Below are positions 1 through 64,000 of a DNA stretch of 64,000 bases, piece after piece. Under the pieces are notes generated by a model that was given only the letters and a program-made list of their open reading frames with translations, was not told the origin of the DNA and did no database searches. Position 1 is the stretch's first letter. Every line of letters begins with the position of its first letter. Position numbers and translations under genes: made by a program. This DNA is from an uncultured Gemmatimonadales bacterium (GTDB taxonomy: Bacteria > Gemmatimonadota > Gemmatimonadetes > Gemmatimonadales > GWC2-71-9), in assembly GCA_963739455.1 (NCBI GenBank), contig CAVUAK010000001.1, positions 1,728,001 to 1,792,000 of the forward strand, read 5' to 3'.

Positions 1-27
1 CGCCTGACCATGGGAAGGGAACAAGGC

Positions 28-745
28 ATGGACGCTGCAAGGATCCTGCTCGCCGACGATGAGGCCACCTTCCTGGCCGCCACCGCCGACCTGCTGCGCC
101 GCGAGGGGTACCACTGTGATGAGGTGGGAGACGCGGCGTCGGCCATCGCTCGCGTCGACCGAAGGACAGTACGACCTGCTGATCACCGACCTTGAAATGC
201 CCGGCAACGCCGACCTGCAGCTGGTGCGCGATGTCAGCGAGAGGAGCGGTGGCCTGCCGGTCATCATCCTTACCGGCTATCCCTCGGTGCGCTCGGCGGT
301 GGCATCCATCGAGTTGCCGGTGGCGGCCTACCTCACCAAGCCGGTGAGCTTTCCGCTCCTGCTGGAAAAGGTGCAGAAGGCGGTGGCCCGCTTCCGCTCC
401 TACCAGGTCATGCATCGCACCGAGGATCGGCTGCGCCGCATGCGCCAGGAAATCGGCGAGGCCCAGAGCGTGGCCCAGGATGGCAACGCCGTCGACGTCT
501 TCCTGGCGCTCACGCTCCGCAACGTCATGGGCTCGCTGACCGACCTGCAGCAGCTGAGCCGCGCCCTCAACAGCGCGCCGTCTGACCAGACGCCGTGCCA
601 GCTGCTCAACTGTCCGCGGGGATTGCAGCTGCAGCAGGCGGTGAAGGACACCGTGGATGTGCTGGAGGAAACCAAGGGCGCCTTCAAGTCCAAGACGCTG
701 GCGGACCTTCGCCGGCGGCTGGAACTGTTGCTCGAACATGTATGA
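28..745 (+). CDS. Response regulator (REC domain plus helical C-terminal region); frameshift near 155-165
   Basis: ORF 10..195 gives RILLADDE (REC beta1). ORF 59..745 gives DLLITDLEMPG, PVIILTG and AYLTKP. ATG at 28. Confidence 0.85.
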
Positions 746-1045
746 TGCGGCGTGATGCATATCACGCGGCGCGACTGTGACAGTGCAGGCTCTTGCGCAC
801 GAAGCGGAGGGTCTTAGGTTGAAAACTGCAGGGAGGCAACGAGCTGTGCTGGTGGCAGCTACCTTGAACGGGCGAACGATGTCGGTTCGCCAGTCGAAGG
901 CGCATGGTGGATCGGCTCCAGTCGATCCCGTGTGCCTTTTTTCGTTTCGGCGCCCCTGCCGCCGGTGATGGGCATAGATCTGGGCCGGCTCCGGCCGGCC
1001 CACCGATATCTCTCGCGGCCTCGCCGCGTACCATTGGAGGATGCA

Positions 1046-1270
1046 ATGAACTGGGATGAGATCAAGGGCTCATGGAAGGAACTGCGCGGCCGTGTCCGGG
1101 AGCAGTGGGGCCAGCTGACCGATGACGACGTGGACATCATCGCGGGCCGGCGGGATCGCCTCGTCGGCATGATCCAGCAGCGGTACGGCACCCTCAAGGA
1201 AGAGGCAGACTCGCAGGTAGTCGCGTTCGAGCGACGCCTGGCCGATATCCACAGTCCGGTCAATTCGTGA
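1046..1270 (+). CDS. CsbD family stress protein
   Basis: MNWDEIKGSWKELRGRVREQWGQLTDDD...GRRDRLVGMIQQRYG; GGAGG RBS at 1036-1040. Confidence 0.9.
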   Translation: MNWDEIKGSWKELRGRVREQWGQLTDDDVDIIAGRRDRLVGMIQQRYGTLKEEADSQVVAFERRLADIHSPVNS

Positions 1271-2298
1271 CCTGGCCGCTCGTCGGCATCTTCTTTCTCG
1301 TAGCAGTCGCGGCACTCAAGATCGGGAGCACACTCGTGCTCCCGATCGTCGTGTCCCTCCTCTTCACCTTCCTGCTCGGCCCGCCCGTCCGCTGGCTCAA
1401 GAGGCACCGCATCCCCGAGGCGCTCGGTGCCGGAGTGCTGGTGTTCGGCACCGTGATCGTCATCTGCGGGTCCATGTTTTTCCTGGCCGATCCGGCGTCC
1501 GAGTGGATCGAGCGGGCGCCCAAGACCATGCAACAGGTGGAACGGAAGCTGAAGGGTGTGATCCGGCCACTCGCCAGCATCCAGGCCACCGCCAGCAAGG
1601 TGGAAGAAGTCACCACGCCCACGGGGAAGGGTGACGACACCCAGAAGGTGGAACTCGCCAAGCCGGGGCTGTTGAGCCGTCTGTCCGGCACGACGGCCAG
1701 CTTCCTCGGCGCAGCCCTGACAGTGATTTTTCTCACCTACTTCCTGCTGGCTGCCGGTACCCTCTTCCGGCAGAAGCTCGCGGAAGTGCTTCCCGGCCGC
1801 GCTGAACGCGCGCACGTGGTGGAGGCGCTCGCCGAGATCGAGGTGCAGATGTCCCGCTACCTCGTCCTCACCACGATCATCAACGCGGCTGTCGGCTTGC
1901 TTACCTGGGGCGCGCTGGCGCTGCTCGGGATGCCCAACGCCGCGCTCTGGGGCGCCGTAGCGGGCGTGCTCAACTACATCCCGTACGTGGGCGCGCTTGC
2001 GACCCTGATACTGATTGCGGTGGCGGGGCTGGTCTCTTTCGACGAGCCCAAGACCGCGCTGCTCGCCGCCGGGGCGTTCTTCATCATCAACATGATCGAG
2101 AGCAACCTCGCCACGCCGATGATCCTCGGCCGCCGGCTCCCGCTCAACGCGGTGGCGCTGTTCGTGGGCCTGCTCTTCTGGGGGTGGATCTGGGGCATCA
2201 CCGGTGCGGTGCTGGCCGTGCCGCTCACCGTCATGGTCAAGATCATCTGCGATCATGTGAAGCCGCTCGAACCGGTGGCCCTCTTCCTCGACAGCTAG
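1267..2298 (+). CDS. AI-2E family transporter
   Basis: Multi-TM protein with LNYIPYVG, IESNLATPMILG and WGWIWGITGAVLAVPL motifs. Confidence 0.9.
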   Translation: MTWPLVGIFFLVAVAALKIGSTLVLPIVVSLLFTFLLGPPVRWLKRHRIPEALGAGVLVFGTVIVICGSMFFLADPASEWIERAPKTMQQVERKLKGVIRPLASIQATASKVEEVTTPTGKGDDTQKVELAKPGLLSRLSGTTASFLGAALTVIFLTYFLLAAGTLFRQKLAEVLPGRAERAHVVEALAEIEVQMSRYLVLTTIINAAVGLLTWGALALLGMPNAALWGAVAGVLNYIPYVGALATLILIAVAGLVSFDEPKTALLAAGAFFIINMIESNLATPMILGRRLPLNAVALFVGLLFWGWIWGITGAVLAVPLTVMVKIICDHVKPLEPVALFLDS

Positions 2299-2365
2299 CC
2301 GGACGCCGCTGTATCCTATGGGGAGGCGGGTAACCACGATCGACCCGAGTTCCCTGGAGACAGAC

Positions 2366-2665
2366 ATGGATTCCACTGCGCATGGCTCGGCCATGGCGTT
2401 CGGCCTGGCGGGCCTCACCATCCTCCTGCTCACCCTGGCCCTCATCGGGCTTGCCATCGGGGCGCTCGCGCGCTTCCTGCTGCCCGGCCCCGATCCGATG
2501 AGCCTTCCCTCGACGGCAGGGTTCGGCATTGCCGGCTCGCTCATCGGTGGACTGGCGGGCCACTTCACTGGCCTGGGCATGCTGCCGGGCTATGTGCTGT
2601 CGGTGGGCGGTGCCATGGGACTGATCTGGTTCTTCAAGCGACGGGGCGCAAAGCCGGTCGCCTGA
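2366..2665 (+). CDS. GlsB/YeaQ/YmgE (transglycosylase-associated) small membrane protein
   Basis: GLAIGALARFLLPGPDPMS...GIAGSLIGG motif; GGAGA RBS before ATG 2366. Confidence 0.75.
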   Translation: MDSTAHGSAMAFGLAGLTILLLTLALIGLAIGALARFLLPGPDPMSLPSTAGFGIAGSLIGGLAGHFTGLGMLPGYVLSVGGAMGLIWFFKRRGAKPVA

Positions 2666-2672
2666 ATGCGAA

Positions 2673-2709
2673 AACCCCGCCATGCGCACATGGCGGGGTT
2701 CTCGTTTTT
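2673..2709. terminator. Bidirectional intrinsic terminator
   Basis: AACCCCGCCATG-cgca-CATGGCGGGGTT stem flanked by A and T tracts, lying between the convergent CDS and the tRNA operon. Confidence 0.8.
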
Positions 2710-2714
2710 CTCGA

Positions 2715-2789
2715 TCGGGGCGCCCGGATTTGAACCGGGGACCTCCTGCTCCCGAAGCAGGCGCGATAACCGGGCTTCGCTACGCCCCG
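2715..2789 (-). tRNA. tRNA-Pro(CGG)
   Basis: Reverse complement CGGGGCGTAGCG...CCTGC-TTCGGGA-GCAGG...GGTTCAAATCC...GCCCCGA; CCA not encoded. Confidence 0.95.
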
Positions 2790-2799
2790 TACTACCTAG

Positions 2800-2873
2800 T
2801 GCGCCCAAGAGGACTTGAACCTCTAACCTTCTGATCCGTAGTCAGATGCTCTATCCAATTGAGCTATGGGCGC
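2800..2873 (-). tRNA. tRNA-Arg(ACG)
   Basis: GCGCCCATAGCTCAATTGGATAGAGC; anticodon arm TCTGA-CTACGGA-TCAGA; GGTTCAAGTCC. Confidence 0.95.
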
Positions 2874-2913
2874 GTCAGCGGACCGGCGTCCGCCCCAACA
2901 CAACTCCTCTACA

Positions 2914-2987
2914 TGGGCGGTACAAGGCTCGAACTTGTGACCTCCACGATGTCAACGTGGCGCTCTAACCAACTGAGCTAACCGCCC
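2914..2987 (-). tRNA. tRNA-Val(GAC)
   Basis: GGGCGGTTAGCTCAGTTGGTTAGAGC; anticodon arm CCACG-TTGACAT-CGTGG. Confidence 0.95.
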
Positions 2988-2991
2988 TACA

Positions 2992-3032
2992 GGCGGCAAG
3001 GCGGCAGGCATGCCGCCCTGCCGCCTTGCCGC
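2992..3032. repeat. Inverted octamer array (GGCGGCAR) hairpin in tRNA spacer
   Basis: GCGGCAAGGCGGCAGG-catgccgc-CCTGCCGCCTTGCCGC, a perfect 16-bp stem. Confidence 0.85.
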
Positions 3033-3040
3033 ATTCGAAA

Positions 3041-3114
3041 TAGCGGGGGTGGGATTTGAACCCACGACCTCCGGGTTATGAGCCCGGCGAGCTACCAGAC
3101 TGCTCCACCCCGCG
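3041..3114 (-). tRNA. Initiator tRNA-fMet(CAT)
   Basis: CGCGGGGTGGAGCAGTCTGGTAGCTCG; anticodon arm CCGGG-CTCATAA-CCCGG with three G-C pairs; unpaired C1:T72. Confidence 0.95.
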
Positions 3115-3149
3115 ACGCTGCCCGATGTTCCGGGCGATATTCCCTGGAG

Positions 3150-3222
3150 AGCGGGAAACGGGACTCGAACCCGCGACCCCAACCTTGGCAAGGTTGTGCT
3201 CTACCAACTGAGCTATTCCCGC
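3150..3222 (-). tRNA. tRNA-Gly(GCC)
   Basis: GCGGGAATAGCTCAGTTGGTAGAGC; anticodon arm CAACC-TTGCCAA-GGTTG. Confidence 0.95.
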
Positions 3223-3314
3223 TTGACGGAAGCGGATTGTAGCGCGCGACCTGCGCCGTCCGCAACCGTTTTTTCCAGCTTCGCCGCGACGCTGCTAACG
3301 CCCGGCGAACCGAG

Positions 3315-3387
3315 TGGAGGCGAGGGGGATCGAACCCCTGACCTCGTGAATGCCATTCACGCGCTCTCCCAACTGAGCTACGCCCCC
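3315..3387 (-). tRNA. tRNA-Ala(GGC)
   Basis: GGGGGCGTAGCTCAGTTGGGAGAGC; anticodon arm CGTGA-ATGGCAT-TCACG; G3:U70 pair. Confidence 0.95.
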
Positions 3388-3432
3388 TATATATTGGGCG
3401 GCCCCGGAACCGAGGGACCGAAGCAGCACGGG

Positions 3433-3461
3433 AACCTATGAGCGGGCTCTAGGGGTGTCAA
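3433..3461 (-). promoter_or_regulatory. Sigma70 promoter of the tRNA operon
   Basis: TTGACA (3461-3456), 17-nt spacer, TAGGTT (3438-3433). Confidence 0.75.
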
Positions 3462-3521
3462 GCGACAGTACAATGCGCGCGTACAGGGTGCCGCGCCGTT
3501 TTGGACAGCAATCGGAGCGTC

Positions 3522-4638
3522 ATGCCGAGTAGCGGGAAGAAAGACGAACAGCCGGCGAAGCCGGCGAAGAAGGCGGTCAAGCGCGCGCGCGGCGGACCCG
3601 CCAAGGCGCCGGCCGGGAAGAAGGCACGCGCCGGTCGCGCGGCATCCGATCCGGTCGTCGAGGCGCCGAAGAAGGTCGAGCCGGTGTGGGATCCGCATCA
3701 GCCGCTCCCAGCGCACCTCACGTACCGCCCAGATCCTCGCGGCCACGCCACCCACCAAGCCGCGTCGCACTCGCAAGCGGGAGACGTCCAAGTCGCTCGG
3801 TGTCTACGACGCCGACAAGGACATCCTCGACCAGTACCTGTACGAAGTGAGCATGACGCCGCTGCTCACGCCGCAGCAGGAAATCGCCATCGCGAAGCGG
3901 GTGCGCGGCGGCGACCCCGAGGCCATGCAGGAACTGGTGAAGCGCAACCTCCGGTTCGTCATTTCCGTGGCCAAGAAATACCAGAACCGCGGCCTGCCCC
4001 TCACCGACCTCATCGGCGAGGGCAACGTCGGGCTGCTCACCGCCGCCCGGAAGTTCGACCCCGACCAGGGCGTGAAGTTCATTTCCTACGCCGTCTGGTG
4101 GATCCGCCAGGCCATCCTCGCCTCGCTCGCGCGCCAGGGCCGCACCGTCCGCGTGCCGCTCAACCGCACCGCCGATCTCTCCCGCATCGTGCGCACCGCC
4201 GAGACGCTGCGCCAGGAACTGCGGCGCGAGCCTACGCCGGAGGAAATTGCGAACTCCACCGGGCTCTCCCTCGATGTGGTGCAGTCGCTCGCCGCGCTCA
4301 ACACCGCCGAGGTGCGGCTCGACGCCCCGCTCGATCCCGAGGGCGACCGGTCCCTGATGGACCGGTTCGTCGCCGAAGACGGCAACTCGACCGAGGACCA
4401 GGCGATGGACGCCTTCCTCTCCGAGGAAATCGAGTCGGCGCTCCGCACCCTGCCGCCCCGCGATGCCAAGGTCCTGCGCCTCTATTTCGGCCTCGATGAC
4501 GGCCGCGAGCACACCCTCGAGGAAATCGGCGGCATGCTCGGCGTCACGCGCGAGCGGGTCCGCCAGCTCCGCGATCGCGCCCTCAAGCGCCTGCGCGAGG
4601 GCGACGTCGGCCGCGCGCTCGCGAGCTTCGCGGCGTAA
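3522..4638 (+). CDS. RNA polymerase sigma70 factor, RpoD/RpoS family, with Lys/Ala-rich N-terminal extension; frameshift near 3720
   Basis: Region 1.2 DILDQYLYEVSMTPLLT, region 2 NLRFVISVAKKY/KFISYAVWWIRQAI, region 4 TLEEIGGMLGVTRERVRQ. N-terminus lies in the frame of ORF 3501. Confidence 0.9.
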
Positions 4639-4658
4639 ATAGCTGTACCTTAGTGGCC

Positions 4659-5420
4659 ATGCTTCGGGCCGCTGAGACTCGCCCTCCTCTCCTGGTTGGA
4701 TTCTTCGATGAGGTGGGCCGGATCACGCTCCGGGTGTCCCGCGCGTTGCGCGACGTGCGGACATGGCGCCCGGTGCTGCTGGACCAGATGGTGGTGCTCG
4801 GCGTGAACTCCGTGCCGATCGCCATCTTTCTCGCCGTCTTCACCGGCATCGTCCTCGCCCTTCTCGCGTCCTACATCTTCACCAACACCGTTCCGCTGTA
4901 CCTGGTCGGTTCCCTGGTGGGGAAGACGATCATGATGGAACTGGCGCCGGTGCTCACCGGCATGGCGCTCGCCGGCCGCGTCGGCGCCAGCATCGCGGCG
5001 GAACTCGGCACCATGCGGGTCACCGAGCAGGTGGACGCGCTCGAGACCCTCTCCTACGATCCGATCGCCTATCTCGCCGTGCCGCGCGTCCTCGCCGCCA
5101 CCCTCATGTTCCCGGTGGTCACCGCCCTCGCCATGCTGGTGGGCGTGTTCTCCGGCTGGATCGCGTCCACCTTCATCCTCGAGCTGCCGGCGCAGGAGTT
5201 CGTGCGCGGCCTGCGCCAGTTCTACCAGTTCAAGGACATCTGGTACGGACTGGTGAAGGCCGCCAGCTTCGGCACCGCGGTGGCGCTCATGGGATGCATG
5301 CAGGGCTTCGCGAGCAGTGGCGGCGCCGCCGGCGTCGGTGCCGCGGCCACCCGCGCCGTCGTCTTCGGCTGCATGGCCATCCTGGTGCTGGACGCCTTCT
5401 GGGCCGTGGTGCTGCTGTGA
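4659..5420 (+). CDS. mlaE: ABC transporter permease MlaE family
   Basis: ELAPVLTGMALAGRVGASIAAELGTMRVTEQVDALE signature. Confidence 0.9.
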   Translation: MLRAAETRPPLLVGFFDEVGRITLRVSRALRDVRTWRPVLLDQMVVLGVNSVPIAIFLAVFTGIVLALLASYIFTNTVPLYLVGSLVGKTIMMELAPVLTGMALAGRVGASIAAELGTMRVTEQVDALETLSYDPIAYLAVPRVLAATLMFPVVTALAMLVGVFSGWIASTFILELPAQEFVRGLRQFYQFKDIWYGLVKAASFGTAVALMGCMQGFASSGGAAGVGAAATRAVVFGCMAILVLDAFWAVVLL

Positions 5421-5431
5421 GTTTCAGCTGG

Positions 5432-5453
5432 TCACGTCCTCACGTCTCACGCC
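5432..5453 (+). repeat. Octamer micro-array (TCACGTCC family, 3 units)
   Basis: TCACGTCC-TCACGTC-TCACGCC between mlaE and mlaF. Confidence 0.7.
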
Positions 5454-5461
5454 GTGGCGCC

Positions 5462-6201
5462 GTGATCGTCTCCGCGATGTCTACAAGTCGTTCGGCACCA
5501 AGGAAGTCCTTCGCGGCTTCTCGCTCGACGTTCCCGAGGGGAAGAACACCGTCCTCCTCGGATTCTCGGGCAGTGGAAAGAGCGTCACCCTGAAGCTGAT
5601 CGCCGGCTTGCTCGCCCCCGACTCCGGTGAAGTACTGGTCGATGGCAAGAGCGTTCCCGACCTCGATCCCGACGGACTCACGCTGCTTCGTCGCGATATC
5701 GCGTTCGTCTTCCAGTTCGCGGCGCTCTTCGACTCGATGACGGTGGAGGAGAACATCCGGCTCGGCCTGCGGAAGCAGGGCATGGACGACGCCAACCAGC
5801 GGATCCGGGTCAGGGAAAGCCTGGCCCTGGTCAACCTGGAGGGCGCCGAGGGACGGTACCCGGCCGAGTTGTCGGGCGGCATGCGGAAGCGGGTCGGGAT
5901 CGCGCGCGCAGTGGCGCTGAAGCCGCGCTACATTCTGTATGATGAACCCACCACTGGACTCGATCCGGTGACGTCGGCGGTCATCGACGACCTGATGGTG
6001 CGCACGCGCGATCTCGGTGCAACCGGCCTGATCGTGACGCATGACTTGCGCACCGCCTTCAAGTGTGGAGATCGCATCGCGATGTTGTACGAGGGCCGCC
6101 TGCGCGCGGTCGGCACCGGCGACGAACTGCGCCGGAGTGACGATCCGGTGGTTACCGACTTCATCGAGGGCCGGCCCGCCGTGACCGAGGGGGTGACGTG
6201 A
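5462..6201 (+). CDS. mlaF: ABC transporter ATP-binding protein MlaF family; start GTG offset by a 1-nt indel
   Basis: Walker A GFSGSGKS, LSGGMRKRVGIARA, YDEPTTGLDP. Restoring one C gives GTG ATC CGT CTC CGC (MIRLRDVYKSFG). Confidence 0.9.
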
Positions 6202-7185
6202 AGCGTCGGCGTGAATTCGTCGTCGGGGTGACGGTCGTCGCGGCGATCATCGCGGTGGCGGCAGGCGCCCTCTGGCTCTCCCAGACGAGCCTGAACCGCG
6301 ACCAGGTGGTGCGGAGCGCGCGCTTCCGCGAGGTCGGCGGACTCAAGCCCGGCGCGCCGGTGACGCTTGCGCGGCGTGAAGGTCGGTCGCGTCACGGCGA
6401 TCCGCCTCGCCGCCGATGAATGGGTGCAGGTGGACATGCAGTTCGAGCGCACCGCCGACCTGCCGCCCGATCCCGCGGTCGTTGCGGCCTCGTCCAGCCT
6501 CTTCGGCGAGTGGCGCGCCAATATCCTCGGCCTCGCCGAGCAGCAGGACGATCCCGAGCTGAGCGCGGCCCTCGAGCAGGCGCGCGCACCCGGTGGTGAG
6601 GCCTGGCCCGGTGCCACGCTGCCGGACATCGGCGAGCTGACCCAGCAGGCCAGCCGCATCGCCGGCGACGTCGCCAACGTCACCAAGCGGCTCGAGGGCG
6701 TGCTCGACAGCAATGCGGTGAAGGAACTCAAGGCGAGCATCCAGGATCTCTCCCAGATTTCGCGACGGCTGTCCGGCTTTGCCCGGGCGCAGACGCAGCG
6801 CCTCGACACCGTGGGCAACAACATCTCGCTGGGATCGAGCGCCTTCGTGCGCACCGTCACCCGGCTCGACTCGGCCACCTCCGGGAGCTATGTGCCCGAG
6901 GTGGCGGGCAACACCCGCGCGGCCATGGCCGACCTCCGCCAGGCGGCCGCCGACCTGCGTCAGGTCACCGACGCCGCAGCGCAGAACAAGGTGAGCATGG
7001 TCCAGGCGCTGCAGTCCGCCGATTCCATCCTGAGGCGGATCGAACGGGGGCAGGGAACGCTTGGCATGCTGGCGAGTGACACGATGCTGTACCGGGAAGC
7101 GACGCTCACCTTCCAGGAAGCCCGGGCCTTGATCGCCGATATCCGGAACAATCCGAAGAAGTACCTGAAGGTGAGTGTGTTCTAG
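6198..7185 (+). CDS. mlaD: MCE/MlaD family protein; frameshift near 6370
   Basis: N-terminal TM, FREVGGLKPGAPVTL+RGVKVGRV, C-terminal GQGTLG...DIRNNPKKY. Confidence 0.88.
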
Positions 7186-7186
7186 G

Positions 7187-7678
7187 ATGGTCAAGCGCCC
7201 GGTCGACCTCGAAGTGAGCGCAGGCGGCATCGTCTTTCGGCGGGAGCCCGATGGCGTCGCGCATTTCCTGCTCATCAAGGACTCGTATCACAACTGGGGG
7301 TTCCCGAAGGGGCACCTCGAGGACGGCGAGACGCCGGCCCAGGCGGCGCTGCGCGAGACCCAGGAAGAGACCGGGCTCGAGCACCTCAACCTGCACGGGC
7401 CCATTCGCCTCATCGACTGGCACTTCCGGTTTCGTGGCCGGCGCATCCACAAGTACTGCCATTTCTTCCTGCTCGAGTCGCCCGATGGCGACGCGGCACC
7501 GCAGACCGACGAGGGCATCACCGCGGTGCGCTGGTGCACCCTCGATGAAGCGCTCGACGCGCTGAGCTATGACAACGCGCGTGGCGTCCTCAAGCGCGCG
7601 GGCGAGATGGCCCGGACGCTCGTGGCGGTGGGCGCCGGCCGTCCCCGCCGGGAACCAGATCCCTCCGTAACCAGCTAG
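7187..7678 (+). CDS. NUDIX hydrolase (Ap4A hydrolase-like)
   Basis: SAGGIV, WGFPKGHLEDGETPAQAALRETQEETG Nudix box. Confidence 0.9.
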   Translation: MVKRPVDLEVSAGGIVFRREPDGVAHFLLIKDSYHNWGFPKGHLEDGETPAQAALRETQEETGLEHLNLHGPIRLIDWHFRFRGRRIHKYCHFFLLESPDGDAAPQTDEGITAVRWCTLDEALDALSYDNARGVLKRAGEMARTLVAVGAGRPRREPDPSVTS

Positions 7679-7688
7679 CCCGCTCCAG

Positions 7689-8457
7689 GTGTCTGTCATC
7701 GCCGTGCTGGCCCCGGGGCCGGGGAGCGCGGTGCTCCGTCGCTCGATGCCACGAGCCGGTGTGCGGCTGGCGCGCTGCCGCGGCGCCGAGGCACTCTGGC
7801 GTCTCGCGACCAGCCGTCTCCTCGATGCCGTCATCCTTTCGCCCCTCGGCGCCGGCTTCGCCGTCCTGCGGGACGTGCGGGAGCACCTGCCGGCGCTGCC
7901 GGTCGTGGCCTGGGCGCCCGTTCCGGGCCGACGATGGGGAGGCGCTCGCCGCATGCAGGGAGGGCGGCGTCGCCGCGCTGGTCGTCGAGGGGGTCGACGA
8001 TGCCGTGGCCGGTGAGCTCGTGAGCCGGGCCACGCTGGCGGCCCAGCGTCGTCGCCTGCTCGCCGATGGACCGCGGGTGCTGCGCCTCACCGAACCGCTG
8101 CAGCTGCGAGCCTGGGACCTGGTCATCCGCGATGTCGAGGCTCCGCTTCGAACCGAGCAGATCGCCAGTCGCCTTCGCGTGAGCCGCGAACATCTCTCTC
8201 GTCAGTTCGGCGCCGGCGGGGCTCCCAACCTCAAGCGCGTCATCGATCTGGCCCGTGTCGCCTGTGCCGCCCAATTGCTCCAGAACCCCCGCACACCGCC
8301 TCCCGTCACCGCGGAGATCCTTCGCTACGCCTCCGCGAGCCACCTGGCGGCCACCGTCCGCCGCATCGCCAATGTGGGGGTTGGGGAACTGGCGGAACTC
8401 GGCCCGCACGGGGTACTGTCGGCTTTCGTGCGAGGCCGGACGCGAAGCCGGGAGTAG
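7689..8457 (+). CDS. AraC-type HTH transcriptional regulator with degenerate REC-like N-terminus; frameshift near 7920
   Basis: IASRLRVSREHLSRQF and AEILRYASASHL twin-HTH pattern. Confidence 0.7.
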
Positions 8458-8458
8458 T

Positions 8459-8524
8459 GAGGGCGGGATGGCGGGAAGTGAATACGCGGCATCCCCGTCC
8501 TCCCCGCCCTCCCCGCCGTTTTTC
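8459..8524 (+). repeat. Inverted 8-9-nt micro-arrays forming a terminator-like hairpin
   Basis: GGCGGGAT-GGCGGGAA ... TCCCCGTCC-TCCCCGCCC-TCCCCGCC followed by GTTTTTC. Confidence 0.6.
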
Positions 8525-8526
8525 CC

Positions 8527-8561
8527 TTGCCCGACCCCCGCCTTGTGCCTATTTTCACAAG
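8527..8561 (+). promoter_or_regulatory. atp operon sigma70 promoter overlapped by a Rex/CRP-like operator
   Basis: TTGCCC (8527-8532), 17-nt spacer, TATTTT (8550-8555); palindrome CTTGTG-CCTATTTT-CACAAG at 8542-8561. Confidence 0.65.
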
Positions 8562-8606
8562 CTATTCCCGAACCGTTTCCTAACCGCCTTTTCCAGTGCG
8601 AATCTC

Positions 8607-10177
<1,571 letters not shown>

Positions 10178-10181
10178 CCGG

Positions 10182-11072
10182 ATGGCCTCGGCAAATCGCG
10201 CGCTGCTCCGGCGAATCCGCTCGGTCCAGAACACGCGCAAGATCACCGAAGACCATGGAGCTCGTCTCGGCGTCCAAGCTGAGGCGGGCCACCGAGCGCG
10301 TCGCCGCGGCCCGGCCCTACGCCGAGGCGCTGGGCGAGGTGCTGGGTGACCTGCCTGACGGCCGAGCTGGTGCAGCGGTTTCCGCTGCTGCGCACGCCCG
10401 CATCGCACCGTCGAAGGGCGGCCCCGGCGCGGGCCGCCGTGCTGCTGGTGACGTCGAATCGCGGCCTTGCGGCGCATTCAATTCGAACCTGATCAAGGAA
10501 GGCGCGCCGGCGCATCGCCGCCCTCGAGGCTGAGGGCTACACGGTGGATGTGCTACGCGATCGGCAAGAAGGGCGTCAGCTTCTTCCGCTTCATGGGCCG
10601 GAAGATGTCGCTCGAGCGCGTCGACATCGGCGACAAGCCGACGGCCGCACACGCCGCAGAGCTGGCCCAGCCGCTCATCGACGCCTTCGTGGCGGGCACG
10701 CTCGGCCGGGTCGAGTTCGTCCACACCAGGTACAACAGCCCGCTCTCGACGCCGCCCACCACGACGCAGGTGCTGCCGGTCGTGGCGCCAATGGCCGAGG
10801 GCAGGCGCCAGCGCGACTACCTGCTGGCACCGAGCGCCGAGGCGATCCTCGAGGAGCTGCTGCCACTGTACGTCCGCAATGCCATCTATCGCGGGCTGGT
10901 GGAGACGGCCGCGGGTGAGCACGGCGCGCGCCGCACGGCCATGAAGAGCGCCACCGACAACGCGCAGGAACTGCTGGGCACGCTCAAGCGGTCGTACAAC
11001 CGCCAGCGCCAGGCCGGTATCACGCAGGAACTTTCGGAAATCGTCGGCGGAGCGGCGGCGCTTGAGGGCTGA
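10182..11072 (+). CDS. atpG: F1F0 ATP synthase subunit gamma; several frameshifts
   Basis: [62 protein letters not shown]. Confidence 0.95.
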
Positions 11073-11076
11073 GGCT

Positions 11077-11108
11077 TCACGTCCTCACGTCCTCACGTCC
11101 TCACGTCC
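11077..11108 (+). repeat. Octamer micro-array (TCACGTCC)x4
   Basis: Four perfect units immediately after the atpG stop. Confidence 0.9.
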
Positions 11109-11145
11109 GAAGCACTGAACGAAGATCACCAAGGGAACAGGTTAC

Positions 11146-12576
<1,431 letters not shown>

Positions 12577-12577
<1 letters not shown>

Positions 12578-12846
12578 TGCGAGTCACGATCATCTCTCCC
12601 GAAGCCAGCATGTTCGACGGTGAGGCGGAGGCCGTCACGGCCCCCGCCTTCGACGGACAGGTTGGTATTCTGCCGCGGCACGCCCCTTTCATGACATTGC
12701 TCGGAGAGGGCCGTCTGGTCGTACGCCAGGCTGGCTCCGCCCGGGCATTCCGCGTGAAAGGCGGCTTTCTGCAGGTGGTCGATGACCGCGTGCGGATAGT
12801 TGCAGAACAGGTTCAGGGAGACGACAATGCTGCGAATTCGCCATAA
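12577..12846 (+). CDS. atpC: F1F0 ATP synthase subunit epsilon (short; beta-sandwich domain only)
   Basis: IISPE...GQVGILPRHAPFMT...VKGGFLQV; 89 aa. Confidence 0.92.
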
Positions 12847-13453
12847 AGCATTCGCTGTCCTGCTTGCCCTCGTCGCCGGGGGTTCCGGGGTGCTCTCCGC
12901 GCAGGAGACGGGCACCCCGGTCTTCAAGGCACCCTATCGTGCCTTCGAGAATTGGGAGCTGGGTACGTCGCTCTCCGACCCGAAGGGAGCATCGTACGCC
13001 CTCGAGGGCTTCTACAGCTTCGGCAGCGGGCTCAACGATTTCGGTATTCGCGGCGGCTATGTGGATCAGGGGCCCCAGGGAGCGGTGGCGATTGGCGCCG
13101 ACTTCCGTCGCCGCGTCATTCGTGCGTCCGACAAGTTTCCGCTCGATGGCGCCCTCACCGCCGGTTTCGGCACCCAGCTCGCCTCCGGGGCGTATGACCG
13201 GTTCTTCGTCCCGATCGGCATTTCGCTCGGCCGGCGCATCGACCTCGAGAACTCGAAGACCAGCTTCGTCCCATATTTCCAGCCGGTGATCGTGCCGACC
13301 TTCTACTCGGGCGACAATGCCCCGGATGGCGGGGTCGACTTCGCGCTCGGCCTCGGTGTGGACATCAAGTTCGGCGGCCACTTCGACCTCCGGGTTTCCG
13401 GCGGTATCGGTGACATTGACGGTGTGGCGATCAGCCTGGCGTTCGTGCACTGA
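12827..13453 (+). CDS. Putative outer-membrane beta-barrel protein
   Basis: Signal peptide (ending VLSA-Q), Gly/aromatic-rich alternating strands, C-terminus AISLAFVH. Confidence 0.65.
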   Translation: MLRIRHKAFAVLLALVAGGSGVLSAQETGTPVFKAPYRAFENWELGTSLSDPKGASYALEGFYSFGSGLNDFGIRGGYVDQGPQGAVAIGADFRRRVIRASDKFPLDGALTAGFGTQLASGAYDRFFVPIGISLGRRIDLENSKTSFVPYFQPVIVPTFYSGDNAPDGGVDFALGLGVDIKFGGHFDLRVSGGIGDIDGVAISLAFVH

Positions 13454-13474
13454 CGCCCGGCAATTCGCAGTGCA

Positions 13475-13511
13475 ACAGGGGCCCGGCCGCATCAGGCAGC
13501 CGGGCCCTTGT
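13475..13511 (+). terminator. Hairpin, probable end of the atp transcript
   Basis: ACAGGGGCCCGGC...GCCGGGCCCTTGT stem; weak U-tract. Confidence 0.55.
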
Positions 13512-13545
13512 CGTTGGTACGCGACGCGGACTAGCTTGCCCCGCC

Positions 13546-14154
13546 ATGCGCCGCCGGGTGGTGCCGATCATCGCCGCCATGCTGCTCGCGGGAGCCGCCC
13601 CGGAGGCGCAGTCGCAGGTGCGTGGGTTCCCGGTCTATGCCGCGCAGGTGCCCCGCGGAGTAACCCTCGCAGGCGATGTTGCGTTCCCGAACGATGATTT
13701 CTGCCCTGGGGCGTGTGCGGGTGCGGGTGCCTCGTTCGGCTTCGGGCGGGTAGGGCTCTCGGCAATGGTGGCCACTTCGGGTTTCGGGGGCCTGGTCACC
13801 GTAAGCCTGATCCCGCCGGGCCACGGACCGTTCGGCCTGGTGCTGCAGGGCGGCGCATCGGGCACCGCGTCGAGCGGTGCCTTTCAGGCGCCGTTCGGGG
13901 CCGGGTTTTCGGTGTGGATCCCGACGCCGGTGGTGTCGGTCCAGCCGTGGATCGGGGTGCGAGGGCAGTACATGCACCCCGGCAATGGCTGGGAGGGGGA
14001 CGGCGCGGTGCACGTCGGTTTCAGCGCCGGCCTCATCCTCACCCTCCTCAACGGCCTCGGGGTTCGCGCTGCGTACGACCGGATCTTCCTGACCGGCGGC
14101 AATCTTTCGACGTTCGGCGTTGGCGTCTTCTATTCCTTCGATCCTGGCCTCTGA
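13546..14154 (+). CDS. Putative outer-membrane beta-barrel protein
   Basis: Signal peptide (AQS-Q), amphipathic strands, C-terminus GLGVRAAYD...FGVGVFYSF. Confidence 0.65.
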   Translation: MRRRVVPIIAAMLLAGAAPEAQSQVRGFPVYAAQVPRGVTLAGDVAFPNDDFCPGACAGAGASFGFGRVGLSAMVATSGFGGLVTVSLIPPGHGPFGLVLQGGASGTASSGAFQAPFGAGFSVWIPTPVVSVQPWIGVRGQYMHPGNGWEGDGAVHVGFSAGLILTLLNGLGVRAAYDRIFLTGGNLSTFGVGVFYSFDPGL

Positions 14155-15244
14155 TGCTTCGCTCCAAAGTCCTGCTCGTCCTGGCCCTGTCCACGCTGAA
14201 TGCCTGCTCCATGACGTTTGATGGCACCAAGCTCGGTGTCCCTGTCACCATGGGCTCGAAGGCCGGCGCTCCCGCAAAGGGCGCCCCGTTCAAGGTCAGC
14301 TCGGGCTCGATCTGGGTTCTCTGGGGTGCCGTGCCGGTGAAGAAGCCGTCACTGCGCGAGCCTCTGGGTTCGCAGCTGGTGGGCGGCCAGAGCATCGAGG
14401 ACGTGAAGATCACCGTCGGGAGCAGGTGGTATGACGTGCTGGTCAGCGTCGTCACGCTCGGCCTCATCACGCCGCGAACCGTCACGCTCGAGGGCGTGGT
14501 GGTGGGCGACCCGAGCGCCAACCTGAAGGGCGCCGACTACGGCCCCGTCGTGCCTCCCCCGGTGCCCGGAGTGGCCGGGGCTCCGTCGGTGACCACTCCG
14601 ATGGGGGCCAACGACCCCACCTCGACAGCATACGACTTGAGCGCCACACGGAGCCGCTCCGCCTTCGAGTTCACGCCAATGGTGGCGTACGTCTTCGGCG
14701 GCGGGTTCAACACCGATGGGCTCGATGACGTGCCGCCGGGCAACCTGACGCTCCGGAGCGGCATCGGGTACGGCGGCGAGATCGGCTTTACGCCGAACGG
14801 CCGGCTTTGGCTTCGAGGCCACGTTCCTGAGGCAGACCACTGATATCACCTTCGTGCCGCAGCCGGGCTTCACCGCTCCGCTGACCACGTCGGGATTCGC
14901 GTCCAACTACATCCATGGCGGCGCGCGATACGAGTTCGGCCAGCAGAACGTCCATCCGTTCCTGGGTCTCGGCGTCGGCGCCACGATCTTCGATCCGCAG
15001 AAGGACGGCATCGGCAGCAGCACCAACTTCTCCCTCTCGGCCGAGGGCGGCGTTCGGATGATGCTGGGGAAGGGCGCCCAGCAGCGGTTCGGCGTCCGCG
15101 CCACGTTCCGCGGCTGGTTCTACGTTCGTGCCGAACGGCACCTTCCAGGCGTGGTGCGACTACTACTACGGCTGCTATGCCACCGAGGGAACGTCCGTCG
15201 TTACACAGGGTGAAGGTTCCCTGGGGTTGGTCGTCACCTTCTGA
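14154..15244 (+). CDS. Lipoprotein: Bor/Iss-like domain, Pro-rich linker, outer-membrane beta-barrel; frameshifts near 14810 and 15120
   Basis: Lipobox LNAC; WVLWGAVP...VVTLGLITPRTVTLEG; barrel strands FEFTPMVAYVFGGG, HPFLGLGVGATIF; terminal QGEGSLGLVVTF* (frame of 15122). Confidence 0.65.
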
Positions 15245-15246
15245 TC

Positions 15247-16185
15247 GTGCGGTTCCATCCTCAGCTCCTCCTGCTGTCGGCCGTGTTCGCCGCGGCCTGC
15301 TCCGGCGACGACCCGGCCGCCGTCGACCCGTGTGCCCCGGGCCAGGGTGTTGCCGAACTGCGCCAGGACATCGTCTACCAGGATCTTCCCGGCGTCTCGT
15401 CGCGCGAACGGGTGCTCGACCTGTACCTGCCCCAGCGCGCTGCCAGCTGCGGGCCGGCCCCGATCGTCGTGTGGGTGCACGGAGGGAACTGGGGCGGCGG
15501 CGACAAGCTCGAGCTGAGCGACAGCATCGCATCGAAGCTCACCGGCATGGGCTACGTCCTGGCGAGCGTCAACTATCGGCTTTCGTCGCCGATATACACC
15601 GAGCACGACCCGCCGGTCACATGGCCGACGCATGCCAACGACGTGGCGGTGGCGATTGCCTGGCTGCGCCGCGAGGCGGCTTCATTCAACGGCGACCCGG
15701 CTCGCGTGGCGCTCATCGGCTTTTCGGCGGGCGCGCAGATCGTGGCCAACCTCGGCACCGACCCGCGGTACATGGCGAGCGCCGGGTTGGACATGGCGCC
15801 CATTCGATGCACGGCGTCCCTGGACGTGCGGCTCTATGACATTCCGCTGGCGGCCGAGCAGGTGCCACGGATCGTCCCGGAGCTCGAGACGATCTTCACG
15901 ACCGATCGCTACAACTGGACGCTGGCGTCGGCCACCCTGCAGGTGAAGGCGGGGTCTGCCCTCCGGCCGTTTTTCGTCCTGCGCCGGGGCGACGATGCTG
16001 GCCGTGTCGGGCAGGCGGACAGTTTCATGGCTGCGCTTCGGGCGGCGGGTGGCGTGGCGGTTACCACCACGGCGCTCGACTACCAGCACGACGACGTGAA
16101 TTTCACGCTCGCCGAGCCGTCCGACTCCATCGTGTGGCCGGCCCTGCGGCATTTCCTGCTCGACCAGTGCTTTCCCGCGAGCTAG
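15247..16185 (+). CDS. Alpha/beta hydrolase (HSL/BD-FAE-like esterase), lipoprotein
   Basis: Lipobox AAAC; LDLYLP, VWVHGGNW, SVNYRL, nucleophile GFSAG. Confidence 0.85.
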   Translation: MRFHPQLLLLSAVFAAACSGDDPAAVDPCAPGQGVAELRQDIVYQDLPGVSSRERVLDLYLPQRAASCGPAPIVVWVHGGNWGGGDKLELSDSIASKLTGMGYVLASVNYRLSSPIYTEHDPPVTWPTHANDVAVAIAWLRREAASFNGDPARVALIGFSAGAQIVANLGTDPRYMASAGLDMAPIRCTASLDVRLYDIPLAAEQVPRIVPELETIFTTDRYNWTLASATLQVKAGSALRPFFVLRRGDDAGRVGQADSFMAALRAAGGVAVTTTALDYQHDDVNFTLAEPSDSIVWPALRHFLLDQCFPAS

Positions 16186-17455
16186 AGAAGCTCGTCCAGC
16201 AGCGCCGCTGACCTCGCTGACGCACCGCGCTCTGCCTCCACCACGGTACGCGCCCGGCCCCCGGCGGCGGCGCGTGCCGGCTCATCCTGAAGCCAATTAA
16301 GCCACACCGTCGCGATGCCCTCGACGGTCCCCGCCGTGGCGGCCGCTCCATCCGCAATGAGGCGCCCGGCGTCCCGACTCTCCTGCCAGTGGGGCCCCAC
16401 GATCACCGGAAGGCCCCAGGCGGCCGGTTCGAGGACCGAGTGCAGGCCCGCGCGACCGAACCCACCACCGACGTAGGCCAGCCTTCCCCGCACCGTAGAG
16501 TGTGGCGAGTACCCCCAGCTCGATCCACGACGACCAGCGAAGTTTCGGCCGTGGCCTCACCAAGCAGTCGCGGTGACGGCGCACCGATCCTGCCCGCCGT
16601 GCGGAAGATCAGCTCGACCGCGTCCGGCGTTGGCTCGTGCGGCGCCAGGACGAGGCGCGCATCGGGCCGGCGAGAGCGCACCGACACGAAGGCCGCGAGG
16701 AGGATCTCTTCATCGACCGGCCAGGTAGACCCTGCCACGAGTGCAGGCGCTGCCGGGCGCGAGCAGCAGGTCGTTGCCGCGCGCGCGATCGACGCCGCGA
16801 AAGGACGCTGTCCGAGCGGGGGTCACCCGTGACCCGGATGCGCTCGCGCGCCACGCCCAGCCGGGCGAGGCGCTCGGCGTCGTCGTTGCTGATCGCGCCG
16901 GCAATCCTGAGCGCCTCATAGCCGGGCTTGAGGAGCGCGCGCGCGACTGGCCCCAGGCGCCCGCTCCCGGGGCGCACCGTGGCCGCCACGAGCGCCACCG
17001 GAATGCCGATGCGCGCGGCCTGGGTCGCCAGTTCAGGCCACACGTCGAGCTTGGCGAATACGAGGAGTGATGGGTCGAGTGCGTCGAGCGCCTGCGCCGA
17101 GGCACTCGCGGTATCGAACGGAAGGCAGTCGGCGATATCGGCACCGACGCCTGGCGGCGAATTTCTCCGCCGACGGGCTGAAGTAGGTGTACGCCACCTG
17201 CCAGTCCGGATGCCGTCGACGGAATTCGTCGATGACGGCCCTGGCCTGGAGTCCCTCGCCGACACTGGGCGCATGGAACCAGGCGAGCGGCCGCGCCGGA
17301 TCGCGGGACGTGCGTCCCCAGGCACTGAGCCGGTCGCCGACGCCGCGGCGCAGCCCGACGGTCCGGGCCAGCTTGTCATCGAAGAGGCCGCCGAGCGGTG
17401 CCAGCACGCTGGCGGTGCGCAGCAGCGCGCGATAGGCGAGGGAAGTGCGTGGCAC
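16182..17455 (-). CDS. waaA: 3-deoxy-D-manno-octulosonic acid (Kdo) transferase; several frameshifts
   Basis: WFHAPSVGEG, LPFD, DVWPEL, VTGDPRSD, AGSTWP, LAPHEP, AYVGGGF...HSVLEPAAWG. Confidence 0.9.
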
Positions 17456-17537
17456 GCTCCAAGGTCGCCGCACGGCGCGTCCCGGGTCAACGCCAGGACG
17501 GTTGCGGGCTGGCGCGGCGCCTTGCTAGCTTGAAATC

Positions 17538-17720
17538 ACGTTTCCGCCCGATGTCTCACCCTGAGCGAAGGAGGTGATCCGTTGCCAAGTAGCGACAGTT
17601 GCATCAGGGGCTCGAGGGCAAGCGATCGCCTGGTGGCGCGCTGAACTCGCCGGGACTCGACTGAGCCCCATGACAACGAAACCGCGCCGCCTCCCCCCGG
17701 GGAAGCGGCGCGGTTTGGCG
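17538..17720 (+). ncRNA. Candidate structured small RNA / small-ORF transcript carrying a perfect complement of the 16S 3' end
   Basis: Upstream TG-c-TAGCTT -10 (17523-17531); AAGGAGGTGATCC at 17568-17580; 20-codon TTG ORF 17582-17644; nested stems; terminal hairpin 17679-17716. Ends approximate. Confidence 0.55.
17679..17716. terminator. Intrinsic terminator, likely bidirectional
   Basis: AAACCGCGCCGC-c-TCCCC-cc-GGGGA-a-GCGGCGCGGTTT. Confidence 0.8.
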
Positions 17721-17727
17721 TTCACGA

Positions 17728-18910
17728 TCAGGCGCGCGCGATGCTGCCGGGCCGTCGTGCCGCCTTGACCAGGATGAGGCCGCCAATGAACCCGAGCAGG
17801 CCCAGGACCAGTATCCCAACGAACACCCGCCACAGTACCCGATCGACGAAGATCTCCAGCTGGTGCTCGAGCGTGTAGTCGATGAGACGCTGGGTCGCGG
17901 CCTCAGCGTCCTTGAGTGTGGCCACGCGCTCTTCGTGCAGCGCCTCAATGACTGTGGCTCGCTCGGAGGCAAGCCCCGCCAGGACTGCCTCGCGCTCGGC
18001 TGTAATCGCCTCCAGCACCGCGATACGCTCCTGGGTCACCGCCAGGAGCGCAGCGAGCCGCTCGCGCTCCACCATGTCGGGGGTGGCCTCGGCGACGACG
18101 CGTGAGCCGCTCCACTGACGTCGTGACGCGTCCCAATTGGCCCATCAGGCTGTCGATGACGGGCTGCTTCGCCATGTCCGCGATCAGCAGTTCGGCCTGC
18201 CATCGGGCTTCCTTGAGCATGGTCTGCTGGATCTGGTCGACGCGGCTGTCGAGGATGCGCGTCGTCAATTCCATGCTGCCGACCGCCGCCAGCGCCGACC
18301 GGTTTCCAGGAAGCGTCGCGGCAAGTGAATCCATGAGGACGTTGCCGCGCCCGACATACGGGCTCTTGATCGGGTGGGCGTCGGCCCACGGCTGCAGCGA
18401 GCTGAGCCATCCCGCGCGGCCACTTGGCGTGATATCGTCGGCATAGTTCAGCAGCCCCTCGAGAATGTCATCGAGGGTCGCGATCGCGAGCGGCTGCTGG
18501 GTACCGAACATCGTCCGGCCTTCACCGGTGGTGAAGAAGGCCTGGCTCTGGAGGGTGAAGAGGATGAGGGCCCCCAGGCTCACCACCGGGTCGCGGGCCA
18601 GGGCGGCGCTCTGCAGCTCGGAAGTGGATACGATCTTCCACTGGATCGCGTTGCGTCGCACCACCGGGTCGCGGGTCAGCGCGGCGATGGTGTCAGCGGT
18701 GCGCTCGATATGCTCCGCCGCATTCTGGGACCGGGCCATCACCGACAACCGCATGCCGTCCGGCGACTTCGTAATGCCGGTGCTCGCCATCACCGAGGGC
18801 TGCTCGGGCTTGGTGTTGAGTGAGCACGCGCCAAGCGCCAGGACGCACGCCAGCAACGCCGGCAGGGCGGGGGTGCGTTGCAGTAGGGCAGGGGCCCTGC
18901 GTGCGGTCAT
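17728..18910 (-). CDS. Hypothetical lipoprotein with coiled-coil region and C-terminal TM helix; frameshift near 18095
   Basis: Lipobox LGAC; helical body; C-terminus VLWRVFVGILVLGLLGFIGGLILVKAARR. Confidence 0.7.
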
Positions 18911-18938
18911 GGCGTGGTCAGTTCGTGAAGGTTGCAGC

Positions 18939-18978
18939 GAAACGGCGTCCCCAGCGAACTCGCTGCGGACGCCGTTTC
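18939..18978 (-). terminator. Hairpin downstream of the DUF4136 gene
   Basis: GAAACGGCGTCC-c-CAGCGA-ac-TCGCTG-c-GGACGCCGTTTC. Confidence 0.7.
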
Positions 18979-18997
18979 TGCCTCAGGTGCGAGGGAC

Positions 18998-19543
18998 CTA
19001 CTTCGCTGCGGCCGTCGGCGGGAAATCCTTGAACATCTTCGCCATGGCCTTGTAGATCATCTTGGTGTTCTTCTCGGCATCCTTGTTGACCGTCTCCTGG
19101 GCCTGGCCGCGGAACAAGAGCTGCTTCGACATGACGTCGAAGATGTCGACGACCAGCGTCCCGATGACGTACTGCGACGTGGAGGTGGTGGCCATGCCCA
19201 TGCCGCCGCCGCCCCAGCCCCAACCGGCATACCCGCCGCCAGTGTACATCGTGGTGCTGGTCTCTTCCTTGTTGCCGGCGCCACTGACGAGCACAGCGGC
19301 GCTGGCCGCGTCAAGCGTCGCCATCTTCTTCCAGCCCCGGGACTGGAGAGCCGAGTCGACGGCGGCAATTACACGCTCCTGTCCAAGCTGGGTACCGAAG
19401 GCCTTCTGGATCTGGATGTAGTACGAGTTGTACTTGGACCAGTCAGCGCTGTGATCCCAGTCCGTGCTCACCTGCTGGGCCGAAAGGGCACCGGCCATGG
19501 CCAGTGTGACACAGAGCGTTGCGAGCGGCGTGCGAATCGACAT
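18998..19543 (-). CDS. DUF4136 domain secreted protein
   Basis: Signal peptide, QQVSTDWDHSADWSKY, GWGWGGGG, GTLVVDIFD...LLFRGQA, KMFKDFPP. Confidence 0.85.
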   Translation of the reverse strand: MSIRTPLATLCVTLAMAGALSAQQVSTDWDHSADWSKYNSYYIQIQKAFGTQLGQERVIAAVDSALQSRGWKKMATLDAASAAVLVSGAGNKEETSTTMYTGGGYAGWGWGGGGMGMATTSTSQYVIGTLVVDIFDVMSKQLLFRGQAQETVNKDAEKNTKMIYKAMAKMFKDFPPTAAAK

Positions 19544-19696
19544 CGGTAGCACTCCAGTTGTGGGTCTCACCAGTACAGGCTCCGGGCACTCGTTCACTTC
19601 GGGTGCAGGGTCAGACAATCTACAGTCCGCAGGGGAGGGGGACTAGATCCAGCACCCTGAAGGACGCTTCAGTGCACCCGTCTCGTACACGCCAGC

Positions 19697-21859
19697 CTAG
19701 AGGTACTGGCTCATGGTGAAGAGGAACGACCACTGGCCGTCGGCGTCGAGCGTCCGGATCAGGCCGAACCCGAGGAGGTTGCCGAACAGGCCAAGCCTGA
19801 CCTGTATGCTACCCCGGGCCCCGTTGGTCGGCACCGAGAAGGGGACCGTCTGGTTGTCGCTGTTGACGCGGGTCCCCAGCGAGTTGAGCGAGGCCTGCGC
19901 CATCGCATCCGACGCGCCGGTCCAGCCGACGTAGGCAATCAGGTTGATGTTCGGGTTGATGGCCGGGAGCGCCAGCTTCTTGCTGACGGGGATTGGCTGC
20001 CGCAGGAAGGGCAGGATGAACCCCACCGAACCGGTCAGCAGCAGGGCCTGGTCACCACCGAACTCGTCGAAGTCATAGCCCGGCAGCGTGAACGACCCAC
20101 CGATCAGGAAAAGCTGCTGGGAGGGAATCGCAGTCGGTGCTCTCGCAATACCACCGTAGCCGACAAAACTCAGGATCAGCCCGCCGACGTTTTGTCGACC
20201 AACCAGGCGGGCATTGATCGAGGTGTACTGCAGGTCGCCCTGCCCGTTTTCCAGGAACACCTGTGCACCGATGCCCGGGCGCGCAAAGTGGGAGCTGATG
20301 TCTTCCCGCCAGATCAGGCTGATCCGCGAACGGAAATACGTGCCTGGCTCGACGTTGGCGACCGGGTAGTAGGTCTGTCCGAGCGGGCCGTGGAACAGCT
20401 CCTGCGGCGTGGGCTGATCCTGCACCACCCCAACGTCAGCGCGGATCACGCCGCTCCGGTTCTTCTCCAGGCTGTAGCCGCCACCGACCTGGCCTACGAG
20501 CCGGTTTGCATAGTCATACAGGTCCTGCGCGAAGATCGGCCGCGTCCCCATCGCGTAGTCGAGTGGGTCCCGGAACTTGGTTACGACCGCGAGTTCGCGA
20601 CGCGCAGTCAGCTCGCCGAACCAGCGACCCCGGTCGAGGGTCGCGACCAGGCCGCCCTTCAACCGCCCGTCCCACCAGCCGTACCCGATGCCACCACGGA
20701 GGGCGAGGCCGGGGAAGGCATCACGCAGGAACAAGGTTCCCACCACGCCCGTATAGAGCCCTTCCACCCGGTTGAAGCGGAAGAACTCGTACGTGGTCGG
20801 CCCGCGAAAGAAGAACACCGGGCTGCCAGTCGGGCGAATGCGTGGTGGCCCGACATCGAGCTTGCCGTTGATCAGGTAACGGGAGGGCCAGTCTGTTGGC
20901 GCATCGCGCCAGTCGCGAAAGCGCCCGATCGAATCCCGCGGGGCCTCGGTGCGCAGCACTTCCGGCGGCACCGCCCCCTGCCCGAGTGCCACGCTGCCCG
21001 GTACAATCGTGACGTCAGTCAGGCGGGTCACCATGCGCACCATTGTCCCCATCGCGGTGGTGAGGGGGATCAGTATGGCCAGGTCGCCCGACTGGTAGGT
21101 GGGGATGAGGACCCCGTCGATGCGCTCGTTCTGGAAGTCGATGATCGTGGCGCTGGCGACGAGGGCGTTCCCGATCTTCTTCAGTCCGCGGAGCTGCTTC
21201 TCCGGGGGGCGCACCGTATAGATCTGGCCCCGCATGCGCATCAGGGCCCCGGTGCCGACCTCGAGGTAGAGCTCGCCCGTGAACACGCGTGTCGGGTCGG
21301 CGTAGGCTGCGTGCGGCGTCACTTGCACGATGACCACGCGCCGCGCCTGGCCCATCGCATCTGTGACGTCAACAGTGTCGCCACCGGAGTAGCTGTAGTA
21401 GAGCTCGCGGTCGCTGGCGAGTGGGTGCACCACATTCTGTGCCCGCGCCACGGCGCTATCGGCCTGGTCGCTCTTGTCGGTGACCTTTTCCTTCGGGTTG
21501 CTGAGAAGGGTGAAGCGGTCGCCATACAGGTTCGGCGCGATCCACGCCGAGCCCAGCACGTAGCCCGCCGGCAACGGAAGGCCTGTGGTAACGACGCGAT
21601 AGCCCTGGTTGTGCTGGTTCGCGCTGTCGCCGCTCCAGGTGAGCGTGCCGGCGTACTGCTCCACGCTCGAGATGCCCTCCACCCGGTCGGGCAGGGCCTT
21701 GTTCACCGCGATCTCAGACTCGAAATGCGCGCGGTAGCTCTGGGCGGGAACGACGGCGTTGAGTTCGGCGGCGCGCGTAACGAAGGCGCGGAGCGCAGGC
21801 GACGAGTAGGCACCCGTGTCGGCCGGTGCCTGCTGCAGCATGAGGAGTAGGGCTATCAC
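19697..21859 (-). CDS. Large hypothetical outer-membrane protein (C-terminal beta-barrel, BamA/TamA- or DUF5686-like)
   Basis: 720 aa; FRFNRVEGLYTG, PSQQLFLIGGSFTLPGYDFDEFGGD, aromatic C-terminus. Confidence 0.65.
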   Translation of the reverse strand: MIALLLMLQQAPADTGAYSSPALRAFVTRAAELNAVVPAQSYRAHFESEIAVNKALPDRVEGISSVEQYAGTLTWSGDSANQHNQGYRVVTTGLPLPAGYVLGSAWIAPNLYGDRFTLLSNPKEKVTDKSDQADSAVARAQNVVHPLASDRELYYSYSGGDTVDVTDAMGQARRVVIVQVTPHAAYADPTRVFTGELYLEVGTGALMRMRGQIYTVRPPEKQLRGLKKIGNALVASATIIDFQNERIDGVLIPTYQSGDLAILIPLTTAMGTMVRMVTRLTDVTIVPGSVALGQGAVPPEVLRTEAPRDSIGRFRDWRDAPTDWPSRYLINGKLDVGPPRIRPTGSPVFFFRGPTTYEFFRFNRVEGLYTGVVGTLFLRDAFPGLALRGGIGYGWWDGRLKGGLVATLDRGRWFGELTARRELAVVTKFRDPLDYAMGTRPIFAQDLYDYANRLVGQVGGGYSLEKNRSGVIRADVGVVQDQPTPQELFHGPLGQTYYPVANVEPGTYFRSRISLIWREDISSHFARPGIGAQVFLENGQGDLQYTSINARLVGRQNVGGLILSFVGYGGIARAPTAIPSQQLFLIGGSFTLPGYDFDEFGGDQALLLTGSVGFILPFLRQPIPVSKKLALPAINPNINLIAYVGWTGASDAMAQASLNSLGTRVNSDNQTVPFSVPTNGARGSIQVRLGLFGNLLGFGLIRTLDADGQWSFLFTMSQYL

Positions 21860-21908
21860 AGCGGTGAAGATAGGGTCGGGGGCTGGCGCTCGCCACTAGG
21901 TTTAGGGC

Positions 21909-22634
21909 GTGCCTCGAGACACTTACTGGTCGGCCACGCGTGCGCCGCGCTACAGCCTCCTCTTTGCCCTGCCATTGCTACTGGCATATGAGACGCTGGC
22001 GTTTGCGCTCTCGCATGACGCTTACGCCGGCGTTCGCAATGGGGCCGATGTGCTGCTCAAGAGTGCCTTTGTGTGGCTCGGCGGGCGCAACGGCCTGCTC
22101 TGGTTCGGTGCGGTGCTCATCGGTGCTGGCGCCATCCTGGTGGTGCGCGATTTCCGTCGCGCCGGCGCTGTTGTGCCGCGCTACTTCCTCGGCATGGCCG
22201 CCGAGTCGGTGGCGTACGCACTCGCGTTCGGCACGGTGACCGGCCTGCTCACCTCGGCGCTGCTCCGGGCAGCGCCAATGGCGGTGGGCATGGCCGGCGC
22301 ATTCGACCTGCCCACGCAACTAATGATCTCATTGGGGGCCGGGATCTACGAGGAGCTGCTCTTCCGCGTCATCCTCGTGTCAGGTCTCGCCGCGTTCTCC
22401 CGAAACGTGCTCAAGCTCGCGCCGGTGCCTGCAGGCATGCTCGCGGCAGTGATCGGTGCGCTCGTATTCAGTGCCTTCCACTACGTCGGCCCGTACGGTG
22501 ATCCGCTCGAACTCGGCTCCTTCACCTTCCGGACCATCGCGGGGCTCATCTTCAGCGGCCTGTACCTCACCCGAGGCTTTGGCATCACCGCCTGGAGTCA
22601 CGCTCTCTACGACATCTTCCTGACGATCGGGTGA
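21909..22634 (+). CDS. CPBP (Abi/CAAX) family intramembrane glutamic endopeptidase
   Basis: GIYEELLFR, FSAFHY and HALYD motifs. Confidence 0.88.
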   Translation: MPRDTYWSATRAPRYSLLFALPLLLAYETLAFALSHDAYAGVRNGADVLLKSAFVWLGGRNGLLWFGAVLIGAGAILVVRDFRRAGAVVPRYFLGMAAESVAYALAFGTVTGLLTSALLRAAPMAVGMAGAFDLPTQLMISLGAGIYEELLFRVILVSGLAAFSRNVLKLAPVPAGMLAAVIGALVFSAFHYVGPYGDPLELGSFTFRTIAGLIFSGLYLTRGFGITAWSHALYDIFLTIG

Positions 22635-22640
22635 CCCGGG

Positions 22641-23402
22641 CTACTGCCCCAGTTGCTGAAGCGCGTTTCGCATCGGGGCGCTGGACACCTTGATCATGCC
22701 GTCCAGCGGCTGGTTCAGTTCGAGGACGAGGAAGATGGCCGCAGAGATCGCGGAGGCTCCGATGAGCAGGACCACGACGGCGGTCACGTTTCTCGGGGCG
22801 AACAGGCCGAAACTCACAAACAGCAGTATCAGCCAGAAGACCAGGATCAGCAGCAGCGGAACGGGCAGCTGGTTCTGCGCCTCCTCGATCAACAGCCATC
22901 GGGTTTCGCCCAGGTCGGCCGCGATCTGCTGGGCGTGCCCATACGCCTGGCGCTGGGCGTCGTTCTGCGGAGTCAGTTCGCGCAGCTTCTCCTGGATGAG
23001 CTCGATGCCATTGACGCGCTCGACCGCAGTCACGACCGACTCTTCAGCCTTGCTGGTCGGCCATACTCTTTCGATCGCCCCTGCAACCGTCCGCTTCAGT
23101 TCATCTCGCACGTCCTTCGTCTCCGGGCCGTAGCGGGCCAATTCCCGGTCCAGAAGGATGTACTTTGCGCTGACGTGCACGATGCCGGTGTTGATGGTGT
23201 CGAACGAACTCTTGGCGGAACTGACGAGGAGTCCGAGTACCAGCGCCGTCAGTGTTGCGATCGTCCCGGCGCTGAGCTTGACCAGGTCCTGCATCTCCTT
23301 GCTCAGGTGATGACCCGGCAGGCGCTGCTGCAAGGCCATGCCGAGAAGCCCGCCGGCGAAGATGCTGCCGGCGCTGATCAGGCCAATGGTCAGCGAGTGC
23401 AT
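22641..23402 (-). CDS. DUF4239-like membrane protein
   Basis: ATLTALVLGLLVSSAKSSFD, SAAIFLVLELNQPLDGMIKVS. Confidence 0.75.
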   Translation of the reverse strand: MHSLTIGLISAGSIFAGGLLGMALQQRLPGHHLSKEMQDLVKLSAGTIATLTALVLGLLVSSAKSSFDTINTGIVHVSAKYILLDRELARYGPETKDVRDELKRTVAGAIERVWPTSKAEESVVTAVERVNGIELIQEKLRELTPQNDAQRQAYGHAQQIAADLGETRWLLIEEAQNQLPVPLLLILVFWLILLFVSFGLFAPRNVTAVVVLLIGASAISAAIFLVLELNQPLDGMIKVSSAPMRNALQQLGQ

Positions 23403-23523
23403 GGTTTCAACTCCCTTGCGGATCCCCGGCGGCAGGAGCAACCAGGCGAGAATAACGTCCCACCCCCGCGGCGTGCCAGTAGCACGCTCCAAAAACTTGG
23501 AGTCGTGTGGCCCGAATTGTCTG

Positions 23524-23540
23524 TTGTACCTTGGTACAAT
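23524..23540. promoter_or_regulatory. Perfect palindrome TTGTACC-TT-GGTACAA overlapping an extended -10 (TGgTACAAT)
   Basis: Located in the divergent spacer between the DUF4239 and M28 genes. Confidence 0.5.
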
Positions 23541-23587
23541 ACGGGCACCTCATTCATCAAGCATTCCTCGCGATCGGCTACGACCTC

Positions 23588-25847
23588 ATGCTTCGTGCGC
23601 TTCTCTTCAGTGCCGTCCTCCTTTCAGCGGCGCCCGTTCGCCTGTCCGACGATCTCATCTGGGGGTTCACCCCCGAGGCTTCGCGAGTCCAGCGGGAGTG
23701 GGAGGCGCGATTCGCTGCGATGCCATCGGCCGACAGCGCCCGCAGCTACATGCGTCGCCTGAGCAGTCAGCCGCACCACCTCGGCTCGCCAGCGGGACGG
23801 GCCAATGCGGAGTGGATCCGCGACCAGTTCCGTGCATGGGGCTGGACCGCGGACATCGAGGTGTTCCATGTCCTGTTCCCGGTGCCGAAGCTCCGCCATC
23901 TCGAGCTGCTGGCACCGACTCGCTTCGTGGCGAAGCTCCAGGAGCCGGCGATTCCGGGCGATCCCACCACGTCACAGCGGGGGCAGCTCCCCACGTACAA
24001 CGCCTATTCGATCGACGGCGACGTGACGGCACCACTCGTCTACGTGAACTACGGCATCCCCGCCGACTACGAGCGACTCGACCGCCTGGGCATCTCGGTG
24101 AAGGGTGCCATTGTCATTGCGAAGTACGGAATGTCGTGGCGCGGCATCAAGCCGAAGGTGGCCGCGGAACACGGCGCGATCGGTTGCATTCTCTACTCCG
24201 ATCCGAACGACGACGGCTATCACGCGGGCGAGGAATATCCCAAGGGAGGGATGCGCCCCGCGGAGGGAGTGCAGCGCGGAAGCGTCATGGACATGCCGGT
24301 GCGCACCGGCGACCCGCTCACCCCGAACGTGGGTGCCACTGACAGTGCCACGCGGCTCGACCGGTCCCAGGCCGAGACGATCACCCGCATTCCGGTGCTG
24401 CCGATCTCCTGGAGCGATGCGCGGCCGCTCCTCATGGCGATCGGCGGTCGTGTGGCCCCATGCAGAGTGGCAGGGCGGGCTCCCCTTCACGTACCACGTT
24501 GGCCCCGGGCCGGCGCGCGTCCGGCTCGCCGTACAGTTCGACTGGCAGATCGTGCCCGCCTACGATGTCATTGCGCGCCTGCCCGGCGCCGTCGAGCCCG
24601 ATCTGTGGGTCGTGCGGGGCAATCACCACGATGCCTGGGTCAATGGCGCGGCTGATCCGGTGTCGGGGCTCGTGGCGGAACTCGAGGAAGCCCGTGCACT
24701 CGGTGCGCTGTATCGGGAGGGGTGGCGCCCGCGGCGGACGATTGTCTACGCCGCCTGGGATGGCGAGGAGCCGATCCTGCTCGGCTCAACGGAGTGGGCC
24801 GAGCAGCATGCCGATGAGCTCCGCACCAGGGCAGTGGCCTACTTGAACAGCGACGTGAACGATCGCGGCTTCCTCGACCTGAGCGGATCGCACGTGCTCG
24901 AGCGCCTGCTCAACCAGGTGGCCGTCGCCGTCGCCGATCCCGAGACGGGCCTGACGGTTCAGCGGCGCGTTCGACTCGCGCGCGATCAGCACGGCGGCCG
25001 CCGGCGACCGCGGCGACATCCGTGGCCGCTCCGACGTGCAGCTCGAGGCGCTCGGTTCGGGCTCCGATTTCACGCCCTTCCTCCAGCATCTCGGCATCCC
25101 GTCGGCAAACCTCGGGTTTGGCGGTGAGCAGCCGGGCAGTGGCGGCGTCTACCACTCCATCTACGACACTTTCACCTGGTACGGGCAGTTTGGCGATTCC
25201 AGCTTTGCCTATGGAAGGGCGCTGGCACTGGTGACGGGACTCTCCGTCATGCGCCTCGCATCGGCGGACGTCGTGCCCTACCAGTTCGGCGCACTTGCCG
25301 ATGCGGTGGACAAGTACACGGCCGAGGTGAAGCAGCTGCTGGCATCGAAGGGTGACGAGGCGCGGGAGCGCAACCGGCAGCTCGACGAAGGCGTGTTCCA
25401 GGCGGTTCGAGATCCGCGCGCGCCCGAGATGGCGCCTCCGCGCGATAGCGTTCCGCCCTTCCTCAACTTCGCGCCGCTCGACAACGCGCTCGCCTCGCTG
25501 CGCATCGCTGCGGGACGCTATGACTCCGTTGCCGCGGGGCGACTGATGCAGGGAACGTCCATCGCCAATGCTGAGCTCGCCGCGCTCAATGCGCAGCTGT
25601 TGCAGGTGGAGCGCGCACTGACCGAGCCCGCGGGGCTGCCCGGGACGGCCCTGGTACCAGCACACGCATCTATGCGCCGGGGCTTTACACCGGATATGGA
25701 GTGAAGACGCTGCCGGGCATTCGCGAGGCGATCGAACAGGGGCAGTGGACCACGGCGGAGGCGCAGATCGTGGTGGTCGCGGCGGCGGTGCAGCGCGCCG
25801 CGGACCGGATCGCGAGGGCGAGAGAAATGGTGGATCAGCTGCGCTGA
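23588..25847 (+). CDS. M28 family glutamate carboxypeptidase II-like peptidase (PA domain plus TfR dimerisation domain); frameshifts near 24460, 24985 and 25650-25680
   Basis: PHHLGS, VQRGSV, GNHHDAWVNGAADP, WDGEEPILLGSTEW, LGSGSDFTPF, YHSIYD, GYGVKTLPGIREAIEQ. Confidence 0.9.
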
Positions 25848-26489
25848 CTACTGCGCGGGCGCCGTCCTCACTGCGTAAATGGAGTCGAGGATCTGCCGGA
25901 ACACCGCCACTGGCTGCGCGCCCGGCAGGAGGCCACCCTCGATGTAGAAGCTCGGCGTGCTCGACGCGCCCGCCTGCGTCGCACCCCTCGCGTCGCTCGC
26001 CACCTCATCGAGGGTCGCTCGGTCGACGAGGCACTTCCGGAAGGCGTCGGGCGGGATCGAAGCCGAGTCGGCCAGCGTCAGGAAGAAGGCCCCCGGCTCC
26101 GTCAGCGGTGCCCAGGTCGGCTGGTTCCGGAACAGCAGGTCGTGTACTTCCCAGAACTTGCCGTTCTTCGCCGCGCACATCGCCACCTCGGCCGCCGCGG
26201 TGGCGTTCGGGTGGATCATCGACAGCGGGAAATTGATGAACACCCAGCGCACCTTGCCGGTGGAGATGTAGTCGCGATCGAGCTCAGGGAAGGTATTCAG
26301 CGCGAATCGCCGGCAGTACGGGCACTGGAAGTCCGACATTTCGTAGACGGTGATCGGTGCCGTGGCGACGCCACGAGTGCGCGGCACGAGTGAGGCGGCG
26401 GTCTCGGCAGCTGTCTGCGCCGCGAGGGGCGCCGCCATGAGGATGAGCGCGCCTGTCATGCAGCGGCGGAGACTTGAGGCAATCGACAT
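25848..26489 (-). CDS. DsbA family thiol-disulfide oxidoreductase
   Basis: SDFQCPYC, STPSFYIEG, GAQP. Confidence 0.9.
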   Translation of the reverse strand: MSIASSLRRCMTGALILMAAPLAAQTAAETAASLVPRTRGVATAPITVYEMSDFQCPYCRRFALNTFPELDRDYISTGKVRWVFINFPLSMIHPNATAAAEVAMCAAKNGKFWEVHDLLFRNQPTWAPLTEPGAFFLTLADSASIPPDAFRKCLVDRATLDEVASDARGATQAGASSTPSFYIEGGLLPGAQPVAVFRQILDSIYAVRTAPAQ

Positions 26490-26501
26490 GTGCGTTCCGG
26501 T

Positions 26502-27245
26502 TCAGTAACGGTTGCGTCGGCGGGCGTTCTCCGGCGACAACACCAGGCTGTCGCCCCGCACGGGGACATTCCAGTACCACTCGGCGTTCGGATCGAGCGC
26601 ATCCCACGAGCGCGCATAGATCCACCAGCGACCCTTCTTCAGCACGAGCGTGACGCTGCCATCGGCGCTGGTTGTGTCCGTCGCCGGGAGCAAGCCAGCG
26701 TTGCGCGACAGCTCCTGCGTGATCTTCTCGTAGTCTCCGTAGGTGCTATCTTCCCACGCCCGTAGCGCAAGGCGGGTGCTGTCGGACCTGGCGCCAAAGG
26801 CGGCTCGCGCGGTCTTGAGCGCAGCTTGCAGCGAATCACGCTTCCGGTCAGCGGCGGCGCGCTCGGTTCCGAGCGTCACGAACGAGCCGTACAGCTTGCG
26901 GTATTCGGGCGATTCGCGGGGCAGCGAATCGAGCACTGCCTTGATCTGGCCGAGCGAGTCCTGCAGCGTCGTCGACTTTTCGGCCGCCACGGCATACGCG
27001 GCGAAGGGTCGCTGGAACCGGGCGAAGAGGCTGTCCAGTGACGCTACATCGGGGCGCAGCGATGTTGCCCTTGCCGCCAGGGCCCCCATGAGGGAGTCGC
27101 GGTCATAGGGCAGAGCAACCAGTGCGACACCGGGTGCCGGCTCGAGCCGGCCATCGACCGCGGGAATGAGCGCTCGCACATGGACGCGAGTGGTGCTCTG
27201 GCAGGCCGCAAGGACGAGGAGGAGTATTGGGAGTGAGCGTGGCAC
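26502..27245 (-). CDS. Hypothetical lipoprotein (beta-sandwich with helical insert)
   Basis: Lipobox LAAC; LPYDRDS; GRWWIYAR...WYWNVPV. Confidence 0.7.
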   Translation of the reverse strand: MPRSLPILLLVLAACQSTTRVHVRALIPAVDGRLEPAPGVALVALPYDRDSLMGALAARATSLRPDVASLDSLFARFQRPFAAYAVAAEKSTTLQDSLGQIKAVLDSLPRESPEYRKLYGSFVTLGTERAAADRKRDSLQAALKTARAAFGARSDSTRLALRAWEDSTYGDYEKITQELSRNAGLLPATDTTSADGSVTLVLKKGRWWIYARSWDALDPNAEWYWNVPVRGDSLVLSPENARRRNRY

Positions 27246-27256
27246 GGCGCAAAGGT

Positions 27257-28069
27257 ATGCTCGCTGGACTGGTGCTTCAACTTGTACTCCTCGCGGCGCC
27301 GCTTGCGGCGCAGGAGGGGGTCGAGCAGCTGTTCCCGGCCCAGCCCACCGGGTACCTCACCGATGTCGCCGGCGTCGTGGATCCGGCAAGTGCTGCGCGC
27401 ATCGAAAGCATCGGTCGCACGCTGCGCGAGAAGACTGGCGCCGAGCTGGCGGTGGTCACCCTCCCCACGATTGGCCGGTTCGAGGCATCCGACGTTGCCC
27501 TGGTCGTCGGGCGTCGCTGGGGCGTTGGGGCGAAAGCCGAGGTCGGCGACAAGCTCCGGAATGCTGGCGTCGTCGTGCTCCTCGTGCCCAAGCGTGAGGG
27601 GCAATCCGGCAAGATCCGGCTCGAGGTGGGCGACGGGTTGCAGGGCGTCCTCACGGACGCCACGTCCGGGCGCATCCGCGACGCCATGCGTCCACAGCTC
27701 GCCGCTGGCGAGTATGGACCGGGCCTGCTCATCGGGGTCGAGGCCATCGCCGCGCTGGTGGCGCAGGACCTCGGCGTTCGGGACTCGACACTCGTCCCGG
27801 CTAGCCCGGTCTCCGCTGGTGCCGGTCCACCGATCTTCCTGGTCTTGCTCCTCGTCTTCGTCTTCCTGGCGATCATGATGGCTGTTGCCGGGTCGGCGAA
27901 GCGAGGCGGGACTCGGGGCCGCCGGCCACGGGTATATTGGGGCCCGGGCATCGGCGGTGGCGGTTGGGGCGGGGGCGGTGGCTTCGGGGGCGGGGGTGGT
28001 GGCGGCGGATTCGGTGGCTTCGGTGGTGGTGGCGGCTTCAGCGGTGGCGGGGCAGGAGGGAGTTTCTAG
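27257..28069 (+). CDS. TPM domain protein with TM helix and Gly-rich tail
   Basis: PTGYLTDVAGVVD, ELAVVT, RLEVGDGLQGVLTD, FGGFGGGGGFSGGGAGGSF. Confidence 0.9.
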   Translation: MLAGLVLQLVLLAAPLAAQEGVEQLFPAQPTGYLTDVAGVVDPASAARIESIGRTLREKTGAELAVVTLPTIGRFEASDVALVVGRRWGVGAKAEVGDKLRNAGVVVLLVPKREGQSGKIRLEVGDGLQGVLTDATSGRIRDAMRPQLAAGEYGPGLLIGVEAIAALVAQDLGVRDSTLVPASPVSAGAGPPIFLVLLLVFVFLAIMMAVAGSAKRGGTRGRRPRVYWGPGIGGGGWGGGGGFGGGGGGGGFGGFGGGGGFSGGGAGGSF

Positions 28070-28792
28070 ATGGCGGACTCGTGGGAAGCGATCGTTGCGT
28101 CACTGGTGAACGACCTCGACCAGTCGCTGGCCGGGCGCTACAGCGCGGTGCTGTACGGTTCCGCGGCGCGTGGTGACTGGGTGGCGGGCGTCTCTGATAT
28201 CAACCTGTTGCTCGTGCTTGACGATACGTCGCCGGCCGCGTTGCGAGGGTTGAGCAAGGCGTTCGCCGGGTGGCGGACGAGCGGCAATATCCCGCCGCTC
28301 GTGTTCAGCCGCGAGGAGTGGAGCGGTGCGTCCGACGCCTTCCCGATCGAGGTGACCGACATCCTGCACGCCTACAAGGTGGTCAAGGGTGCGGACCCGG
28401 TCGCCGGTATGCGCGTGGCCCCTGCCGACCTGCGCACGCTGCTGGAGCATGAATTTCTCGGCAAGCTCGTGCAGTTGCGGCGCGGCTACGTGGCGCTCGC
28501 CAGCGAGCGGGCCGCGCTGGCCCAGCTCGGCACAGCGAGTGTGTCAACCATCGTGCTCCTGCAGCGGGCGCTCCTGGCCCTGCTGGGACGACCGGTGCCA
28601 CAGGGCACGGAAGCAGTGGTGCAGGAAGCGTCGATCGCGGTGGGCGCACATCCTTCGGCCCAGCTCGAGTTCGTGCGGCATCGCGCAGACCAGAAGTGGA
28701 TGGCGACGCCGGAACAGTTCGAAGCGTACCTGGCGGCCGTCGAAACGGCCGCGCGATATGTGAATCACCTTCAGCTTGGAGCAGGGTCATGA
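28070..28792 (+). CDS. Nucleotidyltransferase-domain protein (Pol-beta superfamily)
   Basis: LYGSAARGDWVAGVSDINLLLVL; DAFPIE. Confidence 0.8.
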   Translation: MADSWEAIVASLVNDLDQSLAGRYSAVLYGSAARGDWVAGVSDINLLLVLDDTSPAALRGLSKAFAGWRTSGNIPPLVFSREEWSGASDAFPIEVTDILHAYKVVKGADPVAGMRVAPADLRTLLEHEFLGKLVQLRRGYVALASERAALAQLGTASVSTIVLLQRALLALLGRPVPQGTEAVVQEASIAVGAHPSAQLEFVRHRADQKWMATPEQFEAYLAAVETAARYVNHLQLGAGS

Positions 28793-29352
28793 AGCGTGTG
28801 CGTGTGCTGGGGGCGGCACTGCTTGTTGCATTTGCGACAACCGGGTGCGGCTACAACCAGATCCAGACCAAGGACGAGGCCGTCAACAAGGCCAAGGGCA
28901 ACATCGAGACCCAGCTGCAGCGCCGGGTCGACCTGATTCCGAACCTGGTCGAGACCGTGAAGGGCGCGGCCGCCCAGGAAACGACGGTCTTCAACGGCAT
29001 CGCCGCGTCCCGGGCCAAGCTCTCCGGCGCCATCCAGTCGGGTGACGTCAGCCAGATGGCTGAGGCCAACGCCGCGGTCCGGTCCGACCTCGGTCGCCTG
29101 CTCGCCATCGTCGAGAACTACCCGACGCTCAAGTCGAGCGACGCCTTCCGCCAGCTGCAGGACCAGCTGGAAGGCACCGAGAATCGCATCCAGGTGGCCC
29201 GGCAGGACTACAACGCCTCGGTGAACGACTACAACGCGTTCATCCGGCAGTTCCCCACCAACCTCACCGCGAAGATCTTCGGCCTGGACAAGCCACGCCC
29301 GTACTTCGAGGCTGAGGCCGGTGCCCAGGAAGCGCCCAAGGTGAAGTTCTAG
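28789..29352 (+). CDS. lemA: LemA family protein
   Basis: GCGYNQIQ, LQRRVDLIPNLVETVKG, ENYPTLKS, QLEGTENRIQVARQDYN. Confidence 0.93.
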   Translation: MKRVRVLGAALLVAFATTGCGYNQIQTKDEAVNKAKGNIETQLQRRVDLIPNLVETVKGAAAQETTVFNGIAASRAKLSGAIQSGDVSQMAEANAAVRSDLGRLLAIVENYPTLKSSDAFRQLQDQLEGTENRIQVARQDYNASVNDYNAFIRQFPTNLTAKIFGLDKPRPYFEAEAGAQEAPKVKF

Positions 29353-29354
29353 GC

Positions 29355-29889
29355 ATGCCGCGCATGCGCATCGGGTATGTTGTGGTGACGGCGATGCTCG
29401 CGGCCTGTGGCCGCGGCACTCCGTCGGCTGCTGCTGACACCACCGCCGCCGCCGCAGTGCCGGCTGCAGCACAGGCGATGCCAGCTCCGGCCGGTGAGCT
29501 CGCCTCCGGTCGCACCTTCAATTCGCTGCTCGGCGACTTCGAGTTCGCCGTTCCCGACGTCTGGGAGCAGCGCTATACCGCCACCGAGCGGGTCAGTGCT
29601 CCGGAGTATCCCGGCGCAAAGTCGGTCTCCGAGTTCATGTTCCTGCCGCATGTCGGGTGGGACGCCACCGGTGCTGCTCACGATCATCCAGTACCCTGAG
29701 GCGGGCTGGAAGACCGTGTCCGGTTCCGGTAAGGCGGTGGGGTCAGTGGTGGCCGAGGCAGGCGGACGCGTATTCGTGGCCCAGTTGCTGTCGTCCAATC
29801 CCTTCCCGGCCGGCAGCGAAGACGCAGTCGCGATTGCGCCGATGCTGTTGACGGCGGAACAGGTGCAGAAGGCGATGAGGGTGAAATAG
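29355..29889 (+). CDS. Hypothetical lipoprotein; frameshift near 29655
   Basis: Lipobox LAAC, Ala-rich linker; C-terminal half in ORF 29407. Confidence 0.6.
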
Positions 29890-29998
29890 GACGTGAAGAC
29901 GTGAAGACTTGAGGACGTGAAGTGAAAGCGAGAGGCCCCGGCGAATGCCGGGGCCTCATTGTTTTCTTCAAGCCCTCACGCCTTCAAGCCCTCAAGCC
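29889..29998. repeat. Inverted octamer arrays (RGRCKTGA x4 each side) enclosing a terminator hairpin
   Basis: GGACGTGA-AGACGTGA-AGACTTGA-GGACGTGA ... GAGGCCCCGGC-gaat-GCCGGGGCCTC (29932-29957) ... TCAAGCCC-TCACGCCT-TCAAGCCC-TCAAGCC. Confidence 0.85.
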
Positions 29999-30921
29999 TA
30001 GTCCACGATTGCCCGGTCGGACAGGATGTAGCGAAGGGGATCGACCGGCTGGCCGTTCACCAGCACCTCGTAGTGCAGGTGCGGACCGGTCGAGAGGCCG
30101 GTGTTGCCCACGAGGGCGATCTGCTGGCCCCGCGTCACCTTGGCGCCGGTACCGACGACCAGCTTGGAGCAGTGCGCGTACTTGGTACGGATGCCGAAGC
30201 CGTGGTCGATGATGATCACGTTGCCATAGCCGGTTTCGCGGCCGGAGAAGACCACGGTGCCGGACGCCGGTGCCTCGATGGGCGTGCCCATGGGGGTGGC
30301 GACGTCGATGCCCTCGTGCGGCCGGGACATGTGCAGGATCGGATGCTCGCGCATCGACGAGAACGCGCTCGTCAGCCAGCCCTGGGTCGGCATGATCGAT
30401 GGCGTGGCAGCCATGCGGTCGCGATGCGAGGCGAGGCTGTCGGCGGCCTCGCTGAACGATCGGGAGAGCAGGTCGGCCCGGCGTACCAGGGCGTTGATGT
30501 CCACCCGGACCTGGTCGGCATGCTCGGACAGTGGGTCGGCATCCACCCAGCTGGGGCGGGGAGCGGCTGGACCACCGATACCGGCCGAATGCACTTCCGG
30601 ATTGAGCGGCTCCAGGCCAGCGAGCACCCGGATTTGCGCATCGTGACGTGAAATCGTGTTGATCGTATCGGTCAGGGCGCCAAGGCGGGCATTGAGGCGA
30701 CCAAGTTCATCTGCGAGGTGGTTCCGGCGGGTCAGGAGCCCTTCATCGAACCCCGTCTGCGCCGAGCGATAGGCCAGTGCATAGCCTGTCAGGATCGCGA
30801 CGCCCAAAACCACCGCAAGCCCGATCGCGCCGAGGCGCAGCCAGGAGCTGGTGACTTCGAGAATTCGCGAGCGCTCCGTCCCATGCGGGATGAGCATGAC
30901 AGTCCAGCGACGCTTGGCCAT
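29998..30921 (-). CDS. M23 family metallopeptidase
   Basis: HEGIDVA, GYGN, TKYAHCS, STGPHLHYEV. Confidence 0.92.
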   Translation of the reverse strand: MAKRRWTVMLIPHGTERSRILEVTSSWLRLGAIGLAVVLGVAILTGYALAYRSAQTGFDEGLLTRRNHLADELGRLNARLGALTDTINTISRHDAQIRVLAGLEPLNPEVHSAGIGGPAAPRPSWVDADPLSEHADQVRVDINALVRRADLLSRSFSEAADSLASHRDRMAATPSIMPTQGWLTSAFSSMREHPILHMSRPHEGIDVATPMGTPIEAPASGTVVFSGRETGYGNVIIIDHGFGIRTKYAHCSKLVVGTGAKVTRGQQIALVGNTGLSTGPHLHYEVLVNGQPVDPLRYILSDRAIVD

Positions 30922-30989
30922 CGATCTCCAGAACAGGAGCGGGACGGAGGGGAACGACTCCCCTGAAGGGCAAGAAAAAGGCCGAGGGA

Positions 30990-31017
30990 AAGATAGCCCC
31001 CACCTAACCGATGTCAA
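30990..31017 (-). promoter_or_regulatory. Sigma70 promoter of the M23 gene
   Basis: TTGACA (31017-31012), 16-nt spacer, TATCTT (30995-30990). Confidence 0.65.
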
Positions 31018-31074
31018 GGAAAGCATTCAATAGCTATTGTGTTGTGCCGCAATAACTTACGCCGATTCAGGTGC

Positions 31075-32598
31075 TCACGTAGCAGATTGGGGCTTTGGAA
31101 AGAGCCCTTCGGGCTTTTTCACCACCCACCCGTCGACCGCAGGGGCCGTGGCTGTTTCCCACGCCATCGATTGCGCGGCCCCGGGAGCACCCAGGAGAGC
31201 CCACAATTCAGCGCTCTTTCCCGGCATGAACGGTGTTGAGAGTACGGCGAGTCGCGCGAGGCAGCGGGCCAGCGCGCCGAGTGCTGCATCGAGCGCCGCG
31301 GCGTCGCCGTTCTTCGCCAGAGTCCAGGGAGCGTTCTGCACAATGAAGACATTTGCAGCGCTGACGAGCTGGCCCATCAACTCCGCGGCACCGCTCAGGT
31401 CGAGCGCGTCCATGCGCTCCGCGTAGGCGCTGACAACTTCCGCGCCCACGGCGTCGAGGGAGGTCTCTGGAGCCGTTCCCGGTACCGCGCCCTCGCGGTA
31501 CTTGAGGATCATCGCGAGCGAACGCGACGCAAGGTTGCCCAGGCCATCAGCGAGTTCGGATGTGTACCGCTCCTCGAACCGCTCCCAACTGAAGTTGCCG
31601 TCGCTGTCCCAGGGGATCTCGCGCAGCAGGTAGTAGCGGAAGGCATCGGGCCCGAACCGGTCGATCGCCTCGTTCAGGTCGAGCTTCACGCCCGCGCTCT
31701 TGCTGAAGCGTTCGCCGCCCAGGTGCACGAATCCGTGCGCCCATACCTGCCCGGGCAGGGGAAGCCCTGCAGCCTCGAGCATCGCGGGCCAGATGACGCA
31801 GTGGAAGCGGGTGATGTCCTTGCCGACGACGTGCAGCTGCGCCGGCCACGTGGCACCGGAACCCGGGACGTGCGTGGCGGTCCAGTAGTTCGGCAGGGCG
31901 TCGAACCAGACGTACGTCGTCTGCTGCTGTCCGTCGCTGGTGGGGCGCGGAAAGGGCACGCCCCAGCCGAGTCGCGCCCGGCTGGCGGACACATCCTCGA
32001 GTCCCTGGTCGAGCAGTCCGAGGATCTCGTTCCTCCGGCTCACCGGCTGGATGAATTCCGGGTGCGCCGCAATGTGGCTGCGAAGGAAATCCTGGTACCG
32101 CGACAGGCGAAAGAACCAGTTCCGCTCCGACACCATCTCGAGCGTGCGCGTGGGGTGCAGCTCACACTTTCCGTCGATGATCTCCGCGGGCTGCTTGAAC
32201 GACTCGCACCCCACGCAGTACAGGCCCGAGTAGGATCGCTCGTAGAAATCGTCGGGATGCCGAGAGAAGATCTGCTCGATGAGCTGCTGCACGCCTGCCT
32301 GGTGCGCCGGTGACGTGGTGCGGATGAACTGGTTCCGGGAGATGGCGAGGCGGTCCCACGTGGCCTCGAAGCGGCCGGCGATGCGGTCCACGAACGCCTG
32401 CGGGGTGACGCCGGCATCGGCAGCGGCCTGGGCCACCTTCTGGCCATGCTCGTCCATGCCGATCAGGAACCAGACGTCATCTCCCCGGAGCCGGCGATAG
32501 CGGGCGATGCAGTCGGTCCCGACCTTCTCGAAGGCATGACCGAGGTGCGGGTCACCGTTGGCGTAGTCGATGGCGGTGGTGATGAAGAACGAAGTCAC
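31075..32598 (-). CDS. metG: Methionine--tRNA ligase (monomeric, no C-terminal tRNA-binding domain)
   Basis: PHLGH, DEHGQK, CVGCE knuckle, YVWFDAL, GKDITRFH, RFSKS, LFPK. Confidence 0.95.
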   Translation of the reverse strand: MTSFFITTAIDYANGDPHLGHAFEKVGTDCIARYRRLRGDDVWFLIGMDEHGQKVAQAAADAGVTPQAFVDRIAGRFEATWDRLAISRNQFIRTTSPAHQAGVQQLIEQIFSRHPDDFYERSYSGLYCVGCESFKQPAEIIDGKCELHPTRTLEMVSERNWFFRLSRYQDFLRSHIAAHPEFIQPVSRRNEILGLLDQGLEDVSASRARLGWGVPFPRPTSDGQQQTTYVWFDALPNYWTATHVPGSGATWPAQLHVVGKDITRFHCVIWPAMLEAAGLPLPGQVWAHGFVHLGGERFSKSAGVKLDLNEAIDRFGPDAFRYYLLREIPWDSDGNFSWERFEERYTSELADGLGNLASRSLAMILKYREGAVPGTAPETSLDAVGAEVVSAYAERMDALDLSGAAELMGQLVSAANVFIVQNAPWTLAKNGDAAALDAALGALARCLARLAVLSTPFMPGKSAELWALLGAPGAAQSMAWETATAPAVDGWVVKKPEGLFPKPQSAT

Positions 32599-33803
32599 TC
32601 GGTGGCGGGTCCGCTCGGGTTCGTGCTCTCTCCGGTCGCACCGCCTCCACCACGGCGGCGACGACGACGGCGACGCTTCTTGGGTGAAGACGATGCCGCC
32701 TCGGGCGCCGGATTCTCTGCCGGCTGGGGCTGGGGCGTCGGCTCAGGGGTAACGGCTCTCGCCGCGCGGTCGCTCCGCGGTTGCTCGGTCCGCGGCCGCT
32801 CTGTCCGCGGTCGCTCCGTCCGCGGTCGCTCAGTCCGCTCCGGGCGCTCCACGCGCTTGACGGGCGCGACTACCACTGCCACTCCCCCGGCTGCTCCCTC
32901 CATCTCCTCGCGCAGCTCCTCGAGCCCGATGGTGCGTGACTCGTCGGCGCCACGCAGGTATACGCGCTCCCGGAAGATGTCGACCGCGATCACTTTCTCG
33001 GTGCCACGCAGCGTTTCGACCGTCTTGCCCTCGCGGGGAAAGCGCTTCCGCGAGGTGACGTAGAACTCGTGCTCGTACTTGAGGCAGCAGAGCAGCCGAC
33101 CGCATCCGCCGGAGATCTGCGACGGGTTGAGCGACAGGCTCTGGTTCTTGGCCAGCGAGAGATTGACCGGGGAGAGCTCCGGGAGCCAGGTGGAGCAGCA
33201 GTATTCGCGGCCGCACCGACCCACCCCACCGATACGTGCCGCCTCATCCCGCACGCCGATCTGCCGCAGGTCGATACGGGTGCGGAAGGCGCTGGCGAGT
33301 TCCCGTACGAGGGCGCGAAAGTCCACCCGCTGCTCCGCGGAGAAGAACACCGTCATCTGGTGGCGATCCCACTGCCACTCGACGTCGCTGACCTTCATCT
33401 CCAGCTTGTGCTCACGCACCTTGGCCACGATGCGCTGGCGATCCTCTTCCTCGGCCTTGCGCAGTTCATTGGCCCGGCGGATCTCGTCCTGTGACGCGCG
33501 CCGCAGCACGGTGGGGAACTCGCTCGTGGTACCATCGGTGCCTGTGGCGGTCGCCGGAAGCGCTGGCCCGCATGCCTCCGCTGCGTGGTCCGTCGCCCCG
33601 CTTGCCGCGGCCGGCACGGAGCACGAACCGCCGCACTTCTTTGCGGCGACGTCGCCCACGGCGGAAATGCGCCCGAAATCCTCGCCCCGGTCCGCCGCCA
33701 CGATGACCGACTCCTTCAGGCGGAGTGGTTCGGTTTCCTCGTGGGGCCATTGGAAGAAGGCGCGGCGGGTGCCCTTGAAGCGTACTTCGACAGTCTGTGG
33801 CAT
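32595..33803 (-). CDS. PSP1/YaaT (RicT) family protein
   Basis: RVDFRALV, RQIGVRDEA, CGREYCC, ISGGCGRLLCCLKYE. Confidence 0.9.
   Translation of the reverse strand: MPQTVEVRFKGTRRAFFQWPHEETEPLRLKESVIVAADRGEDFGRISAVGDVAAKKCGGSCSVPAAASGATDHAAEACGPALPATATGTDGTTSEFPTVLRRASQDEIRRANELRKAEEEDRQRIVAKVREHKLEMKVSDVEWQWDRHQMTVFFSAEQRVDFRALVRELASAFRTRIDLRQIGVRDEAARIGGVGRCGREYCCSTWLPELSPVNLSLAKNQSLSLNPSQISGGCGRLLCCLKYEHEFYVTSRKRFPREGKTVETLRGTEKVIAVDIFRERVYLRGADESRTIGLEELREEMEGAAGGVAVVVAPVKRVERPERTERPRTERPRTERPRTEQPRSDRAARAVTPEPTPQPQPAENPAPEAASSSPKKRRRRRRRRGGGGATGESTNPSGPATE
32774..32838 (-). repeat. 15-nt coding tandem repeat (TERPR)n in the YaaT C-terminal tail
   Basis: TCCGCGGYYGCTCNG x4. Confidence 0.8.
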
Positions 33804-34768
33804 CAGGATTCGACGAACTCGCCCATCGCCGCGTACTTCTCGCCACGGCGACGCACCAGCCGGTCGGGCTTCACCTTCCGCAGCTCAGTGAGGTGACGCA
33901 GCAGCGCGGCGCGAAGCGCCTCACCGGCGGCGTCGGGGTCCACATGCGCGCCGCCCACCGGTTCCGGCACGACCTCGTCGATCACCTTGAGCGTGAGCAG
34001 GTCCTCGGCTGTGAGCTTGAGCGCCTCCGCGGCGCGCTCTCGCTGGCTCGCGTCCTTCCACAGGATCGCGGCGCACCCTTCCGGTGTGATCACCGAGTAC
34101 ACCGAGTTCTCCAGCATCAGGATGCGATCGGCGACACCGAGGGCGAGTGCGCCGCCCGAGCCACCCTCACCGATGACGGCGCTGATGATCGGCGTCGGGA
34201 GCACCGACATCTCCAGGATGTTGCGGGCAAGCGCTTCGGACTGCCCGCGCTCCTCCGCCTCGAGCCCCGGATAGGCACCAGGCGTGTCGATCAGCGTGAT
34301 GACCGGCGCATTGAAGCGCGCCGCCAGCTTCATGAGCCGCAGCGCCTTCCGGTAACCCTCGGGGTGGGGCATGCCGAAGTTGCGCTTGATGTTCTCCTTG
34401 GTGTCGCGGCCCTTCTGGTGGCCGATCACCATGACCGACGTGCCGCCGAGTCGCGCCCAGCCGCCCACGATGGACGGATCGTCCATGTAGAGCCGGTCGC
34501 CGTGGAGCTCGATGACGTCGGTGAAGATCGTGCTGAGGTAGTCGAGGGTGTACGGGCGTCGCGGATGGCGCGCCACCATGACGCGCTGGATCGGCGTCAG
34601 GCCGCGATAGATGTCTTCCCGCACCGCATGCAGCTTGTCCTGCAGCAGCCGGAGCTCGGTGCTGACGTCGATCTGGCGATCCTCACCCAGCCGCTCGAGC
34701 TCCTCGATCTGGCGCTCGAGCTCCTGGAGGGGCTTCTCGAAGTCCAGCGTATACGCTGACGGGGGCAT
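33803..34768 (-). CDS. accA: Acetyl-CoA carboxylase carboxyltransferase alpha
   Basis: LDFEKP, ARHPRRP, NFGMPHPEGYRKA, GEGGSGGALA. Confidence 0.97.
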   Translation of the reverse strand: MPPSAYTLDFEKPLQELERQIEELERLGEDRQIDVSTELRLLQDKLHAVREDIYRGLTPIQRVMVARHPRRPYTLDYLSTIFTDVIELHGDRLYMDDPSIVGGWARLGGTSVMVIGHQKGRDTKENIKRNFGMPHPEGYRKALRLMKLAARFNAPVITLIDTPGAYPGLEAEERGQSEALARNILEMSVLPTPIISAVIGEGGSGGALALGVADRILMLENSVYSVITPEGCAAILWKDASQRERAAEALKLTAEDLLTLKVIDEVVPEPVGGAHVDPDAAGEALRAALLRHLTELRKVKPDRLVRRRGEKYAAMGEFVES

Positions 34769-34770
34769 GG

Positions 34771-37700
34771 TCAGTTGTGCCTGGCGTAGTGGATGGCATC
34801 GGAACCGAGCAGCTCACGGAGGCCGCGCACGAGATCTTCCTCGAGCGCCACCCGGAGGCTGCGCGACCGCAGTCGCACCGACTCCCCGTTGCCGTCGTTC
34901 CATTCAATATAGACCGGCGTCGGGCCGGGGTGGCTGGTGCAGAGCCGGGCCACGGCCCGGACCGCCTCGGCCGCTGGGGCGCTCGGCAGGCGCCAGCGCA
35001 GGCTCAGCGCCAGGGCCCCCGTCGCCTTGATCTCGGACAGCGGCTTCACCGACTCGACGATGAACGGGGCGCGGTCCTCCCCCGGTCGCGGTCGCTGTAC
35101 CCACCGGTGAGGAGGAGCGCGGCATCCGGGCAGGATCGACTGGTTGAGCTTCGCCCAGGCGTCGGGGAAGACGATCGCCTCGGCCGTGCCATGGAAGTCT
35201 TCCAGGACCAGGCGAGCGTACTCCTTGCCCGTCTTCTTCGAGATCTGCCGCTTGAGTGCCGTGACCACGGCACCGATCGTCACCGGGTGCTCGCTCCACT
35301 GATGCAGCGTGGCGGTGGTGCGCGCGCCGAACAGCGCCACCTCCTCGCGGTAGCGCTCCAGGGGGTGGCCGGAAATGAAGAACCCGATCACTTCCTTCTC
35401 GCGCGCCAGCCGCTCGCTCTCGGTCCAGGGTGGCACGTCCGGCAGTTCGATGGGACGATGCTCCTCGGCCGGCACGTCGCCGAACAGCGACTCCTGCCCT
35501 GCGTCGCGGTCGGCCTGCTTGAGCTGGGCCTCCTGCAGCGTGGATCTCCAGGGCCTCGAGCAGTTGCTTGCGGTGCCCGCCCAGCGAGTCGCAGGCACCG
35601 GCCGCGATGAGCGACTCCACCACCCGCTTGTTGCAGAGCCGCAGGTCGATGCGCTCCACCAGGTCGGAGAGCGTCTCGTACCGGCCTTCCTTGCCTCCCG
35701 GCGATGATCGACTCGATGGCGCCCTCGCCCACGTTGCGCACCGCGCCCAGCCCGAAGCGGATCCGCTTGTCGGCCACCACCGTGAACTTGAAGCCCGACT
35801 CGTTCACGTCGGGCGGCAGGATCTCGCAGCCGAGTTCGCGCGCCTCGTTGATGTACTGCACCACCTTGTCGGTGTTGCCGATTTCGGACGACAGCAGCGC
35901 CGCCATGAACTCCGACGGGTAGTGCGTCTTGAGCCACGCCGTCTGGTACGACAGCACCGAGTACGCCACCGAGTGCGACTTGTTGAAGCCGTACCGGCCG
36001 AAGGTCTCGATCTGGGCCGCCAGCTCGTCGGCCAGCTTCTTCGGGTGCCCCAGGGCCACCGTGCGCTCGACGAAGCGGCCGAGCTCCTTCTTGATCAGCT
36101 CCGCGTCCTTCTTGCCCACCGCCTTCCGGAGCACGTCGGCTTCGGCGAGCGTGAACCCGGCGAGGATGTTCGCAATGCGCATCACCTGTTCCTGGTAGGT
36201 GATGACGCCGTAGGTCGGCTCCAGCAGCTCCTTCAGTGACGGGTGCGGATACCTGACGCTTTCCTGGCCGAGCTTCCGCTTGATGAATACCGTGTGCATG
36301 CCGGCATCGAGCGGACCCGGGCGGAGCAGCGCGTTCGATGCGACCAGGTCGTCGAAGCGGTCGCACTTCATGGCGCGGAGTGTCTCGGTGGCGAGCGCAG
36401 ACTCGAACTGGAAGACGCCGGCGGTGCGGCCTGCGCGCAGCGTGGCGTAGACCGCCGGGTCGTCGAACGGCAGCGTATCCATGTCGATCGCCACGCCATG
36501 CCGGTCGCGGATCGCGTTCACCGCATCATGGATTACCGTGAGTGTCTTGAGGCCGAGCATGTCCATCTTGAGCATGCCGACCTTCTCCAGCGCGCCCATC
36601 TCGTACTGCGTGATGAGCGAGTCCTCGCCGTCGGTGGCCGCGCCGGCCCCCTTGGTGGGCGCCGTGCAGATCGGCACGTACTCCTGCAGCGGGCCCGGGG
36701 CGATCACGACGCCGGCAGCGTGCACCGACAGGTGGCGCGAGATCCCCTCGATCCGGGAGCTCAGCTGCATCAGTCGCTCGAGCTGCGCGTTCCCCTTCAC
36801 CAGGTCGCGCAGTTCATCGACCTTCTGCACCGCTTCCGGGATGGTCAGGCTGTAGGCGGGCCCGGAGGGGATGAGCTTGGTGAGCTTGTCGGCCTCGACC
36901 GGCGGGATGCGCAGCACGCGCGCCACGTCCTTGATCGCGGCTCGCGCCTTCATCGTCCCGAAGGTGACGATCTGGCCCACGCTCTCACGGCCATAGCGCT
37001 GGCGCACGTACTCGATCACCTCGCCCCGGCGCTCGAAGCAGAAGTCCACGTCGATGTCGGGCATCGACACGCGCTCGGGGTTGAGGAAGCGCTCGAAGAG
37101 CAGGTCGAACTTGAGCGGGCACACGTTCGTGATCTGCAGCGAGTATGCGACGATGGATCCCGCCGCCGAGCCGCGGCCCGGCCCCACCGGGATGCCGCGC
37201 TCCCGCGCCGCCCGGATGAAGTCGTGCACGATCAGGAAATAGCCGTCGTACCCGGCGGTGGCGATGACACCCAGCTCGAAATCGAGCCGCTGCTGCACCT
37301 GCTCAGGCAGCGGGCTGCCGTAACGCGCGATCGCGCCCTCGGTAGCCAGGTGCTTGAGCAGCGCGGCATCACTCGCAAACTCCCTGGGGCGGGGAAAGCC
37401 GGGCAGGAAGTAGCGCTTCTCGAAGTCGAACTCGCAGGTGTCGGCCACCACCTGGGTATTGGCCAGCGTCTCCGGGTTGTCGGGGAAGAGCTGGCGCATC
37501 TCCGCTTCCGACTTGACGTAGCTCTCGTTCCCCTCGAAGCGGAACCGCTTCGGGTCGTCCAGGTCCGCGCCGGTCCCGATGGCGAGCAGCACGTCGTGCG
37601 CCTCGGCGTCCTCGCGACGGAGGTAGTGCGCATCGTTGGTCGCCACCACGCCAATGCCCAGCTCCTTGCCCAGCTGGAGCATGCCTTCCGCCACGGTCAC

Positions 37701-38252
37701 TTCCTCGGCGATGCCATGCTTCTGGATCTCGAGCCAGAAGTTGCCCGGTCCAAACACGCGGCTGAACCACTCGGCGTTCTTCTTCGCCTCCTCGTACCGT
37801 CCCTGCCGCAGTGACAGGGCGACCTCGCCCGACAGGCAGGCGGCGAGGCAGACCACGCCCTCGCTCATCTGCTCCAGTACTTCCTTGTCGATGCGGGGAC
37901 GGCGGTAGAACCCCTCGGTGTACCCGATGGAGCTGAGCCGAATGAGGTTGCGGTAGCCGGCGCGGTTCTTCGCCAGGAGGACCAGGTGACTGTAGATCCC
38001 CGGCGCGCCCGCCGGCTTCTCGCGCGCGGTGCGAGGGCCGAAGGCGAGATACGCCTCGAAGCCGAGGATGGGGCGGACCTTCTGCTTCTTCGCTTCCTCA
38101 TAGAACGCCCACGCCGCATGCATGTTGCCGTGGTCGGTCACCGCCAGGCTGTCCATGCCGAGCTTCTTCACATGACCGACGAGGTCGGTGATGCGATTGG
38201 CGCCGTCGAGCAGCGAGTATTCGCTGTGCGTGTGGAGATGAATGAACGACAT
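34771..38252 (-). CDS. dnaE: DNA polymerase III alpha subunit; frameshifts near 35700, 35545 and 35130-35085
   Basis: PHP HLHTHSEYSLLDG, GPGRGSAAGS, RVSMPDIDVDF, YGFNKSHS, EKEVIGFFISGHPL. Confidence 0.96.
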
Positions 38253-38254
38253 GG

Positions 38255-38893
38255 TCAGCGCGTGCGCTGGTCGAGCTCGCGCCACACCGCGTCGAGCGGC
38301 ACGCCGCGGGCCTGCAGCAGCACGAGGAGATGATAGAGCAGGTCGGCCGTCTCCGACGCGAGCCGCGCCGCGTCTTCACTGTTGGCGGCGACCACCACCT
38401 CGATTGCCTCCTCGCCCACCTTCTGGGACACCTTGGTGATCCCGGCGTCGAGGAGCTGTGAGGTATAGGACCCGGCCGGCCGGTCCGCAGCCCGTTGCGC
38501 CACCGTCGCGGCGAGGCGCTGCAAGAGGTGCGCGCCGTGATCCGGGCCTTCTGTGGCACCGCCCGCCTCGAGCCGGGAGATGAAGCAGGTGCGCGATCCG
38601 GTGTGACAGGCCGGGCCGGTCTGGCGCACGCGGTACAGCACCGAGTCGCCGTCGCAGTCGAGCCGAACCTCGGCCACATCCTGGGTGTGGCCGGACGACT
38701 CACCCTTCCGCCAGAGCGCCTTTCGGCTCCGGCTGAAGTAGTGGGCTTTGCCTGTGGATACGGTCAGCTGGAGGGCTTCGCGATTGGCGTACGCCACCAT
38801 CAGCAGGTCCCCGGACAGGACGTCCTGCGCCACGACCGGCACGAGGCCATCCGCGTTGAAACGGACCGCCTCGAGCCCAGATTCAGCATTCAT
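38255..38893 (-). CDS. hisIE: Bifunctional phosphoribosyl-AMP cyclohydrolase / phosphoribosyl-ATP diphosphatase
   Basis: SRSRKALWRKGESSG, DCDGD, ACHTGSRTCF, SYT, KVGEEAIE, ETADLLYH. Confidence 0.95.
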   Translation of the reverse strand: MNAESGLEAVRFNADGLVPVVAQDVLSGDLLMVAYANREALQLTVSTGKAHYFSRSRKALWRKGESSGHTQDVAEVRLDCDGDSVLYRVRQTGPACHTGSRTCFISRLEAGGATEGPDHGAHLLQRLAATVAQRAADRPAGSYTSQLLDAGITKVSQKVGEEAIEVVVAANSEDAARLASETADLLYHLLVLLQARGVPLDAVWRELDQRTR

Positions 38894-38957
38894 TGGCACA
38901 AAGCTACCGGGCGACGTCTCAGTTGTCAAAGTAATTGCGTACCAATAGCTTACGCGC

Positions 38958-40060
38958 ATGGAGCCCGACCTCGCAAAGCCTCGCTGGAGGAGACCGCTGA
39001 TGATCTTTGCCGCGCTGGTGGCGCTCCTGGTCGGCGGGTTCTCCACCGCCTACCTCTCCAGCGGCGAGGTGCGGTACCTCTGGCGGGCCGGCTACGAGGA
39101 AACGCGCATCCTCCAGTCGCGTCGGCCGATCGAGCAATTGGCCCGGGACACCACGATCCCGGCCGCGCGCCGCGACCAGTTCCAGCTCGTCCTGGATGTC
39201 CGGGCGTACGCCGCCAAACTGGGTCTCGAGGCGGGCGATACCTACACCAGCTTCGCCGACGTCGGGCGTGACACACTCCTGCTCGTGCTCAGCGTCTCCC
39301 CGCGAACCTGCATCTGCCCGCACACCTGGAAGTATCCCATCGTCGGCAAGGTGCCCTACAAGGGTTTCTTCGACCTGAACCAGGCGCGGGCGACCGCCGC
39401 AGCAGTTCGAGGCGCAAGGGGTTCGACACCTACCTGCGCCCAGCCGGCGCCTTTTCTACACTCGGCTGGTTCGAGGACCCGCTGCTCTCGACGGCCCTGA
39501 CGCGCGATTCCGTGGAGCTGGCCGCGCTCGTCTTCCACGAGATTGCCCACAACTCGCTGTACGTGAAGAGCGCCACTCCGTTCAACGAGAGCTTCGCCCA
39601 GCTCGTCGGGTATCGCGCGGCCGAGCAGTTCTTCCGGGAGCGCGGTGACAGCGCCAAGGCGGCGTCGGCGGCCAACCGGTGGCTCGATGAGATCGTGCTG
39701 GGGAATTTCTACACCGAGCTGCTGGCGCGCCTCGACACCTTCTACGCCAGCAAGCCGGACTCGGCGACGCTCGACTCCGGGCGGGTGGCGATCGGCGCCT
39801 GGTCGCGCGAACAGCTCGAGGGCCCGGTGACGGCCCAGTTGCGCACCTTCCAGATCGGCGAAGCTGCCCGCGCGACCGGTGAACAATGCGCGCCTCGTTG
39901 GCGCGCTCATCTATCGCACGAAGCTGCAGCTGTTCGAGGACTGGTACCAGAAGCACGGTGCCAACATCGCCGAGAGCGTGAAGGCCATGCGCGAACTGCA
40001 GGCGGGTGCGGAAGGAAAGGAAGCCTACGAACGCCTGGAGAAAGCGCTCGACGCCAGTAG
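38958..40060 (+). CDS. Putative zinc aminopeptidase (DUF2265-like); frameshifts near 39400 and 39865; end approximate
   Basis: GKVPYKGFFD, AFSTLGWFEDPL, FHEIAH...FNESFA, NNARL. Confidence 0.8.
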
Positions 40061-40063
40061 CCT

Positions 40064-40087
40064 TCACGTCCTCACGCCCTCACGCCC
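40064..40087 (+). repeat. Octamer micro-array (TCACGYCC)x3
   Basis: TCACGTCC-TCACGCCC-TCACGCCC at the junction of convergent genes; supplies the DinB stop codon. Confidence 0.8.
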
Positions 40088-40623
40088 TGAAGCCTTGCGC
40101 TGCACGCTCGATCTGTCGGACATGCCGATCCGAATGATGCGCCAGCATCAGCAGCCACTGGTAACCGTCCAGCGGTCCATATGCCGGATGCGGAAAGGTG
40201 TGCAGCCGCAGCGGGTCCTCGGTGTCGCGCACGTAGTCCATGGTGCGCGCGCGCCGCTCCAGGAAGGTGGCCGCGGCAGCCCGCCCGTCGGGAAAGGTGT
40301 GCCTCGGCTTGATCGGCTCCGCGGCATTGCCCTTCCACGCGTCGTCCTTCATGCTGTCGATGATCTCGGCGTCCTGCTCACGCACCTGCGCCTCGTCGCG
40401 CTCGCTGCCGGGCTCGCTCAAGCGCCTTCCGGGCCAGCCGCGGCATCACTTCCTCGCTCAGGGCGAGGTGCTCCGCCACGTCGGCCGAGCTCCACTTGTC
40501 CGGTGCCGGGCGATGATTCCACTGGGCGTCCGTGAGGCCCTGCGTCGCGGCGCGAAACCGGGCGGCGCTGGCGGTCAGGATGTCGAGAAGTGCAGCGCGA
40601 TCTGCGGCTGAAATGGATGGCAT
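40080..40623 (-). CDS. DinB family protein; frameshift near 40420
   Basis: LTDAQWNHRPAPDKWSSADVAEHL, HPAYGPLD...HSDRHVRQI. Confidence 0.85.
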
Positions 40624-40701
40624 GGAGGGAACTTAGCACGGCGGATATTGCGCCCCTATATTCCACCTCCCTGGTTCACCAACCTCTGCCCGGTCGTCTC
40701 C

Positions 40702-42118
40702 ATGGATTCCTCGTTCGTCGCGCGTGAGCAGGATCGCATGCTCCGCGAGCTCACCGATTTCCTGCGCATCCCGAGCGTCAGCACCTATCCCGATCGGGCC
40801 GGCGACTGTCGGCGGGCCGCCGAGTGGCTCTGTACGCAGCTGCATGCCCTCGGGTGCAGCAAGGTGGAGCTGCTCGAGGGAGCCGGCCATCCGGTGGTAT
40901 GGGCCGAGAGTCCGCATGTGGAAGGGCGCCCGACGCTCCTGATCTACGGGCACTACGACGTGCAGCCGCCGGAGCCGCTCGACGAGTGGGTGACGCCGGC
41001 GTTCGAGCCCACGGTGCGCGACGGCAAGCTCTACGCGCGCGGCGCCTGCGACGACAAGGGACAGGTCTTCTGCCTGCTCAAGGCCTACGAAGCGGTGCGC
41101 GACGCAGAACGGCAACCCGCCGCTGAACGTGCACTTCATCTTCGAGGGCGAGGAGGAGTGCGGTGGCAGCGTCATCTCCGACCTCCTGCACGCGCGTCCC
41201 GAGCTCACCCAGGCCGACGCGGTGCTGGTGTGCGACATGTCGTACTACGCGGCCGGCTGGCCCGCCGTCTACACGGCGCTCCGCGGACTCTGCTACGCCG
41301 AGATTTCGGTCCGCACGCTGCAGCGCGACCTGCACTCGGGCACCTACGGTGGTGTCGCACCGAATGCGCTCGAGACGCTGGTGCGGATCCTGTCGGGCCT
41401 CAAGGACGCCGATGGCGAGATCCAGATTCCCAAGCTGTACAAGGCGGTGAAGGCACCCGGGAAGGCCGAGCTCAAGGGCTGGAAGAAGCTGCCATTCGAC
41501 AAGGACGAGTATCTCGAGCACGAAGTCACCGGCAAGGCGCTGACCGGGCTCCAGGACTACTCGGTGGCGGAACGGACCTGGGCCCTCCCGACCCTCGAGA
41601 TCCACGGCATCCGCGGTGGCTTCGTGGGTGACGGTGCCAAGACGGTGATTCCCGCGCACGCGGTGGCGAAGGTGAGCCTCCGTCTCGTGCCCGGTCTCGA
41701 GCGCGACAAGGTGGCCAAGTGGCTGCAGAAGGCGGTCGCGAAGCTCGCGCCCAAGTGGGCGGATGTGGAAGTCACCATGCTCCATGGCGGCGACCCGGTC
41801 GAGGTCGATACCAGCCACCCGGCGTTCGCCGTGCTCGACGAAGCCTTCGAGGAAGTGACGGGGCGGCGCGCGGTGCATGTCAGGGCAGGGGGCTCGATTC
41901 CGATCGTGCCCGAGCTCGGACTGGCCGGCGCGCCCGTCATCCTCACCGGCATCGGCCTGCCCGACGACGGCCTGCACTCACCCAACGAGAAACTGGACCT
42001 GGATCAGCTCTGGAGCGGCATCCAGATCTTCGGGCGGTTCCTGGAGCTGTTTGCGGAGAAGGGTGGGGCAGTGGCGGAGGAGAGCGAGGAGCTGCAGGAG
42101 GCGGACGCCGCGAGCTAG
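40702..42118 (+). CDS. M20 family dipeptidase; frameshift near 41110
   Basis: YGHYDVQP, ARGACDDKG, EGEEECG, DLHSG, GGSIP, HSPNEK. Confidence 0.92.
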
Positions 42119-42666
42119 GCGTCCGCCAGGGGTTCCTTCCGGGGCTGGCCCTGGAACTGTGACTCGGTGCGCGCGTGCAGCTCGTCCACGCCAATCAGGG
42201 CGCGCACCGACGCGATGATCCCCGCCACCACATCATCGGCCCAGTAGGGATCGGGTCGCTCGCCTGCCGGCAGCGCCCGGGCGCAACCTTCCAGGTACTG
42301 AATCGCGGTCGTCACCCAGTCGGCCTGTGCATTGGCGACGATGGCCCACGAGCCGGTGGCCCGCAACTCGAGCTCCTCGAGGCCCTTGAGGTTGGCCTCG
42401 ATGCCGGTCGTGACCGGCGCGGAGCGCAGCCGGCTGGCCACCAGGTTGAGCACCGCCTTCCGCTCCGACTCCTGCGGCTCGGGCAGTGGTGCCAGGTAGT
42501 GACGCTGGTCGGCCACCATTTCAGCCAGCCGGACGCACACCGCACGGATGGCGGGTTCCAGGGCCTTGGGGGCCTCACGGGACCAGCTCTGCGCCGCCCG
42601 CAGGATGGCGGCGACCTGTTGCTCCGCCAGTTGCTCCGGCGACGGACGATCGGACGAGGTCATCAT
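42115..42666 (-). CDS. Hypothetical protein
   Basis: Uninterrupted 183-codon helical ORF; no recognisable motif. Confidence 0.55.
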   Translation of the reverse strand: MMTSSDRPSPEQLAEQQVAAILRAAQSWSREAPKALEPAIRAVCVRLAEMVADQRHYLAPLPEPQESERKAVLNLVASRLRSAPVTTGIEANLKGLEELELRATGSWAIVANAQADWVTTAIQYLEGCARALPAGERPDPYWADDVVAGIIASVRALIGVDELHARTESQFQGQPRKEPLADA

Positions 42667-42705
42667 CAGGCGGGGAAAAATAGCAGGTGAGGCCGGAAGG
42701 CAAAC

Positions 42706-42729
42706 GGGGGCGCCGAATCTGGCGCCCCC
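42706..42729 (-). terminator. Hairpin after the pdh/lip operon
   Basis: GGGGGCGCC-gaatct-GGCGCCCCC. Confidence 0.55.
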
Positions 42730-42760
42730 TCTTGACGTAGCGGCCCGACCCATGTGACGC

Positions 42761-43391
42761 CTAGCGCCTCGGACCCCGGCGCATCCGCGCATGATCCGGG
42801 CGCCCGAAGCGCTCTTCCCGCCACGGATCGCCGTGCATGTGGTAGCCGTTGTCCTCCCAGAAGCCGGGCTCGTCGCCGTCGAGCAACTCGAAACCGGTGA
42901 CCCACTTGGCGCTCTTCCAGAGATACAGGTGCGGCACCAGCAGTCGCACCGGACCGCCGTGTTCCGGCGTCAGGTCCTCGCCGTCATGCCGCGTCGCCAG
43001 CAGGTTCGCCTCGCGGTCGAGATCGTCCAGCGGCAGGTTCGTGGTGTACCCGGGGTCTGCATGCACCAGCACATGGCTCGCCTCGGGCCTCGGCTGCGCA
43101 ATCTTGAGGAGCGACTTCACCGGAACTCCGGCGAAGAGGTTGTCGTAGCGGCTCCAGCGCGTCACGCAGTGCATGTCGCACAGCGTCTCCTGCTGGCCCA
43201 GCTGCACGAACTCGGCCCAGGTGAGCACGTACGGGATTCTCCACGGCGCCGTTCACCTCGAACCGCCATGCCGCCTTGTCGATCATCGGCACGTGGCTGT
43301 AGTGCAGCACCGGCCACTTCTGCGTCACGATCTGGCCCGGCGGCAGCCGGGTGGCGGCAGGAGTGCGCGCGTCGATGCGGGGCGTGGTCAT
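42761..43391 (-). CDS. Sulfite oxidase-like molybdopterin oxidoreductase; frameshift near 43228
   Basis: RLPPGQ...KWPVLH, DMHCVTRWS, YTTNLPL, EHGGPVR, YLWKSAKW, PGFWEDNGYH. Confidence 0.9.
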
Positions 43392-43392
43392 G

Positions 43393-44088
43393 TCAGTGAA
43401 ACGCCTGTCGGCGACGGTTTGGTTCCCCAGTGGCTCGCGATCGAGCGCCCGGCCCAGCGACGCCACCACTGCATCGCGGGTGCGGGCGAACAGCTGGTCG
43501 GGCGCCTCCGTGGCACCGAGTTCGGCGGCCACGCTCGTCATCACCACCTGCTGGATGCCACACGGCACGATCAGGTCGAATCCATCGAGGTCGTTCACCA
43601 CGTTCAGGGCGAAGCCGTGCAGCGTCACCCATCGCTTCACGTGCACTCCCATGCTCGCGATCTTGCGCCCGGCGGTCCACACGCCGGTGTAGCCGGGGTT
43701 CCGGTCGGCCGGAATGCCGAGGGACTCGAGGGCGTCGATGAGCGCATCCTCGAGCGAGCGCAGGTACCAGTGCAGGTCTTCCCGCATGCGCCGCAGGTCC
43801 ACGATCGGGTATCCCACCAGCTGTCCCGGCCCGTGCCAGGTCACGTCGCCACCCCGCTCCACTTCATGCACGCCCACGCCCTGTCGCGCGATCGCCTCGG
43901 GCGGGAGCGGCAGGCTCGACGGCCTGCGTGGTGCGACCGAGGGTGACCACCGGTTCGTGCTCCACCAGCAGGAGAATGTCCTCGAGGCCATGATCGGGCG
44001 ACCCGCGCTCCGCGCAAAGCCGGCGCTGCAGCTCCAGCGTCTCGGCGTAGCCCCGGCGGCCGAGGTCGATGACCCGGAGCGGAAGCAT
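43393..44088 (-). CDS. lipB: Lipoyl(octanoyl) transferase; frameshift near 43925
   Basis: VEHEPVVTLGR, ERGGDVTWHGPGQLVGYP, KIASMG, HGFALNV, IVPCGI. Confidence 0.92.
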
Positions 44089-44534
44089 CAGTGCCGCCGA
44101 CCGCGGCCCCGCCGCCCAGAGCGCGCCGACGGCCACGAGTGCCGTGCCACCCGCCATGACGAGCAGGCCCTTGTCGCCGAAGTGATAGTGAATCGGCGTT
44201 GCCGCGAGCGCGCCCACCATCGTGCCCAGCGCGCTGATCATCGAGAACACTCCCCGGCGCCACACGGCGGTGAGCGGCGCCAGCCGCCACCACGCGAGGC
44301 CGGCGGCCAGCAACGACGATGACAGCACGCCGCCCACCAGCAGCGGAAAGGCCGGCCCGGCGCCCGGCGACGCGGCCGCGGACCCTGGTGTCCGATCAGC
44401 ATGCGCACCCCCCAGAGCACCAGCGCCACGCTCGATGTTCCCGCGAGCGTGGCGCCAATGAGGGTCCGGATCACGAGCCCCGGGCGGTCCCGGGCTGGGT
44501 CGACGGGTTCACCGCCGACGTTCGTCAGCGTCAC
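44088..44534 (-). CDS. Hypothetical 4-TM membrane protein; frameshifted
   Basis: GTG overlaps the lpdA stop; hydrophobic segments are split across ORFs 44238 and 43864. Confidence 0.55.
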
Positions 44535-45926
44535 GTATTCAGCACCCGTCCCATCGAATCGAGGGCGGCCTCGGCGATCGCCTCCGAGAGCGTCGGATGC
44601 GCATGGATGGCAAGATCTACTTCCTCGACGGTGTACTCGTTCTCGCGCGCCACCACCAGCTCGTGGATCATCTCCGACGCATGGCTCGCCACGATGTGCG
44701 CGCCGAGGATCTCGCCGTACTTCTTGTCGCGGATGATCTTGACGAATCCCTCCGTCTCGTTCGACGCCCGCGCCCGTCCGTTGGCGCTCATGGGGAAGCG
44801 TCCGACCTGGTAGTCGAGCTTCTTCTCCTTGCACTGTTCCTCGGTGAGCCCGATGCTGGCCACCTCGGGATGGCAGTAGGTGACGCTCGGCACGTTGTCG
44901 TACTTGATCGGGTGCGGATGCTGTCCCGCGATCGTCTCCGCGACGTTGACGCCCTCGCGGCTGCCCTTGTGCGCGAGCATCGGCGGACCGGCCACGTCGC
45001 CGATGCAGTAGTAGCCCGGGGCCGTCGTCTGCAGCGTGCGCAGGTCGACCTTGATGAAGCCGCGATCGGTGAGCTGGATGCCGCACTCCTTCAGGCCCAG
45101 GTCTTCCGTGTTCACCGCGCGACCTGCCGCCATGAGCACCTTCTCCACCTCGATCGTCTCCGCCTTGCCGCCCACTTCGACGGTGAGCGTGACGCCATCC
45201 TTCCGCACGTCGGCCTTCATCACCTTGGCTCCGGCGTGGACGGCGATGCCGCGCTTCCGGAAGCTCTTGGTGAGCACGTCGGAGCTCTCGATGTCCTCGA
45301 TCGGGAGGATCCGGGGCAGCGCCTCGATGAGCGTCACCTTCGAGCCGAAGGCGGAGAAGATGTCGGCGAACTCGCTGCCCACGGCGCCGGCACCGATCAC
45401 GGCCAGCGTCTTCGGGGCCTGCTCCAGGAACAGCGCCTCGTCGGAGCTGATCACCGTCGTCTTGTTGATCTCGAGCCCGATCTGCGGAATGCCCTTCACG
45501 CGGGACCCGGTCGCGATCACGATCGCCTTGGTGGCGCTGTGGACCTCGGCGCCGACCTTCACCTTGCGGCCCGGCTGCAGCACGCCGTGACCCTTGATGA
45601 CGGTCGACCTTGTGCTTCTTCATCAGGAACTCGACGCCCTTCGAGTTCTGTTCCGACACCTTGCGTGAGCGCTTCATGGCGACGCCGTAGTCGGTCTTGA
45701 TCGGCCCGGTCTCGATGCCGAGGTCCTTCGTGCCGTGCGCCAGGATGCTGGCCAGCCAGGCGCTGTGCAGCAGGGCCTTGGTGGGGATGCAACCGATGTT
45801 GACGCAGACGCCGCCGAGCTTCTCCTGCTCAACCACGGCGGTGGAGAGTCCCAGCTGCGCGGCGCGAATGGCGCACGTATAGCCGGCGGGGCCGCCGCCA
45901 AGGATGATCACGTCGAATTGAGCCAC
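44531..45926 (-). CDS. lpdA: Dihydrolipoamide dehydrogenase (E3); frameshift near 45605
   Basis: GGGPAG, GGVCVNIGCIPTK, GAGAVG, HAHPTLSE. Confidence 0.96.
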
Positions 45927-45935
45927 AGTATCCTC

Positions 45936-46030
45936 AGTCGTGAGTCGTCAGTCGTCAGTCGTGAGTGAGTCGGCAGGCGCAAGAACCAGCTGCCGACTCA
46001 CTGTCGACTGCCGACTCACGACTGTCGACT
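45936..46030. repeat. Inverted heptamer arrays (AGTCGNN)n forming a long hairpin between aceF and lpdA
   Basis: AGTCGTG-AGTCGTC-AGTCGTC-AGTCGTG-AGTG-AGTCGGCAG, 13-nt loop, CTGCCGACT-CACT-GTCGACT-GCCGACT-CACGACT-GTCGACT. Confidence 0.9.
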
Positions 46031-46033
46031 CCC

Positions 46034-47324
46034 CTACCACACCATCCCCAGCGGGTTCTCCAGCATCCGCACCAGCGTCCGCAGGAACTGCGCGCCAGTG
46101 GCCCCGTCGATGATCCGGTGATCGCAGGACATCGTGAGCCGCAGCCGCTTCCGGATCGCCAGCTGTCCCTCGTGCGCCACCGCCTGGTCGGCGATGCGGC
46201 CGACCGCCAGGATGCCTGCCTCAGGCGGGTTGATGATCGCGGTGAATTCATCGATGTCGAACATGCCGAGGTTCGACACCGAGAAGGTGCCGCCGGTGTA
46301 CTCCTCCGGCTTCAGCTTTCGCTCGCGCGCACGCAGCGCCAGGTCCTTCGCCTCGGCGCCGATTTCCCGCAGCGTCTTCTGGTCGGCGTGACGGATGATC
46401 GGCGTGATCAAGCCGTCCTCCACCGCCACCGCCATGGCGACGTGCACGTCGGCCCAGTAGCGGATCCTGTCCTCCTGCCACCAGGCGTTGCACGCCGGAT
46501 GCTGCTTCAGCGCCAGCGCCGTCGCCTTGATGACGATGTCGTTGAACGACACCTTGCCCTCGCCCAGCGCATTGAGCCCCTCGCGTGCCTCGGCGGCGCG
46601 CGTCATGTCGGCTTCGGCAGTGAGGTAGAAGGTCGGGATCGGGCCGATCGACTGTGCCAGGCGCTTGGAGATCGTCTTCCGGATCTGGGTCAGCGGAACA
46701 TCCTGGAAGCTCGCTCCTGCGGCAGGCGTGAGGACGTGAGGACGTGAGGGTGCTGCGGATGCCGACGGGGCAGCGGCTGGCGCCTGCTCCCTGTCCGCCT
46801 GCTCGCCTCGCGGCTCGCCCGCGGTCTCCACGTCCCGCAGCACGATGCGACCTTCGGGCCCGGTGCCGGTGACCGCCTGCAGGTCGAGTCCGCGATCGGC
46901 GGCAATGCGTCGCGCGAGCGGTGACGCCTTGAGCCGTCCTCCCGCAGCCGGGGCAGGCGGCGCCGCAACGGCGGTTGCCGCCGGAACCGCGGGAGCCTTC
47001 TCTCGACCATTCGCCGCGCTTGCCGCCTGCCGTTTCCTGCCGCCCTGCCGCTCCTGCCGCCGCCGCACCCGCCTCCACCACCTCGCCCGCCGCTCCGATG
47101 TACGCCAGCGCCTGACCTACCGGCACCGTCGTGCCCGCCGCGACCGCATGCTGCAGCAGCGTGCCCGCGGCACGCGCGAGCAGCTCCATCACCGCCTTGT
47201 CCGTCTCGACCTCGGCGAGGATATCGCCGACGGCGACGGCGTCACCCGGCTGCTTCTTCCACTCGACGAGACGACCCTCCTCCATGGTGGGAGAGAGCGC
47301 CTCCATCACTACGGTCGTTGCCAT
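46034..47324 (-). CDS. pdhC: Pyruvate dehydrogenase E2 dihydrolipoamide acetyltransferase; frameshift near 47060
   Basis: Lipoyl domain EVETDKA, E3-binding ASPLARR...GTGPEGRI, catalytic CDHRIIDG. Confidence 0.95.
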
Positions 47325-47333
47325 TCTGCCTCG

Positions 47334-47363
47334 CTCACGACTGACGACTGACCACTCACGACT
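47334..47363. repeat. Heptamer array between pdhB and pdhC (aceF)
   Basis: CT-CACGACT-GACGACT-GACCACT-CACGACT; its reverse complement matches 45936-45965 at 29/30. Confidence 0.9.
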
Positions 47364-48340
47364 CGAGATACATCACGCGCTTCACGGCGGCGATGACCTT
47401 TGGTGGGTCGGCCTTCGAGGCCTTCTCGAGATGCTTGTTGTACGGCATCGGTACATCCGCGCCGGTTACGCGCAGGACGGGCGAGTCGAGCTCGTCGAAG
47501 ATCTCCCGCTGGATCACGTCGACGACCTGCGCCCCGACGCCGGCGAACGACCATCCTTCCTCCACGACCACGGCGCGATGCGTCTTGCTCAACCGACGCG
47601 AGGATCGTCTCGTGGTCGAGCGGGCGGATGGTGCGAAGGTCCACCACTTCGGCATCGATGCCCTCGGCCGCCAGCTGCTCCGCCGCCTTGAGCGCCACGC
47701 TCACCGTCTTCGAGTGGCAGATGAGTGTCACGTCGGTGCCCTCGCGCTTCACGTCGGCCTTGCCGATCGGCGTGAGGTACTCGCCCTCGGGCACTTCGCC
47801 CTTGGTGTTGTAGAGCATCTCGCCCTCGATGAACACCACCGGGTCCTCGTCGCGGATGGCGCTCTTGAGCAGCCCCTTCGCGTCGGCCGGCGTTGCCGGC
47901 ATCACCACCTTGAGCCCCGGGATGTGCGCGTACCACGATTCGAAGGCCTGCGAGTGCTGCGCGGCGAGCTGCAGCGCCGAGCCGCCCGGCCCGCGGAACA
48001 CCGCGGGCACGCTGATCTGGCCGCCCGACATGTAGCGCATCTTGGCGGCGGTGTTCACGACCTGGTCGATGGCGAGGAGCGCGAAGTTCCACGTCATGAA
48101 CTCGACGATGGGCCTGAGGCCGACCATGGCGGCGCCGACGCCGACGCCGGCGAAGCCCAGCTCGGTGATCGGCGTGTCCACGACGCGCATCGGGCCGAAC
48201 TCGTCCAGGAGGCCGCGGCTCACCTTGTAGGCGCCCTGGTAGACGCCCACTTCCTCGCCCATCAGGAACACCGACGGGTCGAGCCGCATCTCTTCACGAA
48301 TCGCCTGGTTGAGCGCATCGCGATAGGTGATGACCGCCAC
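47356..48340 (-). CDS. pdhB: Pyruvate dehydrogenase E1 beta; frameshift near 47590
   Basis: [39 protein letters not shown]. Confidence 0.95.
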
Positions 48341-49385
48341 TGATCGACGGCCCTCCCGGCATACACATCGGTCCAGAGTTCGCCGGGCTCCGGGTCCGGA
48401 GCGGCGTCGGCGAACCGGTAGGCATCCTCCACCTCGGAGATGACATCGGCGTCCAGTGCCTTGATGCCTTTCTCGTCGATGAGTCCGTCGGCCTTCAGCT
48501 TCTCGGACCACACCAGGATCGGGTCGCGCTTGCGGTGCTCCTCGACCTCTTCCCGCGTGCGGTAGTGCCCGTGGATCGGGTCGGACATCGAGTGGCCCAT
48601 GAAGCGGTAGGTGCGGATCTCGAGCAGGGTGGGGTGCTTGTTCTCGCGCGCGCGCTTCACCGCGCGTGCCATCGCCTCGTACACCACCAGCACGTCCTGG
48701 CCGTCCACGATCTCACGGTCCATGTCGTAGGAACCGGCCCGCTCGGAGATGTCGTACACGGCGCTGGCGCGCTCGAGCGCCGTGCCCATGCCGTAGCGGT
48801 TGTTCTCGCAGATGTAGATCGCCGGGCAGCTTCCACAGCGCCGCCATGTTGAGCGCCTCGTGGAACGCCCCGTTGTTCACCGCCGCCTCGCCGAAGTAGC
48901 ACACCGCGACGCGGTCCTCTTCCCGGTACTTGATGGCGAAGGCCATGCCCGTGGTGAGCGGAATGTGCCCGCCGACGATGCCGTGCCCGCCGAGGAAGCC
49001 GAGCGAGGCGTCGATCAGGTGCATCGACCCGCCCTTGCCGTGAGAGCATCCCGGCGGCCTTGCCGAACAGCTCCGCCATGGCGGCCCGCGCGCTCATGCC
49101 TCGCGCCAGCGCGTGACCATGCTCGCGGTACGACGCGGTGATGTAGTCGTCCGCGCGCATCGCGGCGAGCGAACCCACCGCCACCGCTTCCTGCCCGATG
49201 TAGAGGTGGCAGAAGCCGCCGATCTTGCCCAGGCTGTAGGCCTCGCCCGCCTTCTCCTCGAAGCGGCGGATGAGCAGCATCTGGCGGAGCCAGGAGCGCT
49301 GGGTGTCGGCGTCCGGAGCCGCTGCGGCCGCGGTGATCGCGCCGCGTCGCGCTGCGGCCTTCGGCTTTCTCTCCGTGGTCTTCAC
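48262..49385 (-). CDS. pdhA: Pyruvate dehydrogenase E1 alpha; frameshifts near 49045 and 48820; true stop probably near 48340
   Basis: [43 protein letters not shown]. Confidence 0.93.
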
Positions 49386-50386
49386 GCCGCTCCTCCTGCC
49401 GCCTTGCCGCCCTGACTTCCTGCCGCCTGTCCTCTCGCCGCATCGATCTGCTCCCACGCATGGTACGACGACCGCGTCAGCGGACTCGCCTGCACGTGCG
49501 AGAACCCGAGGCGCATGCCGATCTCGCGCAGTTCCGCGAATTCATCCGGCGTGTAGTAGCGCACGATCGGCAGGTGTCCGTCGGTGGGACGCAGGTACTG
49601 GCCCAGGGTGAGGATGTTCACGTCGCTCCGGCGCAGGTCGCGCATGCACTCGATGACCTCGTCCCACTCCTCGCCCATGCCGAGGATGATCCCCGACTTG
49701 GTGAGCGCGTCGGGCGCGATGCGCCGGGCATTCGCCAGCAGGCGCAACGCGCGGTCATAGCGGCCGCCCGGTCGCGCCAGGCGATAGAGTCGCTCTGCCG
49801 TCTCGAGGTTGTGATTGAGGATGTCGGGCTTCGCCGCCATCACGATGGCGAGCGCCGCTTCCGAGCCGCGAAAATCGGGGATCAGCACTTCCACGGACGA
49901 GTCGGGCAGGCGGGACTTGATCTCGGTGATGCAGGCCGCGAACGCCTCGGCGCCGCCGTTCGGCAGGTCATCCCGGTCGACCGAGGTGATGACCACATGC
50001 TCCAGTCCCATGCGCGCCACTGCTTCGGCAAGCCGGACCGGCTCGACGGGGTCGTATGCGAGCGGCGTTCCGTGGGATACCGCGCAGTAGGTGCAGTTCC
50101 TGGTGCAGACGTCGCCCAGGATCATGAAGGTGGCGGCCTTGTGCTCCCAGCACTCCCCGATGTTGGGGCAGCGCGCCTCTTCGCAGACGGTGTGCAGGCC
50201 GAGCTCTCGCATCATGGCCTTGACCTGCCCGTAGGTCGGACCGCCCGGTGCCTTGACCTTGAGCCACGCCGGCTTGCGGGCCGTCGCAATGGGCACGGGC
50301 GCCGGTCCGGACGGCTCGGCTGGCCGACGGTTCAACTCCATGATTGGCAGCGCCAGGCCCACGCCAAATCCCCTTTCAGCAGGCAT
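49382..50386 (-). CDS. lipA: Lipoyl synthase
   Basis: [33 protein letters not shown]. Confidence 0.96.
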
Positions 50387-50482
50387 TTCCGAAGCGCCCA
50401 AAGATAACGGCCCGAAGGGGTGTTCACCACGGCAGCGATGGAGGGTTAAATTGGGCCACGTTCATCCTCACGGAGCCCTGGA

Positions 50483-50939
50483 ATGCGCGCACGGATCCCG
50501 CTCGTGGCCGGACTTTTCGCTATCGCCGCTGGTTGCAGTTCTTCCTATGCCGGTCAGGCCACCGGCGTGGTACCAATGAAGGCGCCCAGCGATGCCCTGG
50601 CGTGCCTCATCAAGGCCGCCGAGGCCAATGGCTACAAGCAGGTCAGGGCCGATTCCGGCTCCGGCGATGCGCTCGGCCGTCATGCGCAAGGAGCAGACGC
50701 AGGAACAGGCGCGGAGCGGCGACGTGAACGAGTACTACCAGGGCGACGAGCTCAAGCTCGCCACGTCGCCCGGCACCAACGGCACCGTCAATGCCAGCGT
50801 CACCCCGTTCTTTGCCATCGTGACGCGCACCGCAGCGGGACCGAACACGACCTCGTACCCACCCAAGGACTCCGCCATCGCCGTGGCACCCCTGGTCATG
50901 AACGCATGCGGCAAGAGCGCTCCGGCGGGGGCGAAGTGA
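50483..50939 (+). CDS. Hypothetical lipoprotein (paralog 1); frameshift near 50665
   Basis: Lipobox AAGC; C-terminal half in ORF 50592. Confidence 0.6.
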
Positions 50940-51382
50940 AGCGCCCCCGCCTTGCCTTCGTGGTGACGGTTGCCACCCTCGTCGCCTGCGGTGCGGCAGC
51001 GCAACCGGCCATGGAAACGATCATCCCGCCGGCGAATGGCAACGCCGCGGTCATCAATTGCCTCGTGGACCAGTCAACCGAACTGGGCTACCGGGTGCTG
51101 CGGAAGAATCCGGGCCAGGGCTTCCTCGAGGCTGAACGCCGCGGAGCCCCGCTCAGGGGAGATGCGAGAAAGTACGCTGCCGGTGACCGCTTCACCGTGC
51201 AGCGCGGCAGCAAGGGCAAGGATGGCATTCGCCCGCTCGACCTGAACATGACGTCGTTCCGGATGGACTTCCTGGTGAATGGCCCGCAGCAGACGCTTGC
51301 CGCGCCCAGCGACACCGGGAAGGCAGACCTGGCGATCTTCATGAGGGAGTGTGGCCCAATGGCGCCGGGCGCCTCACAGTAG
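50936..51382 (+). CDS. Hypothetical lipoprotein (paralog 2)
   Basis: GTG overlaps the upstream stop; MKRPRLAFVVTVATLVAC lipobox. Confidence 0.65.
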   Translation: MKRPRLAFVVTVATLVACGAAAQPAMETIIPPANGNAAVINCLVDQSTELGYRVLRKNPGQGFLEAERRGAPLRGDARKYAAGDRFTVQRGSKGKDGIRPLDLNMTSFRMDFLVNGPQQTLAAPSDTGKADLAIFMRECGPMAPGASQ

Positions 51383-51428
51383 CGCTCAGGGCTCGTTGGA
51401 CCGCAATGGTGGAGGGACAGGAAACACA

Positions 51429-51454
51429 AAGGGCGACCCAACCGGGTCGCCCTT
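51429..51454. terminator. Terminator between convergent genes
   Basis: AAGGGCGACCC-aacc-GGGTCGCCCTT; T-rich tail on the minus strand. Confidence 0.8.
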
Positions 51455-51475
51455 CGCTTGTTACCCTGCGTGGAA

Positions 51476-52748
51476 CTAGAAGAACAGCATCAAGCCAACG
51501 GCGCCCTGGTTGCCCTTGGCGACGGTCTCGCTGTTCGTGTCCGTGCCAGTGTAGGCCTTGCTGGCGAAGTTCGTGTACTCAGCCACGAACCGGAGCGACT
51601 TGGTCCAGTGATACGTGAACTGGCCAACCCACGCGTTGCGGTTCGCGAACTGCCCAGCGCCGCCGAAGATGTCGGCCTTTTCGTCATCCGTAAGGTGCAG
51701 CGAGTTCTGGCCATAGCTGGCGCCAAGGCTCACCTTGCCGTTCGGGAGGGTGTACATCGCCTGAACGATGAAGCCCTGCGAGCTGCGGGCGTTGCCGAAG
51801 TCATCGACACCATCGCCGATGATGCCGCCGCCGATGAAGGCGTCGCCCTCGAACGTGCTGCCGAGGCCGCTGGCCAGGAAACCGGACGCCATGATCGAGA
51901 AGCCGGAGATGTCGAACTTGCCACCCAGCGCGAGGCCGGTGGTGCTGATGCCCGGGTTGTCGACGCCATCGGGAACGGCCGAGAACTCCTGCACATGGCC
52001 GTACATACCGTCAACCCAGACGAGAACGGTGTTCTTGGTGTTCTTCATCTTCGGCTTGAACGTGATTTCCGTCTCGAAGCGCGGAATGTCGCCGTAGGAG
52101 TACGGTGTATCGCTGCTGGCGCCGGTCGTGGTCGGCTCGAACACGCCGAACGAGATCTGCGCCGTCTTGCCGGCCGGCGAGGAGTACGTGAACTGTCCAC
52201 GGAAGTCCGTGTACAGGTAGCCGTAGCCGATGCGGCCGAGGGCCGTGCCACGGAAGCCCGATGTTCACGCCTGCGCCGAACAGGGTCATGTCGGTGAGGA
52301 TCGCCTGGCGCTCGAAGAGGCCAAGTTCCTTACCGGCGAGAATCTGACCCCAGGTGCCACCGACGGTCAGGTACACCTGACGCATATCGATCTGGGCGCC
52401 GGCGGCGTCTGTGCCGAAGCTGGATGCGACATTGCGACCGGCGGACACCTGCGGAGCGAATCCGAAGTGAATGCCGAGGTCGGTGTTGCCTTCCTTGCCC
52501 TTCGCTTCGAACGTGAAGAAGGCCGGGAGAAGGCCGGTGCCGATACCGTTCAGCTTGCCGGACGTTGAAAAGTTGCCACTGCCATCGGTATCCAGCGACG
52601 AGTTCGTCGTGTAGATCCAGAACGCGTTGACGTTGCCGGCAAACGTGGCGCTCCAGCCATTCGTCATCTGCATGGTCAGCTGGGCGTCGGCGGTATTCAC
52701 CGCGCCCACGAGCGCGAGTCCCGCCAGAACCAATCCGAGACGCTTCAT
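51476..52748 (-). CDS. Gram-negative porin; frameshift near 52250
   Basis: Signal peptide ADA-Q, IDMRQVYLTVGG, GRIGYGYLY, C-terminal GAVGLMLFF. Confidence 0.85.
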
Positions 52749-53408
52749 AGACTCCTTCCCTCACTGTTGAGTGATCGTGCGGAAATCATTTTACTCCTTG
52801 ACTGCCCGTACATTTGCCCTCGTTACCCAGTCGCGCCATGGCAACTTCGGCGCCGGGGACCCAGGACCCTGCTGTTCAGTTGCTTGACGTCAACACCTCG
52901 GCGACAACCTCCTGATGAGAGGACGCCGCGCCGGAACGCCCGAGGACCAGTGGGCGCTCGCGACCGGCAAGCGGGGACGTGGTGCAATTGGATGCGAGTT
53001 GAGGCGGAAGCGGGAGGGAGACGAGGTCGAAGGACCGGGAATTCAGCCCAGGCCAGCAATTATTCCAATCCACGCATACCGTCCGGCAGGGCCGGACGAC
53101 GCGGGATTGGAACACTGGTACCTGTGTCGGCTAAAGCCCATTCAGCTCGCTCCGGTTGCCGCTTACGGCCCGAAAAGTGGCGAAGACCAATAACTGCAAA
53201 ACATTCAATTACAATGACTTGGAAAGCTGTCACCATATGCGCGACGCGTCAGGAATTGGACGTCGGCGCCGGCCGTAACTGCTAGCGAGACGACGCTGTC
53301 TCGTTGTACCACCATGACTTACCGCCTTCCAAAATGGCACAGAGCGCTGTGGCGTCAAGCCCCCCGGGCCATCCGGGCCGCCGCGACAAGCTCTGGCGGC
53401 ACCAAGAG

Positions 53409-53557
53409 TTAGCGGAAAAGGAGCGCCGCTTTCTTGAGCGTCATCCAGACTCCCCACAGCATCGGGACCCCCACCGCGACCCACGCCAGCGCCACCACGA
53501 ACCCAGCTCGTGCTACCCGTTGCACGCTCCTCAGCCGTCAGGCTGCGACTCAGTCAT
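53409..53557 (-). CDS. Small hydrophobic protein (MFS transporter small subunit-like); not in the ORF track
   Basis: 53525-53409 encodes VQRVARAGFVVALAWVAVGVPMLWGVWMTLKKAALLFR*. The likely ATG (53557) overlaps the MFS stop and needs one indel to join. Confidence 0.65.
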
Positions 53558-54993
53558 TGTGCCCCCTTTGCGGCGCGTTGCCGCCAACCGGCGTGCCCTG
53601 ATCGGGCAAGTAATACTTTGGGTTAACAGGCCGGACCGCCAGGTTGCAGAAGAACCCGATCACCAGCAGCGCCGGCGAGGACGTACATCGTCACGTTGTA
53701 GGCGTCAGCCGGCGCCACCCCCCGCGCCAGCTGGAACTCGCGGATGGTGTTCACCAGCCACGGGCCCAGCAGCCCCGCCACCGACCAGGCGGTCAGCAGC
53801 CGGCCGTGGATCGCACCCACGAACTGGGTGCCGAAGATGTCCGCCAGGTAGGCCGGGATGGTCGCGAATCCGCCGCCGTACATCGTCAGGATGACCACGA
53901 AGATCGCCACGAAGGCGGGCAGCAGGTTGAGCCGGCCCGCGGTCGGCACCAGCGCGTACATCGATCGCGCCAAGCGCGAAGAAGATCATGTAGGTCCGCT
54001 TCCGGCCAATCGCGTCCGACAGCGATGCCCAGCCCAGCCGGCCGACGATATTCGCCAGGCTGAGGAGGCCGGTGAAGCCGGCGGCGACACTGGCGACGTC
54101 GAGCCGCTGCTCGGGCGTCAGTTGGGCCAGCGCACCGGGTACGCCGATCAGTCGTCCGCCAAACATTTCCTGGATGAGCGGCGACGCCATGCGACAGCAC
54201 GCCGATACCGGCGCTGACGTTGAGGCAGAGCACGCCCCACAGCGCCCAGAACTGCGGCGTCTTCCACGCAACGTCCACATGGACGTTGTGCGTGGTGACC
54301 ATCGACCGCGCCTCGGGCTTCGGCGTCCAGCCTGCCGGCTTCCAGTCGGGCGCGGGGATCCGGTAGCCGAAGGCTCCGGCCAGTCATCGCCAGGAAATAC
54401 ACCATGCCAAGCACCACGAACGTCTGCCACACGCCCACCGACGTCGGCGTCGCGAAGTGCCGCATGAGCCGGTCGCCGAGCGGCGCGCCGATCATCGCGC
54501 CGCCACCGAACCCCATGATGGCCATGCCGGTCGCGAGGCCGCGGCGGTCGGGGAACCACTTGATGAGCGTGGAGACGGGCGAGATGTAGCCCAGGCCCAG
54601 GCCGCACCCGCCGATGACACCGAGCCCGAGCCAGATGAGCCAGATCTGGTGCGAGCGCGCGCCGGCGGCCGCGATGAGGAAGCCGCCGCCCCAGCAACAG
54701 GCCGCCGCCACGCCGGCCTGCCGCGGGCCGACGCGCTCGAGCCAGCGACCAAAGACCGCCGCCGACGATCCCAGGAAGAAGATGGCGATGGAAAACGTGA
54801 CGACGACCGTGCTGAGCTTCCAGTCGTCCGGCGCCGGCTGCGTGATGCCGATGGTCTGCGTCAGCGGCTTCCAGAAGACGCTCAACCCGTACGCCATGCC
54901 GATCGACAGGTGAATGGCGAGTGCCGCAGGCGGCACCAGCCATCGGTTGAATCCTGGACCGGCAATCGTGCGCTCTCGGGACAAGAGACCCAT
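53550..54993 (-). CDS. OFA (oxalate:formate antiporter) family MFS transporter; frameshifts near 54380, 54190, 53965 and 53670
   Basis: GFNRWLVPPAALAIHLSIG, KWFPDRRGLATGMAIMGFGGGA, YGGGFATIPAYLADIFG, GFFCNLAVRPV. Confidence 0.9.
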
Positions 54994-55042
54994 CGAGGCT
55001 CCGGATGTTGACGGGTGATCGCGAGTGGTGAGGCTGGTCAAG

Positions 55043-56262
55043 CTAGGTGATGGTCCGCGCCACCGCTACGGGGCGACCGCCGGTACTGGCTCGGCGAGGA
55101 GGCAGGTCCACCTCGCGAGTGAACTCCGCCACCAGCGCCTCATGCTGGGCGCCGGTGGCGGGGCCGTAGAACCCCGCATGCACCTGGCGCACACGGCCGT
55201 CCCGGCCGATGAAGATGGTCGTGGGGAACGCGGTGAAGCCCTCCAGTTGCGGCAGCGTGGCCGCCGCGGCATCGACGTCGTTGGTTCCCGCCAGCAGGAG
55301 TGGGAAGGGAATGTCGAACTTGTCGCGATAGCGACGGACCAGCGCGCCGTCGACCGCGGTGTCGCCGGACACTTCGTAGGCCAGTCCCACCATCTCGAGC
55401 CCAAGCGCGTGACGGGAGCGGTAGAGGTCCACCAGCGCCGGCGCTGCCTCGTGACAGGTGGGGCACCAGGTCCCGAACGCATCGACCACGAGCACCTTGC
55501 CCGCGGAACTGCGGATCGTCGCTCTGCACCAGCGTTGCCGTTCACGTCGCGAAAGGCGAAGCGGAACGGCGTGGTCGTATCCGCTCGTGTCACCTCGGTT
55601 GGCAGCTTGAGCGGCGATGGCCCCTGCGCGCGCACCGCAACGAATGGAGTCTGCGCCTTCAACCCCGCGTGAAAGGTGCCGCGCAGCGTATCACCAACCA
55701 GTCGACCCGCGAGCAGGTAGACGAACGACCCGTCGAACCGCGACAGCGCGAAGCTGTCGCGCGTCGCTTCGCCGGAAAAGTGGCTGTAGTCTCCCGAGTT
55801 CCCGATGATCGTCCCTTCCAGGCCGGCGGGGCCATTGCGGAACTCGAAGATCCGCGGAGTGTCCCCCACGGTCCCGCGGAACCACGCGTACCAGCGACCG
55901 GCGAGCCACGCGGGCGCGGCGGACACCTTCCATTGTCCACGTGAGGCACGGAACGGAATGACGCGCGGCCCGCGATTGCCGACGTTCCGGTAGCAGCCTA
56001 CCAGCGAATCGCCGCGCAGCACTGCTGTGATGCCTGCGGCGTAGTCCGCGAGCTCGAAATGGACCGAGTCACCCAGGACGCGGACCGACGAGAACGCGTC
56101 GCACTGCTGCCCGTTGCAGAGCCGCCCCGAGAGTCCCGCGCCTTCCGCCGTGACCTCGATCCGGAACTTGAGCGTGCCGCCCACGAGGTCGAGTGTCGCG
56201 CGCCATGGGCCGGCGAGCGACGGGGCAAGAACGCCTGCCATGGCGATGAGCGGCAGGAGCAT
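55043..56262 (-). CDS. TlpA/ResA family thiol-disulfide reductase with N-terminal beta domains; frameshifts near 55500-55535; end approximate
   Basis: GPWRATL, GDY...LSRFDGS, GTWCPTCHE, AFPTTIFIGRDG...HAGF. Confidence 0.85.
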
Positions 56263-57077
56263 TACGGCTCCGACCCCTGATAGCGCTCTCCCGCTTCGAT
56301 CTTGCCCGTGATCGTATTCCCGGGCCACGGCGCCGGACACGGGTACACTGAGCTGTACGCACAGAATGGATTGCGGGCGCGATTGAAGTCGAGCCGGTAT
56401 CGGCCCCCGGCAATGGGATCGAGACTCACGAACCGGCCGGCGGGATATGAACCCTGCCCGCTCGTGCCGTCGCGAAAGTAGATCTCGAGTTCGCTCTCGT
56501 CTTCACTGGCCCCGGGAAACCGTCGAACCCGGAGCGACACCGTCTTGCCGTCGCGCACGACGATGACCATCCCCGCATCATCCGCGAGTGCTTCGATCCC
56601 GTCCGGCCCCAGGAACAGCGCCGACTGGCGTTGCGCCGGTGGCGTGAGCGTCACCGTGTCGATGGCGGCGCGCGCGTACGGGAAATACGCCGGCGCGCGC
56701 GCATCGTGAGGAGTACCGAACACCAGGAGGGTCGCCCGCTCGATCGGGCCGGTGGCCATCAGCCGATAGTTGCCGAGGGGCACGGTTCGATTGCGAGGAA
56801 GGGTCCGGGCGGTGCCGGCGGAATCAAGGGTGATGCGGCCGCCCGAGGCAGCGACTCCGACTGCGCCGACACCCGTCAAGGGGATATCGCTTCCTGGAGG
56901 CCCGAGGGTGATTCCAGGACCGATGCGCTGCAGCGCGACCGCGGCAAACGGGGAGGTCGGCCCGCTCGCCAGCCAGGCGGCGAAGTCCGCCCGCTCACGC
57001 GCAAGCTCCGCCGGAACCTGTGCCGCTACCTGCGGTGCCCACAGCCCAATCGCGAGCAGGAAGGAGCGGCTACGCAC
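56262..57077 (-). CDS. DUF1684 domain protein
   Basis: FRDGTSGQGSYPAGRF, LDFNRARNPFCAYS...CP, IEAGER. Confidence 0.88.
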   Translation of the reverse strand: MRSRSFLLAIGLWAPQVAAQVPAELARERADFAAWLASGPTSPFAAVALQRIGPGITLGPPGSDIPLTGVGAVGVAASGGRITLDSAGTARTLPRNRTVPLGNYRLMATGPIERATLLVFGTPHDARAPAYFPYARAAIDTVTLTPPAQRQSALFLGPDGIEALADDAGMVIVVRDGKTVSLRVRRFPGASEDESELEIYFRDGTSGQGSYPAGRFVSLDPIAGGRYRLDFNRARNPFCAYSSVYPCPAPWPGNTITGKIEAGERYQGSEP

Positions 57078-57858
57078 CGGACAGCTTGGCGACCAGGTAG
57101 ATCGCCGACGTCGGTTGCGGCGACCCACCGAGCGGTTCCTCGGTCACGGCGGCAGCGGTTACTGCGGCACCAGAGGGCACCTGGATCGCCTCGACCTGCG
57201 CGCGGCCGTCTGCTTCCGGCCGGAAGGTGATCGAGGGGACCGGCTTCCCGTCCTGGATGAACCAGAGCTGATACGCGCGGTCCGCCGGCAGGGCCTTCAC
57301 ACCGAAGGAATGGATGATCGCGGTGTTGCGCTTCCGGTCCCAGAACAGCTGCACGCCAGGCGCCGGGTCGCCCGTTGCGGTGAGCTGGTACAGCTCTATC
57401 CCGGGTGCGAGGAGGGCCTTCAGCGTACGGTCCCGGTTCGCGATGAGTGTGTCACGACTTGCGAGCGCCGTGTCCCGCTGGGCCAGCATCGCATCCAGCT
57501 GGTCGAGCTTGGCGCCAAGCCGCGCGCGACCCGCTCCCATCCATGCGGCCACGAGCAGCGACGCAGCCAGCGCCCACGGCATCCAGGCCGGGCCAGCCCT
57601 CCGGAGCGGCGTGACGCCGGCTTGGCGCCGTGGCGCACCCGCCACGACCCGGGCGCGAAGTGCGTCGGTTGGTGCCGCGGCCGCCGGCTGGCCAAGCGCC
57701 AGCAGGGCGGCGACCTCGCGATACTCCGCGACCTCGCGCGCCAACCCGGCGTCCCTCGCGAGCAATGCCTCGAACGCCTTCGTCTCCGCGTCATCGAGCG
57801 CGCCAAGCGCGTAGGCCGCGGCCAGGTCCTGGGGCGTGCCGAACTCGGCGCCGCTCAT
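57070..57858 (-). CDS. Anti-sigma factor, RskA family
   Basis: LAAAYALGALD, TM helix, AYQLWFI, AVTEEPLGGSPQPTS. Confidence 0.9.
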   Translation of the reverse strand: MSGAEFGTPQDLAAAYALGALDDAETKAFEALLARDAGLAREVAEYREVAALLALGQPAAAAPTDALRARVVAGAPRRQAGVTPLRRAGPAWMPWALAASLLVAAWMGAGRARLGAKLDQLDAMLAQRDTALASRDTLIANRDRTLKALLAPGIELYQLTATGDPAPGVQLFWDRKRNTAIIHSFGVKALPADRAYQLWFIQDGKPVPSITFRPEADGRAQVEAIQVPSGAAVTAAAVTEEPLGGSPQPTSAIYLVAKLSGA

Positions 57859-58451
57859 GCGAACCTCTCGTAGAAGTACGGCTTGAGGGACTCGCGCAAT
57901 TTCATCATGCCGAGTCGCACGCGGGTCTTCACCGTGCCCAGCGGCTCGTTCAGCCGCTCGGCGATCTCACTGTGTGACAATCCCTCGAAAAAGGCGAGCT
58001 CGATCGCCGCGCGCTGCGGAGGTGAGAGGTCCGCCAGCGCCTCAGCCACGCGGCGCTCCCGCTCCCCGGCCTCGACCGCGGCATCGGGCCCCGCCATCGG
58101 CGCGCTCATGCCCAGCGTGCGCTCGGGATCGCTCCGTTGCGCCGTGTCGGTAATGCGCTCCCGCCGCGCGCGCGCGCGCACGAAGTCGAGTGCGCGGCTC
58201 CGCGTCATCACGGTGAGCCACGCGGCCACGCTGCCTCGGCCCGACTCGAACCGGCCCGCGTCTCGCCACGCCTGAGAGAACGCCTCGGCCACGACCTCCT
58301 CCGCATCGCCTTGCTGCCGCACGATGCGATATGCCACCGCGTACATCATCTGGCCATAGCGGTCATAGACGGTGCCCACGGCGCGCTCATCACCGAGCGC
58401 AGCCCGCGCGAGCAGTTCGGCGTCGGTCACGCCTCCGGCTCCTCCGCTCAT
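57855..58451 (-). CDS. ECF RNA polymerase sigma factor (SigK-like)
   Basis: YDRY...DAEEVV, RGSVAAWL...RSRALD, LAFFEGLSHSEIAERLNEPLGTVKTRVR. Confidence 0.92.
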   Translation of the reverse strand: MSGGAGGVTDAELLARAALGDERAVGTVYDRYGQMMYAVAYRIVRQQGDAEEVVAEAFSQAWRDAGRFESGRGSVAAWLTVMTRSRALDFVRARARRERITDTAQRSDPERTLGMSAPMAGPDAAVEAGERERRVAEALADLSPPQRAAIELAFFEGLSHSEIAERLNEPLGTVKTRVRLGMMKLRESLKPYFYERFA

Positions 58452-58536
58452 GCCGAGCGGGGAAACGGGACAGGGAGCACCAGCGTGTCGATCATTGAAG
58501 TGGAGTCTACCACACGCGGGTGCGGGGTCCAACACG

Positions 58537-58971
58537 CTATTTCAGTTCCTTCGGCGGGTCACCATTGGAGAAAACCATCGTGGTGGCATGCTCGTCGATC
58601 ATGGCGCGCAGGAGATTCACCTGGTCGTGGTATCGCTCCCAGAGCATCGCCAGTTGCACGTGTGCGCCGACGAGTCCGCCCCGCACCGTTCCGCGAAACG
58701 TCACCTGCGTGAGATCGCCGTCCTGCACGATGGTGACCACCTCGAGGGGGATCACCTGGAGGTCTCGGCCAGTGATGGAGACGTGATGTCGCACGTAGGC
58801 GGCGATAGCGCTGTCGCCGCCCGGTGCCACCGCAGCCAGGTCATCGCTGAAGATTCGAACAGCGATCCGTACGACGCCAGCGCCCAGATCCGTTAGTGAA
58901 GCGGAACTGGAGTGAAGCGGATGCGCTCGGCTGGGAGGACCCAGCAGGAGCATCAGGAGCCCGAACAGCAT
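58537..58971 (-). CDS. DUF6702-like secreted protein
   Basis: Signal peptide followed by mature N-terminal HPLHSS; VRIFSDDL, DQVNLL. Confidence 0.7.
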   Translation of the reverse strand: MLFGLLMLLLGPPSRAHPLHSSSASLTDLGAGVVRIAVRIFSDDLAAVAPGGDSAIAAYVRHHVSITGRDLQVIPLEVVTIVQDGDLTQVTFRGTVRGGLVGAHVQLAMLWERYHDQVNLLRAMIDEHATTMVFSNGDPPKELK

Positions 58972-60158
58972 CAGTGCGTGGCCCGGATGGCCGCGGCGTG
59001 CGCCAGCACGAGCGGATCGCGGATCCCGGTGGCAAGTGCGTGCGGCATCGCCAATCGCGCACCGGCCTCGTCGCCAGTGCGGTGCAGCGCCCAGGCATAC
59101 AGGTCCCAGGCGTAGACATCCTGGCGGTCCTCGAGGTCAATGCGTGCCTGCGTCAGCACCGCGCCGACTTCACGGCCTTCGTCGAGAAGCGCCAGGCTCC
59201 ATGCCCTGTGCCAGGCGCCTGGCTGCGCCTTGATCGCCGCCACCATGGCGTTGATGGCCTCGTTCGCCGCGGTGCTGTCGCCGCGTCCCCGCTCCGCTTG
59301 CGCCAGGAGCGCAAGTGCCGCGGGGTCGAAGTGTGCGTCGAGCGACCGACCGGCGTGGTCGGCGGCGTCGTCCCACCTCCCTCGAGAGACGGACGCCCTC
59401 GCGGCTACGGCATGCAGGCGATAGTCGTCCGGGGCAATGGCGAACCCCCGCTCGAGCGCGGTGCCGCCTTCCCCGGTGCGGCCATAGCGCAGTGCGAACT
59501 CCGCTACCCGCAACTCAAACCATGCGCGCTGTTCGCGTGACAACCCGAACGTCGTCGCAGCGCGATCGCGCGCGTCCAGCAGCAGCTGACGAGCGCCGTC
59601 GAGGTCCCCGTTCACCTCTCGCCAGCGCGCGAGCCGCATCTGGGCGGCAAGATTGGTTGTCGTCCCGATCTGCCTGAAGCGCTGTCCTGCTTCCGGGTAC
59701 CGGCCCAGTTCCAGCAGGATCTCGCCGACCAGGCTCTTGATGGTGAGATCGGTGGAGTCCTCCGCCTCCAGTCGCCCTGCTTCCTCCAATGCCTCACGAA
59801 AGCGGTGCTGTCCCATGAGCGCGTTGGTCAGTACGAGCGCTCCGCCGCGGTTCCGGCCCCGGCGCATGCCGAGCGATGCCCGTGCCTGCTGCTCGGCAGC
59901 CACCAGGTCCTCGAAGCGTCCCGTGGCGCGGGCACGCGCCAGCAGCAGGTTCGCGAGACGGGCGCGATCCCCCGCGCCGTACGGGTCCCCCTCCGTTCGC
60001 CGGGTGAAGAAGGCAATGTCGGCGCTGCGCACGTCCGCCTCCCGCGCCGACTCGGCGTTTGCTTCGGCGCGCGCCCGGTCCACGGCGCGGCGCTCGGTGG
60101 ACCAGCCACCGAGCGCCAGCACGCTGAGCACGAGCACGCCAACCGCAATGCGGCTCAA
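58971..60158 (-). CDS. Tetratricopeptide repeat protein
   Basis: Ala-rich helical repeats; HRFREAL, RQDVYAWDLYAWALH...HA pattern typical of DUF4331-linked TPR proteins. Confidence 0.8.
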   Translation of the reverse strand: MSRIAVGVLVLSVLALGGWSTERRAVDRARAEANAESAREADVRSADIAFFTRRTEGDPYGAGDRARLANLLLARARATGRFEDLVAAEQQARASLGMRRGRNRGGALVLTNALMGQHRFREALEEAGRLEAEDSTDLTIKSLVGEILLELGRYPEAGQRFRQIGTTTNLAAQMRLARWREVNGDLDGARQLLLDARDRAATTFGLSREQRAWFELRVAEFALRYGRTGEGGTALERGFAIAPDDYRLHAVAARASVSRGRWDDAADHAGRSLDAHFDPAALALLAQAERGRGDSTAANEAINAMVAAIKAQPGAWHRAWSLALLDEGREVGAVLTQARIDLEDRQDVYAWDLYAWALHRTGDEAGARLAMPHALATGIRDPLVLAHAAAIRATH

Positions 60159-60724
60159 TTCGGCGTTCCCAGATAGGGGAACGTGCTGAGGAACTGCGAA
60201 TCGTTCGCCACGTTGTCCGTGGTGAGCGCTTCCTTGCCTGCGGCTCCCGCCGGGTCCGCGCCGAACGGGTCACCGAACACCGCCAGCAGGGCGAGGTCGG
60301 TCACGTCGTCGGTCAGCTTCCGCCCGCCCCAGCCGTTGGAGAACGGTGCGAGTGGCAGCCAGGTCAGCCAGCCGGCGGTGGCGGGGTCCTTGTCGGTCTG
60401 CACGATCAGCACGTCGGGCAGCAACGCGCCCGCGAGCACGCTGATGTACGCGGGGTCGCGGCCCGCTACCGTGGCGATGAAGTTGGCGATTTCCGGTCCG
60501 ATCGTGGCCGGGTCATCCTTGGGTGCGATGCTGCCGTGCACCGGGTGACTCCGCTTCGACAGCAATACTTCGCTGATGAGCGGATTGCCCAGCCGCTGGA
60601 TCTGGTTGTACATGCGGGTCGTGGTGGGCGCGGTGCCATTGTCGTCGCTGCACGCGGACAGCGTTGCCGCCGCCGTCAGCGCCAGGATGGCAAGCCGCGG
60701 GGCGAGGTGGAATCGTGAACGCAT
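60155..60724 (-). CDS. DUF4331 family lipoprotein (C-terminal half of the domain)
   Basis: Lipobox LSAC; QIQRLGNPLISE, GGRKLTDDVTD, FLSTFPYLGTP. Confidence 0.8.
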   Translation of the reverse strand: MRSRFHLAPRLAILALTAAATLSACSDDNGTAPTTTRMYNQIQRLGNPLISEVLLSKRSHPVHGSIAPKDDPATIGPEIANFIATVAGRDPAYISVLAGALLPDVLIVQTDKDPATAGWLTWLPLAPFSNGWGGRKLTDDVTDLALLAVFGDPFGADPAGAAGKEALTTDNVANDSQFLSTFPYLGTPN

Positions 60725-60750
60725 GATGTGAGTTCGCTCCAAGGTGATGG

Positions 60751-61488
60751 TCACCGGCTGATGGTGCCCCAGATGCCGAGCTTGCCGGGCTGGCCATTCT
60801 CGATGAGGCTCGAGGGAAGTTCCACGACGATCGCAAGCACGTTGAAGCCGTTCACGTAGTTGACGGCCTGTCCGGCCGGGCGGAAGTAGAAGGGCGGTGA
60901 CGGGTTGGCCGGCAGCGCGCAGGGCGCGGATAGCGCGCCCCCCGACGGCCTGCGATCGGGCAGGATGCAGAATGCCGCTTCGAGGTCAATGAAGAACGAG
61001 TCATCACGCGGGCCGGCGAAGACCTGCGTGCTGCTGGTGCTACCGAGCGTGGTGTTGATCGTGCCGGTCACTGTGGGAGACGAGGTTGCCACCTCGTTCA
61101 TCATCGCGCCGACGACCGGGGGATCCACTGGTCCCCGGACCTCGACCTTCTGTGCTGCGCCGGAACCGCTGAACGACACCTGCACCACCTTGTCCTCGAT
61201 TGCGTCGCCATTGTTGTCGATCTTGAACTGGTAGAGAAGGTTCGGGTCGAAGCTCGCCCCCGGCGTCTCGGCCGGTGTCAGGAAGGCGCGGGTATTCATC
61301 ACGAGCACTATTCGCCCGGGCTGCGAGCCGGGAAAGACGTAGACATCGGTGAGGTCCTGCTTGGGATTGAGTTCCACTTCGGCGGTGTCCTGATGATCGG
61401 ACGCGACCGCGAGTCCTGCAACGCCGCTGGCGACGAGGAGGGCGATGCCGGCGAGCCATCGCCGGTGGTGCAACGGGCCTGGTGACAT
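60751..61488 (-). CDS. DUF4331 family secreted protein (N-terminal half of the domain)
   Basis: Signal peptide then ASDHQD...DLTDVYVF, YQFKIDNNGD, VFAGPRDDSFFID, GIWGTISR. Confidence 0.85.
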   Translation of the reverse strand: MSPGPLHHRRWLAGIALLVASGVAGLAVASDHQDTAEVELNPKQDLTDVYVFPGSQPGRIVLVMNTRAFLTPAETPGASFDPNLLYQFKIDNNGDAIEDKVVQVSFSGSGAAQKVEVRGPVDPPVVGAMMNEVATSSPTVTGTINTTLGSTSSTQVFAGPRDDSFFIDLEAAFCILPDRRPSGGALSAPCALPANPSPPFYFRPAGQAVNYVNGFNVLAIVVELPSSLIENGQPGKLGIWGTISR

Positions 61489-61534
61489 GGGACGTCCTGT
61501 TCCGTGGATGGGCGGAGTCGTGCGCGAACGCCCT

Positions 61535-61606
61535 TCTACGCCGGACCAGTCGAAACTGGATGTACCAGCTGGGCCGAACCATCCAAACAGGATGCTGCGA
61601 CGTAGA
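61535..61606. promoter_or_regulatory. Divergent pair of candidate ECF promoters CATCCA-N15/16-CGTAGA
   Basis: Minus strand: CATCC 61562-61558, 17 nt, CGTA 61540-61537. Plus strand: CATCC 61580-61584, 16 nt, CGTA 61601-61604. Confidence 0.6.
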
Positions 61607-61675
61607 TCCTGTGTTGTTTGCGGAAAACCGCAGGCGCGCGGTACGTTATCTCCACCAACATCATGAGGCCCCCTG

Positions 61676-63955
61676 ATGTTTTCAGTTCGGATGGCAGCTT
61701 CGCTGGCCGTAGGCGCGTTTTGCGCGCTGGTTTCGCTTCCACTGGCGGCACAGTCGACGCGCGAGGTGCGCGGCACCGTGCTCGGCACCGGCGACGGTGC
61801 GCCGCTCCACGGTGCGTCGGTTCATCGCGTTGCCTCGACGACCCCCGCCGTTATCGCCAACGATCATGGGCGATTTGCCATCACGGTTCCTGCCACCGAG
61901 GTACAACTGGTGGCTGTGCGCCTGGGCTTTGCCCCCGACACGATGCTTGTTCCGGCCGATCGCAACGAAGTCACTTTCAATCTCCACGAAGCGACCCTCG
62001 AGCTCGATCCGCTCGTCGTCGCCGCCGAGCCGGCATACTCCGCCGCTTCGTCCACTACCATCCGCGAACTTGACCTTGCGCTGAGACCGGTTGCCTCGGC
62101 GCAGCAACTGTTGCCGCTCGTGCCGGGATTGTTCATTGCGCAGCACGCCGGCGGTGGCAAGGCGGAGCAGATCTTCCTCCGCGGCTTCGACGCCGACCAT
62201 GGCACCGATGTCGCCATCAACGTGGATGGCACGCCGGTCAACATGGTATCCCACGCGCATGGCCAGGGGTACGCCGACCTGCACTACCTCATTCCGGAGG
62301 TAGTCGAGCAGATGAATGTGCGGAAAGGGCCGTACGCTGCGCAGGATGGCGACCTCGCCACGGCGGGGGCCATCGAGTTTCGCACCAAGGACCGCCTGCT
62401 TGGGAAGGCGGAAGTGCGCGGAGGAAGTTTTGAAACGGGCCGTGCTCTCGCGCTGATTCCGTTTGGTGGCGACGCCACGAAGTTCGGTGGCTACGCGGCT
62501 GGTGCCTATAGCCAGACCAACGGGCCGTTCATCGCGCCGCAGAACTTCAAGGCGGGGAATGGCATGATCCGCATGACTGCGCCGCTGGGCCGCAACACGC
62601 GGCTGACATTCACCGGATCCGGGTACGGCGCGTCATGGGAGGCCTCGGGGCAGATCCCTTCGCGCGCGGTGAACGACGGCAGCATTCCCCGCTTCGGGGC
62701 GGTCGACGCGACGGAGGGAGGAAACACCCATCGGTATGAGGCGAGTGTGGCGATCGGCGGCGAGGGATCAGGCGGATCGCAATGGAGCGCGCGCGTCTTC
62801 GGGGTGAACTACTACCTCAACCTCTTCTCGAATTTCACGTTCTTCCTGGTCGACTCAACCAACGGCGACGGCATCGAGCAGCGCGATGACCGCATGCTCT
62901 ACGGCGCGCTGGGCTCTTACGAGCGCCCCACGCGGTACGGGTCAGTCCGCGGCAACCTGGCGCTCGGCGTCACGCTGCGCATGGACAACGCGGAGGTGGC
63001 CCTGTTCGACCAGGTTGCCCGCGCCCGACTCGACACCCGGATCGCCAACAACATCAACCAGCAGAACGGTGCCGTGTGGGCCCGGCAGAACCTTGCCTTC
63101 GGCCAGCGCACCACGCTCCAACTCGGCCTCCGCGGTGACCTTTTTCACTTCGATGTAAGTCCCGACAACTCCTTCCCGCCGGGCGCCGAGCCACCGGCCA
63201 GCGGCACCTCCACGCTTGGCCGCATCAGTCCCAAGGCCAACCTGACCTACGAGGCGGCGCGCTACACCACGCTCTACGCGAACTTTGGCATGGGTTTTCA
63301 CTCAAATGACGCGCGGGATGTGGTCACGGCGTCCAACGAGGCCGCGTTGCTCCCGAGAGCCACCGGCACCGAACTCGGCGTGCGTCAGTCGTGGAAGGGT
63401 GGGAGCGTCGCGGTCGCGGGGTGGGCGCTCTGGATCGAGAGCGAGTTGGCCTTTGTGGGCGACGAGGGTGTCACCGAGCTCATCGGGCCAAGCCGGCGCA
63501 TCGGTCTCGATATCGAAGCCCGCCAGCAGATCCTGCCGTGGCTCTGGGCCGACCTGGACCTGAATTTTGCCCACGGCGTACTGACGGACGAGCCGGAGGG
63601 TGCGAATGAAATCCCGCTGGCCCCGAGGTTCACCTACGTAGCCGGAATCAGTATCCGCAACCTCGGGCCGGTGAGCGGAGGAGTACGCGTCAAGCACATG
63701 GGCAGTCGCCCTGCCATCGAGGACGCCAGCGTCACCGCCCTGGGCTTCACGGTAACGCAACTGTTCGCGACCGTCGATATTGGCCACGCACAGGTGTTTG
63801 CGAACGTGGACAACCTGTTCAACGTGGAGTGGAACGAGGCGCAGTTCGCGACGACGTCGCGTCTGCAAGGGGAGCCGAACGGGGGAATCACCGACCTGAA
63901 CTTTACGCCCGGTTCCCCGATCGCCGTGGTCGCCGGTTTCCGCTGGATCTTCTAG
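61676..63955 (+). CDS. TonB-dependent receptor with N-terminal carboxypeptidase-regulatory-like domain
   Basis: Signal peptide; plug QHAGGGKAEQIFLRGFDADHGTD...HAHGQGYADLH; NVDNLFN; C-terminal GFRWIF. Confidence 0.92.
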   Translation: MFSVRMAASLAVGAFCALVSLPLAAQSTREVRGTVLGTGDGAPLHGASVHRVASTTPAVIANDHGRFAITVPATEVQLVAVRLGFAPDTMLVPADRNEVTFNLHEATLELDPLVVAAEPAYSAASSTTIRELDLALRPVASAQQLLPLVPGLFIAQHAGGGKAEQIFLRGFDADHGTDVAINVDGTPVNMVSHAHGQGYADLHYLIPEVVEQMNVRKGPYAAQDGDLATAGAIEFRTKDRLLGKAEVRGGSFETGRALALIPFGGDATKFGGYAAGAYSQTNGPFIAPQNFKAGNGMIRMTAPLGRNTRLTFTGSGYGASWEASGQIPSRAVNDGSIPRFGAVDATEGGNTHRYEASVAIGGEGSGGSQWSARVFGVNYYLNLFSNFTFFLVDSTNGDGIEQRDDRMLYGALGSYERPTRYGSVRGNLALGVTLRMDNAEVALFDQVARARLDTRIANNINQQNGAVWARQNLAFGQRTTLQLGLRGDLFHFDVSPDNSFPPGAEPPASGTSTLGRISPKANLTYEAARYTTLYANFGMGFHSNDARDVVTASNEAALLPRATGTELGVRQSWKGGSVAVAGWALWIESELAFVGDEGVTELIGPSRRIGLDIEARQQILPWLWADLDLNFAHGVLTDEPEGANEIPLAPRFTYVAGISIRNLGPVSGGVRVKHMGSRPAIEDASVTALGFTVTQLFATVDIGHAQVFANVDNLFNVEWNEAQFATTSRLQGEPNGGITDLNFTPGSPIAVVAGFRWIF

Positions 63956-64000
63956 CTACCAGCGCCAGAACCGGTCGGCGCGCAACGCGCCCATTTCGTC

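Follow-up and report, generated by a model that had tools for sequence, protein, structure and literature searches.

Among the closest described systems are the rre small mRNAs, rreB of Bradyrhizobiaceae and rreR of Rhodobacterales (Hahn et al., RNA Biol 14:1353; PMC5711450). According to the part of that report available to us, rreB is 165 nt long and encodes 14 residues behind a 17-nt Shine-Dalgarno (SD) sequence and a GTG start codon; it co-sediments with 30S subunits, is weakly translated and is stabilised by removal of its start codon, and an ATG start is noted for the rre of Azospirillum. The Caulobacter sRNA CC2171 was validated by Northern blot in Methylorubrum, where it is expressed and has no known function (available portion of bioRxiv 10.1101/2022.01.24.477521). 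Toxicity of the small RNA CreT requires an SD, a start codon and a hairpin but not the peptide (PMC10097628, accessible part), and an extended SD of S. aureus is the subject of a partly accessible preprint (10.1101/2025.06.19.660503). Our literature search, largely confined to papers free of subscription, returned no follow-up that gives rreB or rreR a function, no paper linking CC2171 to rre and no report of such an RNA from Gemmatimonadota; the accessible portion of PMC10117765 makes no mention of rreB.

The window analysed here, a stretch of 64,000 nucleotides to which all positions refer, contains a locus that its sequence marks as a free-standing gene for a small folded RNA with a grip for the 16S rRNA tail and a tiny open reading frame (ORF). 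The parts of this unit are a promoter, a 13-nt complement of the 16S 3′ tail, a TTG start codon, 20 codons and a terminator hairpin, all on the + strand, and on re-reading the sequence we found every motif named by an earlier, sequence-only reading of this DNA in its place. That reading had proposed an Rfam/Infernal scan, in which no family reached its cut-off at the unit; at the gathering threshold, Rfam gave only six tRNAs in the whole window. These tRNA genes are clustered at 2715-3387 on the - strand. We consider it somewhat better than an even bet that the unit is an rre-type ribosome-docking mini-mRNA, a one-shot sensor or timer of initiation capacity that gates its own ribosome-binding site.

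Homologs were collected by three kinds of search. Blastn over 60 relatives yielded 13 true homologs, and a 17-nt pattern of SD, spacer and start codon matched in 123 of 401 genomes of the phylum, one match per genome, compared with none of the 401 for the reversed pattern. The unpublished genome G100 is part of this count and provides locus L047, and the unpublished G025 enters only the raw blastn tally. We examined 120 of the 123 pattern loci, added four blastn loci and dropped seven (L076-L081, L084) by eye as chance hits in coding sequences, with ORFs of 48 to more than 100 codons and without the conserved core, which left 117 loci in 117 genomes. A loose SD pattern, when run on 59 pattern-negative genomes, drowned in coding matches and gave way to a covariance model of the 5′ domain. 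This model recovered all four positive controls and, at E<1e-4, detected clear copies in 19 of the 66 further genomes searched. The model did not find the unit in 47 of these 66 genomes, including all six from other classes of the phylum, and the unit is therefore dispensable. Copies were examined in 136 genomes, all within the window's class.

Among the pattern-negative genomes, 27 had a waaA match, and in none of these 27 does the unit stand upstream of waaA, its neighbour in the window; four of them have it at another place. In G008, a 99% complete genome of the window's genus, waaA directly adjoins the next gene and the unit is missing there; it was also not found in several near-complete genomes. 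Neither blastn nor the model gave a second copy in the source genome (G000), apart from one weak 21-bit match. These searches indicate a unit that occurs across the class in single copy and has been lost repeatedly. The model gave 68-90 bits on records titled Gemmatimonadota, and we infer from this that the unit belongs to that phylum. Viral contigs, searched with a two-part pattern, and phage records contained no match.

The 13-mer (17568..17580), which forms an extended SD, was found twice in the 3.6-Mb source genome, in the unit and at the 16S 3′ end. Against the genome's own 16S tail it pairs over 13 nt by Watson-Crick pairs and over 15 nt with G-U pairs included. The duplex energy is -26.6 kcal/mol, compared with -17.3 kcal/mol for the best of 1043 crude ATG gene starts. 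An order-4 Markov model gives a chance expectation of 0.2 copies of the 13-mer per genome and 1.4e-5 per 250-nt spacer; one extra copy per genome is thus unremarkable, and the claim is carried by conservation rather than by rarity. The Watson-Crick complement spans 11-18 nt in the 117 homologs and, measured against the 16S tail of the source genome, reaches at least 16 nt in 13 of them. In a crude census of the source genome, SD-like 4-mers were present at 24% of first ATGs versus 9% of internal ATGs. Again by crude census, 5.8% of first ATGs but 0.4% of internal ones have a TANNNT box immediately before them, which lends some support to the earlier remark that many mRNAs of this genome are leaderless.

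Such a site might serve in bulk, as an RNA that holds or protects many 16S tails, for example during slow growth, with an ORF that only releases the subunits. The strongest anti-SD site among those tested (against the 1043 gene starts) and a genome that, by the crude census, is sparing in SD use would suit a decoy of this kind, as would the precedent of rreB, which co-sediments with 30S subunits and still binds ribosomes without its start codon. However, 20-fold overproduction of rreB caused no change in growth, and ribosomes far outnumber rreB (PMC5711450, in the available part for all these data). A pure decoy, moreover, needs no conserved frame, start codon or internal mask, and the unit has been lost in close relatives. 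We therefore regard this reading as unlikely. Of the decoy or parking role suggested by the sequence-only reading, binding of the RNA to 30S subunits is likely by analogy with rreB, whereas the bulk function is weakened by the overproduction result and the excess of ribosomes.

The ORF (17582..17644) opens with TTG at 17582, encodes MPSSDSCIRGSRASDRLVAR and has a stop codon ending at 17644; its frame and length are conserved, and the peptide seems to be of no apparent importance. It comprises 11-25 codons in 117 of the 124 pattern loci, the remaining seven being the chance hits in coding sequences, and since these were dropped by eye the resulting count of 117/117 is partly circular. In the +1 frame, 46 of 117 loci fall into the same range. 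All 19 further copies found with the model, without regard to an ORF, contain one of 14-22 codons. The start codon is TTG in 92 and GTG in 25 of the 117 homologs, at a fixed distance from the complement, and ATG in two of the 19 further copies. The distance from the start to the core is 31, 34 or 37 nt in all 69 distinct ORFs with the core motif; indels hence keep the frame, although only few independent indels lie behind these values.

The encoded residues behave differently. On 13 disjoint close pairs, pN/pS was 1.33, a ratio of small numbers (8 synonymous and 36 non-synonymous changes). The three codon positions are equally variable, the 'ASDR' core codons are almost without synonymous change, and in the 14- and 11-codon classes the core falls into a different frame. 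A loss of 1 nt in L116/L129 altered the peptide and left its length unchanged. The comparisons indicate that frame and length are under conservation and that the peptide sequence is not, and the earlier description as a small-peptide unit finds no support in the pN/pS value. The same data bear on the reading that the 20-residue peptide is the product of a small-protein gene of very low output, whose folds only limit synthesis. The conserved frame, length and stop agree with it, as do the translation of rreB and the conservation of RreB and RreR within clades (PMC5711450, available part); the pN/pS value, the equal variability of codon positions, the core without synonymous change and read in different frames by class, and lengths from 11 to 25 codons speak against it. 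In our estimate it is also unlikely and ranks next after the bulk decoy. As a separate observation, L059-L061 (genus g51) carry a 25-codon variant in which the stop codon lies inside the apparent terminator hairpin and the usual core is missing.

The peptides are hydrophilic, with a GRAVY value of -0.53 in the window and a median of -0.55 over the 117 homologs. This argues against a CreT-like toxin RNA or a type I toxin mRNA kept in check by folding and an antitoxin, even though a masked SD, a mini-ORF and constraint at the RNA level resemble Acinetobacter CreT (PMC10097628, accessible part). Antisense promoter-like sites were present in two of 114 loci versus 3.4 expected, in a test of patterns only; the unit is a single chromosomal copy beside housekeeping genes, viral contigs and phage records gave no match, and rreB did no harm when overexpressed, although the cloning of one full-UTR fusion failed (PMC5711450, available part). 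We hold a toxin to be improbable, and of two marks of a type I toxin-antitoxin system, a hydrophobic peptide and, by the pattern test, an antisense transcript, neither was found. The sequence-only reading had described a stand-alone, conserved, structured unit with a genuine short ORF that is not a type I toxin, and this much is borne out.

The σ70-type promoter (17502..17531) consists of the -35 element TTGCGG (17502-17507), an 18-nt spacer, a TG motif and the -10 element TAGCTT (17526-17531), and transcription would start near 17538. The arrangement TTG-16..19-TANNNT occurs at the matching distance in 60 of the 117 homologs compared with 1.0 expected from shuffles. At the other end, a terminator-type hairpin (17679..17716; -32.6 kcal/mol) is followed by a short U-tail. 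A stem of this type with at least 9 pairs is present in 114 of 117 homologs, four of the 114 being doubtful, and double changes were found at 10 of 11 consensus pairs. A scan of the window copy for consensus promoters and terminators found none of either; of the strong terminator announced by the earlier reading, the strong hairpin thus stands, but the U-tail is short and the consensus scan silent. Together, these features suggest that the unit has a transcript to itself, which runs from its promoter to its terminator.

The divergent neighbour outside the unit is waaA, encoding Kdo transferase (16182..17490, - strand; Pfam PF04413), and downstream of the unit, convergent to it, lie one or more ORFs without a Pfam family (17728..18910, - strand; ORF and Pfam scan), which in the window's genus leaves the RNA without a gene to lead. 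The window's waaA was matched by tblastn as five pieces spread over three frames, and atpD, the gene for ATP synthase beta (11146-12577, + strand), lies in two frames; these frameshifts are probably assembly indel errors rather than pseudogenes. We searched the fetched flanks of the homologs for waaA, rce1 and five other window genes. waaA is located upstream in 53 of 117 loci and a gene for an Rce1-like protease downstream on the same strand in 44 of 117, which would suit a role as leader peptide or attenuator for the protease gene or, alternatively, in regulating the divergent waaA. Against this, the downstream gene is convergent in the window's genus (six loci), the unit is inverted relative to its neighbours in L062, L069 and L070, and many loci have neither neighbour, for which reasons the unit is not a leader. 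In addition, waaA and rce1 adjoin without the unit in six genomes, and the example folds contain no antiterminator. Control of either neighbour is accordingly a very improbable role. At the unit-less loci L294 and L314-L318, the Rce1-like gene mostly starts a few bases past a TANNNT box, a position that suggests leaderless transcription from a promoter of the gene's own.

Folding and alignment point to three helices. P0 is a weak hairpin whose leader arm (17549..17562, including TCACCCT at 17556-17562) pairs with the SD's 3′ half as well as the start codon, leaving the 5′ end of the SD region in the loop. Its predicted probability is 0.78 in the window's nascent RNA up to 17585, and its column pairing is uneven across 50 homologs, with 15 to 50 of 45-50 copies paired per base pair. 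The leader motif GCCC (17546..17549) may form a pseudoknot with the GGGC bulge at 17616-17619: 199 of 200 cells are paired in alignment A1, with ten pair-keeping changes, all C to U, and no double change.

RNAalifold on 50 copies gave P1, a 13-pair helix between the SD plus start (17572-17586 in the window) and a near-invariant 15-mer within the ORF, which would act as an internal anti-SD/anti-start strand (17616..17631) and produce a masked state. In A1, comprising the 50 aligned copies, 644 of 650 cells of P1 are paired, without a double change. Since its 5′ side is fixed by the 16S tail, this is expected, and covariation neither proves nor refutes P1. Of 94 distinct ORFs, 82 form a stronger duplex than their shuffles do (p<=0.05); this holds across the 11-, 14- and 19-24-codon classes, but in the 25-codon class for only one ORF of three. 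L340 shows one A-U to G-C double change in P1, and among 18 further core-bearing copies an internal mismatch occurs in four within the lower half of the helix and in two within the upper half.

P2 is a rod (17598..17677) in which the ORF body (17598-17635) pairs with the 3′ UTR (17648-17677), its arms in the window being 17598-17613 and 17663-17677. The P2 core of 11 pairs is 94.9% paired and has double changes at seven of the 11, a result reached by none of 500 shuffles, although such shuffles overstate the case since the sequences are related and kinship inflates the figure. The count covers the core only, as subgroups align badly with one another in the outer helix (52.7% paired). As to the inner AGCG/CGCT and CGCC/GGCG pairs noted earlier in the rod, the window's minimum free energy (MFE) fold contains them, but they do not characterise the family.

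In the family, P1 and P2 share one strand and are therefore mutually exclusive. Predicted ensembles were calculated for 87 distinct RNAs (duplicates merged, seven omitted for a missing or doubtful terminator). When cut at the stop codon, 71 of the 87 formed P1 with at least 6 pairs; at full length, P2 with at least 10 pairs was formed in 71 of 87 and P1 was kept in 19. The 11-codon class mostly keeps P1 at full length (7/11). In these models the exclusion probably represents a switch between a masked and an open shape.

In the window itself, the folds with forced P1 (-85.4 kcal/mol) and forced P2 (-89.1 kcal/mol) differ by less than 4 kcal/mol, and the unconstrained ensemble favours a third fold in which the leader pairs with the ORF, P1 reaching at most 0.17 and P2 at most 0.35 at every length. 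Without its terminator this copy folds like shuffled sequences (z 0.02; with terminator z -2.9), and it lacks an apical hairpin of about 32 nt present in congeners. The third fold, the missing hairpin and the frameshifts of waaA and atpD in the assembly make the window copy a weaker example than its relatives. As the consensus scan was silent, the fold shuffle-like and no Rfam family above cut-off, the case for the unit rests on conservation.

The near-invariant strand could also act in trans, if it, or a fragment left after translation, paired with the start regions of other mRNAs. It is complementary to SD-plus-start sequences, and rreB gives rise to a 60-nt ORF-containing fragment found off the ribosomes (PMC5711450, available part). 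The strand is, however, accounted for by the SD and start of the RNA to which it belongs, and both predicted states have it paired; no other conserved single-stranded seed is apparent in the 3′ part, which makes a trans-acting sRNA quite unlikely.

A rod of about 185 nt recalls 6S RNA as well, and Rfam finds no 6S RNA in G000. At the unit, RF00013 gave no score even at E 10, but RF00013 stayed below its cut-off in all five relatives, so that the silence of this model means little. A better candidate is located elsewhere in G000, syntenic with a weak match in G057, and neither the SD and ORF nor the patchy loss fits 6S RNA. That the unit is a divergent 6S RNA is therefore scarcely credible. The match in G057 (G057:C1:936934-937096, L350) scores 22.9 bits with RF00013. 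The stretch in G000 (G000:C1:~1844505-1844660, L351) shares motifs with L350, has its own promoter-like site and terminator, and gave no Rfam hit at E 1; the genes downstream of both, judged by their translations, are presumably queD-folE. 6S RNA may thus be unrecognised across the phylum. SRP RNA, RNase P RNA and tmRNA were dismissed as identities of the unit, each being located elsewhere in G000. A link to bS21 was discarded too, as all 71 genomes examined have bS21, whether or not they carry the unit. Two bS21 (rpsU) matches were found in about 20 of these 71 genomes, e.g., G063, G066, G086, G023 and G045.

The sensor or timer outlined at the beginning is preferred to all six alternatives, the bulk decoy, the peptide gene, the trans-acting sRNA, the toxin, the leader and 6S RNA, which we rank in this order of declining probability. 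Selection would then favour the RNA itself and its translation, not the peptide. Transcription would proceed alone from the unit's promoter to its terminator, as conservation of both suggests. In the nascent RNA, P0 and then P1 would cover the SD and start, so that no ribosome could load; folding and conservation point this way. Once the 3′ UTR is finished, P2 would take over the anti-SD strand, so that the SD is left to the weak P0 hairpin, with a toehold on the 5′ side; P2 itself is backed by covariation, and the order of events is our reconstruction. A 30S subunit could then dock via 13-17 base pairs, and the over-long duplex together with the TTG or GTG start would give, as the rreB data suggest, a long-lived complex that is rarely translated. 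The elongating ribosome would open P2 up to the stop codon, freeing the anti-SD strand and re-masking the SD, whereupon the RNA would probably decay, similar to the start-codon-dependent decay of rreB. If these steps hold, the state and lifetime of the RNA would track the supply of initiation-competent 30S subunits. Comparative support covers P2, the frame and the promoter, whereas the order of events, the binding and the decay are drawn from analogy with rreB.

The 17-nt pattern was also scanned against GTDB, which gave at least 120 loci, 80 of them titled and grouped by record title. Among the matches listed, ORFs of up to 30 codons were present in 42 of 43 alphaproteobacterial, five of five unspecified proteobacterial, three of four betaproteobacterial, four of four Gemmatimonadota, four of four Acidobacteriota and ten of ten Planctomycetota loci, and in the single Fibrobacteraceae-titled and Krumholzibacteria loci. 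None of the three Firmicutes, four Bacteroidota-titled (one cut by the contig end) and one Saccharibacteria loci among the matches listed has a short ORF. A strong hairpin follows all but one of the listed short-ORF loci, by a raw count without a chance control. The internal mask was significant in 16 of 42 alphaproteobacterial and in none of ten planctomycete ORFs among the matches listed and is therefore not universal. Three Acidobacteriota-titled loci (L148, L166, L187) have a minimal form consisting of an extended SD, GTG, 6 codons and a hairpin 6-7 nt past the stop. In the Flavobacteriaceae-titled L170 and L204, the pattern lies within a conserved coding region that is open for 82-83 codons from GTG; such coding matches are a source of false hits for the pattern.

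By likeness of layout, the design appears to recur across several phyla. This raises the tentative, at present doubtful, idea that rre-type RNAs, rather than being odd small-protein genes, form a single class of ribosome-bound RNA switches that toggle between a masked and a 30S-gripping form and are widespread, recurring in Alpha- and Betaproteobacteria, Gemmatimonadota, Acidobacteriota, Planctomycetota and Krumholzibacteria. If this were true, cells would count, hold or release initiation-competent 30S subunits via an RNA that bears a 16S-tail copy of its own, a layer of translation control parallel to that of 6S RNA for RNA polymerase. The rre kind itself was known, having been described once (PMC5711450); the frame without peptide constraint, the self-complementary 15-mer and the competing helices are added here. 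The family points to selection on the RNA and its translation rather than on the peptide, and it offers a two-helix switch with named bases to mutate. Should the switch be real, an obscure observation would turn into a testable and possibly general mode of ribosome control.

Among known systems, CreT resembles the unit in being a small RNA with an SD, a start codon within a hairpin and a mini-ORF that matters by its nucleotides and not by its peptide. CreT, however, initiates strongly and efficiently, is toxic and is repressed by the CRISPR-linked CreA (PMC10097628, accessible part), whereas the unit shows no signal of an antisense partner and is single-copy and chromosomal. The rpsU mRNA of Flavobacterium has an exceptionally strong SD too, which serves to sense, on some of the ribosomes, what state the 16S tail is in, but it drives synthesis of a real protein, bS21, in an autoregulatory loop (PMC9976891, available part), and the ORF of the unit is tiny.

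CC2171 has a similar design. Its Rfam consensus (RF01867) opens with an extended SD that is followed by GTG and a Ser codon, and closes with a rod and a terminator, a layout like that of the unit. Its gathering score of 75 bits was reached in none of five genomes (window 10.6, best 27.5 in G101), the best match being the unit in G101, G045 and G023 and another place in G000 and G011. Two rre-like alphaproteobacterial loci (L184:591-760, L158:591-771), with an extended SD, GTG and a 25-codon ORF, pass this cut-off, and CC2171, listed in Rfam as a non-coding sRNA, looks like a further alphaproteobacterial rre type.

According to the available part of PMC5711450, rre and the unit are both stand-alone RNAs of about 165-220 nt with promoter and terminator, with an extended SD that runs to a non-ATG start and a short ORF, mostly with TCN as second codon; in both, a helix from inside the ORF masks the SD and start, and the ORF pairs with the 3′ UTR. 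Within the rreB ORF (Table S2 of that report), the anti-SD strand's 7-nt core is likewise present. A short conserved ORF on a stand-alone transcript (14-18 codons in rre) is found here with 20 codons in the window and 11-25 in the family, and the mostly double-stranded SD and start with a free 5′ seed are predicted for the family by P1 and P0, the window's MFE fold masking less. The start is GTG in rre and TTG in the window, at the same distance from the end of the complement.

Other features set them apart. The search for rre used a perfect complement of 16-17 nt, compared with 13 nt (15 with G-U) in the window. The unit shows no homology to rreB proper in sequence or peptide, the peptides being unrelated. 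At rreB-type loci, mask and rod coexist and no switch is needed, whereas in the unit both compete for one strand. Model R1 gave 25-27 bits on the rreB-type loci L161 and L221, in part from the shared SD, versus 68-90 bits on Gemmatimonadota-titled loci, and 16.8 bits on an ordinary Firmicutes gene start. The earlier label 'undescribed' may hold for Gemmatimonadota, from which our literature search found no report, but not for the kind, which is known as rre, in the available text from Alphaproteobacteria only, and whose 5′ design is that of CC2171. As the window lacks the 16-17-nt hallmark, we describe the unit as working like rre and do not file it as rreB: by analogy in its manner of working, it is a relative, from Gemmatimonadota, of the rre small mRNAs, which are little understood.
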